Shown here: positions 1 through 64,000 of the stretch, piece after piece | Layout of the letters: each line of letters opens with the position of its first letter | How positions within the stretch are numbered: position 1 is the stretch's first letter | Source of the DNA: a virus | Taxonomy: Duplodnaviria; Caudoviricetes | DNA: 64,000 bases | Virus record (IMG/VR): IMGVR_UViG_3300005611_002069 | Coordinates: 1 to 64,000 of that record | Strand: one strand, 5' to 3' | Program-made: the position numbers and the translations under genes | The notes under the pieces: model-generated | Told to the model about the DNA's origin: nothing | The model's database searches: none | What the model saw: the letters and a program-made list of their open reading frames with translations, nothing else

Positions 1-885
1 CTACTTCCCAAACACACACTTTTTATTATAGATAAATTTAATGAACACTATCCTGGATATGCACAGATACATCGAGGTAGTAAAGGTCTACAGCCTGTTA
101 ATGATATAGAAGCGCGACATCGTAAACTAAATTGGGAATATAGACAAGATCTGCTGGTGAACTTTCCTGATGATGAGATAAATCGTTACTGGGCGTATGA
201 GTGGTTGCCAGATACGCAGTATAAGCAATTTGATCTAGTTATTAATGCAGGCGCTCTTTCAGAGGCGATCCTCTCACAGTACTATAAGCGCTTTTGTAAG
301 ATGAGTATAGTTGGAAGTTTGACTTGTATAAAAGAGAGCTATGATTGTCCTGTGCTGCACTTTAGTAGTAGCATGGTGTATGGAACCTGGGAAGGTGCTG
401 TGTCCGAAACAGCTCAGATTGCTCCAGAGAGTTTTTATGGTGAGTGTAAAGCAGAGAGTGAAAGTCTCTGTGACTCTCGTGACATTATACTTCGACCTAT
501 TCACATTTTTGGTATGGGTGACGGTAAGTTTTCAATATGGATGAACCTAGAAAGACAGTTGGCGGCAGGTAAGCCTTTAAACGTAGAAGCAGCAGATTGT
601 ATTTACATCAAAGAACTTGTACCAATTATTGAAAAAATAGTTGATAATTGGCAACCTGGAACTTATAATATATCATCTGAAATAATAAGGGATGGAAGAG
701 CTATACAAGCTGTATATCCAACTCCCTTTGAATGCGTAAACAAGCTAGGACCAACAGGTAAACCTAGAGGATCATTAGATAGTTCAAAACTAAGAAAGAC
801 ATTTGATATTACACCTATGTATAATGATTATAAACAAATGATAAAGGATTATTACAAAGAGTATGTATGTTATAGTCAGGGATAA
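1..885 (+). CDS. NAD-dependent epimerase/dehydratase (extended SDR), 5'-truncated by window edge
   Basis: Frame 1 is open from base 1 to TAA at 883-885. FSSSMVYG and YGECK (YxxxK) motifs. Confidence 0.65.
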   Translation, partial: LLPKHTLFIIDKFNEHYPGYAQIHRGSKGLQPVNDIEARHRKLNWEYRQDLLVNFPDDEINRYWAYEWLPDTQYKQFDLVINAGALSEAILSQYYKRFCKMSIVGSLTCIKESYDCPVLHFSSSMVYGTWEGAVSETAQIAPESFYGECKAESESLCDSRDIILRPIHIFGMGDGKFSIWMNLERQLAAGKPLNVEAADCIYIKELVPIIEKIVDNWQPGTYNISSEIIRDGRAIQAVYPTPFECVNKLGPTGKPRGSLDSSKLRKTFDITPMYNDYKQMIKDYYKEYVCYSQG

Positions 886-1144
886 TGACGTATCAAAAGC
901 TGCTAAACTGTTAAAACGAAAGTTGCACAACGAGGGCGTTTTAAAAGAAGTACGAGATAGACGAGCATTTGTTTCAAAAGGGGAACAAAAAAGAGCTGCT
1001 GAAAAGGCGGGTAGATACAGATGGATTCGTAAGCGACAAAAGTTAGAGCAACAGTTTGTTCGAGAAGAGCGTAATCAGCTAAGAAATAATAAAAATAAAC
1101 GCAGACAACAAAACAAAAAACCTTACCAAAAAAGAAGAACATAG
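863..1144 (+). CDS. rpsU: 30S ribosomal protein bS21 with basic C-terminal extension
   Basis: VIVRDNDVSKAAKLLKRKLHNEGVLKEVRDRRAFVSKGEQKR matches the bS21 pattern; 93 aa. Confidence 0.85.
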   Translation: MYVIVRDNDVSKAAKLLKRKLHNEGVLKEVRDRRAFVSKGEQKRAAEKAGRYRWIRKRQKLEQQFVREERNQLRNNKNKRRQQNKKPYQKRRT

Positions 1145-1180
1145 CTTACTGTTAAGGATCTTGTTACGTTGTATTTTTAA

Positions 1181-1209
1181 TTGTTAAATGGTTAAATTAT
1201 TGTTACTAT
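1181..1209 (+). promoter_or_regulatory. sigma70-like promoter
   Basis: TTGTTA-17 nt-TACTAT upstream of an AGGAG RBS and ATG 1233. Confidence 0.5.
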
Positions 1210-1232
1210 AAGTAAAATTATAGGAGATTGTA

Positions 1233-1478
1233 ATGAAAGCATTTAAAGGCACATTTAAGAAAAAAGATGGTCAACTTAGGCAAATGGTATTCGCAAGAAT
1301 AGAAGACTTGCCGAGTAAGTTTGTAGCCAGTAAAATTAATGGAGCTGGTAATGAACAAAAATATCCCAAAGGCTTAGAGCTAGTATGGGACTTAGAAGCT
1401 GATAATTTTAGAATATTTAACTATAATACAAAAGAAGATCTAAAAGAGCTTGAGATAGAAGAAAGTCTATTCCTATGA
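1233..1478 (+). CDS. WYL-like/DUF2693-type SH3-fold phage protein
   Basis: FKKKDGQLRQM ... VWDLEADNFRIF pattern; good RBS. Confidence 0.5.
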   Translation: MKAFKGTFKKKDGQLRQMVFARIEDLPSKFVASKINGAGNEQKYPKGLELVWDLEADNFRIFNYNTKEDLKELEIEESLFL

Positions 1479-1699
1479 CAGAGTTTAGTAAAAGTATATT
1501 AGGAATTTTTACCCAAAACAGCACAACATTAGCACTAACTTATACATTTGGACACATAATTATTGCAGCAAATGTGATTTACTGGCTAACTGGCGCAACT
1601 ATATGGGAAGCAGGAGTTGTTGCGCTTATAGAGCCTGCTATAAACGGACTCTGGTTCTATGTTCTTCACAAAGTATGGATTCATGTTGCAAAAAATTAA
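1475..1699 (+). CDS. DUF2061-like small membrane protein
   Basis: Two hydrophobic helices; TYTFGHIIIA ... ALIEPAINGLWFYVLHKVW; ATGA coupling to upstream gene. Confidence 0.6.
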   Translation: MTEFSKSILGIFTQNSTTLALTYTFGHIIIAANVIYWLTGATIWEAGVVALIEPAINGLWFYVLHKVWIHVAKN

Positions 1700-2147
1700 T
1701 TTACAAATAGATCATGATCTTATATTAAAAGAAATTAACAACCCTAAACTTAAGTGGTTTGGTTGGAATTTTAAAAACTTTGATAAAGATCGTACAATAA
1801 CTTCAATTGATTGGGGTAAAAACTCTGAAATCGGAGTTTTCAGTTTAAGATTCAGCAAACATCAAGATACGATATTAAAAGCTATACCTGAGTTAAAAGA
1901 CATCAGTTTTAATGCAGAAAAATCTCACATAACTAAAACACTTCCTCAAGGCGGACTTCCTTGGCATAAAGATTATAAACGTAGTAAAGCATTATTGATT
2001 CCAATTGGAGTTAATAAAGGTGAGATAGTTTATAAAAACTTTTCTTTTAAATATGAAGGTCCTACATACATTACAACAAATGTCTTGCATAAGACTCAAA
2101 ATGATAGTAATATTAACAGATATACAATACAACTACATATAAACTAG
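1683..2147 (+). CDS. 2OG-Fe(II)/cupin oxygenase (Asp/Asn beta-hydroxylase-like)
   Basis: LPWHKD (HxD) ... LHKTQN ... RYTIQL. Start at 1683 preferred over 1659 to reduce overlap. Confidence 0.6.
   Translation: MLQKINLQIDHDLILKEINNPKLKWFGWNFKNFDKDRTITSIDWGKNSEIGVFSLRFSKHQDTILKAIPELKDISFNAEKSHITKTLPQGGLPWHKDYKRSKALLIPIGVNKGEIVYKNFSFKYEGPTYITTNVLHKTQNDSNINRYTIQLHIN
2085..2113 (+). promoter_or_regulatory. sigma70-like promoter probably driving the tmRNA precursor
   Basis: TTGCAT-17 nt-TAATAT, ~35 nt upstream of the tmRNA acceptor piece. Confidence 0.45.
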
Positions 2148-2213
2148 TGCTTCGTTTGAGAAGCAGATAATAAAACAAACTGGACACGGGGGCAGTACCC
2201 GTCACCTCCACCA
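2148..2213 (+). ncRNA. ssrA: Two-piece (permuted) tmRNA, acceptor piece (5' end approximate)
   Basis: T-arm ACGGG-GGCAGTA-CCCGT (2186-2202) with the alphaproteobacterial GGCAGUA loop, then CACCTCC-A-CCA ending at 2213. Pairs with GGGGGTG at 2431-2437, including the G3.U70 alanine determinant. Confidence 0.92.
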
Positions 2214-2229
2214 ATAAATAGGTTTTTTG

Positions 2230-2460
2230 ATGATTACTTCTTTTATACCTGTATTCGAAGACAATATGCGTAGACTTAAAAAAGACATTGAAAAAGAGCT
2301 TAAACGAGCTAAGTCTGATAGAAGAAAACAGTGGCTTCGAGACACTCTTCGTGATGTTAGACATACTCGTGATCTAATTAAACAAGCTAAGCCAAACGTA
2401 TCTTGTCCTCATTGCGGGGGTAAAATAAATGGGGGTGAAATAGGATCGACAGATGTATAA
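2230..2460 (+). CDS. Small basic helical protein with C-terminal CPHC, encoded in the tmRNA intervening segment
   Basis: 76 open codons from ATG 2230 (TTG 2227 alternative) with AGGT upstream. The last 9 codons and TAA overlap the tmRNA coding piece. Confidence 0.6.
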   Translation: MITSFIPVFEDNMRRLKKDIEKELKRAKSDRRKQWLRDTLRDVRHTRDLIKQAKPNVSCPHCGGKINGGEIGSTDV

Positions 2461-2600
2461 AACTGATTCGAGAAGCAGGTGCGCAAGCGACCTTAACCGC
2501 AAGATTTTATAAATGCAAATGATAATTTTGCACCTCAGGAGTTAGCGCTAGCCGCTTAATTCCTATGCGCCGCTAGGAGCGTGGAAACAGAATCCTAGCA
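2431..2600 (+). ncRNA. ssrA: Two-piece tmRNA, coding piece (3' end approximate); tag (A)ANDNFAPQELALAA at 2515-2559
   Basis: 5' GGGGGTGAAATAGGATCGAC; ATAAAT-GCA resume context; tag ends in LAA-stop; terminal hairpin GCTAGGA/TCCTAGC (2572-2599). Confidence 0.92.
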
Positions 2601-2624
2601 CATACCCAAATTCAAGAGGAATTC

Positions 2625-3206
2625 ATGTTAAAAACTTATATTTTAGGTAATGGTGGTTTTGCACAAGAAGTATTTGAACAAATATTTCTTAATGAACCAG
2701 GAAAATTAGATTTTGGTGGTTTTATAATCATTAAAAATGATAAAGCTCACGTTATAAATGATGACGGAGTAAAACTGTTTAACTATGATAAAGAAAGTCG
2801 TTTTATTATAGGCACATCGAACTATGAGTGGAGAAAAGTCTTTATAGATCATATTACTAGATTTTATGAAATAAACGTAAAACACTTTCCAAACGTACAA
2901 GCCTACAACGCACATATATCTGGAACAAGTATGCAAGGTGTAGGAAACTTATATCTATGCTTCACACTGATCAATGCAAATGCAGACATAGGTAATTTTA
3001 ATACTTTTAATTGTTATTCTTCTATACATCACGATACAACAGTTGGAGATAATAATTTTTTTGCTGCCTATGCTAGTTCATTACCTTGTAGAAAAATTGG
3101 AGATAATAATATATTACAACCTGGAGAAGTATTATATGAGGATATGGAAGATGACGAGATTCTCTCTTCAGGAGTAGTGCATGATGGTAATCTCCTCAGC
3201 ACATAA
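2625..3206 (+). CDS. NeuD/PglD-like sugar acetyltransferase (hexapeptide repeat)
   Basis: ILGNGGFAQEV N-terminus; I-G-N-F-N/V-G-D-N-N hexapeptide repeats. Confidence 0.7.
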   Translation: MLKTYILGNGGFAQEVFEQIFLNEPGKLDFGGFIIIKNDKAHVINDDGVKLFNYDKESRFIIGTSNYEWRKVFIDHITRFYEINVKHFPNVQAYNAHISGTSMQGVGNLYLCFTLINANADIGNFNTFNCYSSIHHDTTVGDNNFFAAYASSLPCRKIGDNNILQPGEVLYEDMEDDEILSSGVVHDGNLLST

Positions 3207-3870
3207 AGTTGCTTGTATGCAACCGTATTTGTTTCCTTATTTAGGATATTTTCAATTAATAAATGCAGTTGATGATTTTATTGCGTTAGATGATGTTGGT
3301 TATTTTAAGAAAGGTTGGTTACATCGTAATCAGATTATGATAAACAATCAGCCTTTTTTATTTACAATTCCTTTGCACAAAGCTTCACAAAATCGTTTTA
3401 TAAATGAACACTATATTCAAGATAATTGGAGTACTAAGTTTTTAGTCACACTAAAACATGCGTATAGTAAATCTCCTTATTTTGATGATTGTTGGGAATT
3501 TATTGAGAAATTAATTCTAAGCACGTATAAAAAGAATCTTGCAGAAGCTGGTCTTTATATACTAAAGCAAATAAGTTTGAGATTTAAATTACAAACCAAT
3601 TTTGAGTTATCATCTAAAATTAACACTGGTGATAAAACAAAACAAGATAGAATCATAGCTTTATGTAAATCTAAAAATGCGTTAACATACATCAATCCAA
3701 TCGGCGGCAAAGAAATTGGTATGTACCATAAAAAAGATTTCAAACCTATTGAATTAAAATTTATACAAAGAGAAGATAGTGAAGGAATGTATTCAATTAT
3801 TCATTATCTTTTTACAAAAAGCTCAGATGAGATAACAGATATACTGAATCAGTATAAATTAATAGATTAA
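3181..3870 (+). CDS. wbqC: WbqC-like protein
   Basis: MQPYLFPYLGYFQLI, KKGWLHRN, LKHAYSKSPYF, YINPIGG signature blocks. Confidence 0.85.
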   Translation: MMVISSAHKVACMQPYLFPYLGYFQLINAVDDFIALDDVGYFKKGWLHRNQIMINNQPFLFTIPLHKASQNRFINEHYIQDNWSTKFLVTLKHAYSKSPYFDDCWEFIEKLILSTYKKNLAEAGLYILKQISLRFKLQTNFELSSKINTGDKTKQDRIIALCKSKNALTYINPIGGKEIGMYHKKDFKPIELKFIQREDSEGMYSIIHYLFTKSSDEITDILNQYKLID

Positions 3871-3879
3871 GGAGAAAAA

Positions 3880-4068
3880 ATGAAATTATCTAAACTTACA
3901 AAAATTAATGAGTCATACACTATCTATCGTTACGATAACGGTTTTCGTTTTGAAGCAGGCGGTCGTGATGCTGAGAATGAGTACAAGAACGTTAATTTAA
4001 TTCTTAACAGCGAAGAAGAACTAATTGAAGTTATTCAGGAAGCAAACGCAATGGAAAAGGAGGATTAA
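3880..4068 (+). CDS. Small hypothetical phage protein
   Basis: Strong AGGAG RBS, 62 aa, YRYDNGFRFEAGGRD core. Confidence 0.6.
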   Translation: MKLSKLTKINESYTIYRYDNGFRFEAGGRDAENEYKNVNLILNSEEELIEVIQEANAMEKED

Positions 4069-4070
4069 AC

Positions 4071-4721
4071 ATGGCAGTAAAACCAATAATTATTTTTGGT
4101 AATAAAGATTTAGCTGAAATGGCTAAATTTTACTTTACTCAAGTAGGTAGACGTGTAGCAGGATTCACAATGGATAATCCTGAAAGCGATACGTATAAAA
4201 AATTACCTATGTGGGATGCAGAAACTATACATCTTGATTGTCCTTATACTGAGTATGATATGTTTGCACCTATTTATAGTAATATTACGAGACAAAAAAT
4301 TTATGAAAGACTACTAGGACTAGGGTATAAACTAGTAAATTTTGTACACGAGACTGCTCATGTATGGGATTCAGGTATGGTAAGTAGAAACCAAAATGTC
4401 TTCATACAAGAACATAATAATATTCAGTATGGAACTACTATAGGTGATAATAATATTTTTTGGGCAGGTAATCATATTGGGCATCATAGCATTATCGGTG
4501 CTCATAATTATTTTAGTTCTCACGTAGTATTATCAGGACACTGTAAAGTAGGTAACGGTAATTATTTTGGTGTAAATTGTACAATTAAAGATGCTATGAG
4601 TATAGCTAGTGGTAATTTTTTTGGTGCTAACTCGTTTATTTCTAAAAATATAGATACAGATAATACATTATATTTTGGAACACCAGCTACTCCTAAAGGC
4701 GATGCCAAAAAGTATATGTAA
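4071..4721 (+). CDS. NeuD-like sugar acetyltransferase (hexapeptide repeat)
   Basis: IIIFGNKDLAE; IGDNNIFWAGNHIGHHSIIGAHNYFSSHVVLSGHCKVG. Confidence 0.8.
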   Translation: MAVKPIIIFGNKDLAEMAKFYFTQVGRRVAGFTMDNPESDTYKKLPMWDAETIHLDCPYTEYDMFAPIYSNITRQKIYERLLGLGYKLVNFVHETAHVWDSGMVSRNQNVFIQEHNNIQYGTTIGDNNIFWAGNHIGHHSIIGAHNYFSSHVVLSGHCKVGNGNYFGVNCTIKDAMSIASGNFFGANSFISKNIDTDNTLYFGTPATPKGDAKKYM

Positions 4722-5593
4722 TGTGGACAAACAAAAGAATTATTTTTAATAACCGAAGAGCGCAACTACCCGTAGCAGAATTTACAGATGAGGTTTTTAA
4801 TATCTACTATACCTCAAGAAATGTAAAAAACCAAAATATGGGTTACAAACTTACTTTAGATAAAAACTTTAATGTTTTAGATGATAAACTTATACTAGAA
4901 CCTGGAAAGCCAGGTTCATGTGATGTTTCTGGAGTAATGCCTACAGCCATTTGGGGTCGTAATTTATATTATATTGGGTGGACTCTTAGGCATGATGTTC
5001 CTTATTATAATTATACTTGTTTAGCTCAAGAAGAAAATGGTAGATATACAAAACTAGGTCCAGTGCTTCATGCAGATACAATAGGTGATGGTTATACAGG
5101 AACATTAGCTCTTCTACATACTCATCACACAAAGTTTGCATATTATTTAAATTGTATAGATTGGCTACCAGACGAAAATAATAGTCTACAACCAAGTTAC
5201 AACATTGGTTTAGCAGTAACTAAAGATGGAATTAATTTTAGTAAAATGAAAGACCCAGCTATAGACCTTGAAGGAGAAGAAGCAGGAATTTCTTCGGCTA
5301 CAGTGATTGAGCATGAAGGTGTGTATCACATGTGGTTTTCTGTACGACACGCTAAAGAGTTTAGGACAAATCCAGATAAGGCTTATAAAATTAAGCATGC
5401 AACATCTAAAGATGGTTGGAACTGGACAAGAGATGATAAATTTGGTATTATACCAGAATATGAATTTGAATCAATTATGTGCGCTTATCCCTCTGTGTTA
5501 AAAATTGATGATTCGCTATATATGTTCTACAATGGCAATGGTTTTGGAGAAACAGGTATAGCTTTAACCACAATGGAAACAAAATATTTATGA
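4721..5593 (+). CDS. Five-bladed beta-propeller glycoside-hydrolase-like protein (type found in polysaccharide loci)
   Basis: CDVSGVMP, YYIGW, YNIGLAVTKDG, YHMWFSVR, SKDGWNWTR, AYPSV, FYNGNGFGETG. Confidence 0.65.
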   Translation: MWTNKRIIFNNRRAQLPVAEFTDEVFNIYYTSRNVKNQNMGYKLTLDKNFNVLDDKLILEPGKPGSCDVSGVMPTAIWGRNLYYIGWTLRHDVPYYNYTCLAQEENGRYTKLGPVLHADTIGDGYTGTLALLHTHHTKFAYYLNCIDWLPDENNSLQPSYNIGLAVTKDGINFSKMKDPAIDLEGEEAGISSATVIEHEGVYHMWFSVRHAKEFRTNPDKAYKIKHATSKDGWNWTRDDKFGIIPEYEFESIMCAYPSVLKIDDSLYMFYNGNGFGETGIALTTMETKYL

Positions 5594-6306
5594 AAATCAC
5601 TGAATATCACGAAAATGGGTATACCATCGCTAATAAACTAGTAGAGCCTACGTTTTTAGATGAAATTGTAAGAACTATAAAAGCTCCTTTTTACAAACAA
5701 ATAGAGCATTTTGGTTATAGTTCTATGATTGATCTTTATGAGGAAATGCCTGATATTTTTATGAATTGTGCAAAGCATGCTCAATGGAATTTACAACTTC
5801 ATCATCTTGGAGTTATGTTAGGATATAAAGTAGGTGCGTTTATGCAAAGAGAACCTCTTATTAATATCTGTACTCGCCCTGTGGTATATTTTAATAATCT
5901 TAAAACGGCTAAGAAAGCAGTAAATCATACTACTCCTGCACATGCAGATTCTATATCGATGAAAGGATCAGAAGATGCAGTAGTGGTTTGGGTTCCTCTT
6001 ATAGAGATGTCAGAGGAGCATGGATTTCTAGAAATAGCTCCTAAAAGTCATATATTAGATCACTCTATTAAAAAATTCGAAGATGGTTTTGGAAACGTAG
6101 ATGAAGAACTATTTACTTTTGAACCTATCAAAATTAAAAAAGGCGATGTATTAATTTTTAACTCAAATTTAGTTCATAGAAGTGGAAAACTACAAAACGA
6201 TAAAGTAACTAGATGGTCTGCACATTTTAGATTTAATAATATGTATGATGAACGTTTTATTACTAACGGCTATCCTCACCCTTATGAGTATAAAAATATA
6301 ACATGA
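5590..6306 (+). CDS. Phytanoyl-CoA dioxygenase (PhyH) family 2OG oxygenase
   Basis: TPAHAD, VVVWVPL, GFLEIAPKSH, KGDVLIFNSNLVHRSG, RWS. Confidence 0.8.
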   Translation: MKITEYHENGYTIANKLVEPTFLDEIVRTIKAPFYKQIEHFGYSSMIDLYEEMPDIFMNCAKHAQWNLQLHHLGVMLGYKVGAFMQREPLINICTRPVVYFNNLKTAKKAVNHTTPAHADSISMKGSEDAVVVWVPLIEMSEEHGFLEIAPKSHILDHSIKKFEDGFGNVDEELFTFEPIKIKKGDVLIFNSNLVHRSGKLQNDKVTRWSAHFRFNNMYDERFITNGYPHPYEYKNIT

Positions 6307-7070
6307 TAGATATATATTTTAGAACATCTTCCAATAAAAAACCAACAGCAAGACCATCATGGTTTAGTTATGAAAAATGCTGGAACAATTTAATACAAAC
6401 TAGAATGAATAATCCTATTACCGTAATCCATGACGGACCTGTTGAAAAACCTAGTAAATATGAACAACACGAAAACGTAAAAGTTATAGAAATAGATTCT
6501 GAAAAAATATTACCTAAATTATTAGAAGAATGGGAAAATAGTAACGAAACATACTGGGATAGAGACTCAAAAGGTCAAACATATGAAAAAAGAGTTGAAG
6601 CACCTGACAGAGAAAAAGCTGCGGGTTTGTTAATGTATCAACAAATATATTCTAATTTAGATACTGATAAAGGTAATGATTTAATATATATAATTGAAGA
6701 TGATTATCTACACCTAGGAGCTTGGCCTATGGTTCTAGAAAATTTATACGAATGCCACCCGCAAATAACATACTCAACTCTGTATGATCACCCTGATAAG
6801 TATACACAGAGATATACAAATATTAAAACCCCTTTAATTATTAGTAACTTTTCTCATTGGAGATTTGTGCCTAGTACTTGTGGAACTTTTGCTTGTAGAA
6901 TCAAAGATTTTATCGAAGATAAAGATATTCACATGGATAACCTAGGAGATCACAATAAGTTTATTAAATTAGCAGAGAAAAGAAGAAGCATAGCTTCCCC
7001 TATACCAGGTATAGCTACTCACTGTGTTGAGCCTTGGATTTCACCTTTTAGAAGTTGGACAGAAGTATGA
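6303..7070 (+). CDS. GT-A fold glycosyltransferase
   Basis: VIHDG; YIIEDDYLH (DxD-like); YDHPDKY; PSTCGTFA. Confidence 0.6.
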   Translation: MIDIYFRTSSNKKPTARPSWFSYEKCWNNLIQTRMNNPITVIHDGPVEKPSKYEQHENVKVIEIDSEKILPKLLEEWENSNETYWDRDSKGQTYEKRVEAPDREKAAGLLMYQQIYSNLDTDKGNDLIYIIEDDYLHLGAWPMVLENLYECHPQITYSTLYDHPDKYTQRYTNIKTPLIISNFSHWRFVPSTCGTFACRIKDFIEDKDIHMDNLGDHNKFIKLAEKRRSIASPIPGIATHCVEPWISPFRSWTEV

Positions 7071-8065
7071 TTAACTTTATACCTATAAAAAACTTTAATA
7101 ATGAAACATTTATTAAATATTTAAATTCTAGCATATCTATAAATCAAATGACCAATTATGGTCCTAATGTTCAATTATTAGAAAAACGAGCTAGAGATAT
7201 GCTTAAAATACCCGAAGAGTTTGATGTTATTGCTACAAGCAACGGAACTACTGCGCTACACACTGTTTTTTGGTCATTTGAACGACAAAAGATGAAAAGT
7301 TTGAATAAAGCAGTACAAAATTTTACGTTTCCAGCTTCAGCACAAGGGGTTATGTCAGGAGCTACAAAGATTGATTTTGATATTTCTTATAATATTGATT
7401 TAGCACATAGTTTAATGCAAAAATACTCTGAAGTTATTTGTATAACAAACCTATTCGGACATTTACAAAATCTTGAATTAATAGTGAACAGGCTAAAAGC
7501 TGCTGATAAGATAGTTATATTTGATAATGCTGCCACACCTTATTCATTCTATAGAGGTATTAACAGCTGTGCATTAGCTGATGGATCTTGTGTATCTTTA
7601 CATCATACAAAACCTATCGGATTCGGAGAAGGAGGTTTAGCTATAGTTAGAAAAGAAGTTTCAAAGTTTGCCAGAGAAGCTATAAATTTTGGGTGGGTAG
7701 ACGGTGCTTTTAATGAGAGAGGCTCAAATTTTAAAATGAGCGAGTTAAGTGCTGCAGGAATTTTACAATACTGGGATAGTTTTAATATTGACGAAATGGC
7801 TAAAATATACAGAGAAAACTATTTTGAAATGACTTATAAACTAGCAGCAAAATATGGTGGTAAGTCACACCCTAATAACTCTGATGAAGAGGGTTTCTTT
7901 CCTTCAAATTTACCTTTTATCTTTTCAGAGCCTATATTACCAGAACAAATAAATGCAGATGTAGAGATTAAAAAATATTATCAACCTTTAGAAAATTTAC
8001 CTGTTTCAAATGACTTATATAGCAAAACATTAAATTTTCCTATTCATGAGAGATATGATATATGA
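7067..8065 (+). CDS. DegT/DnrJ/EryC1/StrS PLP-dependent sugar aminotransferase
   Basis: SNGTTAL, NFTFPAS, FDNAA, SLHHTKPIGFGEGG (PLP lysine), NFKMSELSAA. Confidence 0.85.
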   Translation: MINFIPIKNFNNETFIKYLNSSISINQMTNYGPNVQLLEKRARDMLKIPEEFDVIATSNGTTALHTVFWSFERQKMKSLNKAVQNFTFPASAQGVMSGATKIDFDISYNIDLAHSLMQKYSEVICITNLFGHLQNLELIVNRLKAADKIVIFDNAATPYSFYRGINSCALADGSCVSLHHTKPIGFGEGGLAIVRKEVSKFAREAINFGWVDGAFNERGSNFKMSELSAAGILQYWDSFNIDEMAKIYRENYFEMTYKLAAKYGGKSHPNNSDEEGFFPSNLPFIFSEPILPEQINADVEIKKYYQPLENLPVSNDLYSKTLNFPIHERYDI

Positions 8066-9027
8066 AAATAGCCACAGTTACTGGAGTCGGTGGTTTCATC
8101 GCTACAAATTTAACTTTTGAACTACTCAATCGAGGTTGGAAAGTTTTTGGGGTAGATGCAGAAACAAACGTTTCAAATGTTGATCAAATTGGTGAAATGA
8201 TGAAATCTCCAAACTTTACTTATGCAAAAAGTAAAATTCAAGATCTAGATTGGATTCCTGAATGTGATGTGTTATTTAACCTAGCAGCAGAAAGTCACGT
8301 TGATAATTCTATTGAAGCTTGTTCTGAATTTATTGACTCAAATATCCATGGTGTTCGTAATTTACTAGAAATTATTGATAAAAATATAACACGAAGTACA
8401 GATAAGCCTTTATTTTTTCATTTTTCTACCGATGAAGTTTATGGAGATCAATTAAAAGATAAGGTTACGGAAGAATCACCTCTTAAGCCGAGTAATCCAT
8501 ATTCAGCTACAAAAGCAGCTGCAGATATGTTAATTCAGTCATGGGCTAGAACACACGGTTTAGACTATATAATTGTAAGACCTTCAAATAATTATGGAGC
8601 TTTTCAATATCCTGAAAAATTTTTACCTTTATCTATTAAAAGATTACAGAGAGGTAAAAAAATCAAATTACATGATGGTGGAAACCCTATCAGAACTTGG
8701 ACGCATGTTCACGATACTATATCTGCTGTTATGCTTTTATTAGAAAAAGCCGATAGAAACCGAATTTATAATATCTCATCAGAATTTGAACAATCTAACT
8801 TAGAAACAGCAAAGAAAATAATCAGTACATTTTACTTGGGTAAACCAAATAGAAAAATTCCAGATTTTGAAAAGCACATTGATACAACGTATAAAAGACC
8901 TGGACAAGATGTTAGATATGCGTTAAGATGTGATTATCTTAAACAGTATGGTTGGTTTCCACAGAAAAATTTTGATAATGAGATTGAAGCTCTTGTTAGT
9001 CACTACAGAGAAAGGTTTGTTTGGTAA
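8062..9027 (+). CDS. rfbB: dTDP-glucose 4,6-dehydratase-like
   Basis: TGVGGFIA, NLAAESHVDNSI, FSTDEVYG, NPYSATKAAAD, RPSNNYG, RPGQDVRYAL. Confidence 0.85.
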   Translation: MKIATVTGVGGFIATNLTFELLNRGWKVFGVDAETNVSNVDQIGEMMKSPNFTYAKSKIQDLDWIPECDVLFNLAAESHVDNSIEACSEFIDSNIHGVRNLLEIIDKNITRSTDKPLFFHFSTDEVYGDQLKDKVTEESPLKPSNPYSATKAAADMLIQSWARTHGLDYIIVRPSNNYGAFQYPEKFLPLSIKRLQRGKKIKLHDGGNPIRTWTHVHDTISAVMLLLEKADRNRIYNISSEFEQSNLETAKKIISTFYLGKPNRKIPDFEKHIDTTYKRPGQDVRYALRCDYLKQYGWFPQKNFDNEIEALVSHYRERFVW

Positions 9028-10028
9028 TGAAAGTGTTTATAACAGGTGTTGCAGGATTATTAGGTAGCAATCTAGCAAAATATTTATGTCAAAAGAAAAT
9101 AGAAGTTGTTGGTATAGACAACTTAATCGGCGGCATCAAAAGTAATATTCACCCTAATATTCAATTTCATACTGCAGATATACTTAGTACAGATTCTTTA
9201 AAACAGTTGATGTGGGGATGTGATATTGTAGTGCATTGTGCATCTTTACCGTACGAAGGATTAAGTGTGTTTTCTCCTAAAATAACAGTAGAAAGTATAG
9301 TATCAGGTACTGTATCTGTTGCCTCAGCTGCTATTGCTAATAATGTGAAGCGATTTATTAACTTTTCATCAATGGCAAGATATGGTAGAGGAGTTCCTCC
9401 GTTTTTAGAAACTCATAAAACAGCTCCTGTAGATCCTTACGGTCTTGCAAAAATACAAGCAGAGGAACAACTAGAACTTTTAAGTAAAATTCACGGCCTA
9501 GACTACACTACCGTTGTGCCACATAATGTAATTGGTGTTGGTCAGAGGTTTAATGATCCCTATAGAAATGTCGTTGCCATTATGATTAATAGAATATTAT
9601 CTGGTAGATCGGTAATAGTGTATGGAGACGGTGAACAAAAACGCTCTTTTAGTGATGTTAGTGATTGTATTGATGCTGTATATAAAATAATGACAAGTGA
9701 TAGAAACCTTAAAGGTCAAGTTTATAATATTGGCCCCGATGAAAATGAGATAACCATTAAAGCTCTTGCATATAAGATAGGCCATTTAGCAAACATGTAC
9801 CCAGAGCTTGAACACTTTCCTGATAGACCTACAGAAGTAAAAAATGCTTATTGTTCAAGTAATAAAATAAGAAAAGAATTTAATTACAATGCATCTGTAC
9901 CTTTAGATCAAACTTTAAAAGATATGATAAGTTGGATTAAACCAATTAGAAAAGCTTTTGAATATCATTTACCTATTGAGATAGAAAACGAAAATACCCC
10001 AAGAACCTGGAAAGAGAAACTAATATAA
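9027..10028 (+). CDS. NAD-dependent nucleotide-sugar epimerase/dehydratase
   Basis: ITGVAGLLG, FSSMARYG, PYGLAK, HNVIG, GDGEQKRSF. Confidence 0.85.
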   Translation: MKVFITGVAGLLGSNLAKYLCQKKIEVVGIDNLIGGIKSNIHPNIQFHTADILSTDSLKQLMWGCDIVVHCASLPYEGLSVFSPKITVESIVSGTVSVASAAIANNVKRFINFSSMARYGRGVPPFLETHKTAPVDPYGLAKIQAEEQLELLSKIHGLDYTTVVPHNVIGVGQRFNDPYRNVVAIMINRILSGRSVIVYGDGEQKRSFSDVSDCIDAVYKIMTSDRNLKGQVYNIGPDENEITIKALAYKIGHLANMYPELEHFPDRPTEVKNAYCSSNKIRKEFNYNASVPLDQTLKDMISWIKPIRKAFEYHLPIEIENENTPRTWKEKLI

Positions 10029-10744
10029 TGCAAGTCATAACCCCTTATGTATTTGAAGAAGAAATTGCAAGTCATCAAATAAATTTTATGGATTATGATG
10101 TATATTATGAAAAAGACATTGCTGGAATAGGTTCAGATTTAATGTTCCAAAAAATGTGGAATAAGTTTCCAGATAAGGATATTTTTATTCTCCATGCCGA
10201 TATGGGAGTACACGATGAAGACTGGAATACTAAAATAAAAGAGTATGCCAAAAATTATCCAAATGCTGGAATGATTGGTTGTTTATTACTATACCCAGCT
10301 AAAGACGAAAAAGGTAACTATTATATACAGCACGCAGGAGGTAAATTTACCAACGATGTTCCTGATCATTATGGAAGTGGTCTAAATCTTGAAATGGGTA
10401 AACGATTTAAAGATGATTTAGAAATTGACACAGGACAGTACGATGAGGTTAGAGAAGTTGCTTGGACAACTTTTGGAGGATTATATATTCGTAGAGAGGT
10501 AATCAATAAAGTTGGTAATTTTTCTCCAGAATATGAGTGGACTTACAATAGGGATGTAGACTATTGTTTACAAGCTAGAAAACTAGGATATGATATTTTA
10601 AATGTTCCTGTGCGACTTTTACATCACGAATCACGGGATAATAAAAGAATAAAAGACGATTCTAAATTAAAGATGGAAATGAGAAACCTTAAAACATTAC
10701 AAGAAAAATGGAAAGGGACAAAATGGTACACGACCCTGGGGTAA
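10028..10744 (+). CDS. GT2-family glycosyltransferase
   Basis: ILHAD; IQHAG; GGLYIRREVINKVG; RDVDYCLQARKLG; LLHHES. Confidence 0.75.
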   Translation: MQVITPYVFEEEIASHQINFMDYDVYYEKDIAGIGSDLMFQKMWNKFPDKDIFILHADMGVHDEDWNTKIKEYAKNYPNAGMIGCLLLYPAKDEKGNYYIQHAGGKFTNDVPDHYGSGLNLEMGKRFKDDLEIDTGQYDEVREVAWTTFGGLYIRREVINKVGNFSPEYEWTYNRDVDYCLQARKLGYDILNVPVRLLHHESRDNKRIKDDSKLKMEMRNLKTLQEKWKGTKWYTTLG

Positions 10745-10765
10745 AATGCGGAGAAAAATGTTTTG

Positions 10766-10978
10766 ATGAATAGATTTATTACAAAAGAAGAGCTAACTAA
10801 GACACTTAACAAAAAGCCTGCACAACTTTTTGCAGGTTTAGGTATACTAGTTTGGTTAGCAGGAGCATTTGTGTTGATGTTACCGCTTGTATTATGGACT
10901 TTGTGTTTAGCCATAATGTTTTACCCACTGTGGTATATAGAAAATAAGATTAGAGGAGAAGAAAAAATTAATGGTTAA
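10766..10978 (+). CDS. Small membrane protein
   Basis: Long hydrophobic stretch (LFAGLGILVWLAGAFVLMLPLVLWTLCLAIMFYPLW). Confidence 0.55.
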   Translation: MNRFITKEELTKTLNKKPAQLFAGLGILVWLAGAFVLMLPLVLWTLCLAIMFYPLWYIENKIRGEEKING

Positions 10979-11717
10979 AATATCAAAAGAATATGTTGAA
11001 GGTTGTTTAAAGTTAGCAGATAGCGAAAACTCAAAACTTACTATGACAGAAAGAGAACTAACAGGAGACAATTCTCCTAAACTTAAGAGCTTTTTAAATA
11101 ATTTGTGCGCTAAAGATGGTACTAATTACTTAGAACTTGGAGTATACAGAGGAGCCAGTTTAATAAGCGCTATGTATGGTAATCTTAAGACAAAAGCAGT
11201 GGGGGTAGATAATTTTTCATATGATACTAAAGAAGTTAAAAAAGTACCTCCAAAAGGTTATATTTGGAGTAATGTTCAAAGTGCTCTGCACGATCGTATT
11301 AAAGTTTATACTAATACCCACGGTGCTAAAGTATTTGCACACGAAAATGTTAAGATTATTGAAGAAGATTTTACGAAAATAGAATGGCAAAAACAACCTA
11401 GATTCGATGTAATCAATTTTGATGTACTACCTATTACATACGATAATCTTGATGCACTATTTGATTTAGTTATAAAAAAAGCAACAGGACCAGAATGTGT
11501 TGTAGTAATAAACGGTTATTCTGATATTCAAAAATCTCAATGGGTAGATAATGCTCTTAAAACATACTCGAAAGACTTTGAAATTGTTTTTAAAGAGCAG
11601 AGAGTGTCTAGTAGTCAAAGAGATCATTTTGGTTATTATAGCGGTATTTGTATAGTAGGACTAAAAAGAAAAACTAGTACAAACAGTAAACCAATAACAA
11701 AGAGTGTTAATAAATGA
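10971..11717 (+). CDS. Class I SAM-dependent methyltransferase (Methyltransf_24-like)
   Basis: YLELGVYRGAS, AVGVDNF. Confidence 0.7.
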   Translation: MVKISKEYVEGCLKLADSENSKLTMTERELTGDNSPKLKSFLNNLCAKDGTNYLELGVYRGASLISAMYGNLKTKAVGVDNFSYDTKEVKKVPPKGYIWSNVQSALHDRIKVYTNTHGAKVFAHENVKIIEEDFTKIEWQKQPRFDVINFDVLPITYDNLDALFDLVIKKATGPECVVVINGYSDIQKSQWVDNALKTYSKDFEIVFKEQRVSSSQRDHFGYYSGICIVGLKRKTSTNSKPITKSVNK

Positions 11718-12544
11718 TTAAAAAGAGTGTTATAAGTTTGATTAGCTACGATGCTGAATATCTTCCAGCAAGCATCAAAACATACTATAATTATGTAGAT
11801 GAAATTGTGCTTGGGTTAGATAAAAATAGAGTTACTTGGAGTAAGAATAATTTTACTTTTGATGAGAGTAAGTTATGGCAAGAACTAAGTGCTCTTGATG
11901 GAGATAGTAAAATTACTATAGTTGAAGAAGATTTTGTAAAATCAGATAAGCCTATAGAGAATGATAACTATGAAAGAAATTTTTTAAAAGAACAGTGTTC
12001 AAATGATTGGATATTTTCTTTTGACGCAGATGAAGAACTTTTAAATGCAAAAGATTTCTTTACTTGGTATTGTCCCATAGTAGAACCATATTACAAAACA
12101 GCTGATATAATGATGACATGGGCAACTCCCTTTAAAACTATTGATGACAAAACTTTAGTTATTGCAGAACCTAACGGTAACGCTTTTTTAAAAGAACCAC
12201 AAGGAGTAGTTACATCAAAAGACAGCACATATGTATTCGCAAGATGGACAGATAAAGCGCAGAATCAATCTAAAAGATTAGCTTCTCCTCTTATAGCTTT
12301 ACACTGGAGTCTTTGTAGGAAAAAAGATGATTTGCACCAAAAAATACATAATATAGGACATAGTGATATTGTAGAAAATGATCCTTTTTATAAAATATGG
12401 AACGAAATAACACTAGAAAATCATAAAAACTACGTTAATTTTAAAACTTCTGGTATGGGTCCGCAATGGCCCGCTTTAAGAGCTGTGCCCACAGCCCAAC
12501 TTAAAGATTTCTATCTTGCTTTTGCAAAAGGAGTATATCAATGA
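11714..12544 (+). CDS. GT-A fold glycosyltransferase
   Basis: YVDEIVLG; ERNFLK; WIFSFDADE (DxD); HWS. Confidence 0.7.
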   Translation: MIKKSVISLISYDAEYLPASIKTYYNYVDEIVLGLDKNRVTWSKNNFTFDESKLWQELSALDGDSKITIVEEDFVKSDKPIENDNYERNFLKEQCSNDWIFSFDADEELLNAKDFFTWYCPIVEPYYKTADIMMTWATPFKTIDDKTLVIAEPNGNAFLKEPQGVVTSKDSTYVFARWTDKAQNQSKRLASPLIALHWSLCRKKDDLHQKIHNIGHSDIVENDPFYKIWNEITLENHKNYVNFKTSGMGPQWPALRAVPTAQLKDFYLAFAKGVYQ

Positions 12545-13698
12545 TAATAGAAATAATTGGAAAATTTTATGATAACCAGTCTCTTACTATAATTAATAGA
12601 GAATTAGCTATAGGATTGGCAAACAGTAATGACGTTTATATTACTCCTCTTGATTCAATTAATCCAAGTGCAAAAGTTAGTAAAAACAAAATAAAAAAGA
12701 TTATAGAACTTGAAAATAGACATTGGACTGATGATACCGTACCTGATATTCAAATAAGACATAGCTATCCTCCTATCTGGAGATGGCCAGTACACGAAAA
12801 AACTAAAGTTGTCTACATCCAACCATGGGAATGGCAAAAAGTGCCTTTTGAGTGGCAGTATAAATGGGAGCAGTTTGCAGATGCTTTAATTGTTCCTAGT
12901 GCTTGGGAGGCTGAAAATATACTAAATGGAGGTTTAAACCCTGAAAAATTGCACGTTGTGCCTAATGGATATGATCCTGAGGTGTTTAATAAAAAAGATA
13001 AAGCACCTGTTGCAGGCGTAGATCCTAATAAGTTTAATTTTATATTTGTAGGGTGCCCTCAGTGGAGAAAAGGTCTAGATATTGTTTTAAACGCTTGGTC
13101 AAAAACATTTGTATCCGCTGATAACGCGAGACTTATTATTAAAGATACTCCACAAGTATATGGAAATAACAATATACTTAATGAAATTGTTAAATTACAA
13201 TACAATACGAGTTGTGCAGGTATACTATATTTAGATGATAATTTTTCACAAGAAGAGATGGCAGCTATATATAAAAATAGTAAAGCAGTAGTACATCCTT
13301 ATAGAGCTGAAGGGTTTGGAATGCACGTACAAGAAGCAGTAGCATCTGGTTGTGTGCCAATAATTTCTAATAAAGGACCAACTGATGAATTTATACCTAG
13401 TGTGGGGCTTGATTTAGATATGAGAGAGCAAAATATAAATATCAATGCGACTGAAGTATTTGCTCTTAAACCTGGAGATGCAACCACAATGATGAGCACT
13501 CATACAACTGTGCAAGAACCTACGGTTGATTCTGTAGCCAATGCGATGAGATCTCTTTATACACATCATCATAAAGACCAGTTTTTTGACAAGGTAAACA
13601 ATTTTAATCTTGAAAATTCTTGGGAAAATGTTATAGTCAGGTATAACGAAGTATTAACTAAGATTAATACTAAATTGAAAACAGATAGGAATAAATAA
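12541..13698 (+). CDS. GT4-family (GT-B) glycosyltransferase
   Basis: VVPNGYD; FIFVG...WRKGLDIVL; VHPYRAEGFGMHVQEAVASG. Confidence 0.85.
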   Translation: MIIEIIGKFYDNQSLTIINRELAIGLANSNDVYITPLDSINPSAKVSKNKIKKIIELENRHWTDDTVPDIQIRHSYPPIWRWPVHEKTKVVYIQPWEWQKVPFEWQYKWEQFADALIVPSAWEAENILNGGLNPEKLHVVPNGYDPEVFNKKDKAPVAGVDPNKFNFIFVGCPQWRKGLDIVLNAWSKTFVSADNARLIIKDTPQVYGNNNILNEIVKLQYNTSCAGILYLDDNFSQEEMAAIYKNSKAVVHPYRAEGFGMHVQEAVASGCVPIISNKGPTDEFIPSVGLDLDMREQNININATEVFALKPGDATTMMSTHTTVQEPTVDSVANAMRSLYTHHHKDQFFDKVNNFNLENSWENVIVRYNEVLTKINTKLKTDRNK

Positions 13699-14019
13699 AT
13701 GGCAGTTTATACTCAAACTAATGCCCCCGTCTATACTATTGATAATGTATATTTACAAACACACGTTGAAACGGCGGCAAATAGTCAAAATAAAACAGAT
13801 TATACTTGGAGAGTAGCTTATACACTTTCAGGTCAGGATCAAGCAATCTATATGTGTGGTGGAACAGATCAAGAAACTGATGTAAATGCAAGTACCCCAA
13901 TTATAGATGTTAGACTTGCAAAAGATGATTTTATAGCAAATGTTGTACCTTTCATTAATACTCACGCAACTGCGATGACACAAACCTCAGAGACTGAAAA
14001 GAATGACTGGCGCTCTTAA
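13699..14019 (+). CDS. Hypothetical protein
   Basis: 106 aa, abuts neighbouring genes in the operon. Confidence 0.55.
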   Translation: MAVYTQTNAPVYTIDNVYLQTHVETAANSQNKTDYTWRVAYTLSGQDQAIYMCGGTDQETDVNASTPIIDVRLAKDDFIANVVPFINTHATAMTQTSETEKNDWRS

Positions 14020-14434
14020 AGAAAAACTACTGTGGGATTTTCACGGTAACGCACCTATCATAGATGAAACACAGACAGAATTACCTACAATCACTAAAAA
14101 AGCAGCCATTTATATAAGCTCAGTTTTGACAGAGGGTGAGATGTTTAGATTTGGTATAGCAGGCGGAGGTTGCAGTGGTTTTCAGTATCTATTTGATATT
14201 GCACAAGCGCCTGATAGTAATGACGTTTGTTTTAGTACAGACCCAATTGCGATTATTGATAAAGAAAGCTTAACTTATCTCAGAGGGTCTGAGATTGATT
14301 TAGAAGACTCAGGACTTAACAAACAGTTAAAAGTTACAAATCCTGGTGCTAAAATGAGTTGCGGCTGTGGAACTAGCTTTGCTTATGATGATGCTTATTG
14401 GGAACAAATTATGGCTCAAACAGAGACTGAATGA
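14003..14434 (+). CDS. iscA: HesB/IscA A-type Fe-S cluster assembly protein
   Basis: GGGCSGFQY; YLRGSEID; NPGAKMSCGCGTSF. Confidence 0.9.
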   Translation: MTGALKEKLLWDFHGNAPIIDETQTELPTITKKAAIYISSVLTEGEMFRFGIAGGGCSGFQYLFDIAQAPDSNDVCFSTDPIAIIDKESLTYLRGSEIDLEDSGLNKQLKVTNPGAKMSCGCGTSFAYDDAYWEQIMAQTETE

Positions 14435-14595
14435 CGACACTTGACCATATAGTAGTGTTTCTTACTACCTTATTTATATATTTACACGTTAAGCAATTAT
14501 TATCAGTAGGCTCTGTTTACATTATGAATGCTTTATTAGGTGTTTGGCTATCTTTGACCATATTTGATATGTATGCCCGTTGGAGAACTAAATGA
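14431..14595 (+). CDS. Small membrane protein (54 aa, absent from ORF track)
   Basis: MTTLDHIVVFLTTLFIYLHVKQLLSVGSVYIMNALLGVWLSLTIFDMYARWRTK; ATGA overlaps with both neighbours. Confidence 0.6.
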   Translation: MTTLDHIVVFLTTLFIYLHVKQLLSVGSVYIMNALLGVWLSLTIFDMYARWRTK

Positions 14596-15233
14596 CTAAT
14601 TACAAATGGATTATTAATGAAAGTAAACTTCCTTGGTTAAAATTAGATATTAACATACCTCACGAAGAGATGCTTCAAGAGGCCATATCGTTAAAAGACG
14701 AGTTCACCAAGCATAGAGATGAAGATAAATCTCCTGATTCAGGTTCTTATTCTCATAAAGGTTGGAGGAGTTTATGTATACATGGAATAGATCCCTATAA
14801 AACAAATCATTTTGTACAGTATGGTTATAAAAGTCATGACGAAACTCCCTATAAATGGACTGAAATCTGTGATAGATGTCCTGTCACTACAAAGTTTTTT
14901 AAAGATATATTTCCTTATAAAAGATACTTCAGATTACGATTTATGTTACTAGAACCAGGCGGATATATAACTCCTCACAAGGATTCTGATGTAAATAAAC
15001 TTTCTCCCATAAATATTGCTTTAAGTCACCCAAAAGGTTGTAATATGAAAATGAAAGGACACCATGGGTATGTTCCTTTTACTCCTGGAGATGCAATGTT
15101 ATTAGACGTTGGTAATATTCATGCCTATATAAACAAAAGTAACGAAGATAGATATCATATAATAGTTCATGGAGTGCATGATAAAGCATATGAAAAATTA
15201 GTGGAGCGTAGTTATGAGAAAAATGGGCGTTGA
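14592..15233 (+). CDS. Aspartyl/asparaginyl beta-hydroxylase-like 2OG oxygenase
   Basis: GWRSLCIHG; RLRFMLLEPGGYITPHKD; NIHAYIN; RYHIIVH. Confidence 0.75.
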   Translation: MTNYKWIINESKLPWLKLDINIPHEEMLQEAISLKDEFTKHRDEDKSPDSGSYSHKGWRSLCIHGIDPYKTNHFVQYGYKSHDETPYKWTEICDRCPVTTKFFKDIFPYKRYFRLRFMLLEPGGYITPHKDSDVNKLSPINIALSHPKGCNMKMKGHHGYVPFTPGDAMLLDVGNIHAYINKSNEDRYHIIVHGVHDKAYEKLVERSYEKNGR

Positions 15234-16596
15234 TAAAAAGTATGTTCTTGGTATTTATGATGATAGAACAACAATTCCAAATCTAGACTTAGCGCAAAAA
15301 TCAAAAGAGTTAACTGAGTTTTTTTCAAGATTTAAATACTTTGGTCCTATGGTAAGGGGAACTTCTGTAAATCAAGTGTTAGATAAAGCTTGTGAAATTG
15401 AAGGAGCAGAATACTGTATTGTACAGTGTGTAGGACATTTAATAAAAACAAGTGAGTTTTTCAAGTTTATTGAAAAGTGGATAGAAATAAAAGACTTTTT
15501 TGTAACAGGGCATATAATGGATAGTCATACAGACAATTCACAGAGCAGAGGTGGTAACAAATATTATGGTCTTCATAAACAATGTATACTAGTAAATTTA
15601 AATTACTACAAAAAATTTGATAAACCAGTTTTTGGAGATAAACAACTAGAACCTTCAGAGACTCTCGCTGCAGCTCGTAGACACGCAAAAAATATACATG
15701 ATGATTATACTCCTTTAGCCTTAATGCCTACAGAAGATACTTGTATTTGTACCCCATATGTTGATGGCTGGAACTTTGTAAATAAGTCTTTAGAGAATGG
15801 GCTTACTGTATACAACTTTCACCCTAAAATAAGAGGAGCAAAACAGTATCTATATCCAGCAAAAGGTGTACAAGTGCTTCAAAATCAATTGGCTTGGATT
15901 AATAATATTGTATCCTTTGCAAAAGACTGTGTATTTATATGGAATACTGAAAACTATATTGATTTAAAGTATTTAAAGTTTCCTAAAGATAGAAAGATTA
16001 AAAAACTTTATTGCGTTGCCGCAGCCTTTAAACCAAATATGATACTACATAAATTTGGATTTGATGAAGATACTGAAGTTGTTTATTTTGATTATAGTAA
16101 ACAAGCACTAGCATTTAAGAAATTACTTGTTACTCAGTGGAATGGAGTAGATTATCCCACATTTGTGAATGATGCTATTAAGAAACACGGCATAAATGTT
16201 ACAGGAGGTAATGAAACACAGTTTTTAAGTGATTCAGAATTATGGACAAGAGAGTTAAAATGGTGGAAGGAAAGTGACAATTTACAAAATCATTGGAATA
16301 GGTATAGAAAATTAAAACATACTTATGTTCATATGGACTTATGTGAAAATCCTGAAGAATTATACCCACACATAACAGACGAAGAAGATTCAGTTATATG
16401 GTGGAGTAATGCATTTCATACAGTTAATGCCCATTACGTTAGAGGTTTACAAGGCGTTACAAAATGTTATAATGACTGGTTAAGTAATCTTGAAAAACGA
16501 AATAAAAATTTATACCTCCTAGGAAAAGATTACTTAGATCGACCTGTTGAGGGAGGTACCTTAAAGGAATATTTAGATGAATACAGACAAACTTAG
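15214..16596 (+). CDS. Large hypothetical protein, possibly two-domain
   Basis: 460 aa open frame coupled to neighbours; no family recognised with confidence. Confidence 0.6.
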   Translation: MRKMGVDKKYVLGIYDDRTTIPNLDLAQKSKELTEFFSRFKYFGPMVRGTSVNQVLDKACEIEGAEYCIVQCVGHLIKTSEFFKFIEKWIEIKDFFVTGHIMDSHTDNSQSRGGNKYYGLHKQCILVNLNYYKKFDKPVFGDKQLEPSETLAAARRHAKNIHDDYTPLALMPTEDTCICTPYVDGWNFVNKSLENGLTVYNFHPKIRGAKQYLYPAKGVQVLQNQLAWINNIVSFAKDCVFIWNTENYIDLKYLKFPKDRKIKKLYCVAAAFKPNMILHKFGFDEDTEVVYFDYSKQALAFKKLLVTQWNGVDYPTFVNDAIKKHGINVTGGNETQFLSDSELWTRELKWWKESDNLQNHWNRYRKLKHTYVHMDLCENPEELYPHITDEEDSVIWWSNAFHTVNAHYVRGLQGVTKCYNDWLSNLEKRNKNLYLLGKDYLDRPVEGGTLKEYLDEYRQT

Positions 16597-16774
16597 ATTA
16601 TTTAAAAATATAGATGAAGTAAAAGAGTATGCTAGAGTAAATGGTTATGATACTCCAGAAGCTAATGATTTAATTAAGCAATGGGAAGAAATAGATAAAA
16701 CTCCTAAAAAAATTAAAAAGAAAAAAATATTAAGCATATTACCTGAAGATGATGATACTGTTGAGGTAAAGTGA
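16577..16774 (+). CDS. Hypothetical protein
   Basis: 65 aa, AGGA RBS, overlaps both neighbours. Confidence 0.5.
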   Translation: MNTDKLRLFKNIDEVKEYARVNGYDTPEANDLIKQWEEIDKTPKKIKKKKILSILPEDDDTVEVK

Positions 16775-17325
16775 GTACCTATAGATATTTAAAATTTAAC
16801 TTAGAATCTGATCTATTAGCTGAATGTAAAAATTTAGTTTATTATAATTATGATGATAGAGATTTAAAAAATGCTATTACTGCTTGTGCTATTAGAAGTC
16901 CTGACGGTAAACCTAATAATATGTTTAAGGTAAATCCTGATATTTGCAGTAATTACATGTTTACTAGTATTGTAGGGTCAACACCTAAGCTTATGAGTGA
17001 AATTAGTAAATTTAAATGTAATACTGCAAGAATAAGAATTTTAAAACAAGAACCAAAAAATGTAACGCCAATACACATTGATGAAGAAAATTGGCACAAC
17101 CCTCCTGAAAAACACTTAAGAATTTGGATTGCAATTAACCACAATCCTAACTTTATTTGTGTTTTTGGTAAAGATGAAATATGCTTAGAAAAAGGTCAGG
17201 GTGTTGTTTTTGATCCAGATACTCCTCATGGAGCAAAAAATATAGACAGTTCAGAAGCGAGATATTCGCTGAATATGATTGTCAAACCTAACAAATGGTT
17301 AAGAGAGAATACTATTGAATATTGA
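16771..17325 (+). CDS. Aspartyl/asparaginyl beta-hydroxylase-like 2OG oxygenase
   Basis: RIRILKQEP..VTPIHID; RIWIAI; DTPHGAKN; RYSL. Confidence 0.7.
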   Translation: MSTYRYLKFNLESDLLAECKNLVYYNYDDRDLKNAITACAIRSPDGKPNNMFKVNPDICSNYMFTSIVGSTPKLMSEISKFKCNTARIRILKQEPKNVTPIHIDEENWHNPPEKHLRIWIAINHNPNFICVFGKDEICLEKGQGVVFDPDTPHGAKNIDSSEARYSLNMIVKPNKWLRENTIEY

Positions 17326-17593
17326 TTTTGGCACTGCTTTTCATAAACCAAATGGAAACGCAGTAAAAGTAACTTTAAATGAGTTTAGAGATAAACTATA
17401 TTTACACATAAGAGAATATTCTATGGATGGAGATACCGGTCAATGGTACCCAACTAAAAGTGGATTTTCGCTACTAGCAGATGAAACAAGTTCGCTACTT
17501 CCCTTATTAGAAGCAGCCAGCCAAGAAGTAGCCAAGCAATATATTCGTAGTAATCAATTAGAATTAGATTTGGAGATAACAAATGAGCGTTAA
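17315..17593 (+). CDS. PC4/p15-like ssDNA-binding protein (T5-like)
   Basis: KVTLNEFRDKLYLHIREY...WYPTKSGFSL is the PC4 signature. Confidence 0.8.
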   Translation: MNIDFGTAFHKPNGNAVKVTLNEFRDKLYLHIREYSMDGDTGQWYPTKSGFSLLADETSSLLPLLEAASQEVAKQYIRSNQLELDLEITNER

Positions 17594-17891
17594 AGCTTGG
17601 AATGATGAAGAAGAAGCAAAACTTGTAGAAATGTATGTAGAGAGTGATATAAAAGATGTTTATACATTAGCAGATCATTTTTCTAAAGGTTACAGATCTG
17701 TTATAAGTAAGCTAGTACAATTAAAAATTTATGAGAAACCTGTAATAGATCATGGAGAAAAAGGACAAACAGTTAAAGTTATGCTTCGTGAAATAGAAGA
17801 ACTACTTGGAATTCAAGTAGAAGGTACAAACCTTAACAAAAAGGAAAATCTTTCTTCTCTATTGGCCGCAATTAAAAGTAAAATAAATTAA
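17583..17891 (+). CDS. Putative HTH DNA-binding protein
   Basis: WNDEEEAKL ... RSVISKLVQL resembles the repeats of the D5-like protein at 22162. Confidence 0.55.
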   Translation: MSVKAWNDEEEAKLVEMYVESDIKDVYTLADHFSKGYRSVISKLVQLKIYEKPVIDHGEKGQTVKVMLREIEELLGIQVEGTNLNKKENLSSLLAAIKSKIN

Positions 17892-19031
17892 ATGATTAAA
17901 ATTAATTGTTTATCTAGTAACTCTATGATTAAACAATTTTGTGAGACATTAAAAATTGATTGCGAAGTAAATGAAGACGCCGATTTATGTGAATATTACA
18001 TAAAAGGTTATGATTTTAACTCTCAACCTGAGTTATTCTCAAAATTATTAAGTAAAATAGATTGGGAGTTTATTAGTAAAAATAATAAAAAACTTATCTT
18101 TACTCATTTGATTATATATCATTTAGCTAAATTTGAAGAAGTCTTAACTTACTACATTGAAAAATATAATTGTCAAGACAAGGTTTTTTGGTATAGTTTT
18201 AATCCTTACGAGCTAACTTTTAAAAGATTAAATAAAAAAATCAATATTGCTTATTTTGACCCCTTAAATCATATACATATGGAAGCTAATTTGCATATTG
18301 GTAAGTGGAGTTACTTTCAAGGTAGTGAATTAAAAAGTTTTAATGAAGCTGATAAATACTTTATATCAACAAATCATAGACACGCAACTCATAGAGTTCT
18401 TAGTAATCATTTATTAAATACTAAAAAACTAATCAAAAAAGGTTATTATTCATTTTATCCCCCAGAAAATAATATTTACCATAATAAGCAACAACTAATT
18501 ATAGATTTTGAAAAAAATTTAGAATCAATAAATAATTACAAACTAGATATAAATAAAATTTGTGATGATATGAATTTCACTCATTTACTCGACAAAAGTG
18601 TGGCATCTCATTTTGGACTATATCCATCTACTGCAAAATTTTATGAAAGATCACTAGTAAGTCATGTTACAGAATCATCGGTGTCTAATACTGAAATATT
18701 CCTTACTGAAAAAACATATCTTCCTCTTTTGTTAGGAAGACCTTTTTTGCTTATCGGCAATAAAGATAGTTTAAAATTTTTAAAAAAATATTATGGATTT
18801 AAAACCTTTGATAAGATTTTTGACGAGTCCTATGATAATGAAAAATGTTTTATAAAAAGAACCATGAAAGTTACAAACGAGCTTGATAAGTTTTGCTCTT
18901 TACCTTTTTCTGTAGCAAAAGAAAAAGTTGAAAGTATTTCTCATATATTATTACATAATAGAAAAGTTTGCGAAAGTTTTAACCCTGCCTATTTGTTCAG
19001 GAAAATGATAATGAAAATAACAGAAGGATAG
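17892..19031 (+). CDS. Putative GT-B (GT10-like) glycosyltransferase, paralogue of 48218-49423
   Basis: SHVTES...FLTEKTY...RPFLLIG...GFKTF..IFDESYD. Confidence 0.45.
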   Translation: MIKINCLSSNSMIKQFCETLKIDCEVNEDADLCEYYIKGYDFNSQPELFSKLLSKIDWEFISKNNKKLIFTHLIIYHLAKFEEVLTYYIEKYNCQDKVFWYSFNPYELTFKRLNKKINIAYFDPLNHIHMEANLHIGKWSYFQGSELKSFNEADKYFISTNHRHATHRVLSNHLLNTKKLIKKGYYSFYPPENNIYHNKQQLIIDFEKNLESINNYKLDINKICDDMNFTHLLDKSVASHFGLYPSTAKFYERSLVSHVTESSVSNTEIFLTEKTYLPLLLGRPFLLIGNKDSLKFLKKYYGFKTFDKIFDESYDNEKCFIKRTMKVTNELDKFCSLPFSVAKEKVESISHILLHNRKVCESFNPAYLFRKMIMKITEG

Positions 19032-19034
19032 TAT

Positions 19035-19697
19035 ATGTATGTAAGATTAATTAGTTATTCTAAACCAGATAACATTATTGGTATAGATAATATTCAAGAT
19101 TTAATTGCTTATTGTGCTAGAGTTAGTAATCCCGCTAACCAAATGAATAAGGAAACAAGTGAAAAATTGATAAGATATTTGATTAAACATGGACATTGGT
19201 CACCTCTTGAGATGGTGTCAGCCTGTTTAGAAATAGAAACTACTAGAGATATCGCACACCAAATAGTAAGACATCGTAGTTTCTCTTTCCAAGAATTTAG
19301 TCAACGTTATGCTAATCCCGCTGAGATGGGCGATCAGTTTGTTCTGCGTGAAGCAAGATTGCAAGATACTAAAAATCGTCAGAACTCTATTGATACTGAC
19401 GATGTTAACCTTCAAGACAGCTGGGAAGTAATTCAAAAAGATGTTATAAATGCAGCAGAATTAGCTTATAACTGGGCACTAGAAAACGGTATTGCAAAAG
19501 AACAAGCAAGATCTGTATTACCTGAAGGCAACACTAGAACTAAACTTTATATGAATGGCTCTATAAGAAGTTGGGTACACTACATTGAATTACGAAGTGG
19601 TAATGGCACACAAAAAGAACATATGGAAATTGCAAGAGGCTGTGCTTATGAACTCAAATCTATATTCCCTATGATAATGGAATTTGTAAATGACTGA
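19035..19697 (+). CDS. thyX: Flavin-dependent thymidylate synthase
   Basis: HWSPLE; RHRSFSFQEFSQRY; AKEQARSVLP; GTQKEH. Confidence 0.95.
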   Translation: MYVRLISYSKPDNIIGIDNIQDLIAYCARVSNPANQMNKETSEKLIRYLIKHGHWSPLEMVSACLEIETTRDIAHQIVRHRSFSFQEFSQRYANPAEMGDQFVLREARLQDTKNRQNSIDTDDVNLQDSWEVIQKDVINAAELAYNWALENGIAKEQARSVLPEGNTRTKLYMNGSIRSWVHYIELRSGNGTQKEHMEIARGCAYELKSIFPMIMEFVND

Positions 19698-20244
19698 ATA
19701 CGATTCTACTAAAGAATGGCAAAAACTTTATGAAGATATTGAACCAAAACTTTATGAAGACAGTGAGCCAGAACGTTATTATGATTGGATGTTATGGAAA
19801 TTGAGACAAGAAAGAAAAAAAGAAGAAGAGAAAAAATATATTTATGAGTCGCCTGACAAAGGCAAAACAATTTATAGACGAGAAATGGGCAGTATGAAAA
19901 AAGAAAAATTAGTACAAAAAGATAAATCTCCTTTTATTCAATACGGTAAAGATGAGCATGAAGTATATCTATCAGCCGATGCTGTAGAAAAATTATCTAA
20001 ACAAAATGGAACTGTGTCAATCAATGACATGGTAAACCACCCACCACACTATAACAAAGGCATAGAAACAAATGACTATATAAAGTCATGGGATATGAAC
20101 TATGCTCAAGGTAATGTAATTAAATATGTTACTAGATATAATTTAAAACATAGCGATAAAAGAAAACAAAGAGAAGATTTAAGTAAAGCCAAATGGTATC
20201 TTAATGATTTAATTACTCAGCTGGAAGAGTCCATCAAAGATTAA
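19690..20244 (+). CDS. DUF3310-domain protein with N-terminal extension
   Basis: DMVNHPPHY...GNVIKYVTR...EDLSKAKWYL. Confidence 0.75.
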   Translation: MTEYDSTKEWQKLYEDIEPKLYEDSEPERYYDWMLWKLRQERKKEEEKKYIYESPDKGKTIYRREMGSMKKEKLVQKDKSPFIQYGKDEHEVYLSADAVEKLSKQNGTVSINDMVNHPPHYNKGIETNDYIKSWDMNYAQGNVIKYVTRYNLKHSDKRKQREDLSKAKWYLNDLITQLEESIKD

Positions 20245-20252
20245 CTTTAAAC

Positions 20253-20281
20253 TTTCTTAATGATTAATTTTTTTATATTAT
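20253..20281 (+). promoter_or_regulatory. sigma70-like promoter; predicted start site at or next to the ligase ATG
   Basis: TTTCTT-17 nt-TATTAT, -10 box ends 6 nt before ATG 20288. Confidence 0.45.
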
Positions 20282-20287
20282 ATTTAT

Positions 20288-22018
20288 ATGAATTACAAAG
20301 AACTCAAAGAGCTAATCCAAAAGCACAACAAAGCATATTATGACAACTCAGCCTCTGCAATAGCAGATGCCGACTACGATCAGCTATATGACAAGTTGGA
20401 GGCTGTGGAGAAGGCTCAAGGTTGGAGAGACCACGATTCACCTACAAAGCACGTAGGTGGCGCTCCAGGTAAGGTAAAACATCCTTATAAACTATACTCA
20501 CTTCGTAAAGTGTTTAACGAAGATGAAGTAGATAGTTTTATGAGTATCAAACTCCCGAAGATTGATGGCACTAATCTTTCTCTAATTTACCGTAATGGAA
20601 AATTAAAGATGGGTTTGACCAGAGGTAACGGTGAACATGGTAAAGATGTCTCGCATCTTATCGGAATGTTAAAAGGGTGTCCTACAAAAATTGATACACA
20701 ATATGAAGAAGTTGTAATCAATGGAGAGTGTGTAACTGACAATACAGTAGATAATTATCGAAACTATGTTAGTGGTGCGCTTGGTCTTGACAGTCCTTCT
20801 GAGTTTGCTCAAAGAAACATAAAGTTTATTGCACATGATTGGCTTGGTGTAAACATGAATTACACTCCAAGAATGAAAGTAATAAAAAATATGGGTTTCT
20901 TTACTGTGTTAGATGCAGAATCATGGAACTATCCTATGGACGGCACTGTGTTCAGAACTGATAGCTGGGAAAAAGAACAAACTCTAGGACATACTGGAAA
21001 GTATCCTAGATTTGCAGTAGCTCTTAAACAAAGAGAAACTGAAACAGCAATTACTACTTTACAAGATGTTCTTTGGACAATTGGTAGAACAGGTAGTGTT
21101 AACCCAACAGCTGTAGTAGAACCTGTAGTAGTAGAAGATGCTACTATATCAAGGATAACTTTGCACAACATAGATTTCATTGAGCAACACGATCTAGGCT
21201 TAGGTGATACTATCAAGATTGAAAGATCAGGTGGTGTTATTCCTAAGTTCCTAGAAGTGATTGAACACTCTAAACACAATCTTAAAATTAATCAAGCACA
21301 CGCAGAAAAAGCCATTGGACAAAAAGTTGTAAGAGATGGCCCAAAACTAATGACAAAAAGTGGTGAAGGAGATTCAGTTAAGTTTTTAGAATACTTTATA
21401 AGAACCATGCAAATAAAAGGTCTTGGCCCTGCATCAATTAAAAAATTAGGACTTATGCACCCCGTAGATTTATACAGTAACGTAAACTGGGATAGACTAG
21501 GTGCAAATGGCGCAAAGATTGAACAAGAGATTGAAAGAACTAAGACTAAACCTTATATGACTGTATTAGCAGCATTAGGAATTGAAGGTGTAGGTAACGG
21601 GGGAGCTAAACTTATTATTCCCCACATTCCAGCTTTCAGAAATTTAAGAGATATTGAATTTGCAGAGATCAAAGGAATTGGTCCTCGCACAAAAGAATCT
21701 ATACTTTCTTGGTTAGACGAAAACGAAGAATGGGTACTCGAACTGCCATTACAACTTGAACAAGAAGTAACGGTAGAAGAAGTATCTCAAACTGTAAAAA
21801 AAGTCTGTATTACTGGAAAGCTAGATATGACTCGCAATCAACTTGTGAGTATTTTAGAGCCTTTAGGGTTTAAAAATACAAGTACTGTAACAAAGGACTG
21901 TTATGCCCTAATTACAGGAGATACTGGTAGTTCAAAACATACCCGTGCTACTCAACTAGGTGTTAAGATAATTGACTATTGGTCAAGTAAAAAAAATGTG
22001 TTATCTGGTGATTTTTAA
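20288..22018 (+). CDS. ligA: NAD-dependent DNA ligase (single chain, with BRCT)
   Basis: YDQLYDKL; PKIDG; TRGNG; GRTG; TLHN; C-terminal KKVCITGKL BRCT. Confidence 0.92.
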   Translation: MNYKELKELIQKHNKAYYDNSASAIADADYDQLYDKLEAVEKAQGWRDHDSPTKHVGGAPGKVKHPYKLYSLRKVFNEDEVDSFMSIKLPKIDGTNLSLIYRNGKLKMGLTRGNGEHGKDVSHLIGMLKGCPTKIDTQYEEVVINGECVTDNTVDNYRNYVSGALGLDSPSEFAQRNIKFIAHDWLGVNMNYTPRMKVIKNMGFFTVLDAESWNYPMDGTVFRTDSWEKEQTLGHTGKYPRFAVALKQRETETAITTLQDVLWTIGRTGSVNPTAVVEPVVVEDATISRITLHNIDFIEQHDLGLGDTIKIERSGGVIPKFLEVIEHSKHNLKINQAHAEKAIGQKVVRDGPKLMTKSGEGDSVKFLEYFIRTMQIKGLGPASIKKLGLMHPVDLYSNVNWDRLGANGAKIEQEIERTKTKPYMTVLAALGIEGVGNGGAKLIIPHIPAFRNLRDIEFAEIKGIGPRTKESILSWLDENEEWVLELPLQLEQEVTVEEVSQTVKKVCITGKLDMTRNQLVSILEPLGFKNTSTVTKDCYALITGDTGSSKHTRATQLGVKIIDYWSSKKNVLSGDF

Positions 22019-22062
22019 TAAAAATAAAAATAACCAAGAAACCACAATAAGTTAATTTGTAG

Positions 22063-22091
22063 TTGCTTGTAATATAAATCTTAGATATACT
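22063..22091 (+). promoter_or_regulatory. Strong sigma70-like (T5-type) promoter
   Basis: TTGCTT-17 nt-TATACT preceded by A-tract UP-like sequence. Confidence 0.7.
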
Positions 22092-22161
22092 CTTTATATC
22101 AAGTCAAGAAGAGAACAAAACTTCTTGAGTACATTAACAAAAGTTCGAAAGGAACACTAAT

Positions 22162-22845
22162 ATGTCAAAATTTGAATACACTGAAGACATGGTTAGCTCA
22201 ATGCACGATGCGGCTGCATCAGGTGTTACTGAGGAAATCATCGAAAATCTTATGGGTGAGTTTGACTTCCCAAGACGTTCTGTAACCGCTAAATTAAGAA
22301 AACTAGGTTATGACGTTCCTAAAAAGCCAGGAGCTGCTCCTGTATTTTCAGCTGAAGAAACTGCTGAGTTATCTGAATATCTTCAAGCAAACTCAGGCAC
22401 TATGACTGCTGAAGAAATTTCCGAAAGTTTTGCTGACGGAAAATTTACTGCAAGACAAATTAACGGTAAGGCTCTTTCATTAGAGATGACTTCACACGTT
22501 AAACCTGCAGAAAAGAAAGTTACACCGAGAACCTATTCTGAAGAAGAAGAAGGTACTATTCAATCAATGGTTGATGACGGTAAGTATCTTGAAGAAATCG
22601 CTGAGTCAGTTGGAAGAACTGTCAACTCAGTGAGAGGTAAATTACTTTCTATGGGTCTTAAAGCTCCGCAAAGAGATAAAAAGACTACTAAAAGTGATCC
22701 TTATGAGGGTATCGAAGATATGCTCGATCAAACTGTTGAGCAATTGGCAGAAGCATTTGACAAAACTGTCAGAGGCGTAAAAACAGTACTTACAAGACGT
22801 GCTCTTGCTTGTGCTGATTATACTCCAAAGTCTGCTCAAGACTAA
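22162..22845 (+). CDS. T5 D5-like DNA-binding/transcription regulator
   Basis: Four HTH-like repeats (RRSVTAKL, ARQINGKA, VNSVRGKL, VRGVKTVL); position after ligase as in T5. Confidence 0.75.
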   Translation: MSKFEYTEDMVSSMHDAAASGVTEEIIENLMGEFDFPRRSVTAKLRKLGYDVPKKPGAAPVFSAEETAELSEYLQANSGTMTAEEISESFADGKFTARQINGKALSLEMTSHVKPAEKKVTPRTYSEEEEGTIQSMVDDGKYLEEIAESVGRTVNSVRGKLLSMGLKAPQRDKKTTKSDPYEGIEDMLDQTVEQLAEAFDKTVRGVKTVLTRRALACADYTPKSAQD

Positions 22846-22855
22846 TTTACCTTTA

Positions 22856-22891
22856 AAGAGAGTCAGGAATATCTTGACTCTCTTCTTTTTT
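22856..22891 (+). terminator. Intrinsic terminator
   Basis: AAGAGAGTCAGGA/TCTTGACTCTCTT 13-bp stem (one G.U) followed by a T run, directly after the D5 stop. Confidence 0.75.
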
Positions 22892-22894
22892 CAT

Positions 22895-23191
22895 ATGCTC
22901 TTGCAAGATATTTCAAATGAAGACTTAGATTCTATATTGGGTATGTCCTTACCTGGTAAGAAATCTTTTTTTGCCAAAATGATAAACAAACATTTTCCAG
23001 AGTTAAAAGAAGAAGATCCCATGTACAAAGACACTTTAGAGGCTTATCTTTCTAGTTTTTATGTCGAAAAACTATATCGCTCTAACAAATTTTTCCAAGA
23101 AAAGTTTGTAATGGTTTATACGAACACTGGTCTTGTTCGTAATGTTATTAACGAATTGTATTTCACAGACGACCATCTCATCACACATTAA
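22895..23191 (+). CDS. Hypothetical protein
   Basis: 98 aa from ATG 22895. Confidence 0.5.
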   Translation: MLLQDISNEDLDSILGMSLPGKKSFFAKMINKHFPELKEEDPMYKDTLEAYLSSFYVEKLYRSNKFFQEKFVMVYTNTGLVRNVINELYFTDDHLITH

Positions 23192-23193
23192 AC

Positions 23194-23222
23194 TTGCTAA
23201 ACTGTTGACTTTTTAGTATAAT
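23194..23222 (+). promoter_or_regulatory. Consensus sigma70-like promoter for helicase-primase-polymerase block
   Basis: TTGCTA-17 nt-TATAAT, followed by GAGGAG RBS. Confidence 0.8.
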
Positions 23223-23246
23223 CTAAATACTAGAGGAGTATTTAAC

Positions 23247-24041
23247 ATGGCAAGAAACCCAATCAAAGCAGATATACCTGAAGCTAAAATTCGTCAAGCA
23301 ATTTGGATGCTAAAGGTTAATAAAACCAAAAAAGCAGTATGCGAGCATTTAGGTATTGCATATAATACTAAAAGACTTGACGCTATTATTGAAAATTTTC
23401 ACGACAGATTAGCAAAAGAGGCTGCCCTTAAAAAAGCGGCTAGAACTAAAGTATTCACAACTGCAGAGAAACAATCCATTGTTGATTCATATCTGAGTGG
23501 AGATGCTCAATCAGCAATAGCTAAGTTACATCATATTTCTCCTGCAAGAGTCAAAAAAATATTAATTGAAATGAATATACCTATTAGAGCAAGAGGTAAA
23601 AATAAAGCTGCAAATGTTGAACACGTTATTCAAGACTTAGAAGTAAAATTTAAAAAAGGCGATAAAGTGTTCTATGCTGAAAAAAATTGTTTTATGCAAA
23701 TTAGAGAAGTTTATGATGAAGATTGGTTAGACTTTCATGAAAATGGTTTTCAAAAATATATTGATATATACCCATTCAAACCTAATCCAAAAACTGGCAT
23801 GGCTGGTAACTATCATGAGCCTGCTCAAGGAGTTCACTATGAGATATACTGGATGCTTGATGGCGAAACTTTACCTACTAGAAAACTTAATGCGTTCTTG
23901 CATCAACGTGATAAAGTTAGTAAAATATTAGAAGAAACAGGCAGAGAAAGTTATTTAACTTATCAGCTTGGCGATAATGGTGGTTATGCCACTCTCAAAA
24001 GAGATGTTCTATTTCCCGTAAAGGCTATTAATGGCAATTGA
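23247..24041 (+). CDS. Hypothetical protein with HTH (T5-like, upstream of helicase)
   Basis: TKKAVCEHLGIAYNT and SAIAKLHHISPARVKKIL HTH-like segments. Confidence 0.6.
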   Translation: MARNPIKADIPEAKIRQAIWMLKVNKTKKAVCEHLGIAYNTKRLDAIIENFHDRLAKEAALKKAARTKVFTTAEKQSIVDSYLSGDAQSAIAKLHHISPARVKKILIEMNIPIRARGKNKAANVEHVIQDLEVKFKKGDKVFYAEKNCFMQIREVYDEDWLDFHENGFQKYIDIYPFKPNPKTGMAGNYHEPAQGVHYEIYWMLDGETLPTRKLNAFLHQRDKVSKILEETGRESYLTYQLGDNGGYATLKRDVLFPVKAINGN

Positions 24042-25419
24042 TTTACAAAAACTCACTTTAAGACGATTGCTGGACACTCAAAGTAACGATCTATATTCAA
24101 GGTTACTTAATCAGTATTTTACGGGTATTAATCTTACTTTGTTTGAAAAAGTAAAATCTTTTTACAAAGCAAATATGCGACTACCTAGCACTGATGAAAT
24201 ATTGAGTCTACGGAAAGATATAGGGTTACAAGAGTATATTGAAAATCAAATTGTAAATGATGAAAATGTTTGTGACCAAATACAGAATGAGTTTTTAGTC
24301 TCACAACTACAAGATTATTATATTCGTGATGAAACTATACATTTTATGGATAAGTTTGTGGATCGTCTTGATGATTTAGAAAAAGTAGAAATTGTAGATC
24401 AATTTCAAAATCATTTATTACACCTAAATCAAGCTATACCTTACAATGATGAATTATATGACATAGCTGAATTAGACTTTTTTCCTTCTGAAGATGATTT
24501 CAAAATATTTCCTTCAGGTCTTAGTGCTGAATTTGACGCAGTTAATGGTGGTTTTGCTACACAAGAACTAGTATTACTAGGAGGGCGTAGAGGTTCGGGT
24601 AAGTCTATTATATCACTTAATATGGCGCTAAATAGATTTTTAGAAGGTAATACTGTTGCTTTTTTTACTATAGAAATGAGATACAAAGAAGTTTACGATA
24701 GAGTTCTTTCTATAATTAGTGAAGTTCCTTTCTTAGATATATTTAGGAATAAAACTACAGCACAACAAAAGATTGCTATGGCTAAAGCAAAGTTTAAGCA
24801 TTTTTATAAACCTTCAAAAAAGATTGACGAACTGTTGAAAGAGCTAGAATATACTAAGGACTTTAAACTATTTGAACAAAAATTAAAAGTAGAAAAACCA
24901 GCAATGACAGATCATAGACTGTTTATGATTGATGATGAATCTTTGACTTTAAACAGAATAGATCACTACTGTAACATGTTCAGTTCTAAATATCCTAATT
25001 ATAATCTTGCAGTTGTTGATTACGTCAATATAATAAAACATGATGATCAAAAAAATTGGCAAACTCAAATAACTATTGCAGAGAATCTTAAATCATTATC
25101 AAGAAAATATGATTTAACTATGATATCACCTTATCAGATAGATGCAACTGGCGAAGCTAGATTTGCAAAAGGTATTTTAGATTCTGCTGATAGGAGTTTC
25201 AACTTTTTTCCTCCACCTGAAGATGAAGATAGACAACTAAATAATAAAATTACAATACATACGACAAAGATTAGAAACGGAAAACATATGAGTTTTGATG
25301 TTTACATGAATTGGCCGTGTGTAAAAATAGACCCAGCACAATCAAATGTAATAAACGAAAAACCTCACGATGCTGTGAAGTTTGGAACAGATAAAAAAGA
25401 AGGATCAAAAGATATATGA
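24031..25419 (+). CDS. DnaB-like replicative helicase
   Basis: Walker A GGRRGSGKS; FTIEM; VVDYV; SPYQ. Confidence 0.85.
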   Translation: MAIDLQKLTLRRLLDTQSNDLYSRLLNQYFTGINLTLFEKVKSFYKANMRLPSTDEILSLRKDIGLQEYIENQIVNDENVCDQIQNEFLVSQLQDYYIRDETIHFMDKFVDRLDDLEKVEIVDQFQNHLLHLNQAIPYNDELYDIAELDFFPSEDDFKIFPSGLSAEFDAVNGGFATQELVLLGGRRGSGKSIISLNMALNRFLEGNTVAFFTIEMRYKEVYDRVLSIISEVPFLDIFRNKTTAQQKIAMAKAKFKHFYKPSKKIDELLKELEYTKDFKLFEQKLKVEKPAMTDHRLFMIDDESLTLNRIDHYCNMFSSKYPNYNLAVVDYVNIIKHDDQKNWQTQITIAENLKSLSRKYDLTMISPYQIDATGEARFAKGILDSADRSFNFFPPPEDEDRQLNNKITIHTTKIRNGKHMSFDVYMNWPCVKIDPAQSNVINEKPHDAVKFGTDKKEGSKDI

Positions 25420-25607
25420 ACAGTTTAGAAGAAAAATTAAATAAATTAAAAAAATTATTAACCGAGCAACAACATCTTAAGAACCCTTTAGAAGTGTGGG
25501 ATTATTTCTTAAAACTAATTCGGTACTGGGGTGTGTGTGATAATAGTCAGCGACTATTCTTAGATAAAGCAAAAATGATATTGTTGAATAATAAAAAATG
25601 GATTTAA
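25416..25607 (+). CDS. Hypothetical protein
   Basis: 63 aa, coupled between helicase and primase. Confidence 0.5.
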   Translation: MNSLEEKLNKLKKLLTEQQHLKNPLEVWDYFLKLIRYWGVCDNSQRLFLDKAKMILLNNKKWI

Positions 25608-26455
25608 AAGAAATATTAGATAAAAGGGGTGTTGAATATAAAAATACAAATAACCCTAGTGAAATATTAATATCTTGTACAAGTGGTTTACATGATGATA
25701 AATCGCCTTCATTATCCTATTCTCTTGAAAAAAATGTATTTCATTGTTGGAGTTGCGGTTTTGGAGGAGGTGTATCAAAATTTCTAGAAAGTATAGGAGA
25801 AATTACTAGAATACCTGTAGAGAGTAAACAACCCTTTAAAATACAAAAACTAAAAACTAAAATTAAGGCTGTAATTGAGATAGATGAGGTAAAACTTCCT
25901 AAAACGAGACAAACTTTTATAGGAGAATTCAAAAACATTTCAGGCGCAACGTTAAAAGAATTTCAAGCATTTACTACAGAAGAATTACAATTACATAATT
26001 ATATTTGTGTTCCGATATATCAATTTGGTAAATTAAAATTTATTGAAGGAAGATATATGGGAAACGTATCTTCACAACCTAAATATTATAGACGACCTGC
26101 AAAAGGTAAGGTTAATAATATACTTTTTCCTTTAGATAAAGTAAAAAATACGAATTATATAATTTTAGTTGAAGGATTATTTGATATGTTAAATATGTGG
26201 CAGTTAGGTTATAAAAATACTCTATGTATTTTTGGTGCATCTAATTTTGGTAGAATTAAACTAGACCTAGTAGATAAAATTGGAGTAAATCGAGTTGACA
26301 TCATGATGGATCCAGATGCTCCTGGACAAATGGCTGCTGATAAGATACAATCTTTATTAGATTCAAAAAATATTTATTCAAGAATAATAAAGTTACCATT
26401 AGGACATGATCCTGGTGATATAACTAAAGATATGGCAGAGGCAGTGTTAAAATGA
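25598..26455 (+). CDS. DnaG-type primase
   Basis: Zn finger C...H...HCWSC; TOPRIM LVEGLFD and MDPDAPG. Confidence 0.9.
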   Translation: MDLKEILDKRGVEYKNTNNPSEILISCTSGLHDDKSPSLSYSLEKNVFHCWSCGFGGGVSKFLESIGEITRIPVESKQPFKIQKLKTKIKAVIEIDEVKLPKTRQTFIGEFKNISGATLKEFQAFTTEELQLHNYICVPIYQFGKLKFIEGRYMGNVSSQPKYYRRPAKGKVNNILFPLDKVKNTNYIILVEGLFDMLNMWQLGYKNTLCIFGASNFGRIKLDLVDKIGVNRVDIMMDPDAPGQMAADKIQSLLDSKNIYSRIIKLPLGHDPGDITKDMAEAVLK

Positions 26456-27660
26456 AATTAGCAATCATTGGAGCAGGAGTTACAGGTATAACTACTGCAT
26501 ATTTTTTACGAAAAGCAGGACACGAGGTCACTGTAATAGATGCAAACATGCATCCTGCTATGCTTGCATCTCATGCTAACGGAGGACAACTATCTTCATC
26601 AAATGCAGAAGTATGGAACTCTTGGGCAAATGTATATAAGGGTATAAAATGGTCATTTAAAAGAGATGCTCCACTAAAAATGAGATATGACTTAGATTTC
26701 AAAAAATATAAGTGGCTAATACAATTTATGTCTAATATAAAACATGCAGAAGAAAACACTATTGAAACCACTCGTATGGCGATGGAGTCTATTCATTTAA
26801 TGAGAACTGAGTTTTCAGACATAGATTATGAACAAAGTGATTGTGGTATTATGCATATCTATAAGAACAAAAAAGAATTAAATCATGCAAGAAGGGTAAA
26901 CGAACTTTATAAAAAAGGCGGATTATCTCGAACAGAAATTAATCCTAATATGATGAAATTAAAAGAACCAAACATAGTGACTGATGATTGTATTGGTGGC
27001 ATGTGGACTGGTTATGACGGTGTTGGAGATATTCATAAATTTTGTGTGAACCTAGCTAAAAAGTGTGAAAAAATGGGAGTTAAATTTAGATATGACACTA
27101 GGATTGACTGGTACCATAAAGCACCTATGGGGTTAAGTACAAAAATGAAGAGGTGGAGGCTTACAGATAGAAATAAAAATGATCTACATTATGAAGGACT
27201 AGTAATTTGTGGAGGTGTATATTCTAGAAAAATAGGAAGAGAATTAGGAGACAATATACCGATATACCCAGTAAAAGGATATTCTGTTAGTATTAATATA
27301 AAAGGTCAAGAACATCTTGCACCAAAGGTATCACTATTAGATGATGAAGCTAAGATAGTCACATCAACTCTAGGTAGTGTACTAAGAGTAGCAGGAACTG
27401 CAGAATTTAATGGGCAAAATAGAGATATAAGAATAGATAGAATTACACCATTAATGAATTGGGTAAGGAAACATTTTCCAAAATTAGAACTACGAGACTA
27501 CAAGTCTTGGGCAGGATTAAGACCTATGACACCTAACATGATGCCTATAGTTAAAATTGGCAAATGCCCAAATGTTTGGTACAATACAGGACATGGACAT
27601 TTAGGATGGACACTAAGTGCATACACAGCAAGACAAATAACGGAGATAATAGATGAGTGA
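26452..27660 (+). CDS. dadA: D-amino acid dehydrogenase (FAD-dependent)
   Basis: GAGVTG, ASHANGGQLS, PVKGYS, RVAGTAEF, WAGLRPMTP, NTGHGHLGWT. Confidence 0.9.
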   Translation: MKLAIIGAGVTGITTAYFLRKAGHEVTVIDANMHPAMLASHANGGQLSSSNAEVWNSWANVYKGIKWSFKRDAPLKMRYDLDFKKYKWLIQFMSNIKHAEENTIETTRMAMESIHLMRTEFSDIDYEQSDCGIMHIYKNKKELNHARRVNELYKKGGLSRTEINPNMMKLKEPNIVTDDCIGGMWTGYDGVGDIHKFCVNLAKKCEKMGVKFRYDTRIDWYHKAPMGLSTKMKRWRLTDRNKNDLHYEGLVICGGVYSRKIGRELGDNIPIYPVKGYSVSINIKGQEHLAPKVSLLDDEAKIVTSTLGSVLRVAGTAEFNGQNRDIRIDRITPLMNWVRKHFPKLELRDYKSWAGLRPMTPNMMPIVKIGKCPNVWYNTGHGHLGWTLSAYTARQITEIIDE

Positions 27661-29908
27661 TATATGTTTTGTATTTGCCTCAGCAGCAGAGAAAAACGCA
27701 GATAAGATTGTAGGTAAATATCTTAAAGATATTGACTATGATATACAGTTTCTAAGTTCTGGGTCTAAAGATAAAATACTTAAAAAAGATATTGATTTAG
27801 AAATGTCAGTACTTGATAGTTATAAGTTAGTTTGTCCTATAGGTGCAGATGCACTAAAATATGTTACTGGTATTACAGGTATAACTAAATACAACGGTGT
27901 ACATTTAGAAAAAAAATATATGCCTATTGTCCACCCAAATATGGCAATAGTAAAACCACAGATGGAAGATGAGATTAAAAAAGCATTTAGTAGAATACTT
28001 CCTATACTTAATGACGAAGATTCGGGTAAACAGATTGAAAAAGATTATAAACACATTGAAACCGTAGCAGAACTAGATGAATATAGAGATCAATTAGAAG
28101 CTGCTAAAACTTTAGTTGTTGATATTGAAACAACCTCTGTGTCTCCACACACAGGATCAATACTTGGTATTGCAATGTCTACAAAACCAAACCAAGGATT
28201 ATATGTATCAATCGATGTAGTAAATAATCTTTATACTTACTTTCAAGAATTGTTTAATGATAGAAAATGTATATTTCATAATGCAAAATTTGATATGGGT
28301 TTTATGGAACATGAGTTAAAATTTTCTTTTCCTGATTGGGAAGATACTATGTTATTACATTATTGTTTAGAAGAATCAGTTGGAACACACGGTCTAAAAC
28401 CCCTTGCTCTTAGATTTACTGATCTTGGAGATTATGAGAGAGAACTTGATGAATATAAAAAGTCATGGGCTAGAAGAAATAAAGTAAAACTAGCAGACTT
28501 CAATTATGGTATGTTGCCCGCTGACATACTTGCTCCTTACGCGTGTAAAGATGCGGATGCAACTTTTCAATTATACAATAAGTTTAAGCCGCTGGTTGAT
28601 AAGAGTAAAGAATTTACAAGACTATATACAACCATTCTTAAACCTGCAACTATCGCATTAAAACGTTTAGAGAAAAACGGTGGCCCAGTTGATACTACAG
28701 CAGTAGACGCTTTACAAAAATCTTATCAAATAGATGTTGAAGAATGTATAGATGAAATTTCAAATAATAGTGCAGTTCAAAGATTCGAAAGAATACATAA
28801 TAAAACTTTTAACCCAAACTCAACTATGCAACTTCGAGAATTGTTTTTTAATATCTTAGCAATTAAACCTACAAAGAAAACAGAAACAGGTGCACACAGT
28901 GTAGATAAAGAGGTATTGCAAAATATGAACCACCCTCTAGCTGAAGCGGTGCTCGATCTCAGAGAAAAATCTAAAATGGCAGGCACTTATATTTCTAACA
29001 TACAACAAGGAGTAGATAGTGACGGAAGACTTAGAAGCGGTTTTAATATTCATGGGACCACCAGTGGTCGCCTTAGTAGTAGTGGGAATCTCAACTACCA
29101 AAATATACCAAGAGACAACAAAGACATTAAAAAACTTTTCAAAGCACGAGAAGGTTTTAAAATTGTTCAGTGTGACCTCGGCACTGCAGAAGTCTATTAT
29201 GCAGCTATGCTTAGTAATGATTCATTCCTACAAAAAGCTTTTATTGATAAATTGGACTTTCACTCGTATGTTGCAAAACAAATGTTTAACCTCACTTGTG
29301 AAGTATCAGAAGTTAAATCAAAATATCCAGCACAGAGACAGTATGCAAAGGCTATTACCTTCGGGATTATGTATCAAGCAGGACCTGCAAAAATCGCAGA
29401 GACAGTTAATAAAGACGCAGTACCAGGAGAAGAAATAAGCATTCCACAAGCTAAGTTATTCATTAATAAATACTTCAATGAAGCAAGAGCACTTAAACGT
29501 TTTATAGATGCGTCAAATCAACAGATAGAAAATTATGCTTATATATATTCTTTTTTTGGTAGAAAGCGTAGACTTCCAGAATCTAAATCACCAAACCCAG
29601 GAGTATCAAAACACGCAATACGATCAGGTGTTAACTTCTTAGTTCAAAGTGTGGCTTCAGATATTAATATTATGGGTGTTATTGATCTGATAAAGTGGAT
29701 TGATGAGAATAATTATCACAATGATATCTTACCTTTTACTGTGGTTCATGACTCTATTGTGTCAGAAGTGAGAGAAGATTTGATTGATACTTATATTCAA
29801 AATACTAGAGAGTGTATACAAAGAGACCGAGGACTAAGTATACCTAACTGTCCTATAAAAGTTGATTTTGAAGTTGGGCCAAGTTGGGGAGAGTTAAGTG
29901 AGCTTTAA
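27653..29908 (+). CDS. polA: Family A DNA polymerase (T5-like) with 3'-5' exonuclease and N-terminal UDG-like remnant
   Basis: DIETT, HNAKFD, YACKD exonuclease motifs; TTSGRLSS; RQYAKAITFGIMY (Phe at the 762-equivalent position); VHDS. Confidence 0.95.
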   Translation: MSDICFVFASAAEKNADKIVGKYLKDIDYDIQFLSSGSKDKILKKDIDLEMSVLDSYKLVCPIGADALKYVTGITGITKYNGVHLEKKYMPIVHPNMAIVKPQMEDEIKKAFSRILPILNDEDSGKQIEKDYKHIETVAELDEYRDQLEAAKTLVVDIETTSVSPHTGSILGIAMSTKPNQGLYVSIDVVNNLYTYFQELFNDRKCIFHNAKFDMGFMEHELKFSFPDWEDTMLLHYCLEESVGTHGLKPLALRFTDLGDYERELDEYKKSWARRNKVKLADFNYGMLPADILAPYACKDADATFQLYNKFKPLVDKSKEFTRLYTTILKPATIALKRLEKNGGPVDTTAVDALQKSYQIDVEECIDEISNNSAVQRFERIHNKTFNPNSTMQLRELFFNILAIKPTKKTETGAHSVDKEVLQNMNHPLAEAVLDLREKSKMAGTYISNIQQGVDSDGRLRSGFNIHGTTSGRLSSSGNLNYQNIPRDNKDIKKLFKAREGFKIVQCDLGTAEVYYAAMLSNDSFLQKAFIDKLDFHSYVAKQMFNLTCEVSEVKSKYPAQRQYAKAITFGIMYQAGPAKIAETVNKDAVPGEEISIPQAKLFINKYFNEARALKRFIDASNQQIENYAYIYSFFGRKRRLPESKSPNPGVSKHAIRSGVNFLVQSVASDINIMGVIDLIKWIDENNYHNDILPFTVVHDSIVSEVREDLIDTYIQNTRECIQRDRGLSIPNCPIKVDFEVGPSWGELSEL

Positions 29909-30443
29909 AGCTTTTACAGCAGCAACAATTATCATGGGATCTTTAACAAGTAAAGCTGCTCTTGGAGATGTATTTAACGGAAAACCTCCTAATAATCATA
30001 TTGAGTGTATGGCAAAAAATATATATTTTGAAGCTAAGTCACAGTCACTTGTTGGTCAACTTGCTGTTGGATTAGTAGTATTAAACAGAGTAAAGAGTAA
30101 AGATTTTCCTAATGATGTGTGTAAAGTAGTATATCAGGGACCTATTAGAGAGTCTTGGAAAACCAAAAAATATCCTAATCTTCCTAAAGAATTAAGAGAA
30201 TACTATCCTGTAAGACATCGGTGTCAATTTAGTTGGTATTGTGATGGATTTAAAGATACAATAAAAGAACCTTCAGTTTATGCAAACATACTATCAATAG
30301 CTACAAAACTTATGGGAGATGTTTATGATTTTACAGATGGAGCTACCCATTATCATGCTACATACGTTTCTCCTGAATGGACTAATTTAGAGGTAGCATT
30401 TACTATAGATGACCATATATTTTATAGACCTAAAAAGAAATGA
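29898..30443 (+). CDS. SleB-like cell wall hydrolase
   Basis: CMAKNIYFEA; VVLNRV; CQFSWYCDG; TDGATHYHA; IDDHIFY. Confidence 0.9.
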   Translation: MSFKAFTAATIIMGSLTSKAALGDVFNGKPPNNHIECMAKNIYFEAKSQSLVGQLAVGLVVLNRVKSKDFPNDVCKVVYQGPIRESWKTKKYPNLPKELREYYPVRHRCQFSWYCDGFKDTIKEPSVYANILSIATKLMGDVYDFTDGATHYHATYVSPEWTNLEVAFTIDDHIFYRPKKK

Positions 30444-30898
30444 TTCAATATCCTATATTTTGTTTAAGAAAAAAACCGTATGATATCAAAATTGATACAA
30501 CAACGATTAAAATAAAGAAACATGAGCATTCGCACTTTGAGACTGTAGATGATAGAGATTTTGGTGGTGATTACTTTATGAGACTTTTACAAATAGAGCA
30601 TCGAATAAGGTTTGATTTTACCTGTAGTAATTTACAAGAGATTATTTTATCAAATTGTAGATGGGGAATAGATTCTAATGCAAAAATTCATGAATTACCT
30701 AGTTTTAATAAAATTAGAAGTCAAAGAAGAAAAATAGTCAGAGCAAATAAGAATAGTATTTGGTTGCACAGAATATCTTATCCATTTAAAATTAAAACAC
30801 AGGAAAATTTAAAAGGATCTATTGAAGGAAAATATGTAGATATAATAAAGATTGAGAATAAATGGTTTATAAAACGGTTTGTAGATGAACCTGTTTAA
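30440..30898 (+). CDS. Hypothetical protein (T5-like, between polymerase and D10)
   Basis: 152 aa, syntenic position. Confidence 0.55.
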   Translation: MIQYPIFCLRKKPYDIKIDTTTIKIKKHEHSHFETVDDRDFGGDYFMRLLQIEHRIRFDFTCSNLQEIILSNCRWGIDSNAKIHELPSFNKIRSQRRKIVRANKNSIWLHRISYPFKIKTQENLKGSIEGKYVDIIKIENKWFIKRFVDEPV

Positions 30899-30906
30899 AT
30901 GAGGAT

Positions 30907-31575
30907 ATGATGGCAAGACTAGCAACACCAATAGAATACGTCTTAGAGAAAGAAAAATACTTAAATATAGTCGAAGACGGAAGTAGATGGATCAATGTAA
31001 ATGGTCATGATATTTTTGGTTATTGCAGATATGCAAAGTTTTATGAACTAATGGTTACTAGTGCAAAAGGACCATGCGTATTTGTGGAAGTTGGAAGTTT
31101 TTTAGGTCAATCAACTGCTATACTTAGTTATTTAATTGATAAATATAAAAAACCAATCGTTATTGATTGTGTAGACATTTTTGATTTATCTGATTTTAGT
31201 GATGGTGAACACGAAAGATATATAGGACAACTTGAAGGTAAGTTTTTTGAAACATTTTTAGCAAATATGAATAAATCTAAAACAATTCACAACATTAGGT
31301 ATATTCATAAGGGAACTTCTGTTGAAGCAGCAAAAAAGTATCCAGAACATTCTATAGATTTAGTATACTTAGATGCTTCACACTTAAAAGAACATCTTCT
31401 GTGGGATTTAAAATCTTGGACACCTAAAGTCAAAAAAGATGGAGTTATTGCTGGTGATGATATAGATCATAAGGGTGTTTATGAGGCTTTAGAAGAGTTT
31501 TTTGAAAAAGACGAAAAAGGCATCAAAAATTCTAGAGGCACGGATTTTGGAACATGGGCTGTAGTGAAAGAATGA
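30907..31575 (+). CDS. Class I SAM-dependent methyltransferase (Methyltransf_24-like)
   Basis: VEVGSFLGQS; DLVYLDASH; VKKDGVIAGDD. Confidence 0.85.
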   Translation: MMARLATPIEYVLEKEKYLNIVEDGSRWINVNGHDIFGYCRYAKFYELMVTSAKGPCVFVEVGSFLGQSTAILSYLIDKYKKPIVIDCVDIFDLSDFSDGEHERYIGQLEGKFFETFLANMNKSKTIHNIRYIHKGTSVEAAKKYPEHSIDLVYLDASHLKEHLLWDLKSWTPKVKKDGVIAGDDIDHKGVYEALEEFFEKDEKGIKNSRGTDFGTWAVVKE

Positions 31576-32858
31576 AAAAGGCAAAAGTAAAAAAGATTTA
31601 TCTTTCAGACAAAATATATATTAAAAAAACAGACGTTGAGGATGTAGATACGCTAGTATCTCTTTTTACATACGACACAGGTGAAGATATTCTTCAAACT
31701 TACGATGAAACTGATACTCACTTTATTTTACCATCAAATAGTTTTGGTAAACTAGACTACGGTTCTGTTTCTGATAAAAGAACTTTCATAACTGCAAAAA
31801 GTAATCTTTCATTTGCTGGCAAATTAAGATGGGAACAAAAAGAAGTTGTAGACAAATTTCATACAAAAGGAAGAGCTAGAAGTGGTATTATACAAGCCCC
31901 TTGTGGTTGGGGAAAAACATTTACTGGTGTAGATATAATCGCAAGAAATAATGTTACAACTCTAGTTATGGTGCATACTAAACTTTTATTCAGACAATGG
32001 ATAGAAGAATTAGAAAAACAAGTTCCTGGGTGCAAGATAGGAATGATAGGAGACGGAATACTCGATATCCAAGATATTACAGTTGGTATATATAAAAGTG
32101 TTTATAATAACCTTAGTGATTTGCGTAATAGTTTTTCTTTAGTATTAGTAGACGAAGCACATTTATGTCCTGCAGAGTTATTTAGTACAGCACTTAATAA
32201 CTTAAATGCTAAAATCAAGATAGGAATTAGTGCTACACCAAAAAGAAAAGACGGAAAACATGTGTATTTAGGAGACTATTTCACTCCTTTTATGGTTACG
32301 GCTAGAGACCCGAGAAAATTACAAGATCCAATGATTATGGTTAAAAGGACTGATTTTAGATTTCCAGTTATAGATCCAAAACGTGATTGGTCGCGCCAGT
32401 TGAACAAATTATGCGGTAATCAAGATTACTTGGCAGCTATCGCAAATATGGCGACTCAACTTATAGGTCAAAAACGATGTCCTTTGATTCTTGGTGAGCG
32501 AGTTCAAATGCTCAAAGACTTACAAGGAATGATAAAAGATAGTATATGTTTAATAGGAGAAACAGATGAATCAACTAGAAAAGACGTTCTTCAAAATGTT
32601 GGAGGAAAGTATAAAGCAGTCTTATCAACCAAACTCTTCGATGAAGGCATCAGTTGTCATCGTCTTGATACTCTTATTATCACTTGCCCTAACAATAATC
32701 CTATAAAGTTAGAGCAAAGAATAGGTAGAATAATAAGAGAACATCCCGACAAACAAGTGCCTATGGTGGTAGACTTTTGGCTTAGTGGGCCAATAGTAGC
32801 TAGACAGCAAGCAAAAAGATTAGAGTGGTATAAACAACGTGGCTATTACATACTTTAA
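31572..32858 (+). CDS. SF2 helicase, T5 D10-like
   Basis: APCGWGKT; DEAH; SATPKRKDG; EQRIGRIIR. Confidence 0.9.
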   Translation: MKKAKVKKIYLSDKIYIKKTDVEDVDTLVSLFTYDTGEDILQTYDETDTHFILPSNSFGKLDYGSVSDKRTFITAKSNLSFAGKLRWEQKEVVDKFHTKGRARSGIIQAPCGWGKTFTGVDIIARNNVTTLVMVHTKLLFRQWIEELEKQVPGCKIGMIGDGILDIQDITVGIYKSVYNNLSDLRNSFSLVLVDEAHLCPAELFSTALNNLNAKIKIGISATPKRKDGKHVYLGDYFTPFMVTARDPRKLQDPMIMVKRTDFRFPVIDPKRDWSRQLNKLCGNQDYLAAIANMATQLIGQKRCPLILGERVQMLKDLQGMIKDSICLIGETDESTRKDVLQNVGGKYKAVLSTKLFDEGISCHRLDTLIITCPNNNPIKLEQRIGRIIREHPDKQVPMVVDFWLSGPIVARQQAKRLEWYKQRGYYIL

Positions 32859-33279
32859 TTGGTACGAGTTACACTCAAAAGCAAAGGGCGACCCTGCTGG
32901 AATAATCATCTTGACTTATGGTCTAACTTCAAGTTATAATGTGAATACTTCTCAATACTTGATGAAAAAATTAAATATAAATCATATACCGCCTTTACTT
33001 TTTAGTAGAAAGCATTTGAGTCAGTCAAGATACAGAATAATATCAAACTATGTTACTAAAGAACCACAAAGTTATTTCAAAAACGAAAGGTTTTTATTTG
33101 CAAGAGTAAATGTTAGACATAAAGCATTATATTTACGAGCATTGTCAATGAGAGATATTGATGATAAAAATAATTTTATACCTAGACACTATTTTAATGA
33201 AGTAGCTAAAAACCCTTTTTTAAAAGTAACAGAAGATAAAATACATTTTATATACGAGTCTCCGCGAGGAGATACCTAA
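32839..33279 (+). CDS. Hypothetical protein (T5-like)
   Basis: 146 aa between D10 and D11. Confidence 0.55.
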   Translation: MAITYFNWYELHSKAKGDPAGIIILTYGLTSSYNVNTSQYLMKKLNINHIPPLLFSRKHLSQSRYRIISNYVTKEPQSYFKNERFLFARVNVRHKALYLRALSMRDIDDKNNFIPRHYFNEVAKNPFLKVTEDKIHFIYESPRGDT

Positions 33280-33311
33280 ACTAAAGAACCAACGTTCACA
33301 AGGAGGATACT

Positions 33312-33971
33312 ATGGTAGCTTGGGATAAAGCAAGAGGTAAACAAAGCTCTGGGTCAAGCCAGCGCAAAGAAATCGAGAGACTATCTCTCTCGATCGGTGA
33401 TACTAAAGTTAGGTTGATAGGCGATGTAATGCCTAGATACTGCTACTGGGTTGTCACTACTGAAGGCAAAAAAATGCCTATAGAATGTCTTAGTTTTTCA
33501 AGAGAAACTGAGTCATTTGATAATAACGCTCAAGATCCTTTCAAGGAGATTGACACTGCAATATATTCAGACAAACCACAATTTTCATATGTCTGTAATG
33601 TAATTGATAGAACAGATGGTAAAATTAAACTGTTCGATTTAAGAGCAACTATTTATTCTCAAATAGTAGACTATGCTTCTAACCCTGAATATGGTAACCC
33701 TGCTGATCCAGTAAAAGGTTATGATCTCACTGTAAAAAAAGAGAAGACAGGGCCACTTCCTCAAAATGTTAAGTATACTGTAGTTCCTGCAAGGAGCAAC
33801 ATTGCCTTAACTGAAGACGAACAAAAGCTAGAACTTTTTGAACTAGATAGAATCTACAAACGTCAAACTTATGATGAGCAGAAAGAATGGCTATTGCAAA
33901 ATACTGCATTCTTTTCCGCAGAAGCTGGTGATGAGTTTAAAGCTGTAGAAGATGTTGAGGACTTAGCATAA
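33312..33971 (+). CDS. T5 D11-like ssDNA-binding protein
   Basis: AGGAGG RBS; YVCNVIDR; NPADPVKGYDL; acidic C-terminal tail; synteny. Confidence 0.75.
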   Translation: MVAWDKARGKQSSGSSQRKEIERLSLSIGDTKVRLIGDVMPRYCYWVVTTEGKKMPIECLSFSRETESFDNNAQDPFKEIDTAIYSDKPQFSYVCNVIDRTDGKIKLFDLRATIYSQIVDYASNPEYGNPADPVKGYDLTVKKEKTGPLPQNVKYTVVPARSNIALTEDEQKLELFELDRIYKRQTYDEQKEWLLQNTAFFSAEAGDEFKAVEDVEDLA

Positions 33972-34811
33972 ATGAAAAAAAAGTTATCTGATTTAGTTAG
34001 TAATACTATAACTAGCGAAGGTAGCACAGATAATGCTCCAAAGAAAAAAAACTTTGGAGCATTCACTGATGTTACAGGTGATCAAGCGAAAATTGATCTT
34101 AACATACTGAGAGAATATAATGTTTTCTTTGCAACTCCGTGTTATGGAGGAAATCTAACGGATCAGTACTTTTTAAGTATGTTTCGTTGCACACAAACGA
34201 TGATGAAAAACGGTATAAATTTTAGGATAACAACATTAAGGAATGAATCGTTAGTAACTAGAGCTAGAAATATTTTATCAGCAATGTTTATGGAAAGTGA
34301 TTGTACTCATTTATTTTTTGTTGATGCTGACATAGAATTTGATGCAGAGTCAGTATTAAGAGCTTTAGCTTTTGATAAAGATATAATTGCGGGTGCTTAT
34401 CCTAAAAAAGCACTACCTGTACAGTATGCACTGAATTTTAAATTTATTGACCCTACTAAAGGACAGATTAGAGTTCAGAATGGTGCTGCTGAAGTATTAG
34501 ATGCATCAACTGGTTTTTTCTGTATAAAAAAGAATGTATTTGATAAGATGAGAGAAGCATACCCAGAACTGCATTATAAGAATGATTCTAACATAGACAA
34601 AAAATACAATAAATATTGTTATTCATTTTTTGATACAATCCATGATAAAACAGATAATAGATATTTATCAGAAGATTACACTTTTTGCAGAAGATGGCAA
34701 GCTATAGGTGGAGAAATTTGGGTAGATTTATCTACAAAACTTAATCATGTAGGTAGTTATACTTTTGAAGGCGATCTCAGCAAAATAATAAATGTGGGAG
34801 CAGGCAAGTGA
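33972..34811 (+). CDS. GT-A fold glycosyltransferase-like protein
   Basis: ATPCYGG; NESLVTRARN; FFVDAD; GAYPKK; YLSEDYTFCRRW. Confidence 0.7.
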   Translation: MKKKLSDLVSNTITSEGSTDNAPKKKNFGAFTDVTGDQAKIDLNILREYNVFFATPCYGGNLTDQYFLSMFRCTQTMMKNGINFRITTLRNESLVTRARNILSAMFMESDCTHLFFVDADIEFDAESVLRALAFDKDIIAGAYPKKALPVQYALNFKFIDPTKGQIRVQNGAAEVLDASTGFFCIKKNVFDKMREAYPELHYKNDSNIDKKYNKYCYSFFDTIHDKTDNRYLSEDYTFCRRWQAIGGEIWVDLSTKLNHVGSYTFEGDLSKIINVGAGK

Positions 34812-35395
34812 AAAAGGGGATAGTTGTAAAAAAGAATGTATTTCAAATTGAAGAAGTAAAAGCAATACATGATTTTATCATAAAAAATGATATACTGTTT
34901 AATAATCCCGTATTTACATCTGGACAACAAATCCCCGATTTTATAGGGTCTACAATACCTTTTAAAAGATTAGATAATAACTCACAAGAAATGTTCGGTA
35001 TTAAACAGTTTTTAAACACTGTTAGATTCTTTACTCAAAAAATTATTCACGAAAGATCTGGAGAGTTACATATACCTGATAATACTGAACTAGTAAAGTG
35101 GAAAGAAGGTAGAGAGATGGGTCTTCACTCAGATAACTCTTGGCCAGATGGCTCTCAACAAGATCATCCTACTAACTTTAGAACATGGTCTGGTATATTT
35201 TATATTAATGATGATTATGAAGGTGGTAAGATTGAGTTTCCATATAAAAAATATATGTATAAACCTAGAGCAAACTCTTTAGTAGTATTTCCTTCTACAA
35301 GTGATTATCTTCATGGAGTAACTAAGATTACTAAAGGAACTAGATACACAGTAGCTATGTGGTTTACACAAGACTTTGCTCACATTGAAATTTGA
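34808..35395 (+). CDS. Prolyl-4-hydroxylase-like 2OG-Fe(II) oxygenase
   Basis: LHSD; YINDDYEGGKIEF; LHGVTKITKGTRY. Confidence 0.85.
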   Translation: MKKGIVVKKNVFQIEEVKAIHDFIIKNDILFNNPVFTSGQQIPDFIGSTIPFKRLDNNSQEMFGIKQFLNTVRFFTQKIIHERSGELHIPDNTELVKWKEGREMGLHSDNSWPDGSQQDHPTNFRTWSGIFYINDDYEGGKIEFPYKKYMYKPRANSLVVFPSTSDYLHGVTKITKGTRYTVAMWFTQDFAHIEI

Positions 35396-37236
35396 TGAAA
35401 TTTCTTAGTTTTGTTCAGGTTAACTATACAGCTAATTTTGAAGGTAATAAGTACTACCTTCCTTATTCTGTAGGATTACTATGGGCATATCTAAGCAGTT
35501 TTAAAGAAAATGAGTTTACATTAGATAAAATTATATTAAAAAGGGATCCCATATCTACTACAGCAAAGATACTATCCAAAAATACAGTAGTAGCTTTTTC
35601 GTGTTATCTCTGGAACAGAAATTACTGTCTGTCTCTTGCCAAAGAAGTGAAGAAATTAAATCCAAGTATCAAAATCGTTTTCGGAGGGCCGGAGCTTGAG
35701 GTATCTGATATATCTTTTTTTAAAAAATTTCCTTTTATTGACGTTCATGTAATAAATGAAGGTGAAATTACTTTCAAAAATGTTTTAGACAATATTAATA
35801 GTCTTGATCAAGTCCCAGGTATTATCTGGAATGACCAAGGAAAGCTAACTGTTAACAAAGTAGCAACGCGGATTGATAATCTAGATAATATTCCATCTCC
35901 TTATCTTACTGGGGTTTTTGATAAATTGATAGCGTCAAACCCAAACTTAGAATGGTCGGCGACTATAGAAACTAATAGAGGATGTCCTTATAAGTGTACT
36001 TTTTGTGATTGGGGTAGTTTAACTTACTCTAAAATTAGGAAATTCAATTTAGAAAGAGTATTATCGGAAATTAAATGGGTTTTTGATAATAAAAATGTAA
36101 CTACTATTGACTTAGCTGATGCTAATTTTGGTATATTTACTGAGCGCGATTCACGGATTGTAAACGCAATTATTGAACAAAAAAATACAACAGGTAAAAA
36201 AATCAGCTTTACAACAAACTTTGCAAAAAATCAGAATAAAACAGTAGTTGAGATGGTTAAAAAATTAGCAAAAAATACAGATTCATCCGACTATCACACT
36301 GTATCCCTTCAATCTCTAAATGAAAATGTTTTATCAGCTATTAAAAGAAAAAATCTTGCTGTTAACAAAATACAAGAAATATATGACATTGCTATTGAAA
36401 ATGACTTAACTTTAAAAGTAGAACTAATCTTAGGACTGCCCGAAGATACTTTAGAAACTTACAAAAAAACCATTTTTGATTTATATGAAATCTCACCCGA
36501 AATCAGCATACAAGCTTATAGGCTTCAAGCTTTAAATAACTCTGAGCTATTCCTAACAAGTCAGGATACTGTATGGAAACCTATAAAGAATTACAACTCT
36601 GAGTCAGAAGAAGATGTAGATGAATATATCTCTTATGTTTATAGTACAAAAACACTACATCATGAAGATTTATTAGAAGCTTTGTGTTTTACTTGTTGGA
36701 TTATAGCATTTCATGTTTATGGTTTTTCTAATGTTTTAGCTAAAGAAGCGCGTGACAAAGGTATATCATATGAAAGTTTTTATAACGGGTTGTATGCTAG
36801 ATGTATAAAAGACAAGTACATCAATAAGTATTTTGAAGATTTTAAGAAGAACCAAACAGAGTGGTATAACAATGAAGAATCAACCATTGAAGAAGTAAAA
36901 GGATTAAAATTTAATGCTCATAGGTCTATGTGGCATTTTATATCTAAAATACATGGCGACGAAGCGTTCACTCATATTTTTAAAATTTTAAAAGAGTACT
37001 CAAAAGAAATAAAAATTTTTAGTGATGAGTTATTTGGTTTACAACAAGTAGTACCAATTAACTTTAATAATCAAAGTGCATATCCGTTAACATTAAAATA
37101 TAATGATAAAGATTTTAAAGTAATTAACAAACATAAGGTAACTCATAATCATATACAGTTTATCAATGATTTATATTATAAGAGAGATATTGGGTGGGGC
37201 AAGGCTATTGTTAAAGAAGATACAAGTGTGACGTGA
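35395..37236 (+). CDS. Cobalamin-binding radical SAM enzyme
   Basis: N-terminal B12-binding domain (FSCYLWN, VFGGP, INEGE); ETNRGCPYKCTFC (CxxxCxxC); ELILGLP. Confidence 0.88.
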   Translation: MKFLSFVQVNYTANFEGNKYYLPYSVGLLWAYLSSFKENEFTLDKIILKRDPISTTAKILSKNTVVAFSCYLWNRNYCLSLAKEVKKLNPSIKIVFGGPELEVSDISFFKKFPFIDVHVINEGEITFKNVLDNINSLDQVPGIIWNDQGKLTVNKVATRIDNLDNIPSPYLTGVFDKLIASNPNLEWSATIETNRGCPYKCTFCDWGSLTYSKIRKFNLERVLSEIKWVFDNKNVTTIDLADANFGIFTERDSRIVNAIIEQKNTTGKKISFTTNFAKNQNKTVVEMVKKLAKNTDSSDYHTVSLQSLNENVLSAIKRKNLAVNKIQEIYDIAIENDLTLKVELILGLPEDTLETYKKTIFDLYEISPEISIQAYRLQALNNSELFLTSQDTVWKPIKNYNSESEEDVDEYISYVYSTKTLHHEDLLEALCFTCWIIAFHVYGFSNVLAKEARDKGISYESFYNGLYARCIKDKYINKYFEDFKKNQTEWYNNEESTIEEVKGLKFNAHRSMWHFISKIHGDEAFTHIFKILKEYSKEIKIFSDELFGLQQVVPINFNNQSAYPLTLKYNDKDFKVINKHKVTHNHIQFINDLYYKRDIGWGKAIVKEDTSVT

Positions 37237-37352
37237 CGGTTAGGCAACTCCGTTGCCACGACTGCGTCTCTACGAGACACTAGCTAGAACACAGTGGTTC
37301 AAGCCTTATTCAATAGCTTTTCACCTGCCGGTGTAACGCTGTTCACTAGCTA
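37237..37352. other. GC-rich, highly structured intergenic element (ncRNA or DNA hairpin/origin candidate)
   Basis: Hairpins 37243-37257, 37266-37278, 37301-37319, 37322-37333, plus long-range pairing 37281-37295 with 37338-37352. Confidence 0.5.
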
Positions 37353-37387
37353 TTCAATATTTTTAGCATATTTTAGAAGGAATTGCA

Positions 37388-38353
37388 ATGACAAAAATTT
37401 TATGTAGTGCTGACTGGCATATACTTTTACACAAAAAGAAGGTTCCATATGATTGGCAAGTAGGTAGATTTAAAGCTATGTTCAGAAAGCTAATTGCCCT
37501 AGAACAGCGGTGTGATGTGCATATTATTGCTGGTGACATATTTGATAAAAAACCTGAGCCAGATGAAATCTGTTTATTTTTAAGCTATATCAATTCAGTC
37601 ACAATTCCCACATACATTATCCCTGGCAATCACGAAGCCACTAGAAAAGGAGAATCATTTTTTGAATACTTTACTCAAGAGAATGCCATCAAAAATGAGA
37701 ACGTCACTGTGTTTACTAGAAACGGACGTGCGAGTGTTGGTGAAGCGAATTTTTGCTTTTTTCCGTATGGGGAAATGCAAAAAGACAATCTCCCTAATTA
37801 CGTGGAAGGCGACATACTGGTTACACATATTCGCGGAGAAGTGCCGCCGCATGTATCGCCAGAATATGACTTTTCCCGTCTCGCCCCTTGGCGCTTATGT
37901 TTACTTGGTGACTTACACTTTAATCATCGTTATGGTGACAGCGACTGTTACTATCCTGGTAGTCCACTAAATACTACTTTTGATCGTGATGAGAAACGTC
38001 AATATGGTGTAGATATCTATGACTTTAGTAGCGATAAAGACTATAAACGTGAGTTTGTAGATTTACAACTACCAAAGCTAGTTCGTAAACGTATTGTAGC
38101 TGGAGAACCTATGCCTGAAGATAAAATAAATCATGTGGTGTATGAAGTTACTGGCTCAGTAGATGAACTAACTAAGATTGAGAATACAGAACTGCTAGAT
38201 AAGAAGATAGCATCTGCACCTGATGACACCTCCAAACTAGACTTAAAAAATAAAACTACATTTGAAGAGCTAGAGTTATACTTAGACTATATTAAGATTA
38301 AAGATAAAACTGCTGTACTAAGTGAGTTCAAAGAGTTAAATATAAATGTGTGA
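37388..38353 (+). CDS. T5 D12-like SbcD/Mre11 nuclease
   Basis: SADWH; AGDIFD; PGNHE; LGDLH; YPGSP. Confidence 0.9.
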   Translation: MTKILCSADWHILLHKKKVPYDWQVGRFKAMFRKLIALEQRCDVHIIAGDIFDKKPEPDEICLFLSYINSVTIPTYIIPGNHEATRKGESFFEYFTQENAIKNENVTVFTRNGRASVGEANFCFFPYGEMQKDNLPNYVEGDILVTHIRGEVPPHVSPEYDFSRLAPWRLCLLGDLHFNHRYGDSDCYYPGSPLNTTFDRDEKRQYGVDIYDFSSDKDYKREFVDLQLPKLVRKRIVAGEPMPEDKINHVVYEVTGSVDELTKIENTELLDKKIASAPDDTSKLDLKNKTTFEELELYLDYIKIKDKTAVLSEFKELNINV

Positions 38354-39317
38354 TGTTACCTATAATAGGGTGTTCTGGGAATATCTTCAGACTAAATCTT
38401 ATATGCGACCTCTAAGCAGCTACTTTTGTCATGAGCTAGTACCTAGTCTTGGCGTTAAAGTTCTTGATCCGCCCTACAAAAAGTGTGATGACTTTAAAAA
38501 AGACTATACATGGTTAGTTCGCAACTTTAAACGCAGATATCCTCATAAACGGTTTGTGCTTGCGCTATCAGGTGGCATAGACTCTGAGGTGTGTGCAGAA
38601 ACCTTTTATCAACTAGATATTCCTTTTAGAGCTGTCAGTTTACGTTTATTTGACGGAGCAAATGATTTTGACATCGCATTTGCGGCTAGATACTGCAAAA
38701 CACGGAACATTGATTACAAAATTTATAATCTTTCACTCTCACACTTAAAGAGTTCAGTAATCCCAAAAGCCGTCGAGTTTGGACAGTTTACACATTCTGC
38801 TTCTCAATGTGCGCTAACACACTTATTTGAGCATGTAGATGATGATGAAATTCTAATAATGAGCGGACATAATCCAGACTATCATCCACAGTTAGGTTTT
38901 GGTTGGATGGAAGACTCTATCAATATGGTAAAGTATGCTATAAACACTGATAATCGGTTTATGACTTTTACTAGCCTTGAGCCTATCTTTGTTCACTATA
39001 TGAAAAATTTTGATGCAAGCTTGCCTGGTGGAAAGAATAACGATTTTATCTATAAGGCATTTCCTGCTTTATCAATAAGAAAAAAAATGACAGGATGGGA
39101 AGCTGCTTTAGATCAGCAATCTGAGTGTGAATCTATAGTTAGAAAACTTTCTAATCATGCATATGCAACATTCGTAACATGGCCCGAGCTTACTCTAAGA
39201 CGTAAACTAGAAGTAGAAAAAAAGTTAGATGAGTATTTTCAAAAGCACAAATTACAAGATACTTGGTTATCATACAAATTACAAAAAGGAGTAAAAAGTG
39301 GCATATATAAAACTTAA
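38346..39317 (+). CDS. PP-loop (adenine nucleotide alpha-hydrolase) family protein
   Basis: LALSGGIDSEV PP-loop motif. Confidence 0.6.
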   Translation: MCDVTYNRVFWEYLQTKSYMRPLSSYFCHELVPSLGVKVLDPPYKKCDDFKKDYTWLVRNFKRRYPHKRFVLALSGGIDSEVCAETFYQLDIPFRAVSLRLFDGANDFDIAFAARYCKTRNIDYKIYNLSLSHLKSSVIPKAVEFGQFTHSASQCALTHLFEHVDDDEILIMSGHNPDYHPQLGFGWMEDSINMVKYAINTDNRFMTFTSLEPIFVHYMKNFDASLPGGKNNDFIYKAFPALSIRKKMTGWEAALDQQSECESIVRKLSNHAYATFVTWPELTLRRKLEVEKKLDEYFQKHKLQDTWLSYKLQKGVKSGIYKT

Positions 39318-41127
39318 GAAACTAGAGTTTTCTAATCTATTTTCATATGGCAAAAATAATGTGATTAACTTTGAGAAAAATAAGATCAGTCAACTAACCG
39401 CTCCGAATGGTAGTGGTAAAACCTCTATCGCTATGATTCTTCAAGAAACACTTTTCAATAAGAATATTAAATCTATAAAAAAGAATGATTTACTCAATAG
39501 GTGGTCAAGCTCTAAAACATGGTCTAGTACTCTCTATTTTACAACAAATTCAAAAAACTATGAAATATCTGTAAAACGCGTTGGTGCACAAACTAAGATA
39601 CAACTGCTAGAGGAAGGAGTTGACATAAGTGACCATAAAGTATTAGATACTTATAAAAAAATTCAAGAGATTGTAGGCTTAGATTTTGAAGTTTTTTCTC
39701 AACTCACTTATCAATCATCAGTAGATTTACTAGACTTTCTAAAAGCGACAGACACCAATAGAAAAAAGTTTCTCATTAACTTATTCAATCTTGAAAAGTA
39801 TGTAAATATAGGAGAAACAATAAAAGTAAAGTTAAATACTACAGATAAAGAACTAGCTAAGATTAGTGGTGAGCTAAAGTCTATTGAAGACTTTTTAAAT
39901 AATGTTGTTATACCAGAAAAACAAACAGAAAAAGCAGTGCCTGACATTGATGAGTCGCTACAACAAAGAATTGGTGTTTTAGATGAACAGCTAAAAAACT
40001 ACTTTGAAACCTGTAAAAAGATAGATAAAAATAATCTATACATAAAAGAGAGAGAAAATTTAAGATTTAAAATTGATATGCCTGCTCCTTTATCTTTTGA
40101 TAAATTTAATGAGTATACAGATGCAAAAAATGAATTACGTAGTATTCAACAAGATATAGCAAGATGGAAAAAAGAAATGACAGGGTTAGATACTAATGAT
40201 ACTTGTCCTGCCTGTGGTCAGTCAATAGATAACTCTCATGCTACTCTATTAATTCATAATAATAAAGCAAAAATCATAAATGCTGAGAATAACTATAACG
40301 AAAAACTAACACAAGTAAAAGAGTGGAGTGATGAGATTAAAGAGATCGAAACTCAACAAAAACGGTATGAATTAAATCAGTCTGCTATAGAAAAGTTTGA
40401 ATCTTTATCGCAGATCATAGATAATAGCATACCTGTTGAATATCCAGATGTTGACATGATTCAAAAGGAAAAAAAGGAGCTACTAGAAAAATACAAAATT
40501 CAAAAAGCTGTGGTAGACGAAATAGTAGAATTTAATAAACAAGTTGGAGTAAATAATGCTAAAGTCGAAGCACTAGAAGAGCAAAAAACGGATTTTATAA
40601 ATAGACAAGCTCTTGTTAAAAATGATACATTAGTCTTACAAAATTCGTTGAATAATCTAAACATTTTAAAGAAAGCCTTTAGTACCTCAGGGATAGTAGC
40701 TTTCAAATTAGAAAATTTAACAAAAGAGCTTCAAAACTCAATTAACTATTATCTATCACTTCTAAGTGATGGTCAGTTTCAAGTCAAGTTTACATTAGAT
40801 AGAGAAAAACTAAATATAATTGTAGTTAATAATGGTGTAAGCACCCCGATAGAAACTGTTTCAGGTGGAGAATTTAGCAGAATTCAGACGGCTATTTTAC
40901 TAGCCATAAGAAACCTGTTGTCAAAACTAGGTGGCAGCAGTATCAATCTTCTTTTCTTAGATGAAATTACGGGTGTGTTAGATGACGAAGGAAAAGAAAA
41001 GTTGATAGAAGTTTTACAGATAGAAGAAAATCTTAATGTATTTCTTATATCACACGACTTTACTCATCCGTTAATAGATCAAATACAGATAACAAAGAAC
41101 AATAATATAAGTTCGATAGAGGTATAA
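39298..41127 (+). CDS. T5 D13-like SbcC/Rad50 ATPase
   Basis: APNGSGKT; CPACG zinc hook within coiled coil; VSGGE; FLDE; ISHD. Confidence 0.92.
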   Translation: MAYIKLKKLEFSNLFSYGKNNVINFEKNKISQLTAPNGSGKTSIAMILQETLFNKNIKSIKKNDLLNRWSSSKTWSSTLYFTTNSKNYEISVKRVGAQTKIQLLEEGVDISDHKVLDTYKKIQEIVGLDFEVFSQLTYQSSVDLLDFLKATDTNRKKFLINLFNLEKYVNIGETIKVKLNTTDKELAKISGELKSIEDFLNNVVIPEKQTEKAVPDIDESLQQRIGVLDEQLKNYFETCKKIDKNNLYIKERENLRFKIDMPAPLSFDKFNEYTDAKNELRSIQQDIARWKKEMTGLDTNDTCPACGQSIDNSHATLLIHNNKAKIINAENNYNEKLTQVKEWSDEIKEIETQQKRYELNQSAIEKFESLSQIIDNSIPVEYPDVDMIQKEKKELLEKYKIQKAVVDEIVEFNKQVGVNNAKVEALEEQKTDFINRQALVKNDTLVLQNSLNNLNILKKAFSTSGIVAFKLENLTKELQNSINYYLSLLSDGQFQVKFTLDREKLNIIVVNNGVSTPIETVSGGEFSRIQTAILLAIRNLLSKLGGSSINLLFLDEITGVLDDEGKEKLIEVLQIEENLNVFLISHDFTHPLIDQIQITKNNNISSIEV

Positions 41128-41128
41128 C

Positions 41129-42871
41129 ATGGTAGAAATAAATTTAAAACAAGATAAAAATATTACAGAACAAGCAATGAAGTTGTTAAAAGACTATTAT
41201 TGTCGAGACGGTGAGACTAGCCCTCAACAAGCTTTCGCAAGAGCTGCTGCTTGTTATAGTCCTAACAATGCTTTTGCACAAAGAATTTATGACTATGTAT
41301 CTAAAGGGTGGTTTATGTTTGCATCTCCAGTACTTTCAAATGCTGTAAAACCTGGAGAAAAAGTAAAAGCATTACCGATTTCTTGTTTTTTAACATATGT
41401 TCCTGACTCATTAGAAGGTTTGATTGATCATACAGCTGAACTCAGATGGTTGTCTGTTAAAGGTGGAGGAGTAGGAGGTCATTGGAGTGATGTTAGAGCT
41501 GTATCAGATAAAGCTCCAGGTCCTATGCCGTTTTTATCCACTGTAGATGCAGATATGGTAGCTTATAGACAAGGTAAAACACGTAAGGGTAGCTATGCTG
41601 CTTACCTTGATATTGACCATCCTGACATTATTGAATTTGTAAATATGAGAATACCTACAGGTGACGTAAATCGAAAATGCTTAAACTTACATAATGCTGT
41701 TAATATCACAGACAAATTTATGCAAGCAGTTGAAAACAACGAAGACTGGTATCTTTTAGATCCTAATGACAGAAGTGTTAGAGACACAATCTCAGCAAGA
41801 AAACTTTGGGAAACTCTACTAGAAACTAGATTTAGAACAGGTGAACCATATTTAAATTTTATTGATACAGCTAATAGGGCATTACCTCAACCTATGAAAG
41901 ATAAAGGGTTAGTATTAAAAGGCTCTAACTTGTGTAACGAAATTCATTTACCGACTAGTAAAGATAGAACTGCTGTTTGTTGTCTATCTTCTGTAAATAT
42001 AGAAAAGTTTGATGAGTGGAAAGATACAGACATGATTAAAGATCTTACTAAGTTCTTAGATTATGTACTACAATTTTTTATCGATCATGCAGGAGATGAG
42101 ATAAGTCGTGCAAGATACTCTGCACAACAAGAACGATCATTAGGGTTAGGTGCTATGGGATTGCACTCATATTATCATAAACACAGAGTGCCTTTTGAAT
42201 CTGCTAAAGCAGCACTTATAAATGAGACAATATTTAAGCATATAAAAGAACAAGCCCTAGAAGCTACTCTTGAAATGGGTAAAGAATTAGGTGAGTGTCC
42301 AGACATGGCAGGAACAGGTAGAAGAAACTCTCATATGTTAGCAATAGCTCCTAATGCTAATAGCTCTATATTATGTGATACATCTCCTTCTATAGAACCT
42401 TCTAAAGCTAATGCTTATACTCATAGAACTCGTGCAGGTTCACACTTAATTAAGAATAGATACTTAGAGGAAGAATTAGAAAAGTTAGGAAAAAACAATG
42501 AAAAAGTATGGACAAGCATTATAACTAGTGGTGGTTCTGTACAACATCTTAAGTTTTTATCTGACGAATTAAAAGCAGTATTTAAAACTGCAATAGAACT
42601 TGATCAGTCAAAAATAGTAGAACAAGCGGCTGCTAGACAAAAATATTTATGCCAAGGTCAGTCACTAAATGTGTTTTTTCCTGCAGGAGCTAGTAAAAGT
42701 TATATACACAAGGTGCACTATCTTGCATGGAAACTAGGCTGTAAAGGACTATACTATTTAAGAACTGAGACTACGCAACGGGCAGAAAATGTTGCTGAAA
42801 AAATTAAAAGAGACAAATTAAAAGATTTTGTGGCACAAGAAGATGAATCTTGTGTAGCATGTGAAGGATAA
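41129..42871 (+). CDS. nrdA: Class I ribonucleotide reductase alpha subunit, no ATP cone
   Basis: ASPVLSN; ISCF; GSNLCNEI; APNANSS; GLYYLR; C-terminal CVAC. Confidence 0.95.
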   Translation: MVEINLKQDKNITEQAMKLLKDYYCRDGETSPQQAFARAAACYSPNNAFAQRIYDYVSKGWFMFASPVLSNAVKPGEKVKALPISCFLTYVPDSLEGLIDHTAELRWLSVKGGGVGGHWSDVRAVSDKAPGPMPFLSTVDADMVAYRQGKTRKGSYAAYLDIDHPDIIEFVNMRIPTGDVNRKCLNLHNAVNITDKFMQAVENNEDWYLLDPNDRSVRDTISARKLWETLLETRFRTGEPYLNFIDTANRALPQPMKDKGLVLKGSNLCNEIHLPTSKDRTAVCCLSSVNIEKFDEWKDTDMIKDLTKFLDYVLQFFIDHAGDEISRARYSAQQERSLGLGAMGLHSYYHKHRVPFESAKAALINETIFKHIKEQALEATLEMGKELGECPDMAGTGRRNSHMLAIAPNANSSILCDTSPSIEPSKANAYTHRTRAGSHLIKNRYLEEELEKLGKNNEKVWTSIITSGGSVQHLKFLSDELKAVFKTAIELDQSKIVEQAAARQKYLCQGQSLNVFFPAGASKSYIHKVHYLAWKLGCKGLYYLRTETTQRAENVAEKIKRDKLKDFVAQEDESCVACEG

Positions 42872-44123
42872 AGAAATGAATATTAGAATAGTAACAAAAA
42901 AAGATTGTCCATTTTGTGTAATGGCTAAAAACTGGTTTAAAGAGCATGGAATCGAATACGAAGAACAACTCATGGAAAGAGAAGAAGATAGATTAGCTTT
43001 TTATCAAACATTAAATGATATGGAAGAAACTATCGGTAAAAATGACAGAACAAGACGTATTAATTCTGTACCTCAAATATTTATTGATGATGAAAGAATA
43101 GGTGGATATGATAATCTTATGAGAATGAGTGATTCTTTAATTAAGAAAACCTCTGGTGGATTATTAAACTTTAGTGAAACTTACAAACCCTTTCATTATC
43201 CCTGGGCTGTAGAAATCACTACCAGACATGAAAAAGTGCATTGGATTGAAGATGAACTTGATCTATCTGAGGATGTAACAGATTGGAAAGGTGGTAAAGT
43301 CAGCGCAATAGAAAAAGAATATATAACAAATATTCTTAGGTTATTTACCCAGTCAGATGTTGCAGTAGGGCAAAACTACTATGATCAGTTTATTCCAAAG
43401 TTTAAGAATAATGAGGTAAGAAATATGCTTGGCTCTTTTGCTTCAAGAGAGGGTATACACCAAAGAGCATATGCGTTGCTTAATGAAACTTTAGGACTTC
43501 CTGATTCAGAATATCATGCATTTTTAGAATACTCTGAAATGGCAGACAAAATTGAGTTTATGATGGATTCAAATGTTAATACTCAAAGAGGTCTAGGATT
43601 AGCACTAGCTAAGTCTGTATTTAATGAGGGTGTAGCTTTATTCGCATCTTTTGTTATGCTTCTTAACTTTCAAAGATCAGGTAAAATGAAAGGTATGGGT
43701 AAAGTTGTTGAGTGGTCTATTAGAGATGAGTCCATACATGTTGAAGGTATAGCTAAAGTTTTTAGACAATATTGTTTAGAGTATCCTAGAATTGTAGGAG
43801 ATAAATTCAAAGCTGATATTTATAATATGTCTACTCTATCAGTTGAACTAGAAGATAAGTTCGTTGACTTAGCTTATAGTATGGGAGATATTGAAGGCTT
43901 ATCAGCTGATGATGTAAAAACATATATAAGATATATAACTGATCGTAGATTATTACAACTAGGACTAAAACCGAACTTTAAGGTAAAAGAAAATCCTTTA
44001 CCTTGGCTCGAATGGGTTCTAAATGGAGCCGATCACACTAACTTTTTCGAAAATCGTGTGACAGAATATGAAGTGGCTGGTCTTACTGGCTCATGGGAAG
44101 AAGCATACAAGGAGGTTGCATGA
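42861..44123 (+). CDS. nrdB: Glutaredoxin-NrdB fusion (RNR beta subunit)
   Basis: CPFC, SVPQIFI, IGGYD Grx domain, then FTQSD, EGIHQRAY, WSIRDESIH. Confidence 0.93.
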   Translation: MKDKEMNIRIVTKKDCPFCVMAKNWFKEHGIEYEEQLMEREEDRLAFYQTLNDMEETIGKNDRTRRINSVPQIFIDDERIGGYDNLMRMSDSLIKKTSGGLLNFSETYKPFHYPWAVEITTRHEKVHWIEDELDLSEDVTDWKGGKVSAIEKEYITNILRLFTQSDVAVGQNYYDQFIPKFKNNEVRNMLGSFASREGIHQRAYALLNETLGLPDSEYHAFLEYSEMADKIEFMMDSNVNTQRGLGLALAKSVFNEGVALFASFVMLLNFQRSGKMKGMGKVVEWSIRDESIHVEGIAKVFRQYCLEYPRIVGDKFKADIYNMSTLSVELEDKFVDLAYSMGDIEGLSADDVKTYIRYITDRRLLQLGLKPNFKVKENPLPWLEWVLNGADHTNFFENRVTEYEVAGLTGSWEEAYKEVA

Positions 44124-44509
44124 CCACCAACTTTGAAAGAGTAAAAGTCTTTATGGAAACATTTGGACAAGAAGTAAAATCAGAAATTGAGTTACCCGAT
44201 AAAAATACTCAAAAACTAAGAGTTCGTTTAATACAAGAAGAACTTACTGAGTTAATACAGGCATTAGCAGTAGAAGATGAAGTAGAAGTAGCAGATGCAT
44301 TGACCGATATACTATATGTTACTTATGGAGCAGGTCATGCTTTTGGAATAGACCTTGATGCTTGTTTTAAAGAAGTTCAAGAATCAAACATGAGTAAACT
44401 AGGAGCTGATGGGAAACCTGTATATAGATCAGACGGTAAAGTACAAAAAGGTCCAAACTACTGGAAACCAAATCTGCATAAGATACTATATAAGGAATTA
44501 AATGGCTAA
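44120..44509 (+). CDS. MazG-like all-alpha NTP pyrophosphohydrolase (DR2231-type)
   Basis: LIQEELTEL; VADALTDILYV; SNMSKL; DGKVQKGPNYWKP; AGGAGG RBS. Confidence 0.88.
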   Translation: MTTNFERVKVFMETFGQEVKSEIELPDKNTQKLRVRLIQEELTELIQALAVEDEVEVADALTDILYVTYGAGHAFGIDLDACFKEVQESNMSKLGADGKPVYRSDGKVQKGPNYWKPNLHKILYKELNG

Positions 44510-45203
44510 CGGAAATAGCAACGGAAAACACCACTTACGTAGGGTGCGAATAGACGACCTACTAACACACGACCCTATTACAATAAATCAGAAAAAAGTT
44601 TACGAAGCATATAAAAAAGGTAACAATCTTTTTCTTCATGGCATAGCTGGAACAGGTAAAACATTTATTAGTTTATACTTAGCTCTCGAAGAAGTCTTAG
44701 ATAGAAGTAGTGTGTATAATGACATAATCATTGTTAGAAGTGCAGTTACTACTAGAGATATAGGTTTTCTGCCAGGCGATGAACAAGAAAAAGTTTCTAT
44801 GTACGAAGCTCCGTATAGGTCAATCTGTGCGGAGCTTTTTAATGTAAAAGATGCTTATGACTCACTTAAAGCACAAGGCAATGTAAAGTTTATGAGTACG
44901 TCTTTCATTAGGGGCATAACGATAAATCACGCCATAGTGATTGTGGATGAATGTCAGAACTTGAATTTTCATGAACTTGATAGTATAATAACTAGAGTTG
45001 GAAAAGACGCAAAAATTATATTCTGTGGAGATTACAACCAAACAGACTTACAAAAAGATAATGATAAGAAGGGTGTTCTTGAATTTATGAAAATACTCTC
45101 TGAAGTTAATCACTTTGAAAAAGTTGAATTTGTAATAGATGACATTGTAAGGTCTGACTTTTTAAAAGAGTACATAATAGCAAAATATAAACTAGGATTT
45201 TAG
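44502..45203 (+). CDS. phoH: PhoH-like ATPase
   Basis: GIAGTGKT; IGFLPG; FIRGIT; IVDECQN; CGDYNQTD; IVRS. Confidence 0.93.
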   Translation: MANGNSNGKHHLRRVRIDDLLTHDPITINQKKVYEAYKKGNNLFLHGIAGTGKTFISLYLALEEVLDRSSVYNDIIIVRSAVTTRDIGFLPGDEQEKVSMYEAPYRSICAELFNVKDAYDSLKAQGNVKFMSTSFIRGITINHAIVIVDECQNLNFHELDSIITRVGKDAKIIFCGDYNQTDLQKDNDKKGVLEFMKILSEVNHFEKVEFVIDDIVRSDFLKEYIIAKYKLGF

Positions 45204-45214
45204 AGTAATAACTC

Positions 45215-45736
45215 ATGTTCGTAAAAGAAGTAAAAATAGACTTTGATTTTAATTTTGAAGAGGTTGCTTGGGAAGAACACGCCCATAATTGCATACCATA
45301 TCAAAAAGTAGAACTTAAAGATGTGCATGATAAGGTTGGTGGTTTTCCAAAATCATTAACTGTAAAGAACACTATGTTTTATCAAAAATTTTTTACTAGA
45401 GAAGAGATAGATTATAAAAATTTAGAAGAGCAATTAGGGATAGAAGCTGTTACGGTATCTATTATTAAACAACCTCCAGGTATGACTAATCCATTACATA
45501 GAGATACTTTTTACCAGATAAATAAACTTTACCCTAATGATAAAAGACTTAAAGTAAGAGCTAATATCCAACTACTAGATTGGAAAGATGGTCATTTTCT
45601 TCAATATAATAAAACAGTGGTTAGTCATTGGAAAAAGAACACAGGACATATGTGGGATTCAGACGTGTTACATCTAGCAGTAAATGCAGGTTTAGAAGAT
45701 AGATACTCACTACAAGTATCAGGATTTTTACAATGA
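45215..45736 (+). CDS. Cupin/2OG-Fe(II)-type oxygenase
   Basis: QPPGMTNPLHRD; LHLAVNAG; RYSLQVSG. Confidence 0.65.
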   Translation: MFVKEVKIDFDFNFEEVAWEEHAHNCIPYQKVELKDVHDKVGGFPKSLTVKNTMFYQKFFTREEIDYKNLEEQLGIEAVTVSIIKQPPGMTNPLHRDTFYQINKLYPNDKRLKVRANIQLLDWKDGHFLQYNKTVVSHWKKNTGHMWDSDVLHLAVNAGLEDRYSLQVSGFLQ

Positions 45737-46575
45737 TAAGATTCAAAGGAGCAACCAGTGTTGCTGATGTTGAAGTTCTGTATAAAATTCATGAAGGGCA
45801 TCAAGAGTGTAAAGTAAAAGACTTCCTTGAAGAGTATAAAGAATGGATGCAAAAAGGACATAATATTAATGGACTGGACAAGTTTACCCACCTTAGTTAT
45901 GCAAATGGAACTACTGAGGTATTTGATAAGTTTTATCTTAGGCATTTAGAAAAAAGATTAAGATTTTTTAAAGGTGAATACTACTATCATAGTATAGCTG
46001 CAAGAGAGTGGTTTAGAGATAGATTTGCCTTTATTGAAGATGATGTTATAAAAAATGATGACGTAGTAGTTATAAGTGTACCTTTTAGTGATACAGGAAA
46101 TTTACATTTCTATTATGATTGGCTGATGAAAGAGTGTTGCGAAAAAAATGTTCCTGTTTTGGTAGACATGGCATACATAAACCTAACAAAAAACTTTGAG
46201 TTGTCTCTTGATTATGATTGTATAGAAACAGTAGCAACAAGTCTAAGTAAAGTATTTCCTGTGCAGTATTATAGAATAGGAATGAGACTTAATAAAGAGT
46301 TTAGAGATGATACTTTAGATGCTTACACTGATCAAAACTATGTAAATCAGACCAGTGTTAACATGGGTTGTCATTTAATTAATAATTTTAGTAATACTCA
46401 CACATATAATAAATACATTAATAAACAGAAAAAAATATGCTGGGAGCTTGATGTTGAGCCTAGTGATTGCGTAATATTTGGGATAGATAAAAAAAATTTT
46501 CACCCAAAGCTAAACAGAGGCGGTAAGACTAATAGATTGTGTTTCAGCAGATTATGGGGTAACAATGGCGTGTAA
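45733..46575 (+). CDS. Fold-type I PLP-dependent enzyme (aminotransferase-like, short)
   Basis: ISVPFS; VLVDMAY (Asp binding PLP); TSLSKVF (PLP lysine); RIGMR. Confidence 0.7.
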   Translation: MIRFKGATSVADVEVLYKIHEGHQECKVKDFLEEYKEWMQKGHNINGLDKFTHLSYANGTTEVFDKFYLRHLEKRLRFFKGEYYYHSIAAREWFRDRFAFIEDDVIKNDDVVVISVPFSDTGNLHFYYDWLMKECCEKNVPVLVDMAYINLTKNFELSLDYDCIETVATSLSKVFPVQYYRIGMRLNKEFRDDTLDAYTDQNYVNQTSVNMGCHLINNFSNTHTYNKYINKQKKICWELDVEPSDCVIFGIDKKNFHPKLNRGGKTNRLCFSRLWGNNGV

Positions 46576-47590
46576 CAATGATTGGAGTCCTTTAGAAGAG
46601 ATAATAGTTGGAACAGCAGATTATGCTTCTATACCTTTGACTAATATAAGCACTATGAAATGCCAGTTTCCAGAGTATGAAGAAGAATATATCAAACAAT
46701 ACACTGGTTTTTTCCCACAACAAATTATTGATGAACAAAATGAAGACTTAGAAAAATTATCTGATGTTCTAAAAAAACTAGGTGTAAAAGTCCACAGACC
46801 AGACACACAGTACGCGGAAACAGAAACTGTGTCACCCAACTGGAGAGGTAAAAACTGGCACTATCATTGTCCTCGTGATTTAACATTAGTTGTTGGAGAT
46901 ACACTTATAGAAACTCCTTCACCAATCTGGAATCGTCAATACGAGACTTGGGCTTATAGGAAGATTTTTACAGAACTGTTTAATGAAGGATATAATTGGG
47001 TAAAGGCGCCTATTCCTATTCTTTATGATGAAAATTATAAAGAGAACACAAAAGGAGTTCCTGCTCTTAATAATCTAGAAATTTTATTTGAAGCGGCAAA
47101 CTGTATAAGAATCAACGAAGATATATTGTATCAAGTTTCAAACACAGGAAATGAAAATGGTGCTAAATGGTTACAGCGTACCTTAGGAGATAAGTATAAA
47201 GTTCATGTAGCTACAGATCTGTATTCATATGCACATCTAGATAGCACGATAGTGCCTTTGAGAGAAGGCTTAGTGCTTTATAATGCACACAGAGTCACAC
47301 CACAGAATGAGCCTGAGATATTTAAGTCATGGGATAAAATCTGGATAAATGAGTGTGTAGGGCCTGATACTTCACCCTTTAATCTGCCTTGGGGTGCTAG
47401 TGAGTGGATTGGTTTAAATCTTTTAAGTATAAACGAAAATCTTGCTATTGTAGACAAGAAACAAACACAAATACATGAAAGAATGAAGTCTTTTGGAATT
47501 GAAACAATACCACTTGAACTCAGGCATGATAGAATTATAAGTGGAGGATTTCATTGCGTAACGCTGGACTTAAAAAGAAAAATATCATAA
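46565..47590 (+). CDS. Amidinotransferase, StrB1 (inosamine-phosphate amidinotransferase)-like
   Basis: DWSPLEEIIVG; CPRD; FEAAN; GNENGAKWLQ; HLDSTIVPLREG; WIGLNLL; GGFHCVTLD. Confidence 0.92.
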   Translation: MACNNDWSPLEEIIVGTADYASIPLTNISTMKCQFPEYEEEYIKQYTGFFPQQIIDEQNEDLEKLSDVLKKLGVKVHRPDTQYAETETVSPNWRGKNWHYHCPRDLTLVVGDTLIETPSPIWNRQYETWAYRKIFTELFNEGYNWVKAPIPILYDENYKENTKGVPALNNLEILFEAANCIRINEDILYQVSNTGNENGAKWLQRTLGDKYKVHVATDLYSYAHLDSTIVPLREGLVLYNAHRVTPQNEPEIFKSWDKIWINECVGPDTSPFNLPWGASEWIGLNLLSINENLAIVDKKQTQIHERMKSFGIETIPLELRHDRIISGGFHCVTLDLKRKIS

Positions 47591-48240
47591 TCTGTGGAGA
47601 AAGTTTTAGTTATGGTACTGGAGAGAAACACTGGCCTCAAATTGTGGCTCAAAAAACCAATCGTAATTTAAATAATCTTGCAATAGTAGGGTGTAGCAAC
47701 TACGCAATTTGTTTTCAACTTCAATACGCTTTAACCTTTCTTAAACCTGACGATCTAGTAATAATATCTTTAACTGCTGCAGAGCGTTTTGAAATTGACG
47801 ATGACGAACATAATGTTCCAGCAAGTATATCAGATTTTAGACACAATATTGATGAAATAACTGACTCACCGTATAATAAGACTCCAACAATCACATCTGG
47901 CAATTTATCATCTCACTTACGTAATTATCATATTGAGCGAATAAAAAAGTATATGATGATAAGCTCTTATAGGCTTTCAGCTCAATACCAAGCATGGTGT
48001 ATAAATTATTTACTGTCAAAGGTACAAAGTAAATATTTACTTTACAGAAATATATTTCCAAGGTATCATTCTAATAAAGAGATGTATAAAAAAGAGTATT
48101 ACTTTGACTTAGAAAATTACATCAACTCAGGGCCGTATGACTTTGAGACTAAACAAGTAAGCACCACGAATCATCTTTCAAATAACGATAATATCTCATT
48201 TGCTAAAAGGGTCTTAGATGACTATAGAATTAATTTTTGA
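47554..48240 (+). CDS. SGNH/GDSL-like protein
   Basis: CGESFSYG; NLAIVGCSN; TNHLS. Confidence 0.55.
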   Translation: MRNAGLKKKNIIICGESFSYGTGEKHWPQIVAQKTNRNLNNLAIVGCSNYAICFQLQYALTFLKPDDLVIISLTAAERFEIDDDEHNVPASISDFRHNIDEITDSPYNKTPTITSGNLSSHLRNYHIERIKKYMMISSYRLSAQYQAWCINYLLSKVQSKYLLYRNIFPRYHSNKEMYKKEYYFDLENYINSGPYDFETKQVSTTNHLSNNDNISFAKRVLDDYRINF

Positions 48241-49423
48241 AAACTATCCAGAACCAAATATAGGAATGTTTGCTAATAAGAGAGAGTCAATTCCTTTTTT
48301 TCTCCAATTAAATAAACAATATAAAATATGTAATATAGACCACATATATAATTCAAACAATTGGGTATATCCGATTGCAATAAAAAACCCTATTTTAGAA
48401 AAAGATATTTATATAAATAGCTCTGCTTCAAATACGAATTTTTTTATAAATCGTATAGATCAGAGAGTGCTAGAGGAAATAGCTAAAGGTAGAGGCTGGA
48501 TCTGTATAGATGTAACAGAAGAACCGATAAGTAACCATAGTTTAGCACACTTAGTAAATTATATTAGAAACTGTGTATCATACGAGTTTAAAAGGTCAAA
48601 TATAAAAAAACTGTTAGAAAGAACTTTTATTCTAACCAGACAAATGAAGTCCTCTAGACGTCCTTACATAAATAGCGATTTTGTATTTAATCTCACAAGT
48701 AGAAGAGAGGCAGACGTTCAATTTTTAAATTCTACTGCTATGGCTGGCATTGTTAATAATCCCTCTGTGGAGTCTCAAGTTAAAGTACAGGGCAAAAAAG
48801 TATATTCTTTTTTTAATTATGATTATACTACAGAGCATATAAGGTTTATCTCTATAGCCCTCTTACAAAAACTAGAACTTCTGGACTATGGTCATATAAG
48901 TCTTTTAGACAAAGGTAAGTACTTCTCAGATTATTATCATGATTTTTGTGGTACATACAATAAGAGGAAAATGAATATTACATTTAACCAAACTGATAAA
49001 GTTCACGAGTTATTAGATGTAGTAGACACCCTTAATAAGTCTTACATAAACTTAGTTATGGAAGCATACTATGATATTGCTGATATTGATACTTTATATA
49101 TAACAGAAAAAACTTTTAGAAATTATTATCTTAAAAAACCTTTTATTGTAATAGGACAATCTGAGACGTTATCAGCCTTGAAAAATATAGGATATAAAAG
49201 TTTTCATCCATATATAAATGAAGAATATGATGAAACCGTAAGCGGATCGGTAAGATTACAAAAGATATTTAAGGAGCTCAAAAGACTATGTTCCTTTACT
49301 GAAGAAGATTGGAAAGAGTTTTATAAAAATATATCTCCAATACTAGAGCATAATTTTAAAATAAATACAGAAGTGAGGCCAAAGACCTCATACGAAACTT
49401 TCAAAGAGTATATTAATGGCTAA
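48218..49423 (+). CDS. Putative GT-B (GT10-like) glycosyltransferase, paralogue of 17892-19031
   Basis: NLVMEA...YITEKTF...KPFIVIG...GYKSFHPYINEEYD. Confidence 0.45.
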   Translation: MTIELIFENYPEPNIGMFANKRESIPFFLQLNKQYKICNIDHIYNSNNWVYPIAIKNPILEKDIYINSSASNTNFFINRIDQRVLEEIAKGRGWICIDVTEEPISNHSLAHLVNYIRNCVSYEFKRSNIKKLLERTFILTRQMKSSRRPYINSDFVFNLTSRREADVQFLNSTAMAGIVNNPSVESQVKVQGKKVYSFFNYDYTTEHIRFISIALLQKLELLDYGHISLLDKGKYFSDYYHDFCGTYNKRKMNITFNQTDKVHELLDVVDTLNKSYINLVMEAYYDIADIDTLYITEKTFRNYYLKKPFIVIGQSETLSALKNIGYKSFHPYINEEYDETVSGSVRLQKIFKELKRLCSFTEEDWKEFYKNISPILEHNFKINTEVRPKTSYETFKEYING

Positions 49424-49874
49424 TACAAGCAAAAATAAAGGTAGTGCTTATGAAGCTAAGATAGCAAAACTACTTACAAATGAGTTTAAGGTTGAATTTA
49501 GAAGAGTGCCTTTAAGTGGTGCGATTGACTATCTCAAAGGAGATATATGGACACCAAAAGATACAGCCTGGTGGCCTTATTGTATAGAGTGTAAACACTA
49601 TAAGGATATACAGTGGAATAATTTTCTTACTTCAAAAACAACAGATATGTTAGTGTTTTGGAAGCAAACATTAAGAGAGGCAGAGGTGATGGATAAAAAA
49701 CCTCTACTAATTTTCAGATGGAATAGATCGAAAGATTTTGTAGCATTTAATGATGAGTTACTCGTTGAACACTATGTAGAAATAAAGTCTTTTGGTTGTC
49801 ACTTTAAAATAACTCTATTAGATGAATGGATAAAGTGCATTAAAAACCAATCTTTTGTTGCCAAGTCATCATGA
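49416..49874 (+). CDS. T5 D14-like PD-(D/E)XK Holliday-junction-resolvase-type nuclease
   Basis: KNKGSAYE; KGDI; IECKHY; synteny. Confidence 0.8.
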   Translation: MANTSKNKGSAYEAKIAKLLTNEFKVEFRRVPLSGAIDYLKGDIWTPKDTAWWPYCIECKHYKDIQWNNFLTSKTTDMLVFWKQTLREAEVMDKKPLLIFRWNRSKDFVAFNDELLVEHYVEIKSFGCHFKITLLDEWIKCIKNQSFVAKSS

Positions 49875-49886
49875 TATTGATATTAT
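49858..49886 (+). promoter_or_regulatory. sigma70-like promoter for D15
   Basis: TTGCCA-17 nt-TATTAT upstream of GGAG RBS and ATG 49912. Confidence 0.6.
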
Positions 49887-49911
49887 ATATTTATTAACAG
49901 GAGAAATATAT

Positions 49912-50766
49912 ATGAACAACTCAAAATCATGGAATGATCTGGAGGCTTTACAAACGCCAGATTATGAAGCCTACAATAATGTGTTACTTATAGATGGTAA
50001 CAATCTTTCTTATCGCTGGTTACAAAGACCTAATCACGGTAATTATGCTAATGAGTTCATTAGAACTGTCCAATCATTATCAAAATCTTATGAAGCCTCA
50101 AGAACTATTGTCTGTTTTGACTTTGGTAAAAGTTATTTTAGAATGGACATGTCAGAGGAATACAAAGGAAATCGAAAGAAGCCAAAAGAAGAAGAAGAAA
50201 TAAAGCGCTATGAAGCCTTTTTTGAAGTGCTAAACAATCTGCCTGATATGTTAGATGAAGAAGTTTTAAAGTTTAGAGGAGTCGAGGCTGATGATACTAT
50301 TGCATATTTAGTTATGAAATATGAAGAACAAACTAACTATAATCATATTTGGATCGTATCATCTGACCGTGACTTATATCAACTAGTAAGTGAAAAAACT
50401 AGCATATTTAATATTTTTGGTAGACGAGAAGTAACCTATACGACTATGCAAGAAGAAATGGAAATTACTCCTGACCTATATTTACTATCAAGAATAATAG
50501 AAGGCGATAAAAGTGATAATATTATTGGAGTAGAAGGTATCGGCCCAAAGCGTGCACAAGGTTTAGCTAAAGAGTATAAAACTTTTGATGCTCTAATTAA
50601 AGCATTACCTATAAAAGGCAGAGCCAAATATATACAAAATCTTAACGCGTCAAAAGAGTTACTCATCAGAAATGAAAAAATGATTAGCCTTAAAGCATAT
50701 AATGAGCAAGCATTAGATGCAGCTAAAGAACCAGAGATAGTTCGTGACAAACTTTCATCAATGTAG
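49912..50766 (+). CDS. T5 D15-like 5'-3' exonuclease/flap endonuclease
   Basis: IDGNN; GVEADD; SSDRDL; GDKSDNIIGVEGIGPK. Confidence 0.92.
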   Translation: MNNSKSWNDLEALQTPDYEAYNNVLLIDGNNLSYRWLQRPNHGNYANEFIRTVQSLSKSYEASRTIVCFDFGKSYFRMDMSEEYKGNRKKPKEEEEIKRYEAFFEVLNNLPDMLDEEVLKFRGVEADDTIAYLVMKYEEQTNYNHIWIVSSDRDLYQLVSEKTSIFNIFGRREVTYTTMQEEMEITPDLYLLSRIIEGDKSDNIIGVEGIGPKRAQGLAKEYKTFDALIKALPIKGRAKYIQNLNASKELLIRNEKMISLKAYNEQALDAAKEPEIVRDKLSSM

Positions 50767-51334
50767 TATTAAAGTTAAAAAGAGAGAATTAGCTAGATTA
50801 TTAGAAGAACGAGATGGTGTCAGTTGGTCATTTGATCCTGTTAGTAGGTTTGACCCTTTCCTTTATTTAAGATGTTGTACACCAAAACCTATAACTATAA
50901 AAGCTAATTCTACTCTACCAATACCTACAGGTATTACTGTTGAGTTAAATAATCCAAATTTTAAAATGCAAATCACAACGTTATCTGCTTTAGCTTTAAA
51001 AAAAGGTTTAATAGTTTTAGACTCTCCAGCAACACTAGATTATAGTTTTCGCGGTGAGATTTGGATAATGTTACACAATATTTCAAATATAGATGCTGTA
51101 ATTAGAACTGGAGAAAGGGTAGCACAGTTTTCAATTGAACCTACTATTTCACTAAATATAAGTTATGTAGATGAAGTTGATACAGAAACCCCTAGTTTAG
51201 GTATGGTAAAATGGATTTCTGAACATATAAAGAGTAAAACTAACAAGGTGCAAAAAGAACAATATCCAATTGAAAATGTATCTAAAGAAAAAATTTTAAA
51301 AATTTTGAATTTAAATGAGTCAGAAAATGATTGA
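50744..51334 (+). CDS. Degenerate trimeric dUTPase-fold protein (probably catalytically impaired)
   Basis: IPTG, LDYSFRGEI and GERVAQ are retained; motif 1, the motif 2 Arg and motif 5 are not recognisable; occupies the T5 dut position. Confidence 0.75.
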   Translation: MTNFHQCSIKVKKRELARLLEERDGVSWSFDPVSRFDPFLYLRCCTPKPITIKANSTLPIPTGITVELNNPNFKMQITTLSALALKKGLIVLDSPATLDYSFRGEIWIMLHNISNIDAVIRTGERVAQFSIEPTISLNISYVDEVDTETPSLGMVKWISEHIKSKTNKVQKEQYPIENVSKEKILKILNLNESEND

Positions 51335-51414
51335 TTGTAACTTTTCAATATTGTGACTTATAGAGAATTTAATCATATTTTGAAATAAATAAATTTATAA
51401 AAGCTAGGATAGTA

Positions 51415-52536
51415 ATGGTTTTATTTTTAACTCAGTATTATAGAGGAATAGGACACGCAAATAGAATTAGATTGTTAGCTGAAGAAGTTGGCAAACATAC
51501 GGAATGTATAGTAGTTGATCAATTATTTAAACCACCTTTAAATTTTACTAACGCAACACATTATGCTCTTTTACATGATTACAAAGTTAAAGACATAAAA
51601 AAAATATTTCATTTTATTCAACAAAAAGAATTAATCAGGTTTCGAATCAGAAAATGGAAAGAAATATTAGATCTACACAAACCTAAAGTCATAGTAGTAG
51701 AAGGTTTTCCATTTTGTAGACATCAATTTGCGTTTGAGTATTTTACTTATTTAAAAGAGGCTAAAAAAAGAAATATAAAGATTCTTTGCTCTATAAGAGA
51801 TTATCCATGGGATGAACCACACGAACCAGGGTTACAAGACTGGGTTGCCAATACACAAAATCTAGCAATTCAAATGTACTTTGATAAAATACTTGTTCAT
51901 GGAGATAAAGACATAATGCCATTACTCTCTGACAGAGTTAGAATTGAAAACACATCAGCAATCATAGGTGAGTTAGAGAAATATGTAACCTACACAGGTT
52001 ATGTGGTAGATAAAAAACTTAAAAAACATGAAAGAAAGAATAACACAGTATATGTAAGTTGCGGCATGAATAAAGAAGAAGTGTTAATTATTTTCAAGCA
52101 GGTGATTAAAGCAGCAGAAAAGTTTCCAGAATTAAATTTCATAATGCCAACTGCTAATGATTATATGGAAAAGTTAAAAAATACAACAAAACGAAATGTA
52201 ACACTAACTGACTATATCGAAAATTTATCTAGTAAAATATCTGATTGTGCTTTGTTTATTACTTATGGTGGGTATAACTCAACAATGGAGATACTACAAA
52301 CAGAGTGTCCTGCTATAATAATTCCTAGGCAAAATGGTCAAAAACTGGAACAATTTGTTAGAGCATACGCATTTGAGCCTCTCAATGTTTTTAAAGTTTG
52401 TAGTCCTAATGAATTAAATAATCTACACAAAGTTATAATCGAAGCTCAGAAAGATAAATCTTTTCCAAAAAAATTTGAATATAGTATGAATGGGGTAGAA
52501 AACAGTGCAGAAGAAATCTTCAAGTATATCTCTTGA
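51415..52536 (+). CDS. GT-B glycosyltransferase (GT1/GT28-like)
   Basis: QYYRGIGH; FITYGGYNSTMEI; IIPR..QKLEQ. Confidence 0.8.
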   Translation: MVLFLTQYYRGIGHANRIRLLAEEVGKHTECIVVDQLFKPPLNFTNATHYALLHDYKVKDIKKIFHFIQQKELIRFRIRKWKEILDLHKPKVIVVEGFPFCRHQFAFEYFTYLKEAKKRNIKILCSIRDYPWDEPHEPGLQDWVANTQNLAIQMYFDKILVHGDKDIMPLLSDRVRIENTSAIIGELEKYVTYTGYVVDKKLKKHERKNNTVYVSCGMNKEEVLIIFKQVIKAAEKFPELNFIMPTANDYMEKLKNTTKRNVTLTDYIENLSSKISDCALFITYGGYNSTMEILQTECPAIIIPRQNGQKLEQFVRAYAFEPLNVFKVCSPNELNNLHKVIIEAQKDKSFPKKFEYSMNGVENSAEEIFKYIS

Positions 52537-53059
52537 CGAGTTTAAAAAAATGAGAAATGAATGGCGAGAACAAATTGCTATATCTGAAATTAAACAGATA
52601 AGTTATTGGAAGTCAATAAATGCCTTGGAGCTTGCATATAAAAATGCTGCAAAAAATAAGTATATTGTCATGACTTTGCGAGACAAAAAAATGCGTTATA
52701 AGTTTCCTAAAGCCAAGAATGTAGTTTTAGTTGGTTCTGGAATGTATCCCTATAGTCTGTTTGATTTACATAAGCAGTATCCTCATATAAAATCAATAGG
52801 GATCGAGATAGATAAAAAAAGAGCATTGATTAGTAAAATACTTGTGGAAAACTCACCAGCTAAAGACATGATTACTATTTTAAATTGTGATGGTATAGAC
52901 TATGACTATAGTTGGTTAGACCATGATGATCTAGTATTTGTAAGTGTTGATGTTGAGATAGAAAAAAAGATACAAGAGAAAGTTATACTTGAAAGTAAAG
53001 CATCACCTTTTCTTTGTGCGCCTTATCATACGGCGTGGAGAGACGCTTACCTTAGTTGA
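52505..53059 (+). CDS. Nicotianamine-synthase/CntL-like SAM-dependent transferase (short)
   Basis: VVLVGSGMYPYS resembles NAS/CntL GSG(P/A)(L/Y)PxT; IGIEID; DLVFVS. Start uncertain. Confidence 0.5.
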   Translation: MQKKSSSISLDEFKKMRNEWREQIAISEIKQISYWKSINALELAYKNAAKNKYIVMTLRDKKMRYKFPKAKNVVLVGSGMYPYSLFDLHKQYPHIKSIGIEIDKKRALISKILVENSPAKDMITILNCDGIDYDYSWLDHDDLVFVSVDVEIEKKIQEKVILESKASPFLCAPYHTAWRDAYLS

Positions 53060-53128
53060 CTTTCTCTTCTTCGGTTTGCGTCTCTTTACACCATAATTGC
53101 TTTTAAAGGCATCTACGTCAGTAATCAT
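53003..53128 (-). CDS. Very basic 41-aa peptide (absent from ORF track)
   Basis: MITDVDAFKSNYGVKRRKPKKRKSTKVSVSPRRMIRRTKKR; ATGA coupling to upstream ORF. Confidence 0.55.
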   Translation of the reverse strand: MITDVDAFKSNYGVKRRKPKKRKSTKVSVSPRRMIRRTKKR

Positions 53129-53334
53129 TTCTTTTTCTTAATAGTCCTGATTACCTGTATATTAGGGTTTTTAACTTCTTTAATAAGTCTAGTTTTTTCT
53201 GGCAAAGTTCTATAGTATTCCATTGTTTTACTTTTTACAGCAGAATCATATTCCTCAATTAATCCAACTCTTGGATCACCAATCATTTCTAACTTACCTT
53301 CGCCCTTACCTGAGCCAAATGTATCTCTAGCCAT
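53125..53334 (-). CDS. Small hypothetical protein
   Basis: AGGAG RBS, 69 aa. Confidence 0.6.
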   Translation of the reverse strand: MARDTFGSGKGEGKLEMIGDPRVGLIEEYDSAVKSKTMEYYRTLPEKTRLIKEVKNPNIQVIRTIKKKK

Positions 53335-53344
53335 GGGTCACTCC

Positions 53345-53716
53345 TTACAGTGCAGGGCCGCCTTTTAGAGGTGCGTAAAACTTACCACCCATGCCGCCTT
53401 GAACATTTTCACTAGCTGCTTGGTACTTTTTATTTATACCAGTAGCTGCTGGACCTTTTGATACATGACCTGCGGCCATAGAACCAGCTGCTGAACTCAT
53501 ATCAGCCATTACTGGACCTTGATCTACGTATCCAGGAGCAGTTTTCATTCCAGCCATTGGGCCACCTTTTACAGCGCCAGCAGGTCTAGAATCACTTGAA
53601 CCCGTGAATGAAGTTCTCTGTGTGCCACCTTTTGGCATACCTGTAGCTTGTTTAGCATTTTTTACATACTTTAAAGCTTCGGCATCACCTGTGACTGTTT
53701 TTTTAATCATAGACAT
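53345..53716 (-). CDS. Low-complexity G/A/M/K-rich protein, probable virion internal protein
   Basis: AGGAGG RBS; recurrent (K/Q)GGP/(K/Q)GP motifs. Confidence 0.6.
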   Translation of the reverse strand: MSMIKKTVTGDAEALKYVKNAKQATGMPKGGTQRTSFTGSSDSRPAGAVKGGPMAGMKTAPGYVDQGPVMADMSSAAGSMAAGHVSKGPAATGINKKYQAASENVQGGMGGKFYAPLKGGPAL

Positions 53717-53729
53717 TATGTTGTCCTCC

Positions 53730-54461
53730 TTATGAAATTGCTGCTTTTACAGTTTCCGTATTATTACCAGCGTTAGCTGCTTCTGAGACAGATGATCTTA
53801 CAGTTACAGTTGGTGCACCACCAGCTGCGATTGAAGTAAAGTAAGAGTTTGCACCAGTAAATGTACAATGTTCAATTACTGTAGCAACGTTACTTAGCAT
53901 TCCAGTGTCTACTGGAAAGTTACAATATCTGTAAGTTTGGCTTCCAGAATTGTTATGAGCAACAACACCATAACCTGCTGAAACATTATCACCAAATGTA
54001 CAATTTTCTGCTATGATTACAGAAGCTGCATCATCCGCTACAACACCTGCGTTTGAATCTAATACACCAGTTGTAATACCTGCATTAGCAATTGCTAGTG
54101 CAGCACTTCTACTTGGACCGTCTGTTCCATCAAAAATACAATTTTCAAAGGTTACAGTAACAGCAGCGTTACCTACAATTGCTCCTGGTGAAGCGATTTT
54201 GCAGTTTTTAATTATTACGTTTGAACCAGCTGTTATACCAGATGGTATAGAAAAACCAGTAAACACAATATCTTTAGCATCGCCCATACCCATTATAGTT
54301 ACATCTGCAACATTAGTTGTTCTTGGATCGGTATAAGAACCTGGTAACACTTGAATTACATCACCTGCTTGTAGATGGTTAGTAGGAATATGGTCAATAG
54401 ATTTGAACTGTGCGCCCAAGTTAAGTTCTGGGCTAACTATGTGAGTCTGTTTATTTGACAT
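53730..54461 (-). CDS. Right-handed beta-helix (pectin-lyase-like) protein
   Basis: AGDVIQVLPGSY entry motif; repeated I/F-x-N-C-x-F beta-coils. Confidence 0.65.
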   Translation of the reverse strand: MSNKQTHIVSPELNLGAQFKSIDHIPTNHLQAGDVIQVLPGSYTDPRTTNVADVTIMGMGDAKDIVFTGFSIPSGITAGSNVIIKNCKIASPGAIVGNAAVTVTFENCIFDGTDGPSRSAALAIANAGITTGVLDSNAGVVADDAASVIIAENCTFGDNVSAGYGVVAHNNSGSQTYRYCNFPVDTGMLSNVATVIEHCTFTGANSYFTSIAAGGAPTVTVRSSVSEAANAGNNTETVKAAIS

Positions 54462-54637
54462 TATTTTTTACCCTTCTTTTTAAGAATAGCTTTTTGTAAA
54501 GCTGGAGGTAACTTCTTCTGCGCTGCAGTTAGTCCGTTCTTGCCATTCCCGTTTCCGTTCATTGCTTTCCCGTTCTTCATGGTGTTACCATTACCATTTT
54601 TTTTCATCATACCATTTTTCATTTTATGTTTTGGCAT
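54461..54637 (-). CDS. 58-aa Lys/Asn-Gly-rich basic peptide (absent from ORF track)
   Basis: GGAGAT RBS; MPKHKMKNGMMKKNGNGNTMKNGKAMNGNGNGKNGLTAAQKKLPPALQKAILKKKGKK; TAATG coupling. Confidence 0.7.
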   Translation of the reverse strand: MPKHKMKNGMMKKNGNGNTMKNGKAMNGNGNGKNGLTAAQKKLPPALQKAILKKKGKK

Positions 54638-54681
54638 TTTATATCTCCATTTTCATTTAATTGTAATTAAAAGTCAAAATT

Positions 54682-54885
54682 TTATTTATTCTTTTTCTGA
54701 AGAGCTTTTCCTGCTGTATTCAGAGCTATCGCTACCGCTTGCTTTCGTAAGGCTTGTTTCTTCGATATTCCTTGCTTTTTCGAAATTGTCGCTATCGCTT
54801 TTGATCTCGAACGTGAAGGTTTCTTCATCAGCTCTTTGATGTTTTTTGATATCGTTTTCTGACTCTTTCCTTTTTTCAACGGCAT
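54682..54885 (-). CDS. Small basic phage protein nested in the 54686-55153 ORF
   Basis: MPLKKGKSQKTISKNI...KQAVAIAL, typical small basic phage protein; own GGAG RBS. Confidence 0.7.
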   Translation of the reverse strand: MPLKKGKSQKTISKNIKELMKKPSRSRSKAIATISKKQGISKKQALRKQAVAIALNTAGKALQKKNK

Positions 54886-55153
54886 CTTCTTCTCCCATAG
54901 TCACTAGCATTTCAGAGGGTGACTTTGGTGCATTAGACTCTTCTCTAGGAGTTTCTTGCACAGTGTATACCAGATAATCTCTATCTGAATTAATATAAGC
55001 TGCTGATACAGCTAGTTTATTAGTCCACCAAGTTGGTAGAGAAGCTTCATTATCTTCAGGTAAACTACGAAGAATATCTTGACAATCTTCTATTATATTA
55101 GCGCACTGTCTTCTAGCAGAGGCTACATCAGTGTGTCCATCTTTTAATTTCAT
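54686..55153 (-). CDS. Hypothetical protein with C-terminal tail overlapping next gene
   Basis: GGAG RBS; DGHTDVASA...LPTWWTNKL core; ATGA coupling to upstream ORF. Confidence 0.6.
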   Translation of the reverse strand: MKLKDGHTDVASARRQCANIIEDCQDILRSLPEDNEASLPTWWTNKLAVSAAYINSDRDYLVYTVQETPREESNAPKSPSEMLVTMGEEDAVEKRKESENDIKKHQRADEETFTFEIKSDSDNFEKARNIEETSLTKASGSDSSEYSRKSSSEKE

Positions 55154-55365
55154 CTTCTGCTCCTTGATTTTTTAAAACCTATAGGTTTTGAGTACTTAAC
55201 TGGATAGCCTTTTTTTCTCTCATTAACTATATGTTTTTCTAATCTATTTGTAGTAAGTTTACCACTTGTAGCAAGTTTACGCAAACGTTCATTTTTACGA
55301 ATTTTAGGACTGGGAGGTTTTTTAAACTTAAACCTTCCAACTTTTTTTATAGTTCTGTAAGCCAT
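55150..55365 (-). CDS. Small Lys/Arg-rich protein
   Basis: 71 aa, highly basic. Confidence 0.55.
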   Translation of the reverse strand: MAYRTIKKVGRFKFKKPPSPKIRKNERLRKLATSGKLTTNRLEKHIVNERKKGYPVKYSKPIGFKKSRSRR

Positions 55366-56345
55366 GACATTTTTCCCCCTGCATTAAATTTTATGGTTTC
55401 CCCTGTCTCTAAGTTTTCTTCAATCTTCTCTCTACTACTAAGTAGTTTACCACACTGCGCCTTACAAAGAGGAAACGCTCTCTCATATCCTGCTAGATAC
55501 TTAGACAACTTAGTCCAATATTCATAACTCAGTATTTTCTCTAAAGAGTGATTAAAACCATTAAATACTTTTTCATAATCTTTTATGTAATAAAACCTAG
55601 TATTAGTTTCATCATAAAAATGTCCACCAGTCCAACAACACCTAAAAACATTACCATCAGGAGCAATATACCATTTACCCCAATCTTGCCAGCTACAAAT
55701 AATCTTTCGTTCTATGCTCTCAAGATTTATTTTTTTCTTAGCATGAACATATTTTCCACTTTTTGGAGCGCCAAATTCTCTAGAAGTTTTAATAGTAGAA
55801 AAAGTAGTAAAATTTGCATTTACTGCCCTTCTTCTGGCTTCTTCTACTTGATGCTTATTATGTTCAAAGACTATATACTTCCAATGAACTTTTGGTCTTT
55901 TAGTATTAATTACTGCTTTTGCATTATTAAATACTTTTTCATACTCTGTATTAATTCTATAAATATGATGAGTATCTTCTAAACCATCGATATCAAAGTT
56001 TATAATATCTTTTTCAGTTAGTATATTACCAATATCAGTCCAATAGTCTTGATTATGTATCCCACCATTAGTATGGATTAAAACTTTGGTATCATATGAT
56101 TTTACATATGTAAGAATATCTCTAAAATCTTTATTCATTATAGAATCACCAAAGTTTCCGTTAAACATTAGCCACTCTAAGTTTTGTAATAACTCAGGAT
56201 AAAATAACTTTTTAAAGTTTTCTATAGAGATAGTATATTTTTTATCATTAAGATTTATTCTTAAAGGTTTTAGCCTGTGACAAGCAGGACATTTAGCATT
56301 GCATCTAAATGTAATCTCTGTAGTCAGTTGTCTATATTTTTTCAT
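55347..56345 (-). CDS. Radical SAM enzyme with SPASM/Twitch-like C-terminus
   Basis: CNAKCPAC (CxxxCxxC); GNFGD; HTNG; C...IAPDGNVFRCC...CKAQC. Confidence 0.85.
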   Translation of the reverse strand: MKKYRQLTTEITFRCNAKCPACHRLKPLRINLNDKKYTISIENFKKLFYPELLQNLEWLMFNGNFGDSIMNKDFRDILTYVKSYDTKVLIHTNGGIHNQDYWTDIGNILTEKDIINFDIDGLEDTHHIYRINTEYEKVFNNAKAVINTKRPKVHWKYIVFEHNKHQVEEARRRAVNANFTTFSTIKTSREFGAPKSGKYVHAKKKINLESIERKIICSWQDWGKWYIAPDGNVFRCCWTGGHFYDETNTRFYYIKDYEKVFNGFNHSLEKILSYEYWTKLSKYLAGYERAFPLCKAQCGKLLSSREKIEENLETGETIKFNAGGKMSWLTEL

Positions 56346-57715
56346 TAACTAGCGGGTCTTAATCCTACAATTGTTATAGTTAAACCAGCGGGGATAGATG
56401 TTTCAACATCTTTAAACTGTATAGTATCTCCAGGATTATTATAAATATAATCTGTAGTGGGAGCTTGAGTAACACCGTCAATTGACACACTTAACACATT
56501 AGCTATGGCCACTAGAGCTACACCAACTCCGTAAGTATTTGAATCTGCTATACTAGTAACCACGTTAGTGTGCGGAGCTAATAAAGTAGCTCCTCCAGTT
56601 ATAGCAGCAACGTTATCTTGTACTATGTTAATGTTGGCAGTTGTAGAGTTTAGGTTTGAATTAAGTCTTGTAAAAGTAACAAAATCATTAGAAGCTGAGT
56701 CAGTAATTGCAATCTTAGAATCAATTTGTGTTTGTAGTGCAGAAGTTACCCCATCAAGGTGCCCAAGCTCAGTAGAAGTAACAGCGCTAACTTCTATCTT
56801 ACCTCCAGAACCAGCTATCAAGGCTCTTGAAGCTGTTAGGTTAGTATTAAATACAGTGCTTATTGCCCCAGATCTATTATCAGTTATGGCGGTAGATAAA
56901 TCTGTTCCATCAAATTTAACACTTGCAGCAGTTAATATGCCAACATCTAAATTAGATTGTGTTACAGGTGATAATGCAGTATTAGAAAGAGGATCCTTAG
57001 TATCAGCTAGTTTAAAAGTAGTAGCACTCTCATCGTAAAAAATTGCTGCATTTCCTTGGTTACCTCTATTAAATAATAAGCCAACATCTAAAGTAGGGCT
57101 GCCAGTAGCACCTGATGCTAACATTATCATTCTATCTGCTACTGTGAGATCTGTTGTATCAACTGTGGTAGTTGTTCCGCTTACGGTTAAATTACCAGTG
57201 ATTACAAGATCATCATTCATATTAACTTGATCTGTGAATGTAGCTGAAGTTAAATTTGCAGCTCTTCTTGCTTCAAGTGCGTCTATCTGTGTTTGAACGG
57301 CAGAAGTAACTCCATCTAGATGTCCTAATTCTGTAGAGGTAATAACACTAACTTCAACTTTTCCACCAGTGCCTGCAATTAATGCTCTTGATGCAGTTAG
57401 GTCAGCTGTAGTAATAGTGCTTACAGCACCAGCAATATTAGCTGCTCTTCTAGTTTCTATCGCCGTATCTTCTGCAGTTAATAGAGTATTATTTGCTGAA
57501 CGTCTAGTTTCAACAGCGGCCACATTATCCTGTACTATATCAACATTAGCATTAATTCTAACCTCAACTGCTGCAGCATTAGCTCCTGCATCTAACTGAG
57601 CCGCAGTAATAGTACCGTCTGCTATATGTCTACCTTCAACACTATTGTTTGCTAATAAAGAAGAGTTTATTAAATTACTAGCAACAACAGATCTACTTAT
57701 TCGTGTAAGTGCCAT
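56345..57715 (-). CDS. Tail fibre-like protein
   Basis: Thr/Ala/Ser-rich with coiled-coil segments and a duplicated ~50-aa module; located in the tail module. Confidence 0.7.
   Translation of the reverse strand: MALTRISRSVVASNLINSSLLANNSVEGRHIADGTITAAQLDAGANAAAVEVRINANVDIVQDNVAAVETRRSANNTLLTAEDTAIETRRAANIAGAVSTITTADLTASRALIAGTGGKVEVSVITSTELGHLDGVTSAVQTQIDALEARRAANLTSATFTDQVNMNDDLVITGNLTVSGTTTTVDTTDLTVADRMIMLASGATGSPTLDVGLLFNRGNQGNAAIFYDESATTFKLADTKDPLSNTALSPVTQSNLDVGILTAASVKFDGTDLSTAITDNRSGAISTVFNTNLTASRALIAGSGGKIEVSAVTSTELGHLDGVTSALQTQIDSKIAITDSASNDFVTFTRLNSNLNSTTANINIVQDNVAAITGGATLLAPHTNVVTSIADSNTYGVGVALVAIANVLSVSIDGVTQAPTTDYIYNNPGDTIQFKDVETSIPAGLTITIVGLRPAS
56720..57430 (-). repeat. Two copies of a ~150-bp (50-aa) module at 57281-57430 and 56720-56869
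   Basis: GAVST...LTASRALIAG(T/S)GGK(V/I)EVS..TSTELGHLDGVTSA(V/L)QTQID occurs twice. Confidence 0.85.
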
Positions 57716-57718
57716 ATC

Positions 57719-58186
57719 TTACTCCTTTTTATCGGGTTCCACTTCATCAATTTCAGCAAAAAACTCTTCTAAGAAATCTCTTTTCTCTAAAGGTTTTTCA
57801 TCCTCATCATCAAAAAATTCTTTAATAAAAGATTCAACCTGCTCATCAACAGATGGGGGAGCATTAAGATAATCAAACTCATTGTCTACGCAAGCTCGTT
57901 TTATAATTTCCATACACCATTTTTGATCTTCTTCATTGAGCATTTCTCTTTGTCCATCAATCCATTGAATCTCAGTATGAGGATTTTGTGATCCTGATTT
58001 TTCATAGTATATTCCTACAATATCTCCCGCTACCATTTCCTTTACTTTTGGAACAACCTCTGCCATTTTATCTAAACTAAATGACTTTAATTTTAAAGGA
58101 CCTTTTCCATCTTTAGTAATTTCTCTGAACTCGCAGAATACATTATCTGCATGAAGTTCGTCTATATGCATTTTATAATAAGACAT
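57719..58186 (-). CDS. Hypothetical protein, possible tail-fibre chaperone
   Basis: GGAG RBS; acidic C-terminus; lies between two fibre genes. Confidence 0.55.
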   Translation of the reverse strand: MSYYKMHIDELHADNVFCEFREITKDGKGPLKLKSFSLDKMAEVVPKVKEMVAGDIVGIYYEKSGSQNPHTEIQWIDGQREMLNEEDQKWCMEIIKRACVDNEFDYLNAPPSVDEQVESFIKEFFDDEDEKPLEKRDFLEEFFAEIDEVEPDKKE

Positions 58187-58194
58187 TCTATCTC

Positions 58195-59424
58195 CTATGT
58201 TTTTATAATAAATTTAACGCCTTGAAAGGCTTGTGTGACTGTGATACCACCAGTAGAACCACTCACACTAGTTACAACTGTTGAACTACCAGCGTCTTTT
58301 GAAGCTGTAGCCACTGATGATGTACCAACACTTAAACTTAATGCTCCTCCTGATGCTGTTAAAACTCCTGAAGAGCCTATTGTAGTGCCAGAGGGTGAAT
58401 AACCAACATTAGTTGCTTTACCTGCCGCTACTCTATCGCTAAAATTAGGCAAAGTAAAAGTGCTACTACCATCCCCAGCTCCAAAATTTGTACCTATTAC
58501 TGCAAATAAAGCTGCATATGTAGTTCTACTTACAGTTCCTCCTTCACAACCTAACCAACCAGCAGGGGCTGAGTCTGCTCCGTACATAATTATTGTACCA
58601 GGAGGCATTAATGGTGCTACATCTGTAGCTGTATTCATTATGGTTGCTTGAGAAAGCACTCTAGCAGCAACATTACCGTAAGTTTTACCGTCTTGTGTGA
58701 GGATATTTAATCCATCTTTTCCTGCACCAGCAATCGCACCACTAGTTGTTCCATAATGAACAATAGAGGTATTAGCACTGTTAATAGTTCCAAGTGCAAT
58801 CGCAGTTGGATTATTAGCTATGGCAGAAACTTTGATTTGAGCATTTGCCCCAGCTAAGCCTTTTGTACTATTAAAAGCAAAGTTAAGTCTATCACCTGTT
58901 ATACCAGTTGTTGTACTAGTGGTTGCTTCAATCATTGCATTAGTAACGGAACCATTTAAAGGTGGTATACCGATATCAACAAAATCAGTGGCGGTATCAG
59001 TATTAGCTTTTTTTAGATAGAGTCTAGCATTAGCAGACAATCCTCCAGCGGAACTAACAGTAGCAGCAAGCTCTCCTATCTCATAATGAGAGACATTAGA
59101 CATCATAGACACAATGCCGTTCTCAAGTCTATGCCCAATTCCTACTCGTGTAAAACCTGTGCCAACCGTTTGTGTTTTAATATGGTTTGCGTCAGCTACG
59201 AAAAAGGCAGTTACATTTGCATTTGAGTGTCTATAAAGTAAGCCAGTTTCAGGAGCTTGAGCTGTACCAGATCTAACAATATTACTACCTGATAATGAAG
59301 GCGCAGCTGCTCCCGCAAAATTGGTCAGCAAAGACCTAAGAGCATTATTGAACTGAGTTCGTGCAGTACTAATACTAGTTGCTGCAGTAGGTTCAACAAA
59401 GGTGTTTGAGTCTAGTAATGTCAT
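58195..59424 (-). CDS. Tail-collar-domain protein
   Basis: PPGTIIMYGADSAPAGWLGCEGGTVSRTTYAALFAVIGTNFGAGDGSSTFTLPN. Confidence 0.85.
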   Translation of the reverse strand: MTLLDSNTFVEPTAATSISTARTQFNNALRSLLTNFAGAAAPSLSGSNIVRSGTAQAPETGLLYRHSNANVTAFFVADANHIKTQTVGTGFTRVGIGHRLENGIVSMMSNVSHYEIGELAATVSSAGGLSANARLYLKKANTDTATDFVDIGIPPLNGSVTNAMIEATTSTTTGITGDRLNFAFNSTKGLAGANAQIKVSAIANNPTAIALGTINSANTSIVHYGTTSGAIAGAGKDGLNILTQDGKTYGNVAARVLSQATIMNTATDVAPLMPPGTIIMYGADSAPAGWLGCEGGTVSRTTYAALFAVIGTNFGAGDGSSTFTLPNFSDRVAAGKATNVGYSPSGTTIGSSGVLTASGGALSLSVGTSSVATASKDAGSSTVVTSVSGSTGGITVTQAFQGVKFIIKT

Positions 59425-59425
59425 T

Positions 59426-62400
59426 TTATATTCCCGTTGCTGTCAATGCGACTGATATTGCACCATCAGCAGGTGCTACCGCATCAGCTCCAATATCAAA
59501 TACTCTATACGCCACATGATCTTTAGTAACCTCAACAGTAAGTACAACAGCTGCATTGGCAAAATTTATCGGCTGTAAAGATACAGTCGGTGTTAAACCA
59601 AAATTTGCAGATGTCATATCAACAAACTGCGTAGCATTACTAAAAGTTGATGTATCAGTAAAAGTTGTTGTAGTCTTCTCTATACTAACTCTAAATTTAT
59701 CGAGTGTAAAGTCAAATTCATTTGGAGATGAGTTGAGTACCACAAATTTTAATTGATAAAATCTAAACTGACGGGATCCAACCTCGTAAGGTAAAAAACC
59801 ATCATTAATCGAAGAAGAAGTAAAAGCACTTACATTAACGTTTCCATTTGATACTCCTGCACCTGTGTAAAATAATACATCAGGATCTGCGCTAGAGGTC
59901 CTTATGAAAGTTTGTTGAGTTATCGCTGTAGCGGAACCAGCAAAAGTTGTGGAGGCTTCGTCTTGATACTGTCTTAAGTTAACTAGTTTATAATTATTAA
60001 CTCCACTATTTGCCGTAGTAACGTTAGCAAAGGCATTACCTCCAGTAGAATCTCCATTTGCATGAAAAGTTTCCCCTAGTTCAATCTCATTCGCATTGAT
60101 GGCACCAGCTATAAAAGCCATAGCATTAGCATTTGCTCTGTCACCTTGGTCTAATACTCCTCCACTTACATAAGTACTAAAACCACTAGAGTTTAAACCA
60201 GTGCTTCCTCCTGAATCAGTGAATATATTTAATGTTGTTGCATTAACTCTAGTTGCGTATACTTCTCTTTCATTAATCTCAGTCATGCCACTAACACCAT
60301 GAATTATAATACGCTCAGTTCCAGTAATTCCATGCTCAGAGCCAGAAGTTGTAATCACAGCAGGGTTAGCTTTTGTTATAGCTTGAATCGAAATAACATT
60401 ACCAGTATATTGTCCAGGATTTACGATTGCATACACATTTTGTGATGTCGTTGAATCGACAAGTGTTTCATTATTTGTATCAAAACTGAAAGATAAAGTT
60501 GTATTACTGAAACCTAATACAGTGCCTAAGCCTCCAAAGTTAGTTTCTCTTAACACATTGTCTTTAGGACTACTTTGTACCTCTGTGGCTCCAGTTAGTA
60601 TGTCGTCTGTAAAATCATTAAAAGTAGTTTTAGCAGCTGATGTACCTTGTATATCAGCCTGTACAGATCCTGTAATAACTGCACCCATGTCTCTAATTGG
60701 AGTAATATATGTCGCATCACCACCAGCAGTTAAATCAGAGACGGCTAAGCCAGCATTGTACGACCACCCAGTAGCAGAGGCATTAGCATTATCTGCAGCA
60801 GTTGAAGGAGTAGCAGCAACGTTAAGTCCTCCCGAATTAGTGTCAGTAACACTAACAAAAGCTGCTTCAGAAGCATTTTCATTGGCTATACCAGCAAATT
60901 GAACAGAAGGGCTATCAGTATTAAACGCTTTAAATACCGTTTTTCCTCCTGGTCTAAATGTTGTTAAAGTAGTAATAGCAATGTCATCACTAAAATTTCC
61001 TGAGGTATCACGAGTTTTTGCAAGATATGTAAAATCACCAAAAGCATCAATAGGACTAGATTTACGAGATACACCTGCTGCAACTGTTAAAAAAGGATTG
61101 GCTGCGTTAAAATTCTCTTCAGTTGCCGTGCGAATACCTCCTATACGTCTTATCACTACTTCTTTTAAATCTAAATCAACTAGATCACCTGTTGCTTGAC
61201 GTGGGTATTGCCAAAATAAGGTAAGTTGTTCTTCAGATTGTCCAGCACCAAAATCAGTAATATTTTGTGGTTTAGCTGTTTTTCCTATTATAAGTTTTTC
61301 TGCTGTTGCAGTTATTCCTCTTATATTTTTATTAAGAGGTGTGATTCTTACAAATAAAGTTATTGTGCTTCCTACAACGCCTCTATCAATATTATTTATG
61401 ACATGAGTAATTTGTCCTGCATCATCAACATTATTAGCAGGAACTTTAACTGTAGAAAAACTACTTAAATCTGTATTATCTGTATTATTAGTACGATATG
61501 AAATTTCATAATCAGTTACTTCTTGATTAACTACGTGATTAAATTTGATTATAGCACGTGTAGCAACACCACCTAATTGTTCTACATATAAACCTTCAGT
61601 AATTGAAATATTTTGAACCTTTTGAATAGGTATCTCTCCAATAGAAACACTCTTTGTTACACTAGGGCTGAATCTTCCTGTAAGGTTTCTATTCCTAGCT
61701 TTTACAGTAGTAGTGCCTATAGGTATATCTCTTATAATTCTATCTTTTGCTAAAAAAGTTTTTTCAAACTCACCACCAACATTCAGTTGATATATTTGAT
61801 TATTAGCTAATCTAAAATTACCAGGATAAGTTCCTCTATCATAGTCGAGAGTAAAAGTTTTATCTCCAGTATTCACATTACCTATAGCTCCGACAGGGTC
61901 TTGAGCAAGGTTAACCATAGTTACGCCAGTAAGATTAGCTACTGGCGTAGTCAATAATTCTACCTGATAAATATTATTAGCGGTCATTTCAGCATTGTAA
62001 GTTGGGCTAGCAGGGTCATAACTAGTGTTTGCCACAGTAAAAATATTCTGAGTTTCAAACTGCACATTATCACCTATCTCAATAGCTGGTACAGTATAAT
62101 GATCTATTTCTACTCTTATTTGACTTTCATCACTCGCTGCGGTAACTTGTATAGTAGCAGGTGTTGATACTCTATCTAGTGTGAAGTTCTGAGTTTCAAT
62201 ATTATCTAAAAATACTCTTACAAAAGCTGCATCTCTAGGAGTAATTGGTAAAGGCTCTGTATGGGTGCTTCCTCCTACAAAAGCATTTTCTTGGGTGTAA
62301 GTAAATTCTGAACCACCGACATAAAAGTTTGCTCTACTATTAAAATATCTCGAATCCAATATTTGAAATATCTCAATATAAAATGGAGTATTAAGCAATT

Positions 62401-64000
62401 TACTACCAAGATCAACGCCATTTGTAATAGGATTATCAATATAAATAAAGTTATTTGGTCTATCAGCAAAACGTATATTAGCAGATAAACCAGTTAATTC
62501 TGGCCCAGCAGCTACAAAGTTTCTTGATCCTCCTGTTTGTTGTACAGAAATCGGTACAGTTACAGCATCGTGTCCTTTTAGTCCTTGGAAAATACCATCT
62601 GCTAACCCATCATTTACATCTAAAAGAAACTTAGGCTCACCACTTGCAATAAAATTATAATCAGTAAGAACATTCATACCTTCAACTTGTAATCTTAAAT
62701 TATCAACTGCACTTGTTCCATGAGTAGCACCTGAAATTACAGAATTACATAATAACCTAATTTTACCTGTTAAACTATCAAACCCGTTTTTACCGATTAA
62801 TGCAGCAGGACCGTCGCCATCTTCTATAGCAGTAATATCAGAGGCGTTAAATTTTATAGTGCTTCCGTCATCACTAACTAATGAGGGTATTAGTTGAGAT
62901 TCGTCTGGAAGAGAAATAAAATACTCTGTCTCAAACTGGATACCATAATTCTGACTTTCAGTAAAATTTTCTACAATTAAATCAACCCTCACTGACCCAT
63001 CTTGCTCTCTAGTAGGTACTGAACGTAAACTAAAGACAGGAGCAGGAGGTGCGATTAATGGTGATTTAGTATCTAAATATGCTGTTGGGGTATAATCAAT
63101 AAAAGTATCTGAATCTACGTATATATTAGATACATACTCTATAGCTGATACTGTTACTTCTTCTTCTTTTGGGTCACGTGAAAGTGAAGTGATTTTAAAT
63201 AGTTTATCTGTTTTATTTGTGTAAAACTGGTCTGGGTTATCCCATTCTCCAAAGCTCCACAAATCTCCTCTTTTTGGTAGATTATTAGAAGTAAATTGGT
63301 TAAAATTCACTAGAGTTTTAGTAATCGGATCATATCGTTTATCTATTCTAACTTCAATTAAATCTGCGCCTGCACTAACATTACCTGTACTATTAACTGC
63401 AAATAAGGTATTTGAAAGAATATATAAATCAATTCTATCTCCATCAAGTTGTATAACTCTTAAAGCTAATGGTGAAGTATTACCTGTAAAATCTGTAGCA
63501 GCAATAGTAGGGACAGTTAAATGCTCTAACATTAAATTAGAACCTAGGCTTAAGGTTGTGTTGGCGTCTCTAGCAATCTTACCTCCATAACCAAAAGCAA
63601 CACCAATCTGTCTTTGGGCTAAAGATATGACATCACCAGGAGCGAGTGCTAAAGCATCTGTAGAAGTAATAAAGTCAACTTTTCGTCTTTGAAATCTAGA
63701 AGCAGCTATTTGGTATTGTGCATATCTAAGAGCTTGAGACCGTCTAGTAACTCCAAATAAATCAAGAGAAGCAATATTTTCAATTATACTACGATCTGTA
63801 CCATCATTAGCATCAACAGTGTCTATTCTTACTGTTTCCCTTTTAAAATGATTTGTTGGGTCAACGTATGATACGTCTACACCAGTAAAAATCTCGCTCT
63901 CTTTAACTCCAGAGATGTTTAGGGAGCCTGTTTTAATATTTGTCTCATTAAAAAGCGCAACTGGTGTTTCGTCAGGTAAGTCAACAGCTAAAGTAATCTT
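59426..64000 (-). CDS. Tip attachment/host-specificity protein J-like (central fibre), 5' end beyond window
   Basis: Frame stays open upstream of the track's 63532 start (…ALAPGDVISL…YGGKI…); Fn3-like segments; KARNRN..GRFS. Confidence 0.8.
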   Translation of the reverse strand, partial: KITLAVDLPDETPVALFNETNIKTGSLNISGVKESEIFTGVDVSYVDPTNHFKRETVRIDTVDANDGTDRSIIENIASLDLFGVTRRSQALRYAQYQIAASRFQRRKVDFITSTDALALAPGDVISLAQRQIGVAFGYGGKIARDANTTLSLGSNLMLEHLTVPTIAATDFTGNTSPLALRVIQLDGDRIDLYILSNTLFAVNSTGNVSAGADLIEVRIDKRYDPITKTLVNFNQFTSNNLPKRGDLWSFGEWDNPDQFYTNKTDKLFKITSLSRDPKEEEVTVSAIEYVSNIYVDSDTFIDYTPTAYLDTKSPLIAPPAPVFSLRSVPTREQDGSVRVDLIVENFTESQNYGIQFETEYFISLPDESQLIPSLVSDDGSTIKFNASDITAIEDGDGPAALIGKNGFDSLTGKIRLLCNSVISGATHGTSAVDNLRLQVEGMNVLTDYNFIASGEPKFLLDVNDGLADGIFQGLKGHDAVTVPISVQQTGGSRNFVAAGPELTGLSANIRFADRPNNFIYIDNPITNGVDLGSKLLNTPFYIEIFQILDSRYFNSRANFYVGGSEFTYTQENAFVGGSTHTEPLPITPRDAAFVRVFLDNIETQNFTLDRVSTPATIQVTAASDESQIRVEIDHYTVPAIEIGDNVQFETQNIFTVANTSYDPASPTYNAEMTANNIYQVELLTTPVANLTGVTMVNLAQDPVGAIGNVNTGDKTFTLDYDRGTYPGNFRLANNQIYQLNVGGEFEKTFLAKDRIIRDIPIGTTTVKARNRNLTGRFSPSVTKSVSIGEIPIQKVQNISITEGLYVEQLGGVATRAIIKFNHVVNQEVTDYEISYRTNNTDNTDLSSFSTVKVPANNVDDAGQITHVINNIDRGVVGSTITLFVRITPLNKNIRGITATAEKLIIGKTAKPQNITDFGAGQSEEQLTLFWQYPRQATGDLVDLDLKEVVIRRIGGIRTATEENFNAANPFLTVAAGVSRKSSPIDAFGDFTYLAKTRDTSGNFSDDIAITTLTTFRPGGKTVFKAFNTDSPSVQFAGIANENASEAAFVSVTDTNSGGLNVAATPSTAADNANASATGWSYNAGLAVSDLTAGGDATYITPIRDMGAVITGSVQADIQGTSAAKTTFNDFTDDILTGATEVQSSPKDNVLRETNFGGLGTVLGFSNTTLSFSFDTNNETLVDSTTSQNVYAIVNPGQYTGNVISIQAITKANPAVITTSGSEHGITGTERIIIHGVSGMTEINEREVYATRVNATTLNIFTDSGGSTGLNSSGFSTYVSGGVLDQGDRANANAMAFIAGAINANEIELGETFHANGDSTGGNAFANVTTANSGVNNYKLVNLRQYQDEASTTFAGSATAITQQTFIRTSSADPDVLFYTGAGVSNGNVNVSAFTSSSINDGFLPYEVGSRQFRFYQLKFVVLNSSPNEFDFTLDKFRVSIEKTTTTFTDTSTFSNATQFVDMTSANFGLTPTVSLQPINFANAAVVLTVEVTKDHVAYRVFDIGADAVAPADGAISVALTATGI

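Follow-up and report, generated by a model that had tools for sequence, protein, structure and literature searches.

The window analysed here is the first 64 kb (64,000 nt) of a 72,237-nt IMG/VR virus record (IMGVR_UViG_3300005611_002069) with a completeness estimate of 63%. GC content is ~32%; the + strand carries the large ORFs as far as ~52 kb, after which they are found on the - strand. The window encodes a family A DNA polymerase (PolA), a DnaB-like helicase and an NAD-dependent ligase, along with a ribonucleotide reductase, an SbcC-like protein and tail proteins, a gene set which indicates that the virus is a large tailed phage and not T4-like. Close to the start of the window lies a permuted, two-piece tmRNA gene, and the segment between its two pieces is almost filled by a small ORF, referred to here as ORF1. 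The features of this locus are as follows.

1659..2147, + strand: upstream gene of 162 aa, ending in a TAG 1 nt short of the acceptor piece
2149..2213, + strand: tmRNA acceptor piece, from the 5' hairpin/P2 strand through CCA, placed by Rfam alignments and a stem search
2186-2202, + strand: T-arm, read from the sequence
2203-2209, + strand: acceptor 3' strand, followed by discriminator A2210 and the encoded CCA (2211-2213)
2214..2430, + strand: intervening segment (spacer) of 217 nt, an unaligned insert between both halves of the Rfam models
2220..2223, + strand: weak AGGT motif, putatively Shine-Dalgarno-like, 6-7 nt before the ATG
2230..2460, + strand: ORF1, 76 codons from ATG 2230 to TAA 2458-2460
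2431..2602, + strand: tmRNA coding piece (Rfam), with the acceptor 5' strand at 2431-2437
2515..2559, + strand: tag reading frame, from GCA 2515 to TAA 2557-2559; reads ANDNFAPQELALAA and ends in ...ALAA
2625..3206, + strand: hexapeptide-repeat transferase-like gene with a strong AGAGGA ribosome-binding site

The 162-aa upstream gene gave no Pfam or PHROG match, and syntenic genes of 154-167 aa are present in three related loci (L002, L012 and L013). The transferase-like gene begins 22 nt past the tmRNA match, and its syntenic counterparts in L002 and L012 show a faint Hexapep match. A gene for ribosomal protein bS21 is located at 863-1144, 1.3 kb upstream of the tmRNA locus (Pfam E 1.3e-09). 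A promoter scan around the tmRNA revealed no convincing candidate, with fewer promoter-like sites than in shuffled sequence, and a terminator scan of the + strand placed none before 3208. A stand-alone tmRNA transcription unit, for which these scans gave no support, was rejected; considering the tightly packed flanking genes as well, the locus is therefore likely to be expressed from a polycistronic transcript. No SmpB gene was found in the 72-kb record, which is ~63% complete, and the use of host SmpB is therefore presumed. A blastn search of the tmRNA locus against 50,697 phage records returned no match.

The two pieces are recognized by two Rfam models over their full length: RF01849 (alpha_tmRNA) at 2109-2602 with 111.1 bits (gathering score 50; model positions 1-355) and RF04321 (tmRNA_permuted) at 2149-2559 with 105.2 bits (gathering score 47; model positions 1-213). 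ARAGORN missed the tmRNA in the window, though the Rfam models detect it. The tRNA-Ala-like domain is complete across both pieces, having a 7-bp acceptor stem (GGGGGTG at 2431-2437 paired with CACCTCC at 2203-2209) whose third pair is G3.U70, a T-arm, a discriminator A and CCA. Beyond the acceptor strand, the coding piece continues through an SmpB-binding D-loop analogue, a P2 strand, the tag frame and the 3' helices; the tag frame itself has a resume alanine codon, a hydrophobic ...LAA degron and a stop. L012 and L013 have C-G where the window has A-U at the T-arm pair 2186/2202, a change that is compensatory, and the acceptor stem still forms across the 217-nt insert in the lowest-energy structure of the entire 454-nt precursor. 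In comparison with L002, identity amounts to 94% in the acceptor piece and 95% in the coding piece, as against 77% in ORF1, so that the pieces are constrained at the RNA level and the spacer in a different manner. Judged from the full-length Rfam matches, the G3.U70 pair, the encoded CCA, the compensatory change and the intact tag, the phage tmRNA looks functional, and RNase P cleavage is predicted at G2431.

ORF1 fills 201 of the 217 nt of the spacer (93%), and in 200 shuffles of the spacer no ORF of that length arose, which argues that its length is not due to chance. ATG 2230 is taken as the start codon, since a TTG upstream is TTA in L013, and the TAGGTTT containing the putative ribosome-binding motif is retained in L002 and L014 though the surrounding leader is only 50% identical. 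As 2431-2230 = 201 = 67x3, the predicted cut site falls between two ORF1 codons, AAT|GGG, and the stop occupies +28..+30 of the mature tmRNA with no in-frame stop earlier. Codons 1-66 correspond to the conserved family core ending in ...CPHCGGKI, whereas codons 68-76 (GGEIGSTDV), after the junction Asn, are simply the 5' end of the tmRNA read in frame. The encoded protein is basic, with 18 K+R versus 11 D+E. A first-pass annotation of this stretch had reported the CCA end at 2213, the start of the coding piece at G2431 and the resulting 217-nt spacer, which the Rfam alignments and the sequence bear out; it had also described the 76-aa basic ORF at 2230-2460 filling this spacer, which is confirmed with a pI of 9.9, and the AAT|GGG crossing at a codon boundary with a sole stop at 2458-2460 inside the tmRNA, which follows from the coordinates.

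ORF1 is a protein gene under selection, as revealed by its intact frame, its dN/dS and the large family to which it belongs. The dN/dS of ORF1 is 0.28-0.33 at dS ~0.6 against the L002/L014 clade (Nei-Gojobori), where, as for all dN/dS values given here, the estimates derive from short genes. The first-pass annotation had looked to dN/dS and a conserved frame as marks of a genuine gene, and in this respect it is supported, with a value of 0.28 against the nearest clade and a frame that is intact in every variant. A word-seeded search recovered eleven homologues, and a profile search of 1.84 billion cluster representatives yielded at least 158 matches at E <=0.001, including 81 at <=1e-10, nearly all of which are 66-80 aa in length. 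In an alignment of 66 members, the N-terminus carries the motif ITxFxxVFE, the helical region is basic and contains a near-invariant Arg, and CPHCG is invariant and is followed by only two to four residues before the C-terminus; C59 and C62 are invariant, and R31, P60 and G63 are found in at least 90% of the members. The AlphaFold2 model consists of a helical hairpin (helices 3-24 and 33-53) followed by a terminal knuckle, with a mean pLDDT of 89.6, and the lone CxxC may point to a metal site that is shared or to a partner.

Comparisons with characterized proteins were less informative. The significant structural matches of the ORF1 model were all uncharacterized phage proteins, and a Foldseek search of the PDB returned nothing at E <=0.001; the helical hairpins of DksA, the HK97 small terminase and XaxA appeared at E 1-2 and were judged non-specific. 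A DksA/TraR-like zinc finger was rejected, as ORF1 has only two cysteines and the Foldseek comparison with DksA (1tjl) gave E 2.2. Pfam and PHROGs returned sub-threshold zinc-ribbon and coiled-coil noise only, and an Atlas feature search returned unnamed viral clusters only. Homing endonuclease cargo was likewise rejected, there being no LAGLIDADG, HNH or GIY-YIG match in Pfam and a single HNH row in PHROGs at E 0.063.

The closest relatives of the locus, L012 and L013 (from JGI and ENA assemblies), encode a protein that is at least 94% identical, within the same 217-nt spacer and with the same read-through into the tmRNA, and two Logan assemblies encode the same 76-codon form. The agreement of these independent JGI, ENA and Logan assemblies excludes an assembly error at the stop-less junction. 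Stop-less variants from different samples number at least three and have diverged from one another (dS 0.02-0.075), and an ORF1 that lacks a stop of its own was observed only in the clade of the window, L012 and L013. A second group, L002-L005 and L014, also carries ORF1 in a tmRNA spacer, here 402 nt long, with 71-74% identity to the ORF1 of the window, and shares its flanking genes (DUF2061 and a 167-aa gene upstream; the hexapeptide transferase and WbqC downstream). In this group ORF1 ends in ...CPHCGGKL with its own TAA, and a 62-aa ORF2 starts at the overlapping TAATG and has a TAA that ends 1 nt before G1. More distant homologues, 38-52% identical, were found in public assemblies (L006-L011) and in IMG/VR (L135-L147); each carries a stop of its own, and the gene context varies among them. 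Rfam detected no tmRNA at any of these 19 distant loci (6 from public assemblies, with L008 represented by its duplicates L006/L007, and 13 from IMG/VR, where the scan reached to 1.5 kb with an E cut-off of 0.1), and at L006-L009, L011 and L141 there is no room for an acceptor piece because the upstream gene abuts the ORF. Since all other family members end at ...CPHCGxx with a stop of their own, this is considered the natural C-terminus of ORF1.

Comparison of the junctions points to the way in which the stop may have been lost. The window junction reads GGT AAA ATA AAT|GGG, and the window has AAAATAAAT|GGGGG where AAATTATAAT|GGGGG would be expected. A single-ORF junction of the L002 type would read GGT AAA TTA TAA T|GGG, from which the window would differ by one base missing inside the stop codon and one substitution. 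The stop-less state would thus have arisen in a spacer with no second ORF by the loss of one base from an ancestral ...TTA TAA T|GGGGG junction. The difference in ORF2 may reflect either loss in the window clade or gain in the L002 clade. In L094, L048 and the cultured phage Melnitz, a homologue of ORF2 is found just ahead of the acceptor piece, and in L080 one is found 1.7 kb downstream of the tmRNA; Pfam and PHROGs returned nothing for ORF2. A 58-aa ORF following the L006 homologue was considered as a relative of ORF2 and rejected, as the translations are dissimilar and it is absent among the ORF2 tblastn matches.

To place this arrangement among other phages, a census of tmRNA spacers was seeded with a 20-nt tmRNA 5'-end pattern, which matched at least 120 IMG/VR contigs; these constitute a sample defined by one sequence pattern, the acceptor pieces were located by a simple rule, and the IMG/VR contigs may contain some host DNA. 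An upstream acceptor piece was located in 114/118 viral occurrences among the matches listed, and Rfam confirmed a tmRNA at gathering score in 20/20 census loci checked. On the viral contigs among the matches listed, spacers at the 114 loci range from 3 to 499 nt with a median of 83.5 nt, and 51/114 are 100 nt or longer; at 70 control loci on alphaproteobacterial chromosomes, the range is 3-2012 nt, the median 33 nt and the corresponding fraction 4/70. A forward ORF filling >=70% of the spacer is held by 49 of the 55 distinct viral spacers of >=100 nt among the matches listed, including three (L002, L014 and L085) that are <70% filled and were admitted as members of known families. For these matches, the mean ORF fill of viral spacers is 0.80 on the forward strand versus 0.47 on the reverse strand, and the spacer ORFs form 26 sequence clusters. 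Other spacer ORF families have dN/dS values of 0.03-0.27, indicative of strong purifying selection. Thus, the tmRNA spacer is a slot used by many aquatic phages for small genes. The earlier statement that the spacers of two-piece tmRNAs are short and non-coding is accurate for bacteria (median 33 nt) and does not extend to phages, in which ORF-filled spacers are common. A literature search found no publication describing protein ORFs in tmRNA spacers.

The position of the stop relative to the tmRNA varies within this slot. Among the matches listed, 22/49 spacer ORFs stop inside the mature tmRNA, at +13, +30/+33 or +51/+55, which are the first stops in each frame of the conserved tmRNA sequence, and 27/49 stop before the tmRNA, most of them at -1 (TAAT|G), -7 or -12. 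Both states occur within two of the clusters among these matches, that of the window and that of L017/L107, suggesting that the inside or outside location of the stop is a labile trait. It is nevertheless stable in some lineages: a 35-aa spacer family under purifying selection has its stop inside the tmRNA in 7/7 members among the matches listed. Purifying selection on families with inside stops implies that such proteins are evidently made.

Taken together, we consider it probable that ORF1 is an ordinary selected small gene residing in the tmRNA-spacer slot, and that its stop-less state is a derived and recent by-product of junction remodelling that has been tolerated. On this proposal, the gene would encode a basic helical hairpin of ~66 aa with a terminal CPHCG half zinc-knuckle, and the spacer would be transcribed with both tmRNA pieces, most likely within a long + strand polycistronic RNA. 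Each precursor could then meet one of two fates. Ribosomes on the uncut precursor would unwind the acceptor stem and reach their stop at the TAA at 2458-2460, yielding a 76-aa product with the C-terminus ...GGKINGGEIGSTDV. Alternatively, the tRNA-like domain would fold first, RNase P would cut at G2431 and the tmRNA would mature, leaving a spacer RNA that is stop-less and probably short-lived; any product made from it would be tagged and degraded, the expected species being ...GGKIN plus AANDNFAPQELALAA (...GGKIN-AANDNF...). That a cut at G2431 would leave the ORF1 message stop-less was already argued in the first-pass annotation and is upheld as a logical point. On stop-less messages, ribosomes are expected to stall at the 3' end, followed by tmRNA tagging and proteolysis (PMC3989581), and the E. 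coli secG mRNA has a half-life of <30 s once RNase P separates it from leuU (PMC2241853). The protein-level selection on inside-stop families suggests that a useful share of precursors is translated before cutting, and competition between translation and RNase P is the best-supported reading of these data. Loss of the ORF1 stop would be tolerated since the conserved core continues to be produced in full. The persistence of the stop-less form, like that of the inside stop in an unrelated family, fits neutrality, and would also fit a selected coupling.

The first-pass annotation put forward a self-sensing switch in which the RNase P cut generates a non-stop mRNA, so that the protein is tagged and degraded unless trans-translation fails, as in the case of ArfA. 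The geometry at the window is compatible with this idea, given that the sole stop lies 28-30 nt inside the mature tmRNA, that the cut falls on a codon boundary and that the non-stop product would keep the whole conserved 66-aa core. Moreover, the arrangement persists in three diverged variants, inside stops are frequent and stable in other selected spacer families, and the ArfA precedent is real (PMC3989581). However, only a single shallow clade, with at least 94% amino-acid identity, shows the stop-less state, and the nearest spacer-resident relatives retain their TAA, which does not favor a purpose-built sensor. The annotation had also suggested a search for homologues that share the spacer location and the stop inside the coding piece, and had named homologues routinely unlinked to a tmRNA and with their own stop as evidence against its proposal; all other members of the family have their own stop, and 19 homologue loci lack a nearby tmRNA. 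Two ORF clusters alternate between inside and outside stops, which suggests lability, ORF1 has neither similarity to ArfA nor a basic C-terminal tail, and selection on inside-stop families implies that their proteins are made in normal infections. We therefore regard a dedicated switch as quite unlikely.

The same recent, derived loss of the stop could mark a gene in decay, in which the stop-less ORF1 is poorly expressed, has no present function and is becoming a pseudogene. The ribosome-binding site is weak (AGGT), and within the clade dN/dS is 0.13-0.81 on 3-7 changes, too few to show selection. However, the 76-codon frame is intact in every variant, with no frameshift or internal stop, the substitutions within the clade are mostly conservative (D/E, N/S, V/I, H/Y), and other inside-stop families are clearly under selection, which makes decay very unlikely. 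Finally, that translation of the spacer rather than the protein matters, by timing or throttling tmRNA maturation via the acceptor stem, is highly improbable: from the coordinates, a ribosome terminating at +28..+30, or at -1 in the relatives, must unwind the acceptor 5' strand, and spacer ORFs among the matches listed nearly always reach to within 15 nt of G1 or past it, but the ORF1 protein is conserved in many phages without a nearby tmRNA and therefore has a function of its own, and the 26 unrelated clusters that occupy the slot among these matches fit cargo better than a leader peptide.

With the spacer as a general expression slot in aquatic phages, the yield of cargo whose stop lies at or beyond the RNase P site, as in 22/49 spacers among the matches listed and in that of the window, may depend on a race between translation, maturation and trans-translation, which we consider unlikely; if it were true, the expression of small phage proteins would be intrinsically tied to the capacity for ribosome rescue. 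The window clade, with its stop inside the tmRNA, and the L002 clade, with its own stop, form a natural pair for studies of gating by trans-translation. More broadly, spacer genes offer a natural system for studying translation versus RNase P processing on one molecule.

The proposed arrangement would resemble E. coli ArfA, which is produced from an RNase III-cut non-stop mRNA and kept at a low level by tmRNA tagging (PMC3989581), if the RNase P cut precedes translation: in this case the stop would be removed and the product destroyed by trans-translation. The nucleases differ: in the proposal for ORF1, RNase P would act on a tRNA-like fold, whereas the arfA message is cut by RNase III at a hairpin within the reading frame. 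In addition, the stop-less arrangement is not conserved in the ORF1 family, there is no basic C-terminal tail, and a Pfam scan at E up to 1 found no ArfA family for ORF1 or two homologues. A second parallel is the E. coli secG-leuU co-transcript, in which an mRNA and a tRNA are parted by RNase P (PMC2241853). In contrast to secG-leuU, the ORF1 message lies inside one stable-RNA gene, between pieces that must base-pair, and the stop lies beyond the cut in 22/49 phage spacers among the matches listed. Small ORFs in the tRNA cluster of phage T4 and tRNA punctuation in mitochondria are further cases for comparison. Group I introns occur in the T-loop of tmRNA, some of them with LAGLIDADG homing endonuclease genes (PMC11915505), and likewise host a protein gene in a part of the tmRNA gene that the mature RNA lacks; unlike these introns, the spacer involves no splicing and would be removed by ordinary end-processing, and ORF1 has no nuclease domain.

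The phage tmRNA shares its gene order with the Caulobacter-type two-piece tmRNA of alphaproteobacteria (RF01849, RF04321; PMC11915505), as well as the 7-bp stem with G3.U70, the encoded CCA and the ...ALAA tag. The two differ in the spacer, with a median of 33 nt in bacteria (70 loci) as against 217 nt in the phage, of which 93% is taken up by a protein gene under selection. For spacer contents, the tmRNA database paper lists a tRNA-Ala and a repetitive element but no protein genes (PMC11915505), and a 2014 survey listed phage tmRNAs that are all one-piece (PMC4131195). Spacers have so far been regarded as RNA to be discarded. In this phage and in many other aquatic phages, the spacer would act as an mRNA for small proteins under selection, so that one transcript would serve both as an mRNA and as the precursor of a stable RNA acting on broken mRNAs. 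What is new from the window is the cargo family and the paired junction states within one syntenic lineage, and the window also clearly reveals that this cargo family normally resides elsewhere, with its own stop.

Permuted ssrA genes of the alphaproteobacterial type are likewise found among phage genes in marine myophages, including the OM43 phage Melnitz and pelagimyophages (PMC9004378). The phage of the window is of another type than Melnitz, with PolA, DnaB and an NAD-dependent ligase, and unlike Melnitz it has no glutamine riboswitch. The ORF2-family gene is a conserved neighbor of the Melnitz tmRNA and lies inside the spacer in L002. The available portion of the Melnitz paper does not discuss the coding capacity of the spacer (PMC9004378). 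Annotation pipelines overlook such spacer genes, and the Melnitz GenBank record is an example, in which positions 473-925 of the corresponding locus (L268) are annotated only as SsrA. The 141-nt spacer of Melnitz contains an unannotated ORF of 58 codons (from TTG; 55 from the first ATG) that extends 42 nt into the tmRNA, and thus Melnitz and its OM43 host strain H5P1 provide a cultured pair with the same layout, in which the question is directly testable.

Hydrophobic, membrane-like peptides of 38–59 aa form one family of spacer-encoded products, which occupies the spacers of nine distinct phage tmRNA genes (loci L119, L133, L064, L108, L058, L072, L078, L040 and L085). In this family the stop codon is invariably packed against G1, the first nucleotide of the tmRNA coding piece (TAAT|G), and dN/dS ranges from 0.03 to 0.27. 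A second family, of 35–36 aa, was observed in the 108–118-nt spacers of seven phage contigs (L092, L097, L033, L096, L118, L099 and L030), with dN/dS of 0.07–0.25 at saturated dS. Its members always end in ...[ML]GAK, and the stop is a TAG at tmRNA positions +11 to +13; in L099 this TAG has been lost and the ORF reaches +55.

A spacer ORF is also present in a cultured phage, Methylophilales phage Melnitz (L268), where the stretch with SsrA as its sole annotation holds a 141-nt spacer, and a glutamine riboswitch (52.8 bits) lies 3' of the tmRNA. The ORF has 58 codons, or 55 counted from the first ATG, and enters the mature tmRNA for 42 nt.
L268 (MZ577097.1 45984-46436), locus positions 573-749: unannotated spacer ORF

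Phage tmRNA genes are, moreover, repeatedly adjoined by a gene of the ORF2 family, named after the second spacer ORF of the L002 clade and encoding proteins of 62–66 aa with a hydrophobic N-terminus and conserved cysteines.
L002, 1062-1250: ORF2 family member
L094, 1336-1524: ORF2 family member
L048, 1649-1464, - strand: ORF2 family member
L268 (Melnitz, MZ577097), 269-469: ORF2 family member
L080, 6911-7090: ORF2 family member
In Melnitz, L094 and L048 the gene immediately precedes the acceptor piece, but in the L002 clade it lies within the spacer and abuts G1; one or the other, ORF2 gene or acceptor piece, has moved relative to its partner.

Permuted tmRNA genes of alphaproteobacterial chromosomes (L148–L227) have short spacers, with a median of 33 nt; the few outliers (107, 116, 174 and 2012 nt) might be insertions or artefacts of the acceptor-piece finder.

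The tmRNA gene of the window is flanked by the following features.
863-1144, + strand: ribosomal protein bS21 gene (Pfam Ribosomal_S21, E 1.3e-09; PHROG 'ribosomal protein S21')
2625-5593, + strand: sugar-modification cluster, directly 3' of the tmRNA
With the bS21 gene 1.3 kb 5' of the tmRNA, two translation-related genes of this phage are close neighbours. Members of the cluster are named from Pfam matches to their syntenic counterparts in L002 and L012: one gene is WbqC-like, one is GH130-like and two resemble hexapeptide-repeat transferases. In L011, which carries a distant ORF1 homologue with its own stop, a promoter follows that homologue immediately, indicating that ORF1 is the end of a transcription unit there.
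L011, 355-400: near-consensus sigma-70 promoter (TTGACA, 17 nt, TATAAT)

At about 52,500-54,000 of the window, both gene orientation and GC skew change sign, and replication and metabolism genes on the + strand give way to tail and structural genes on the - strand. An epimerase-like gene stands at the start of the window.
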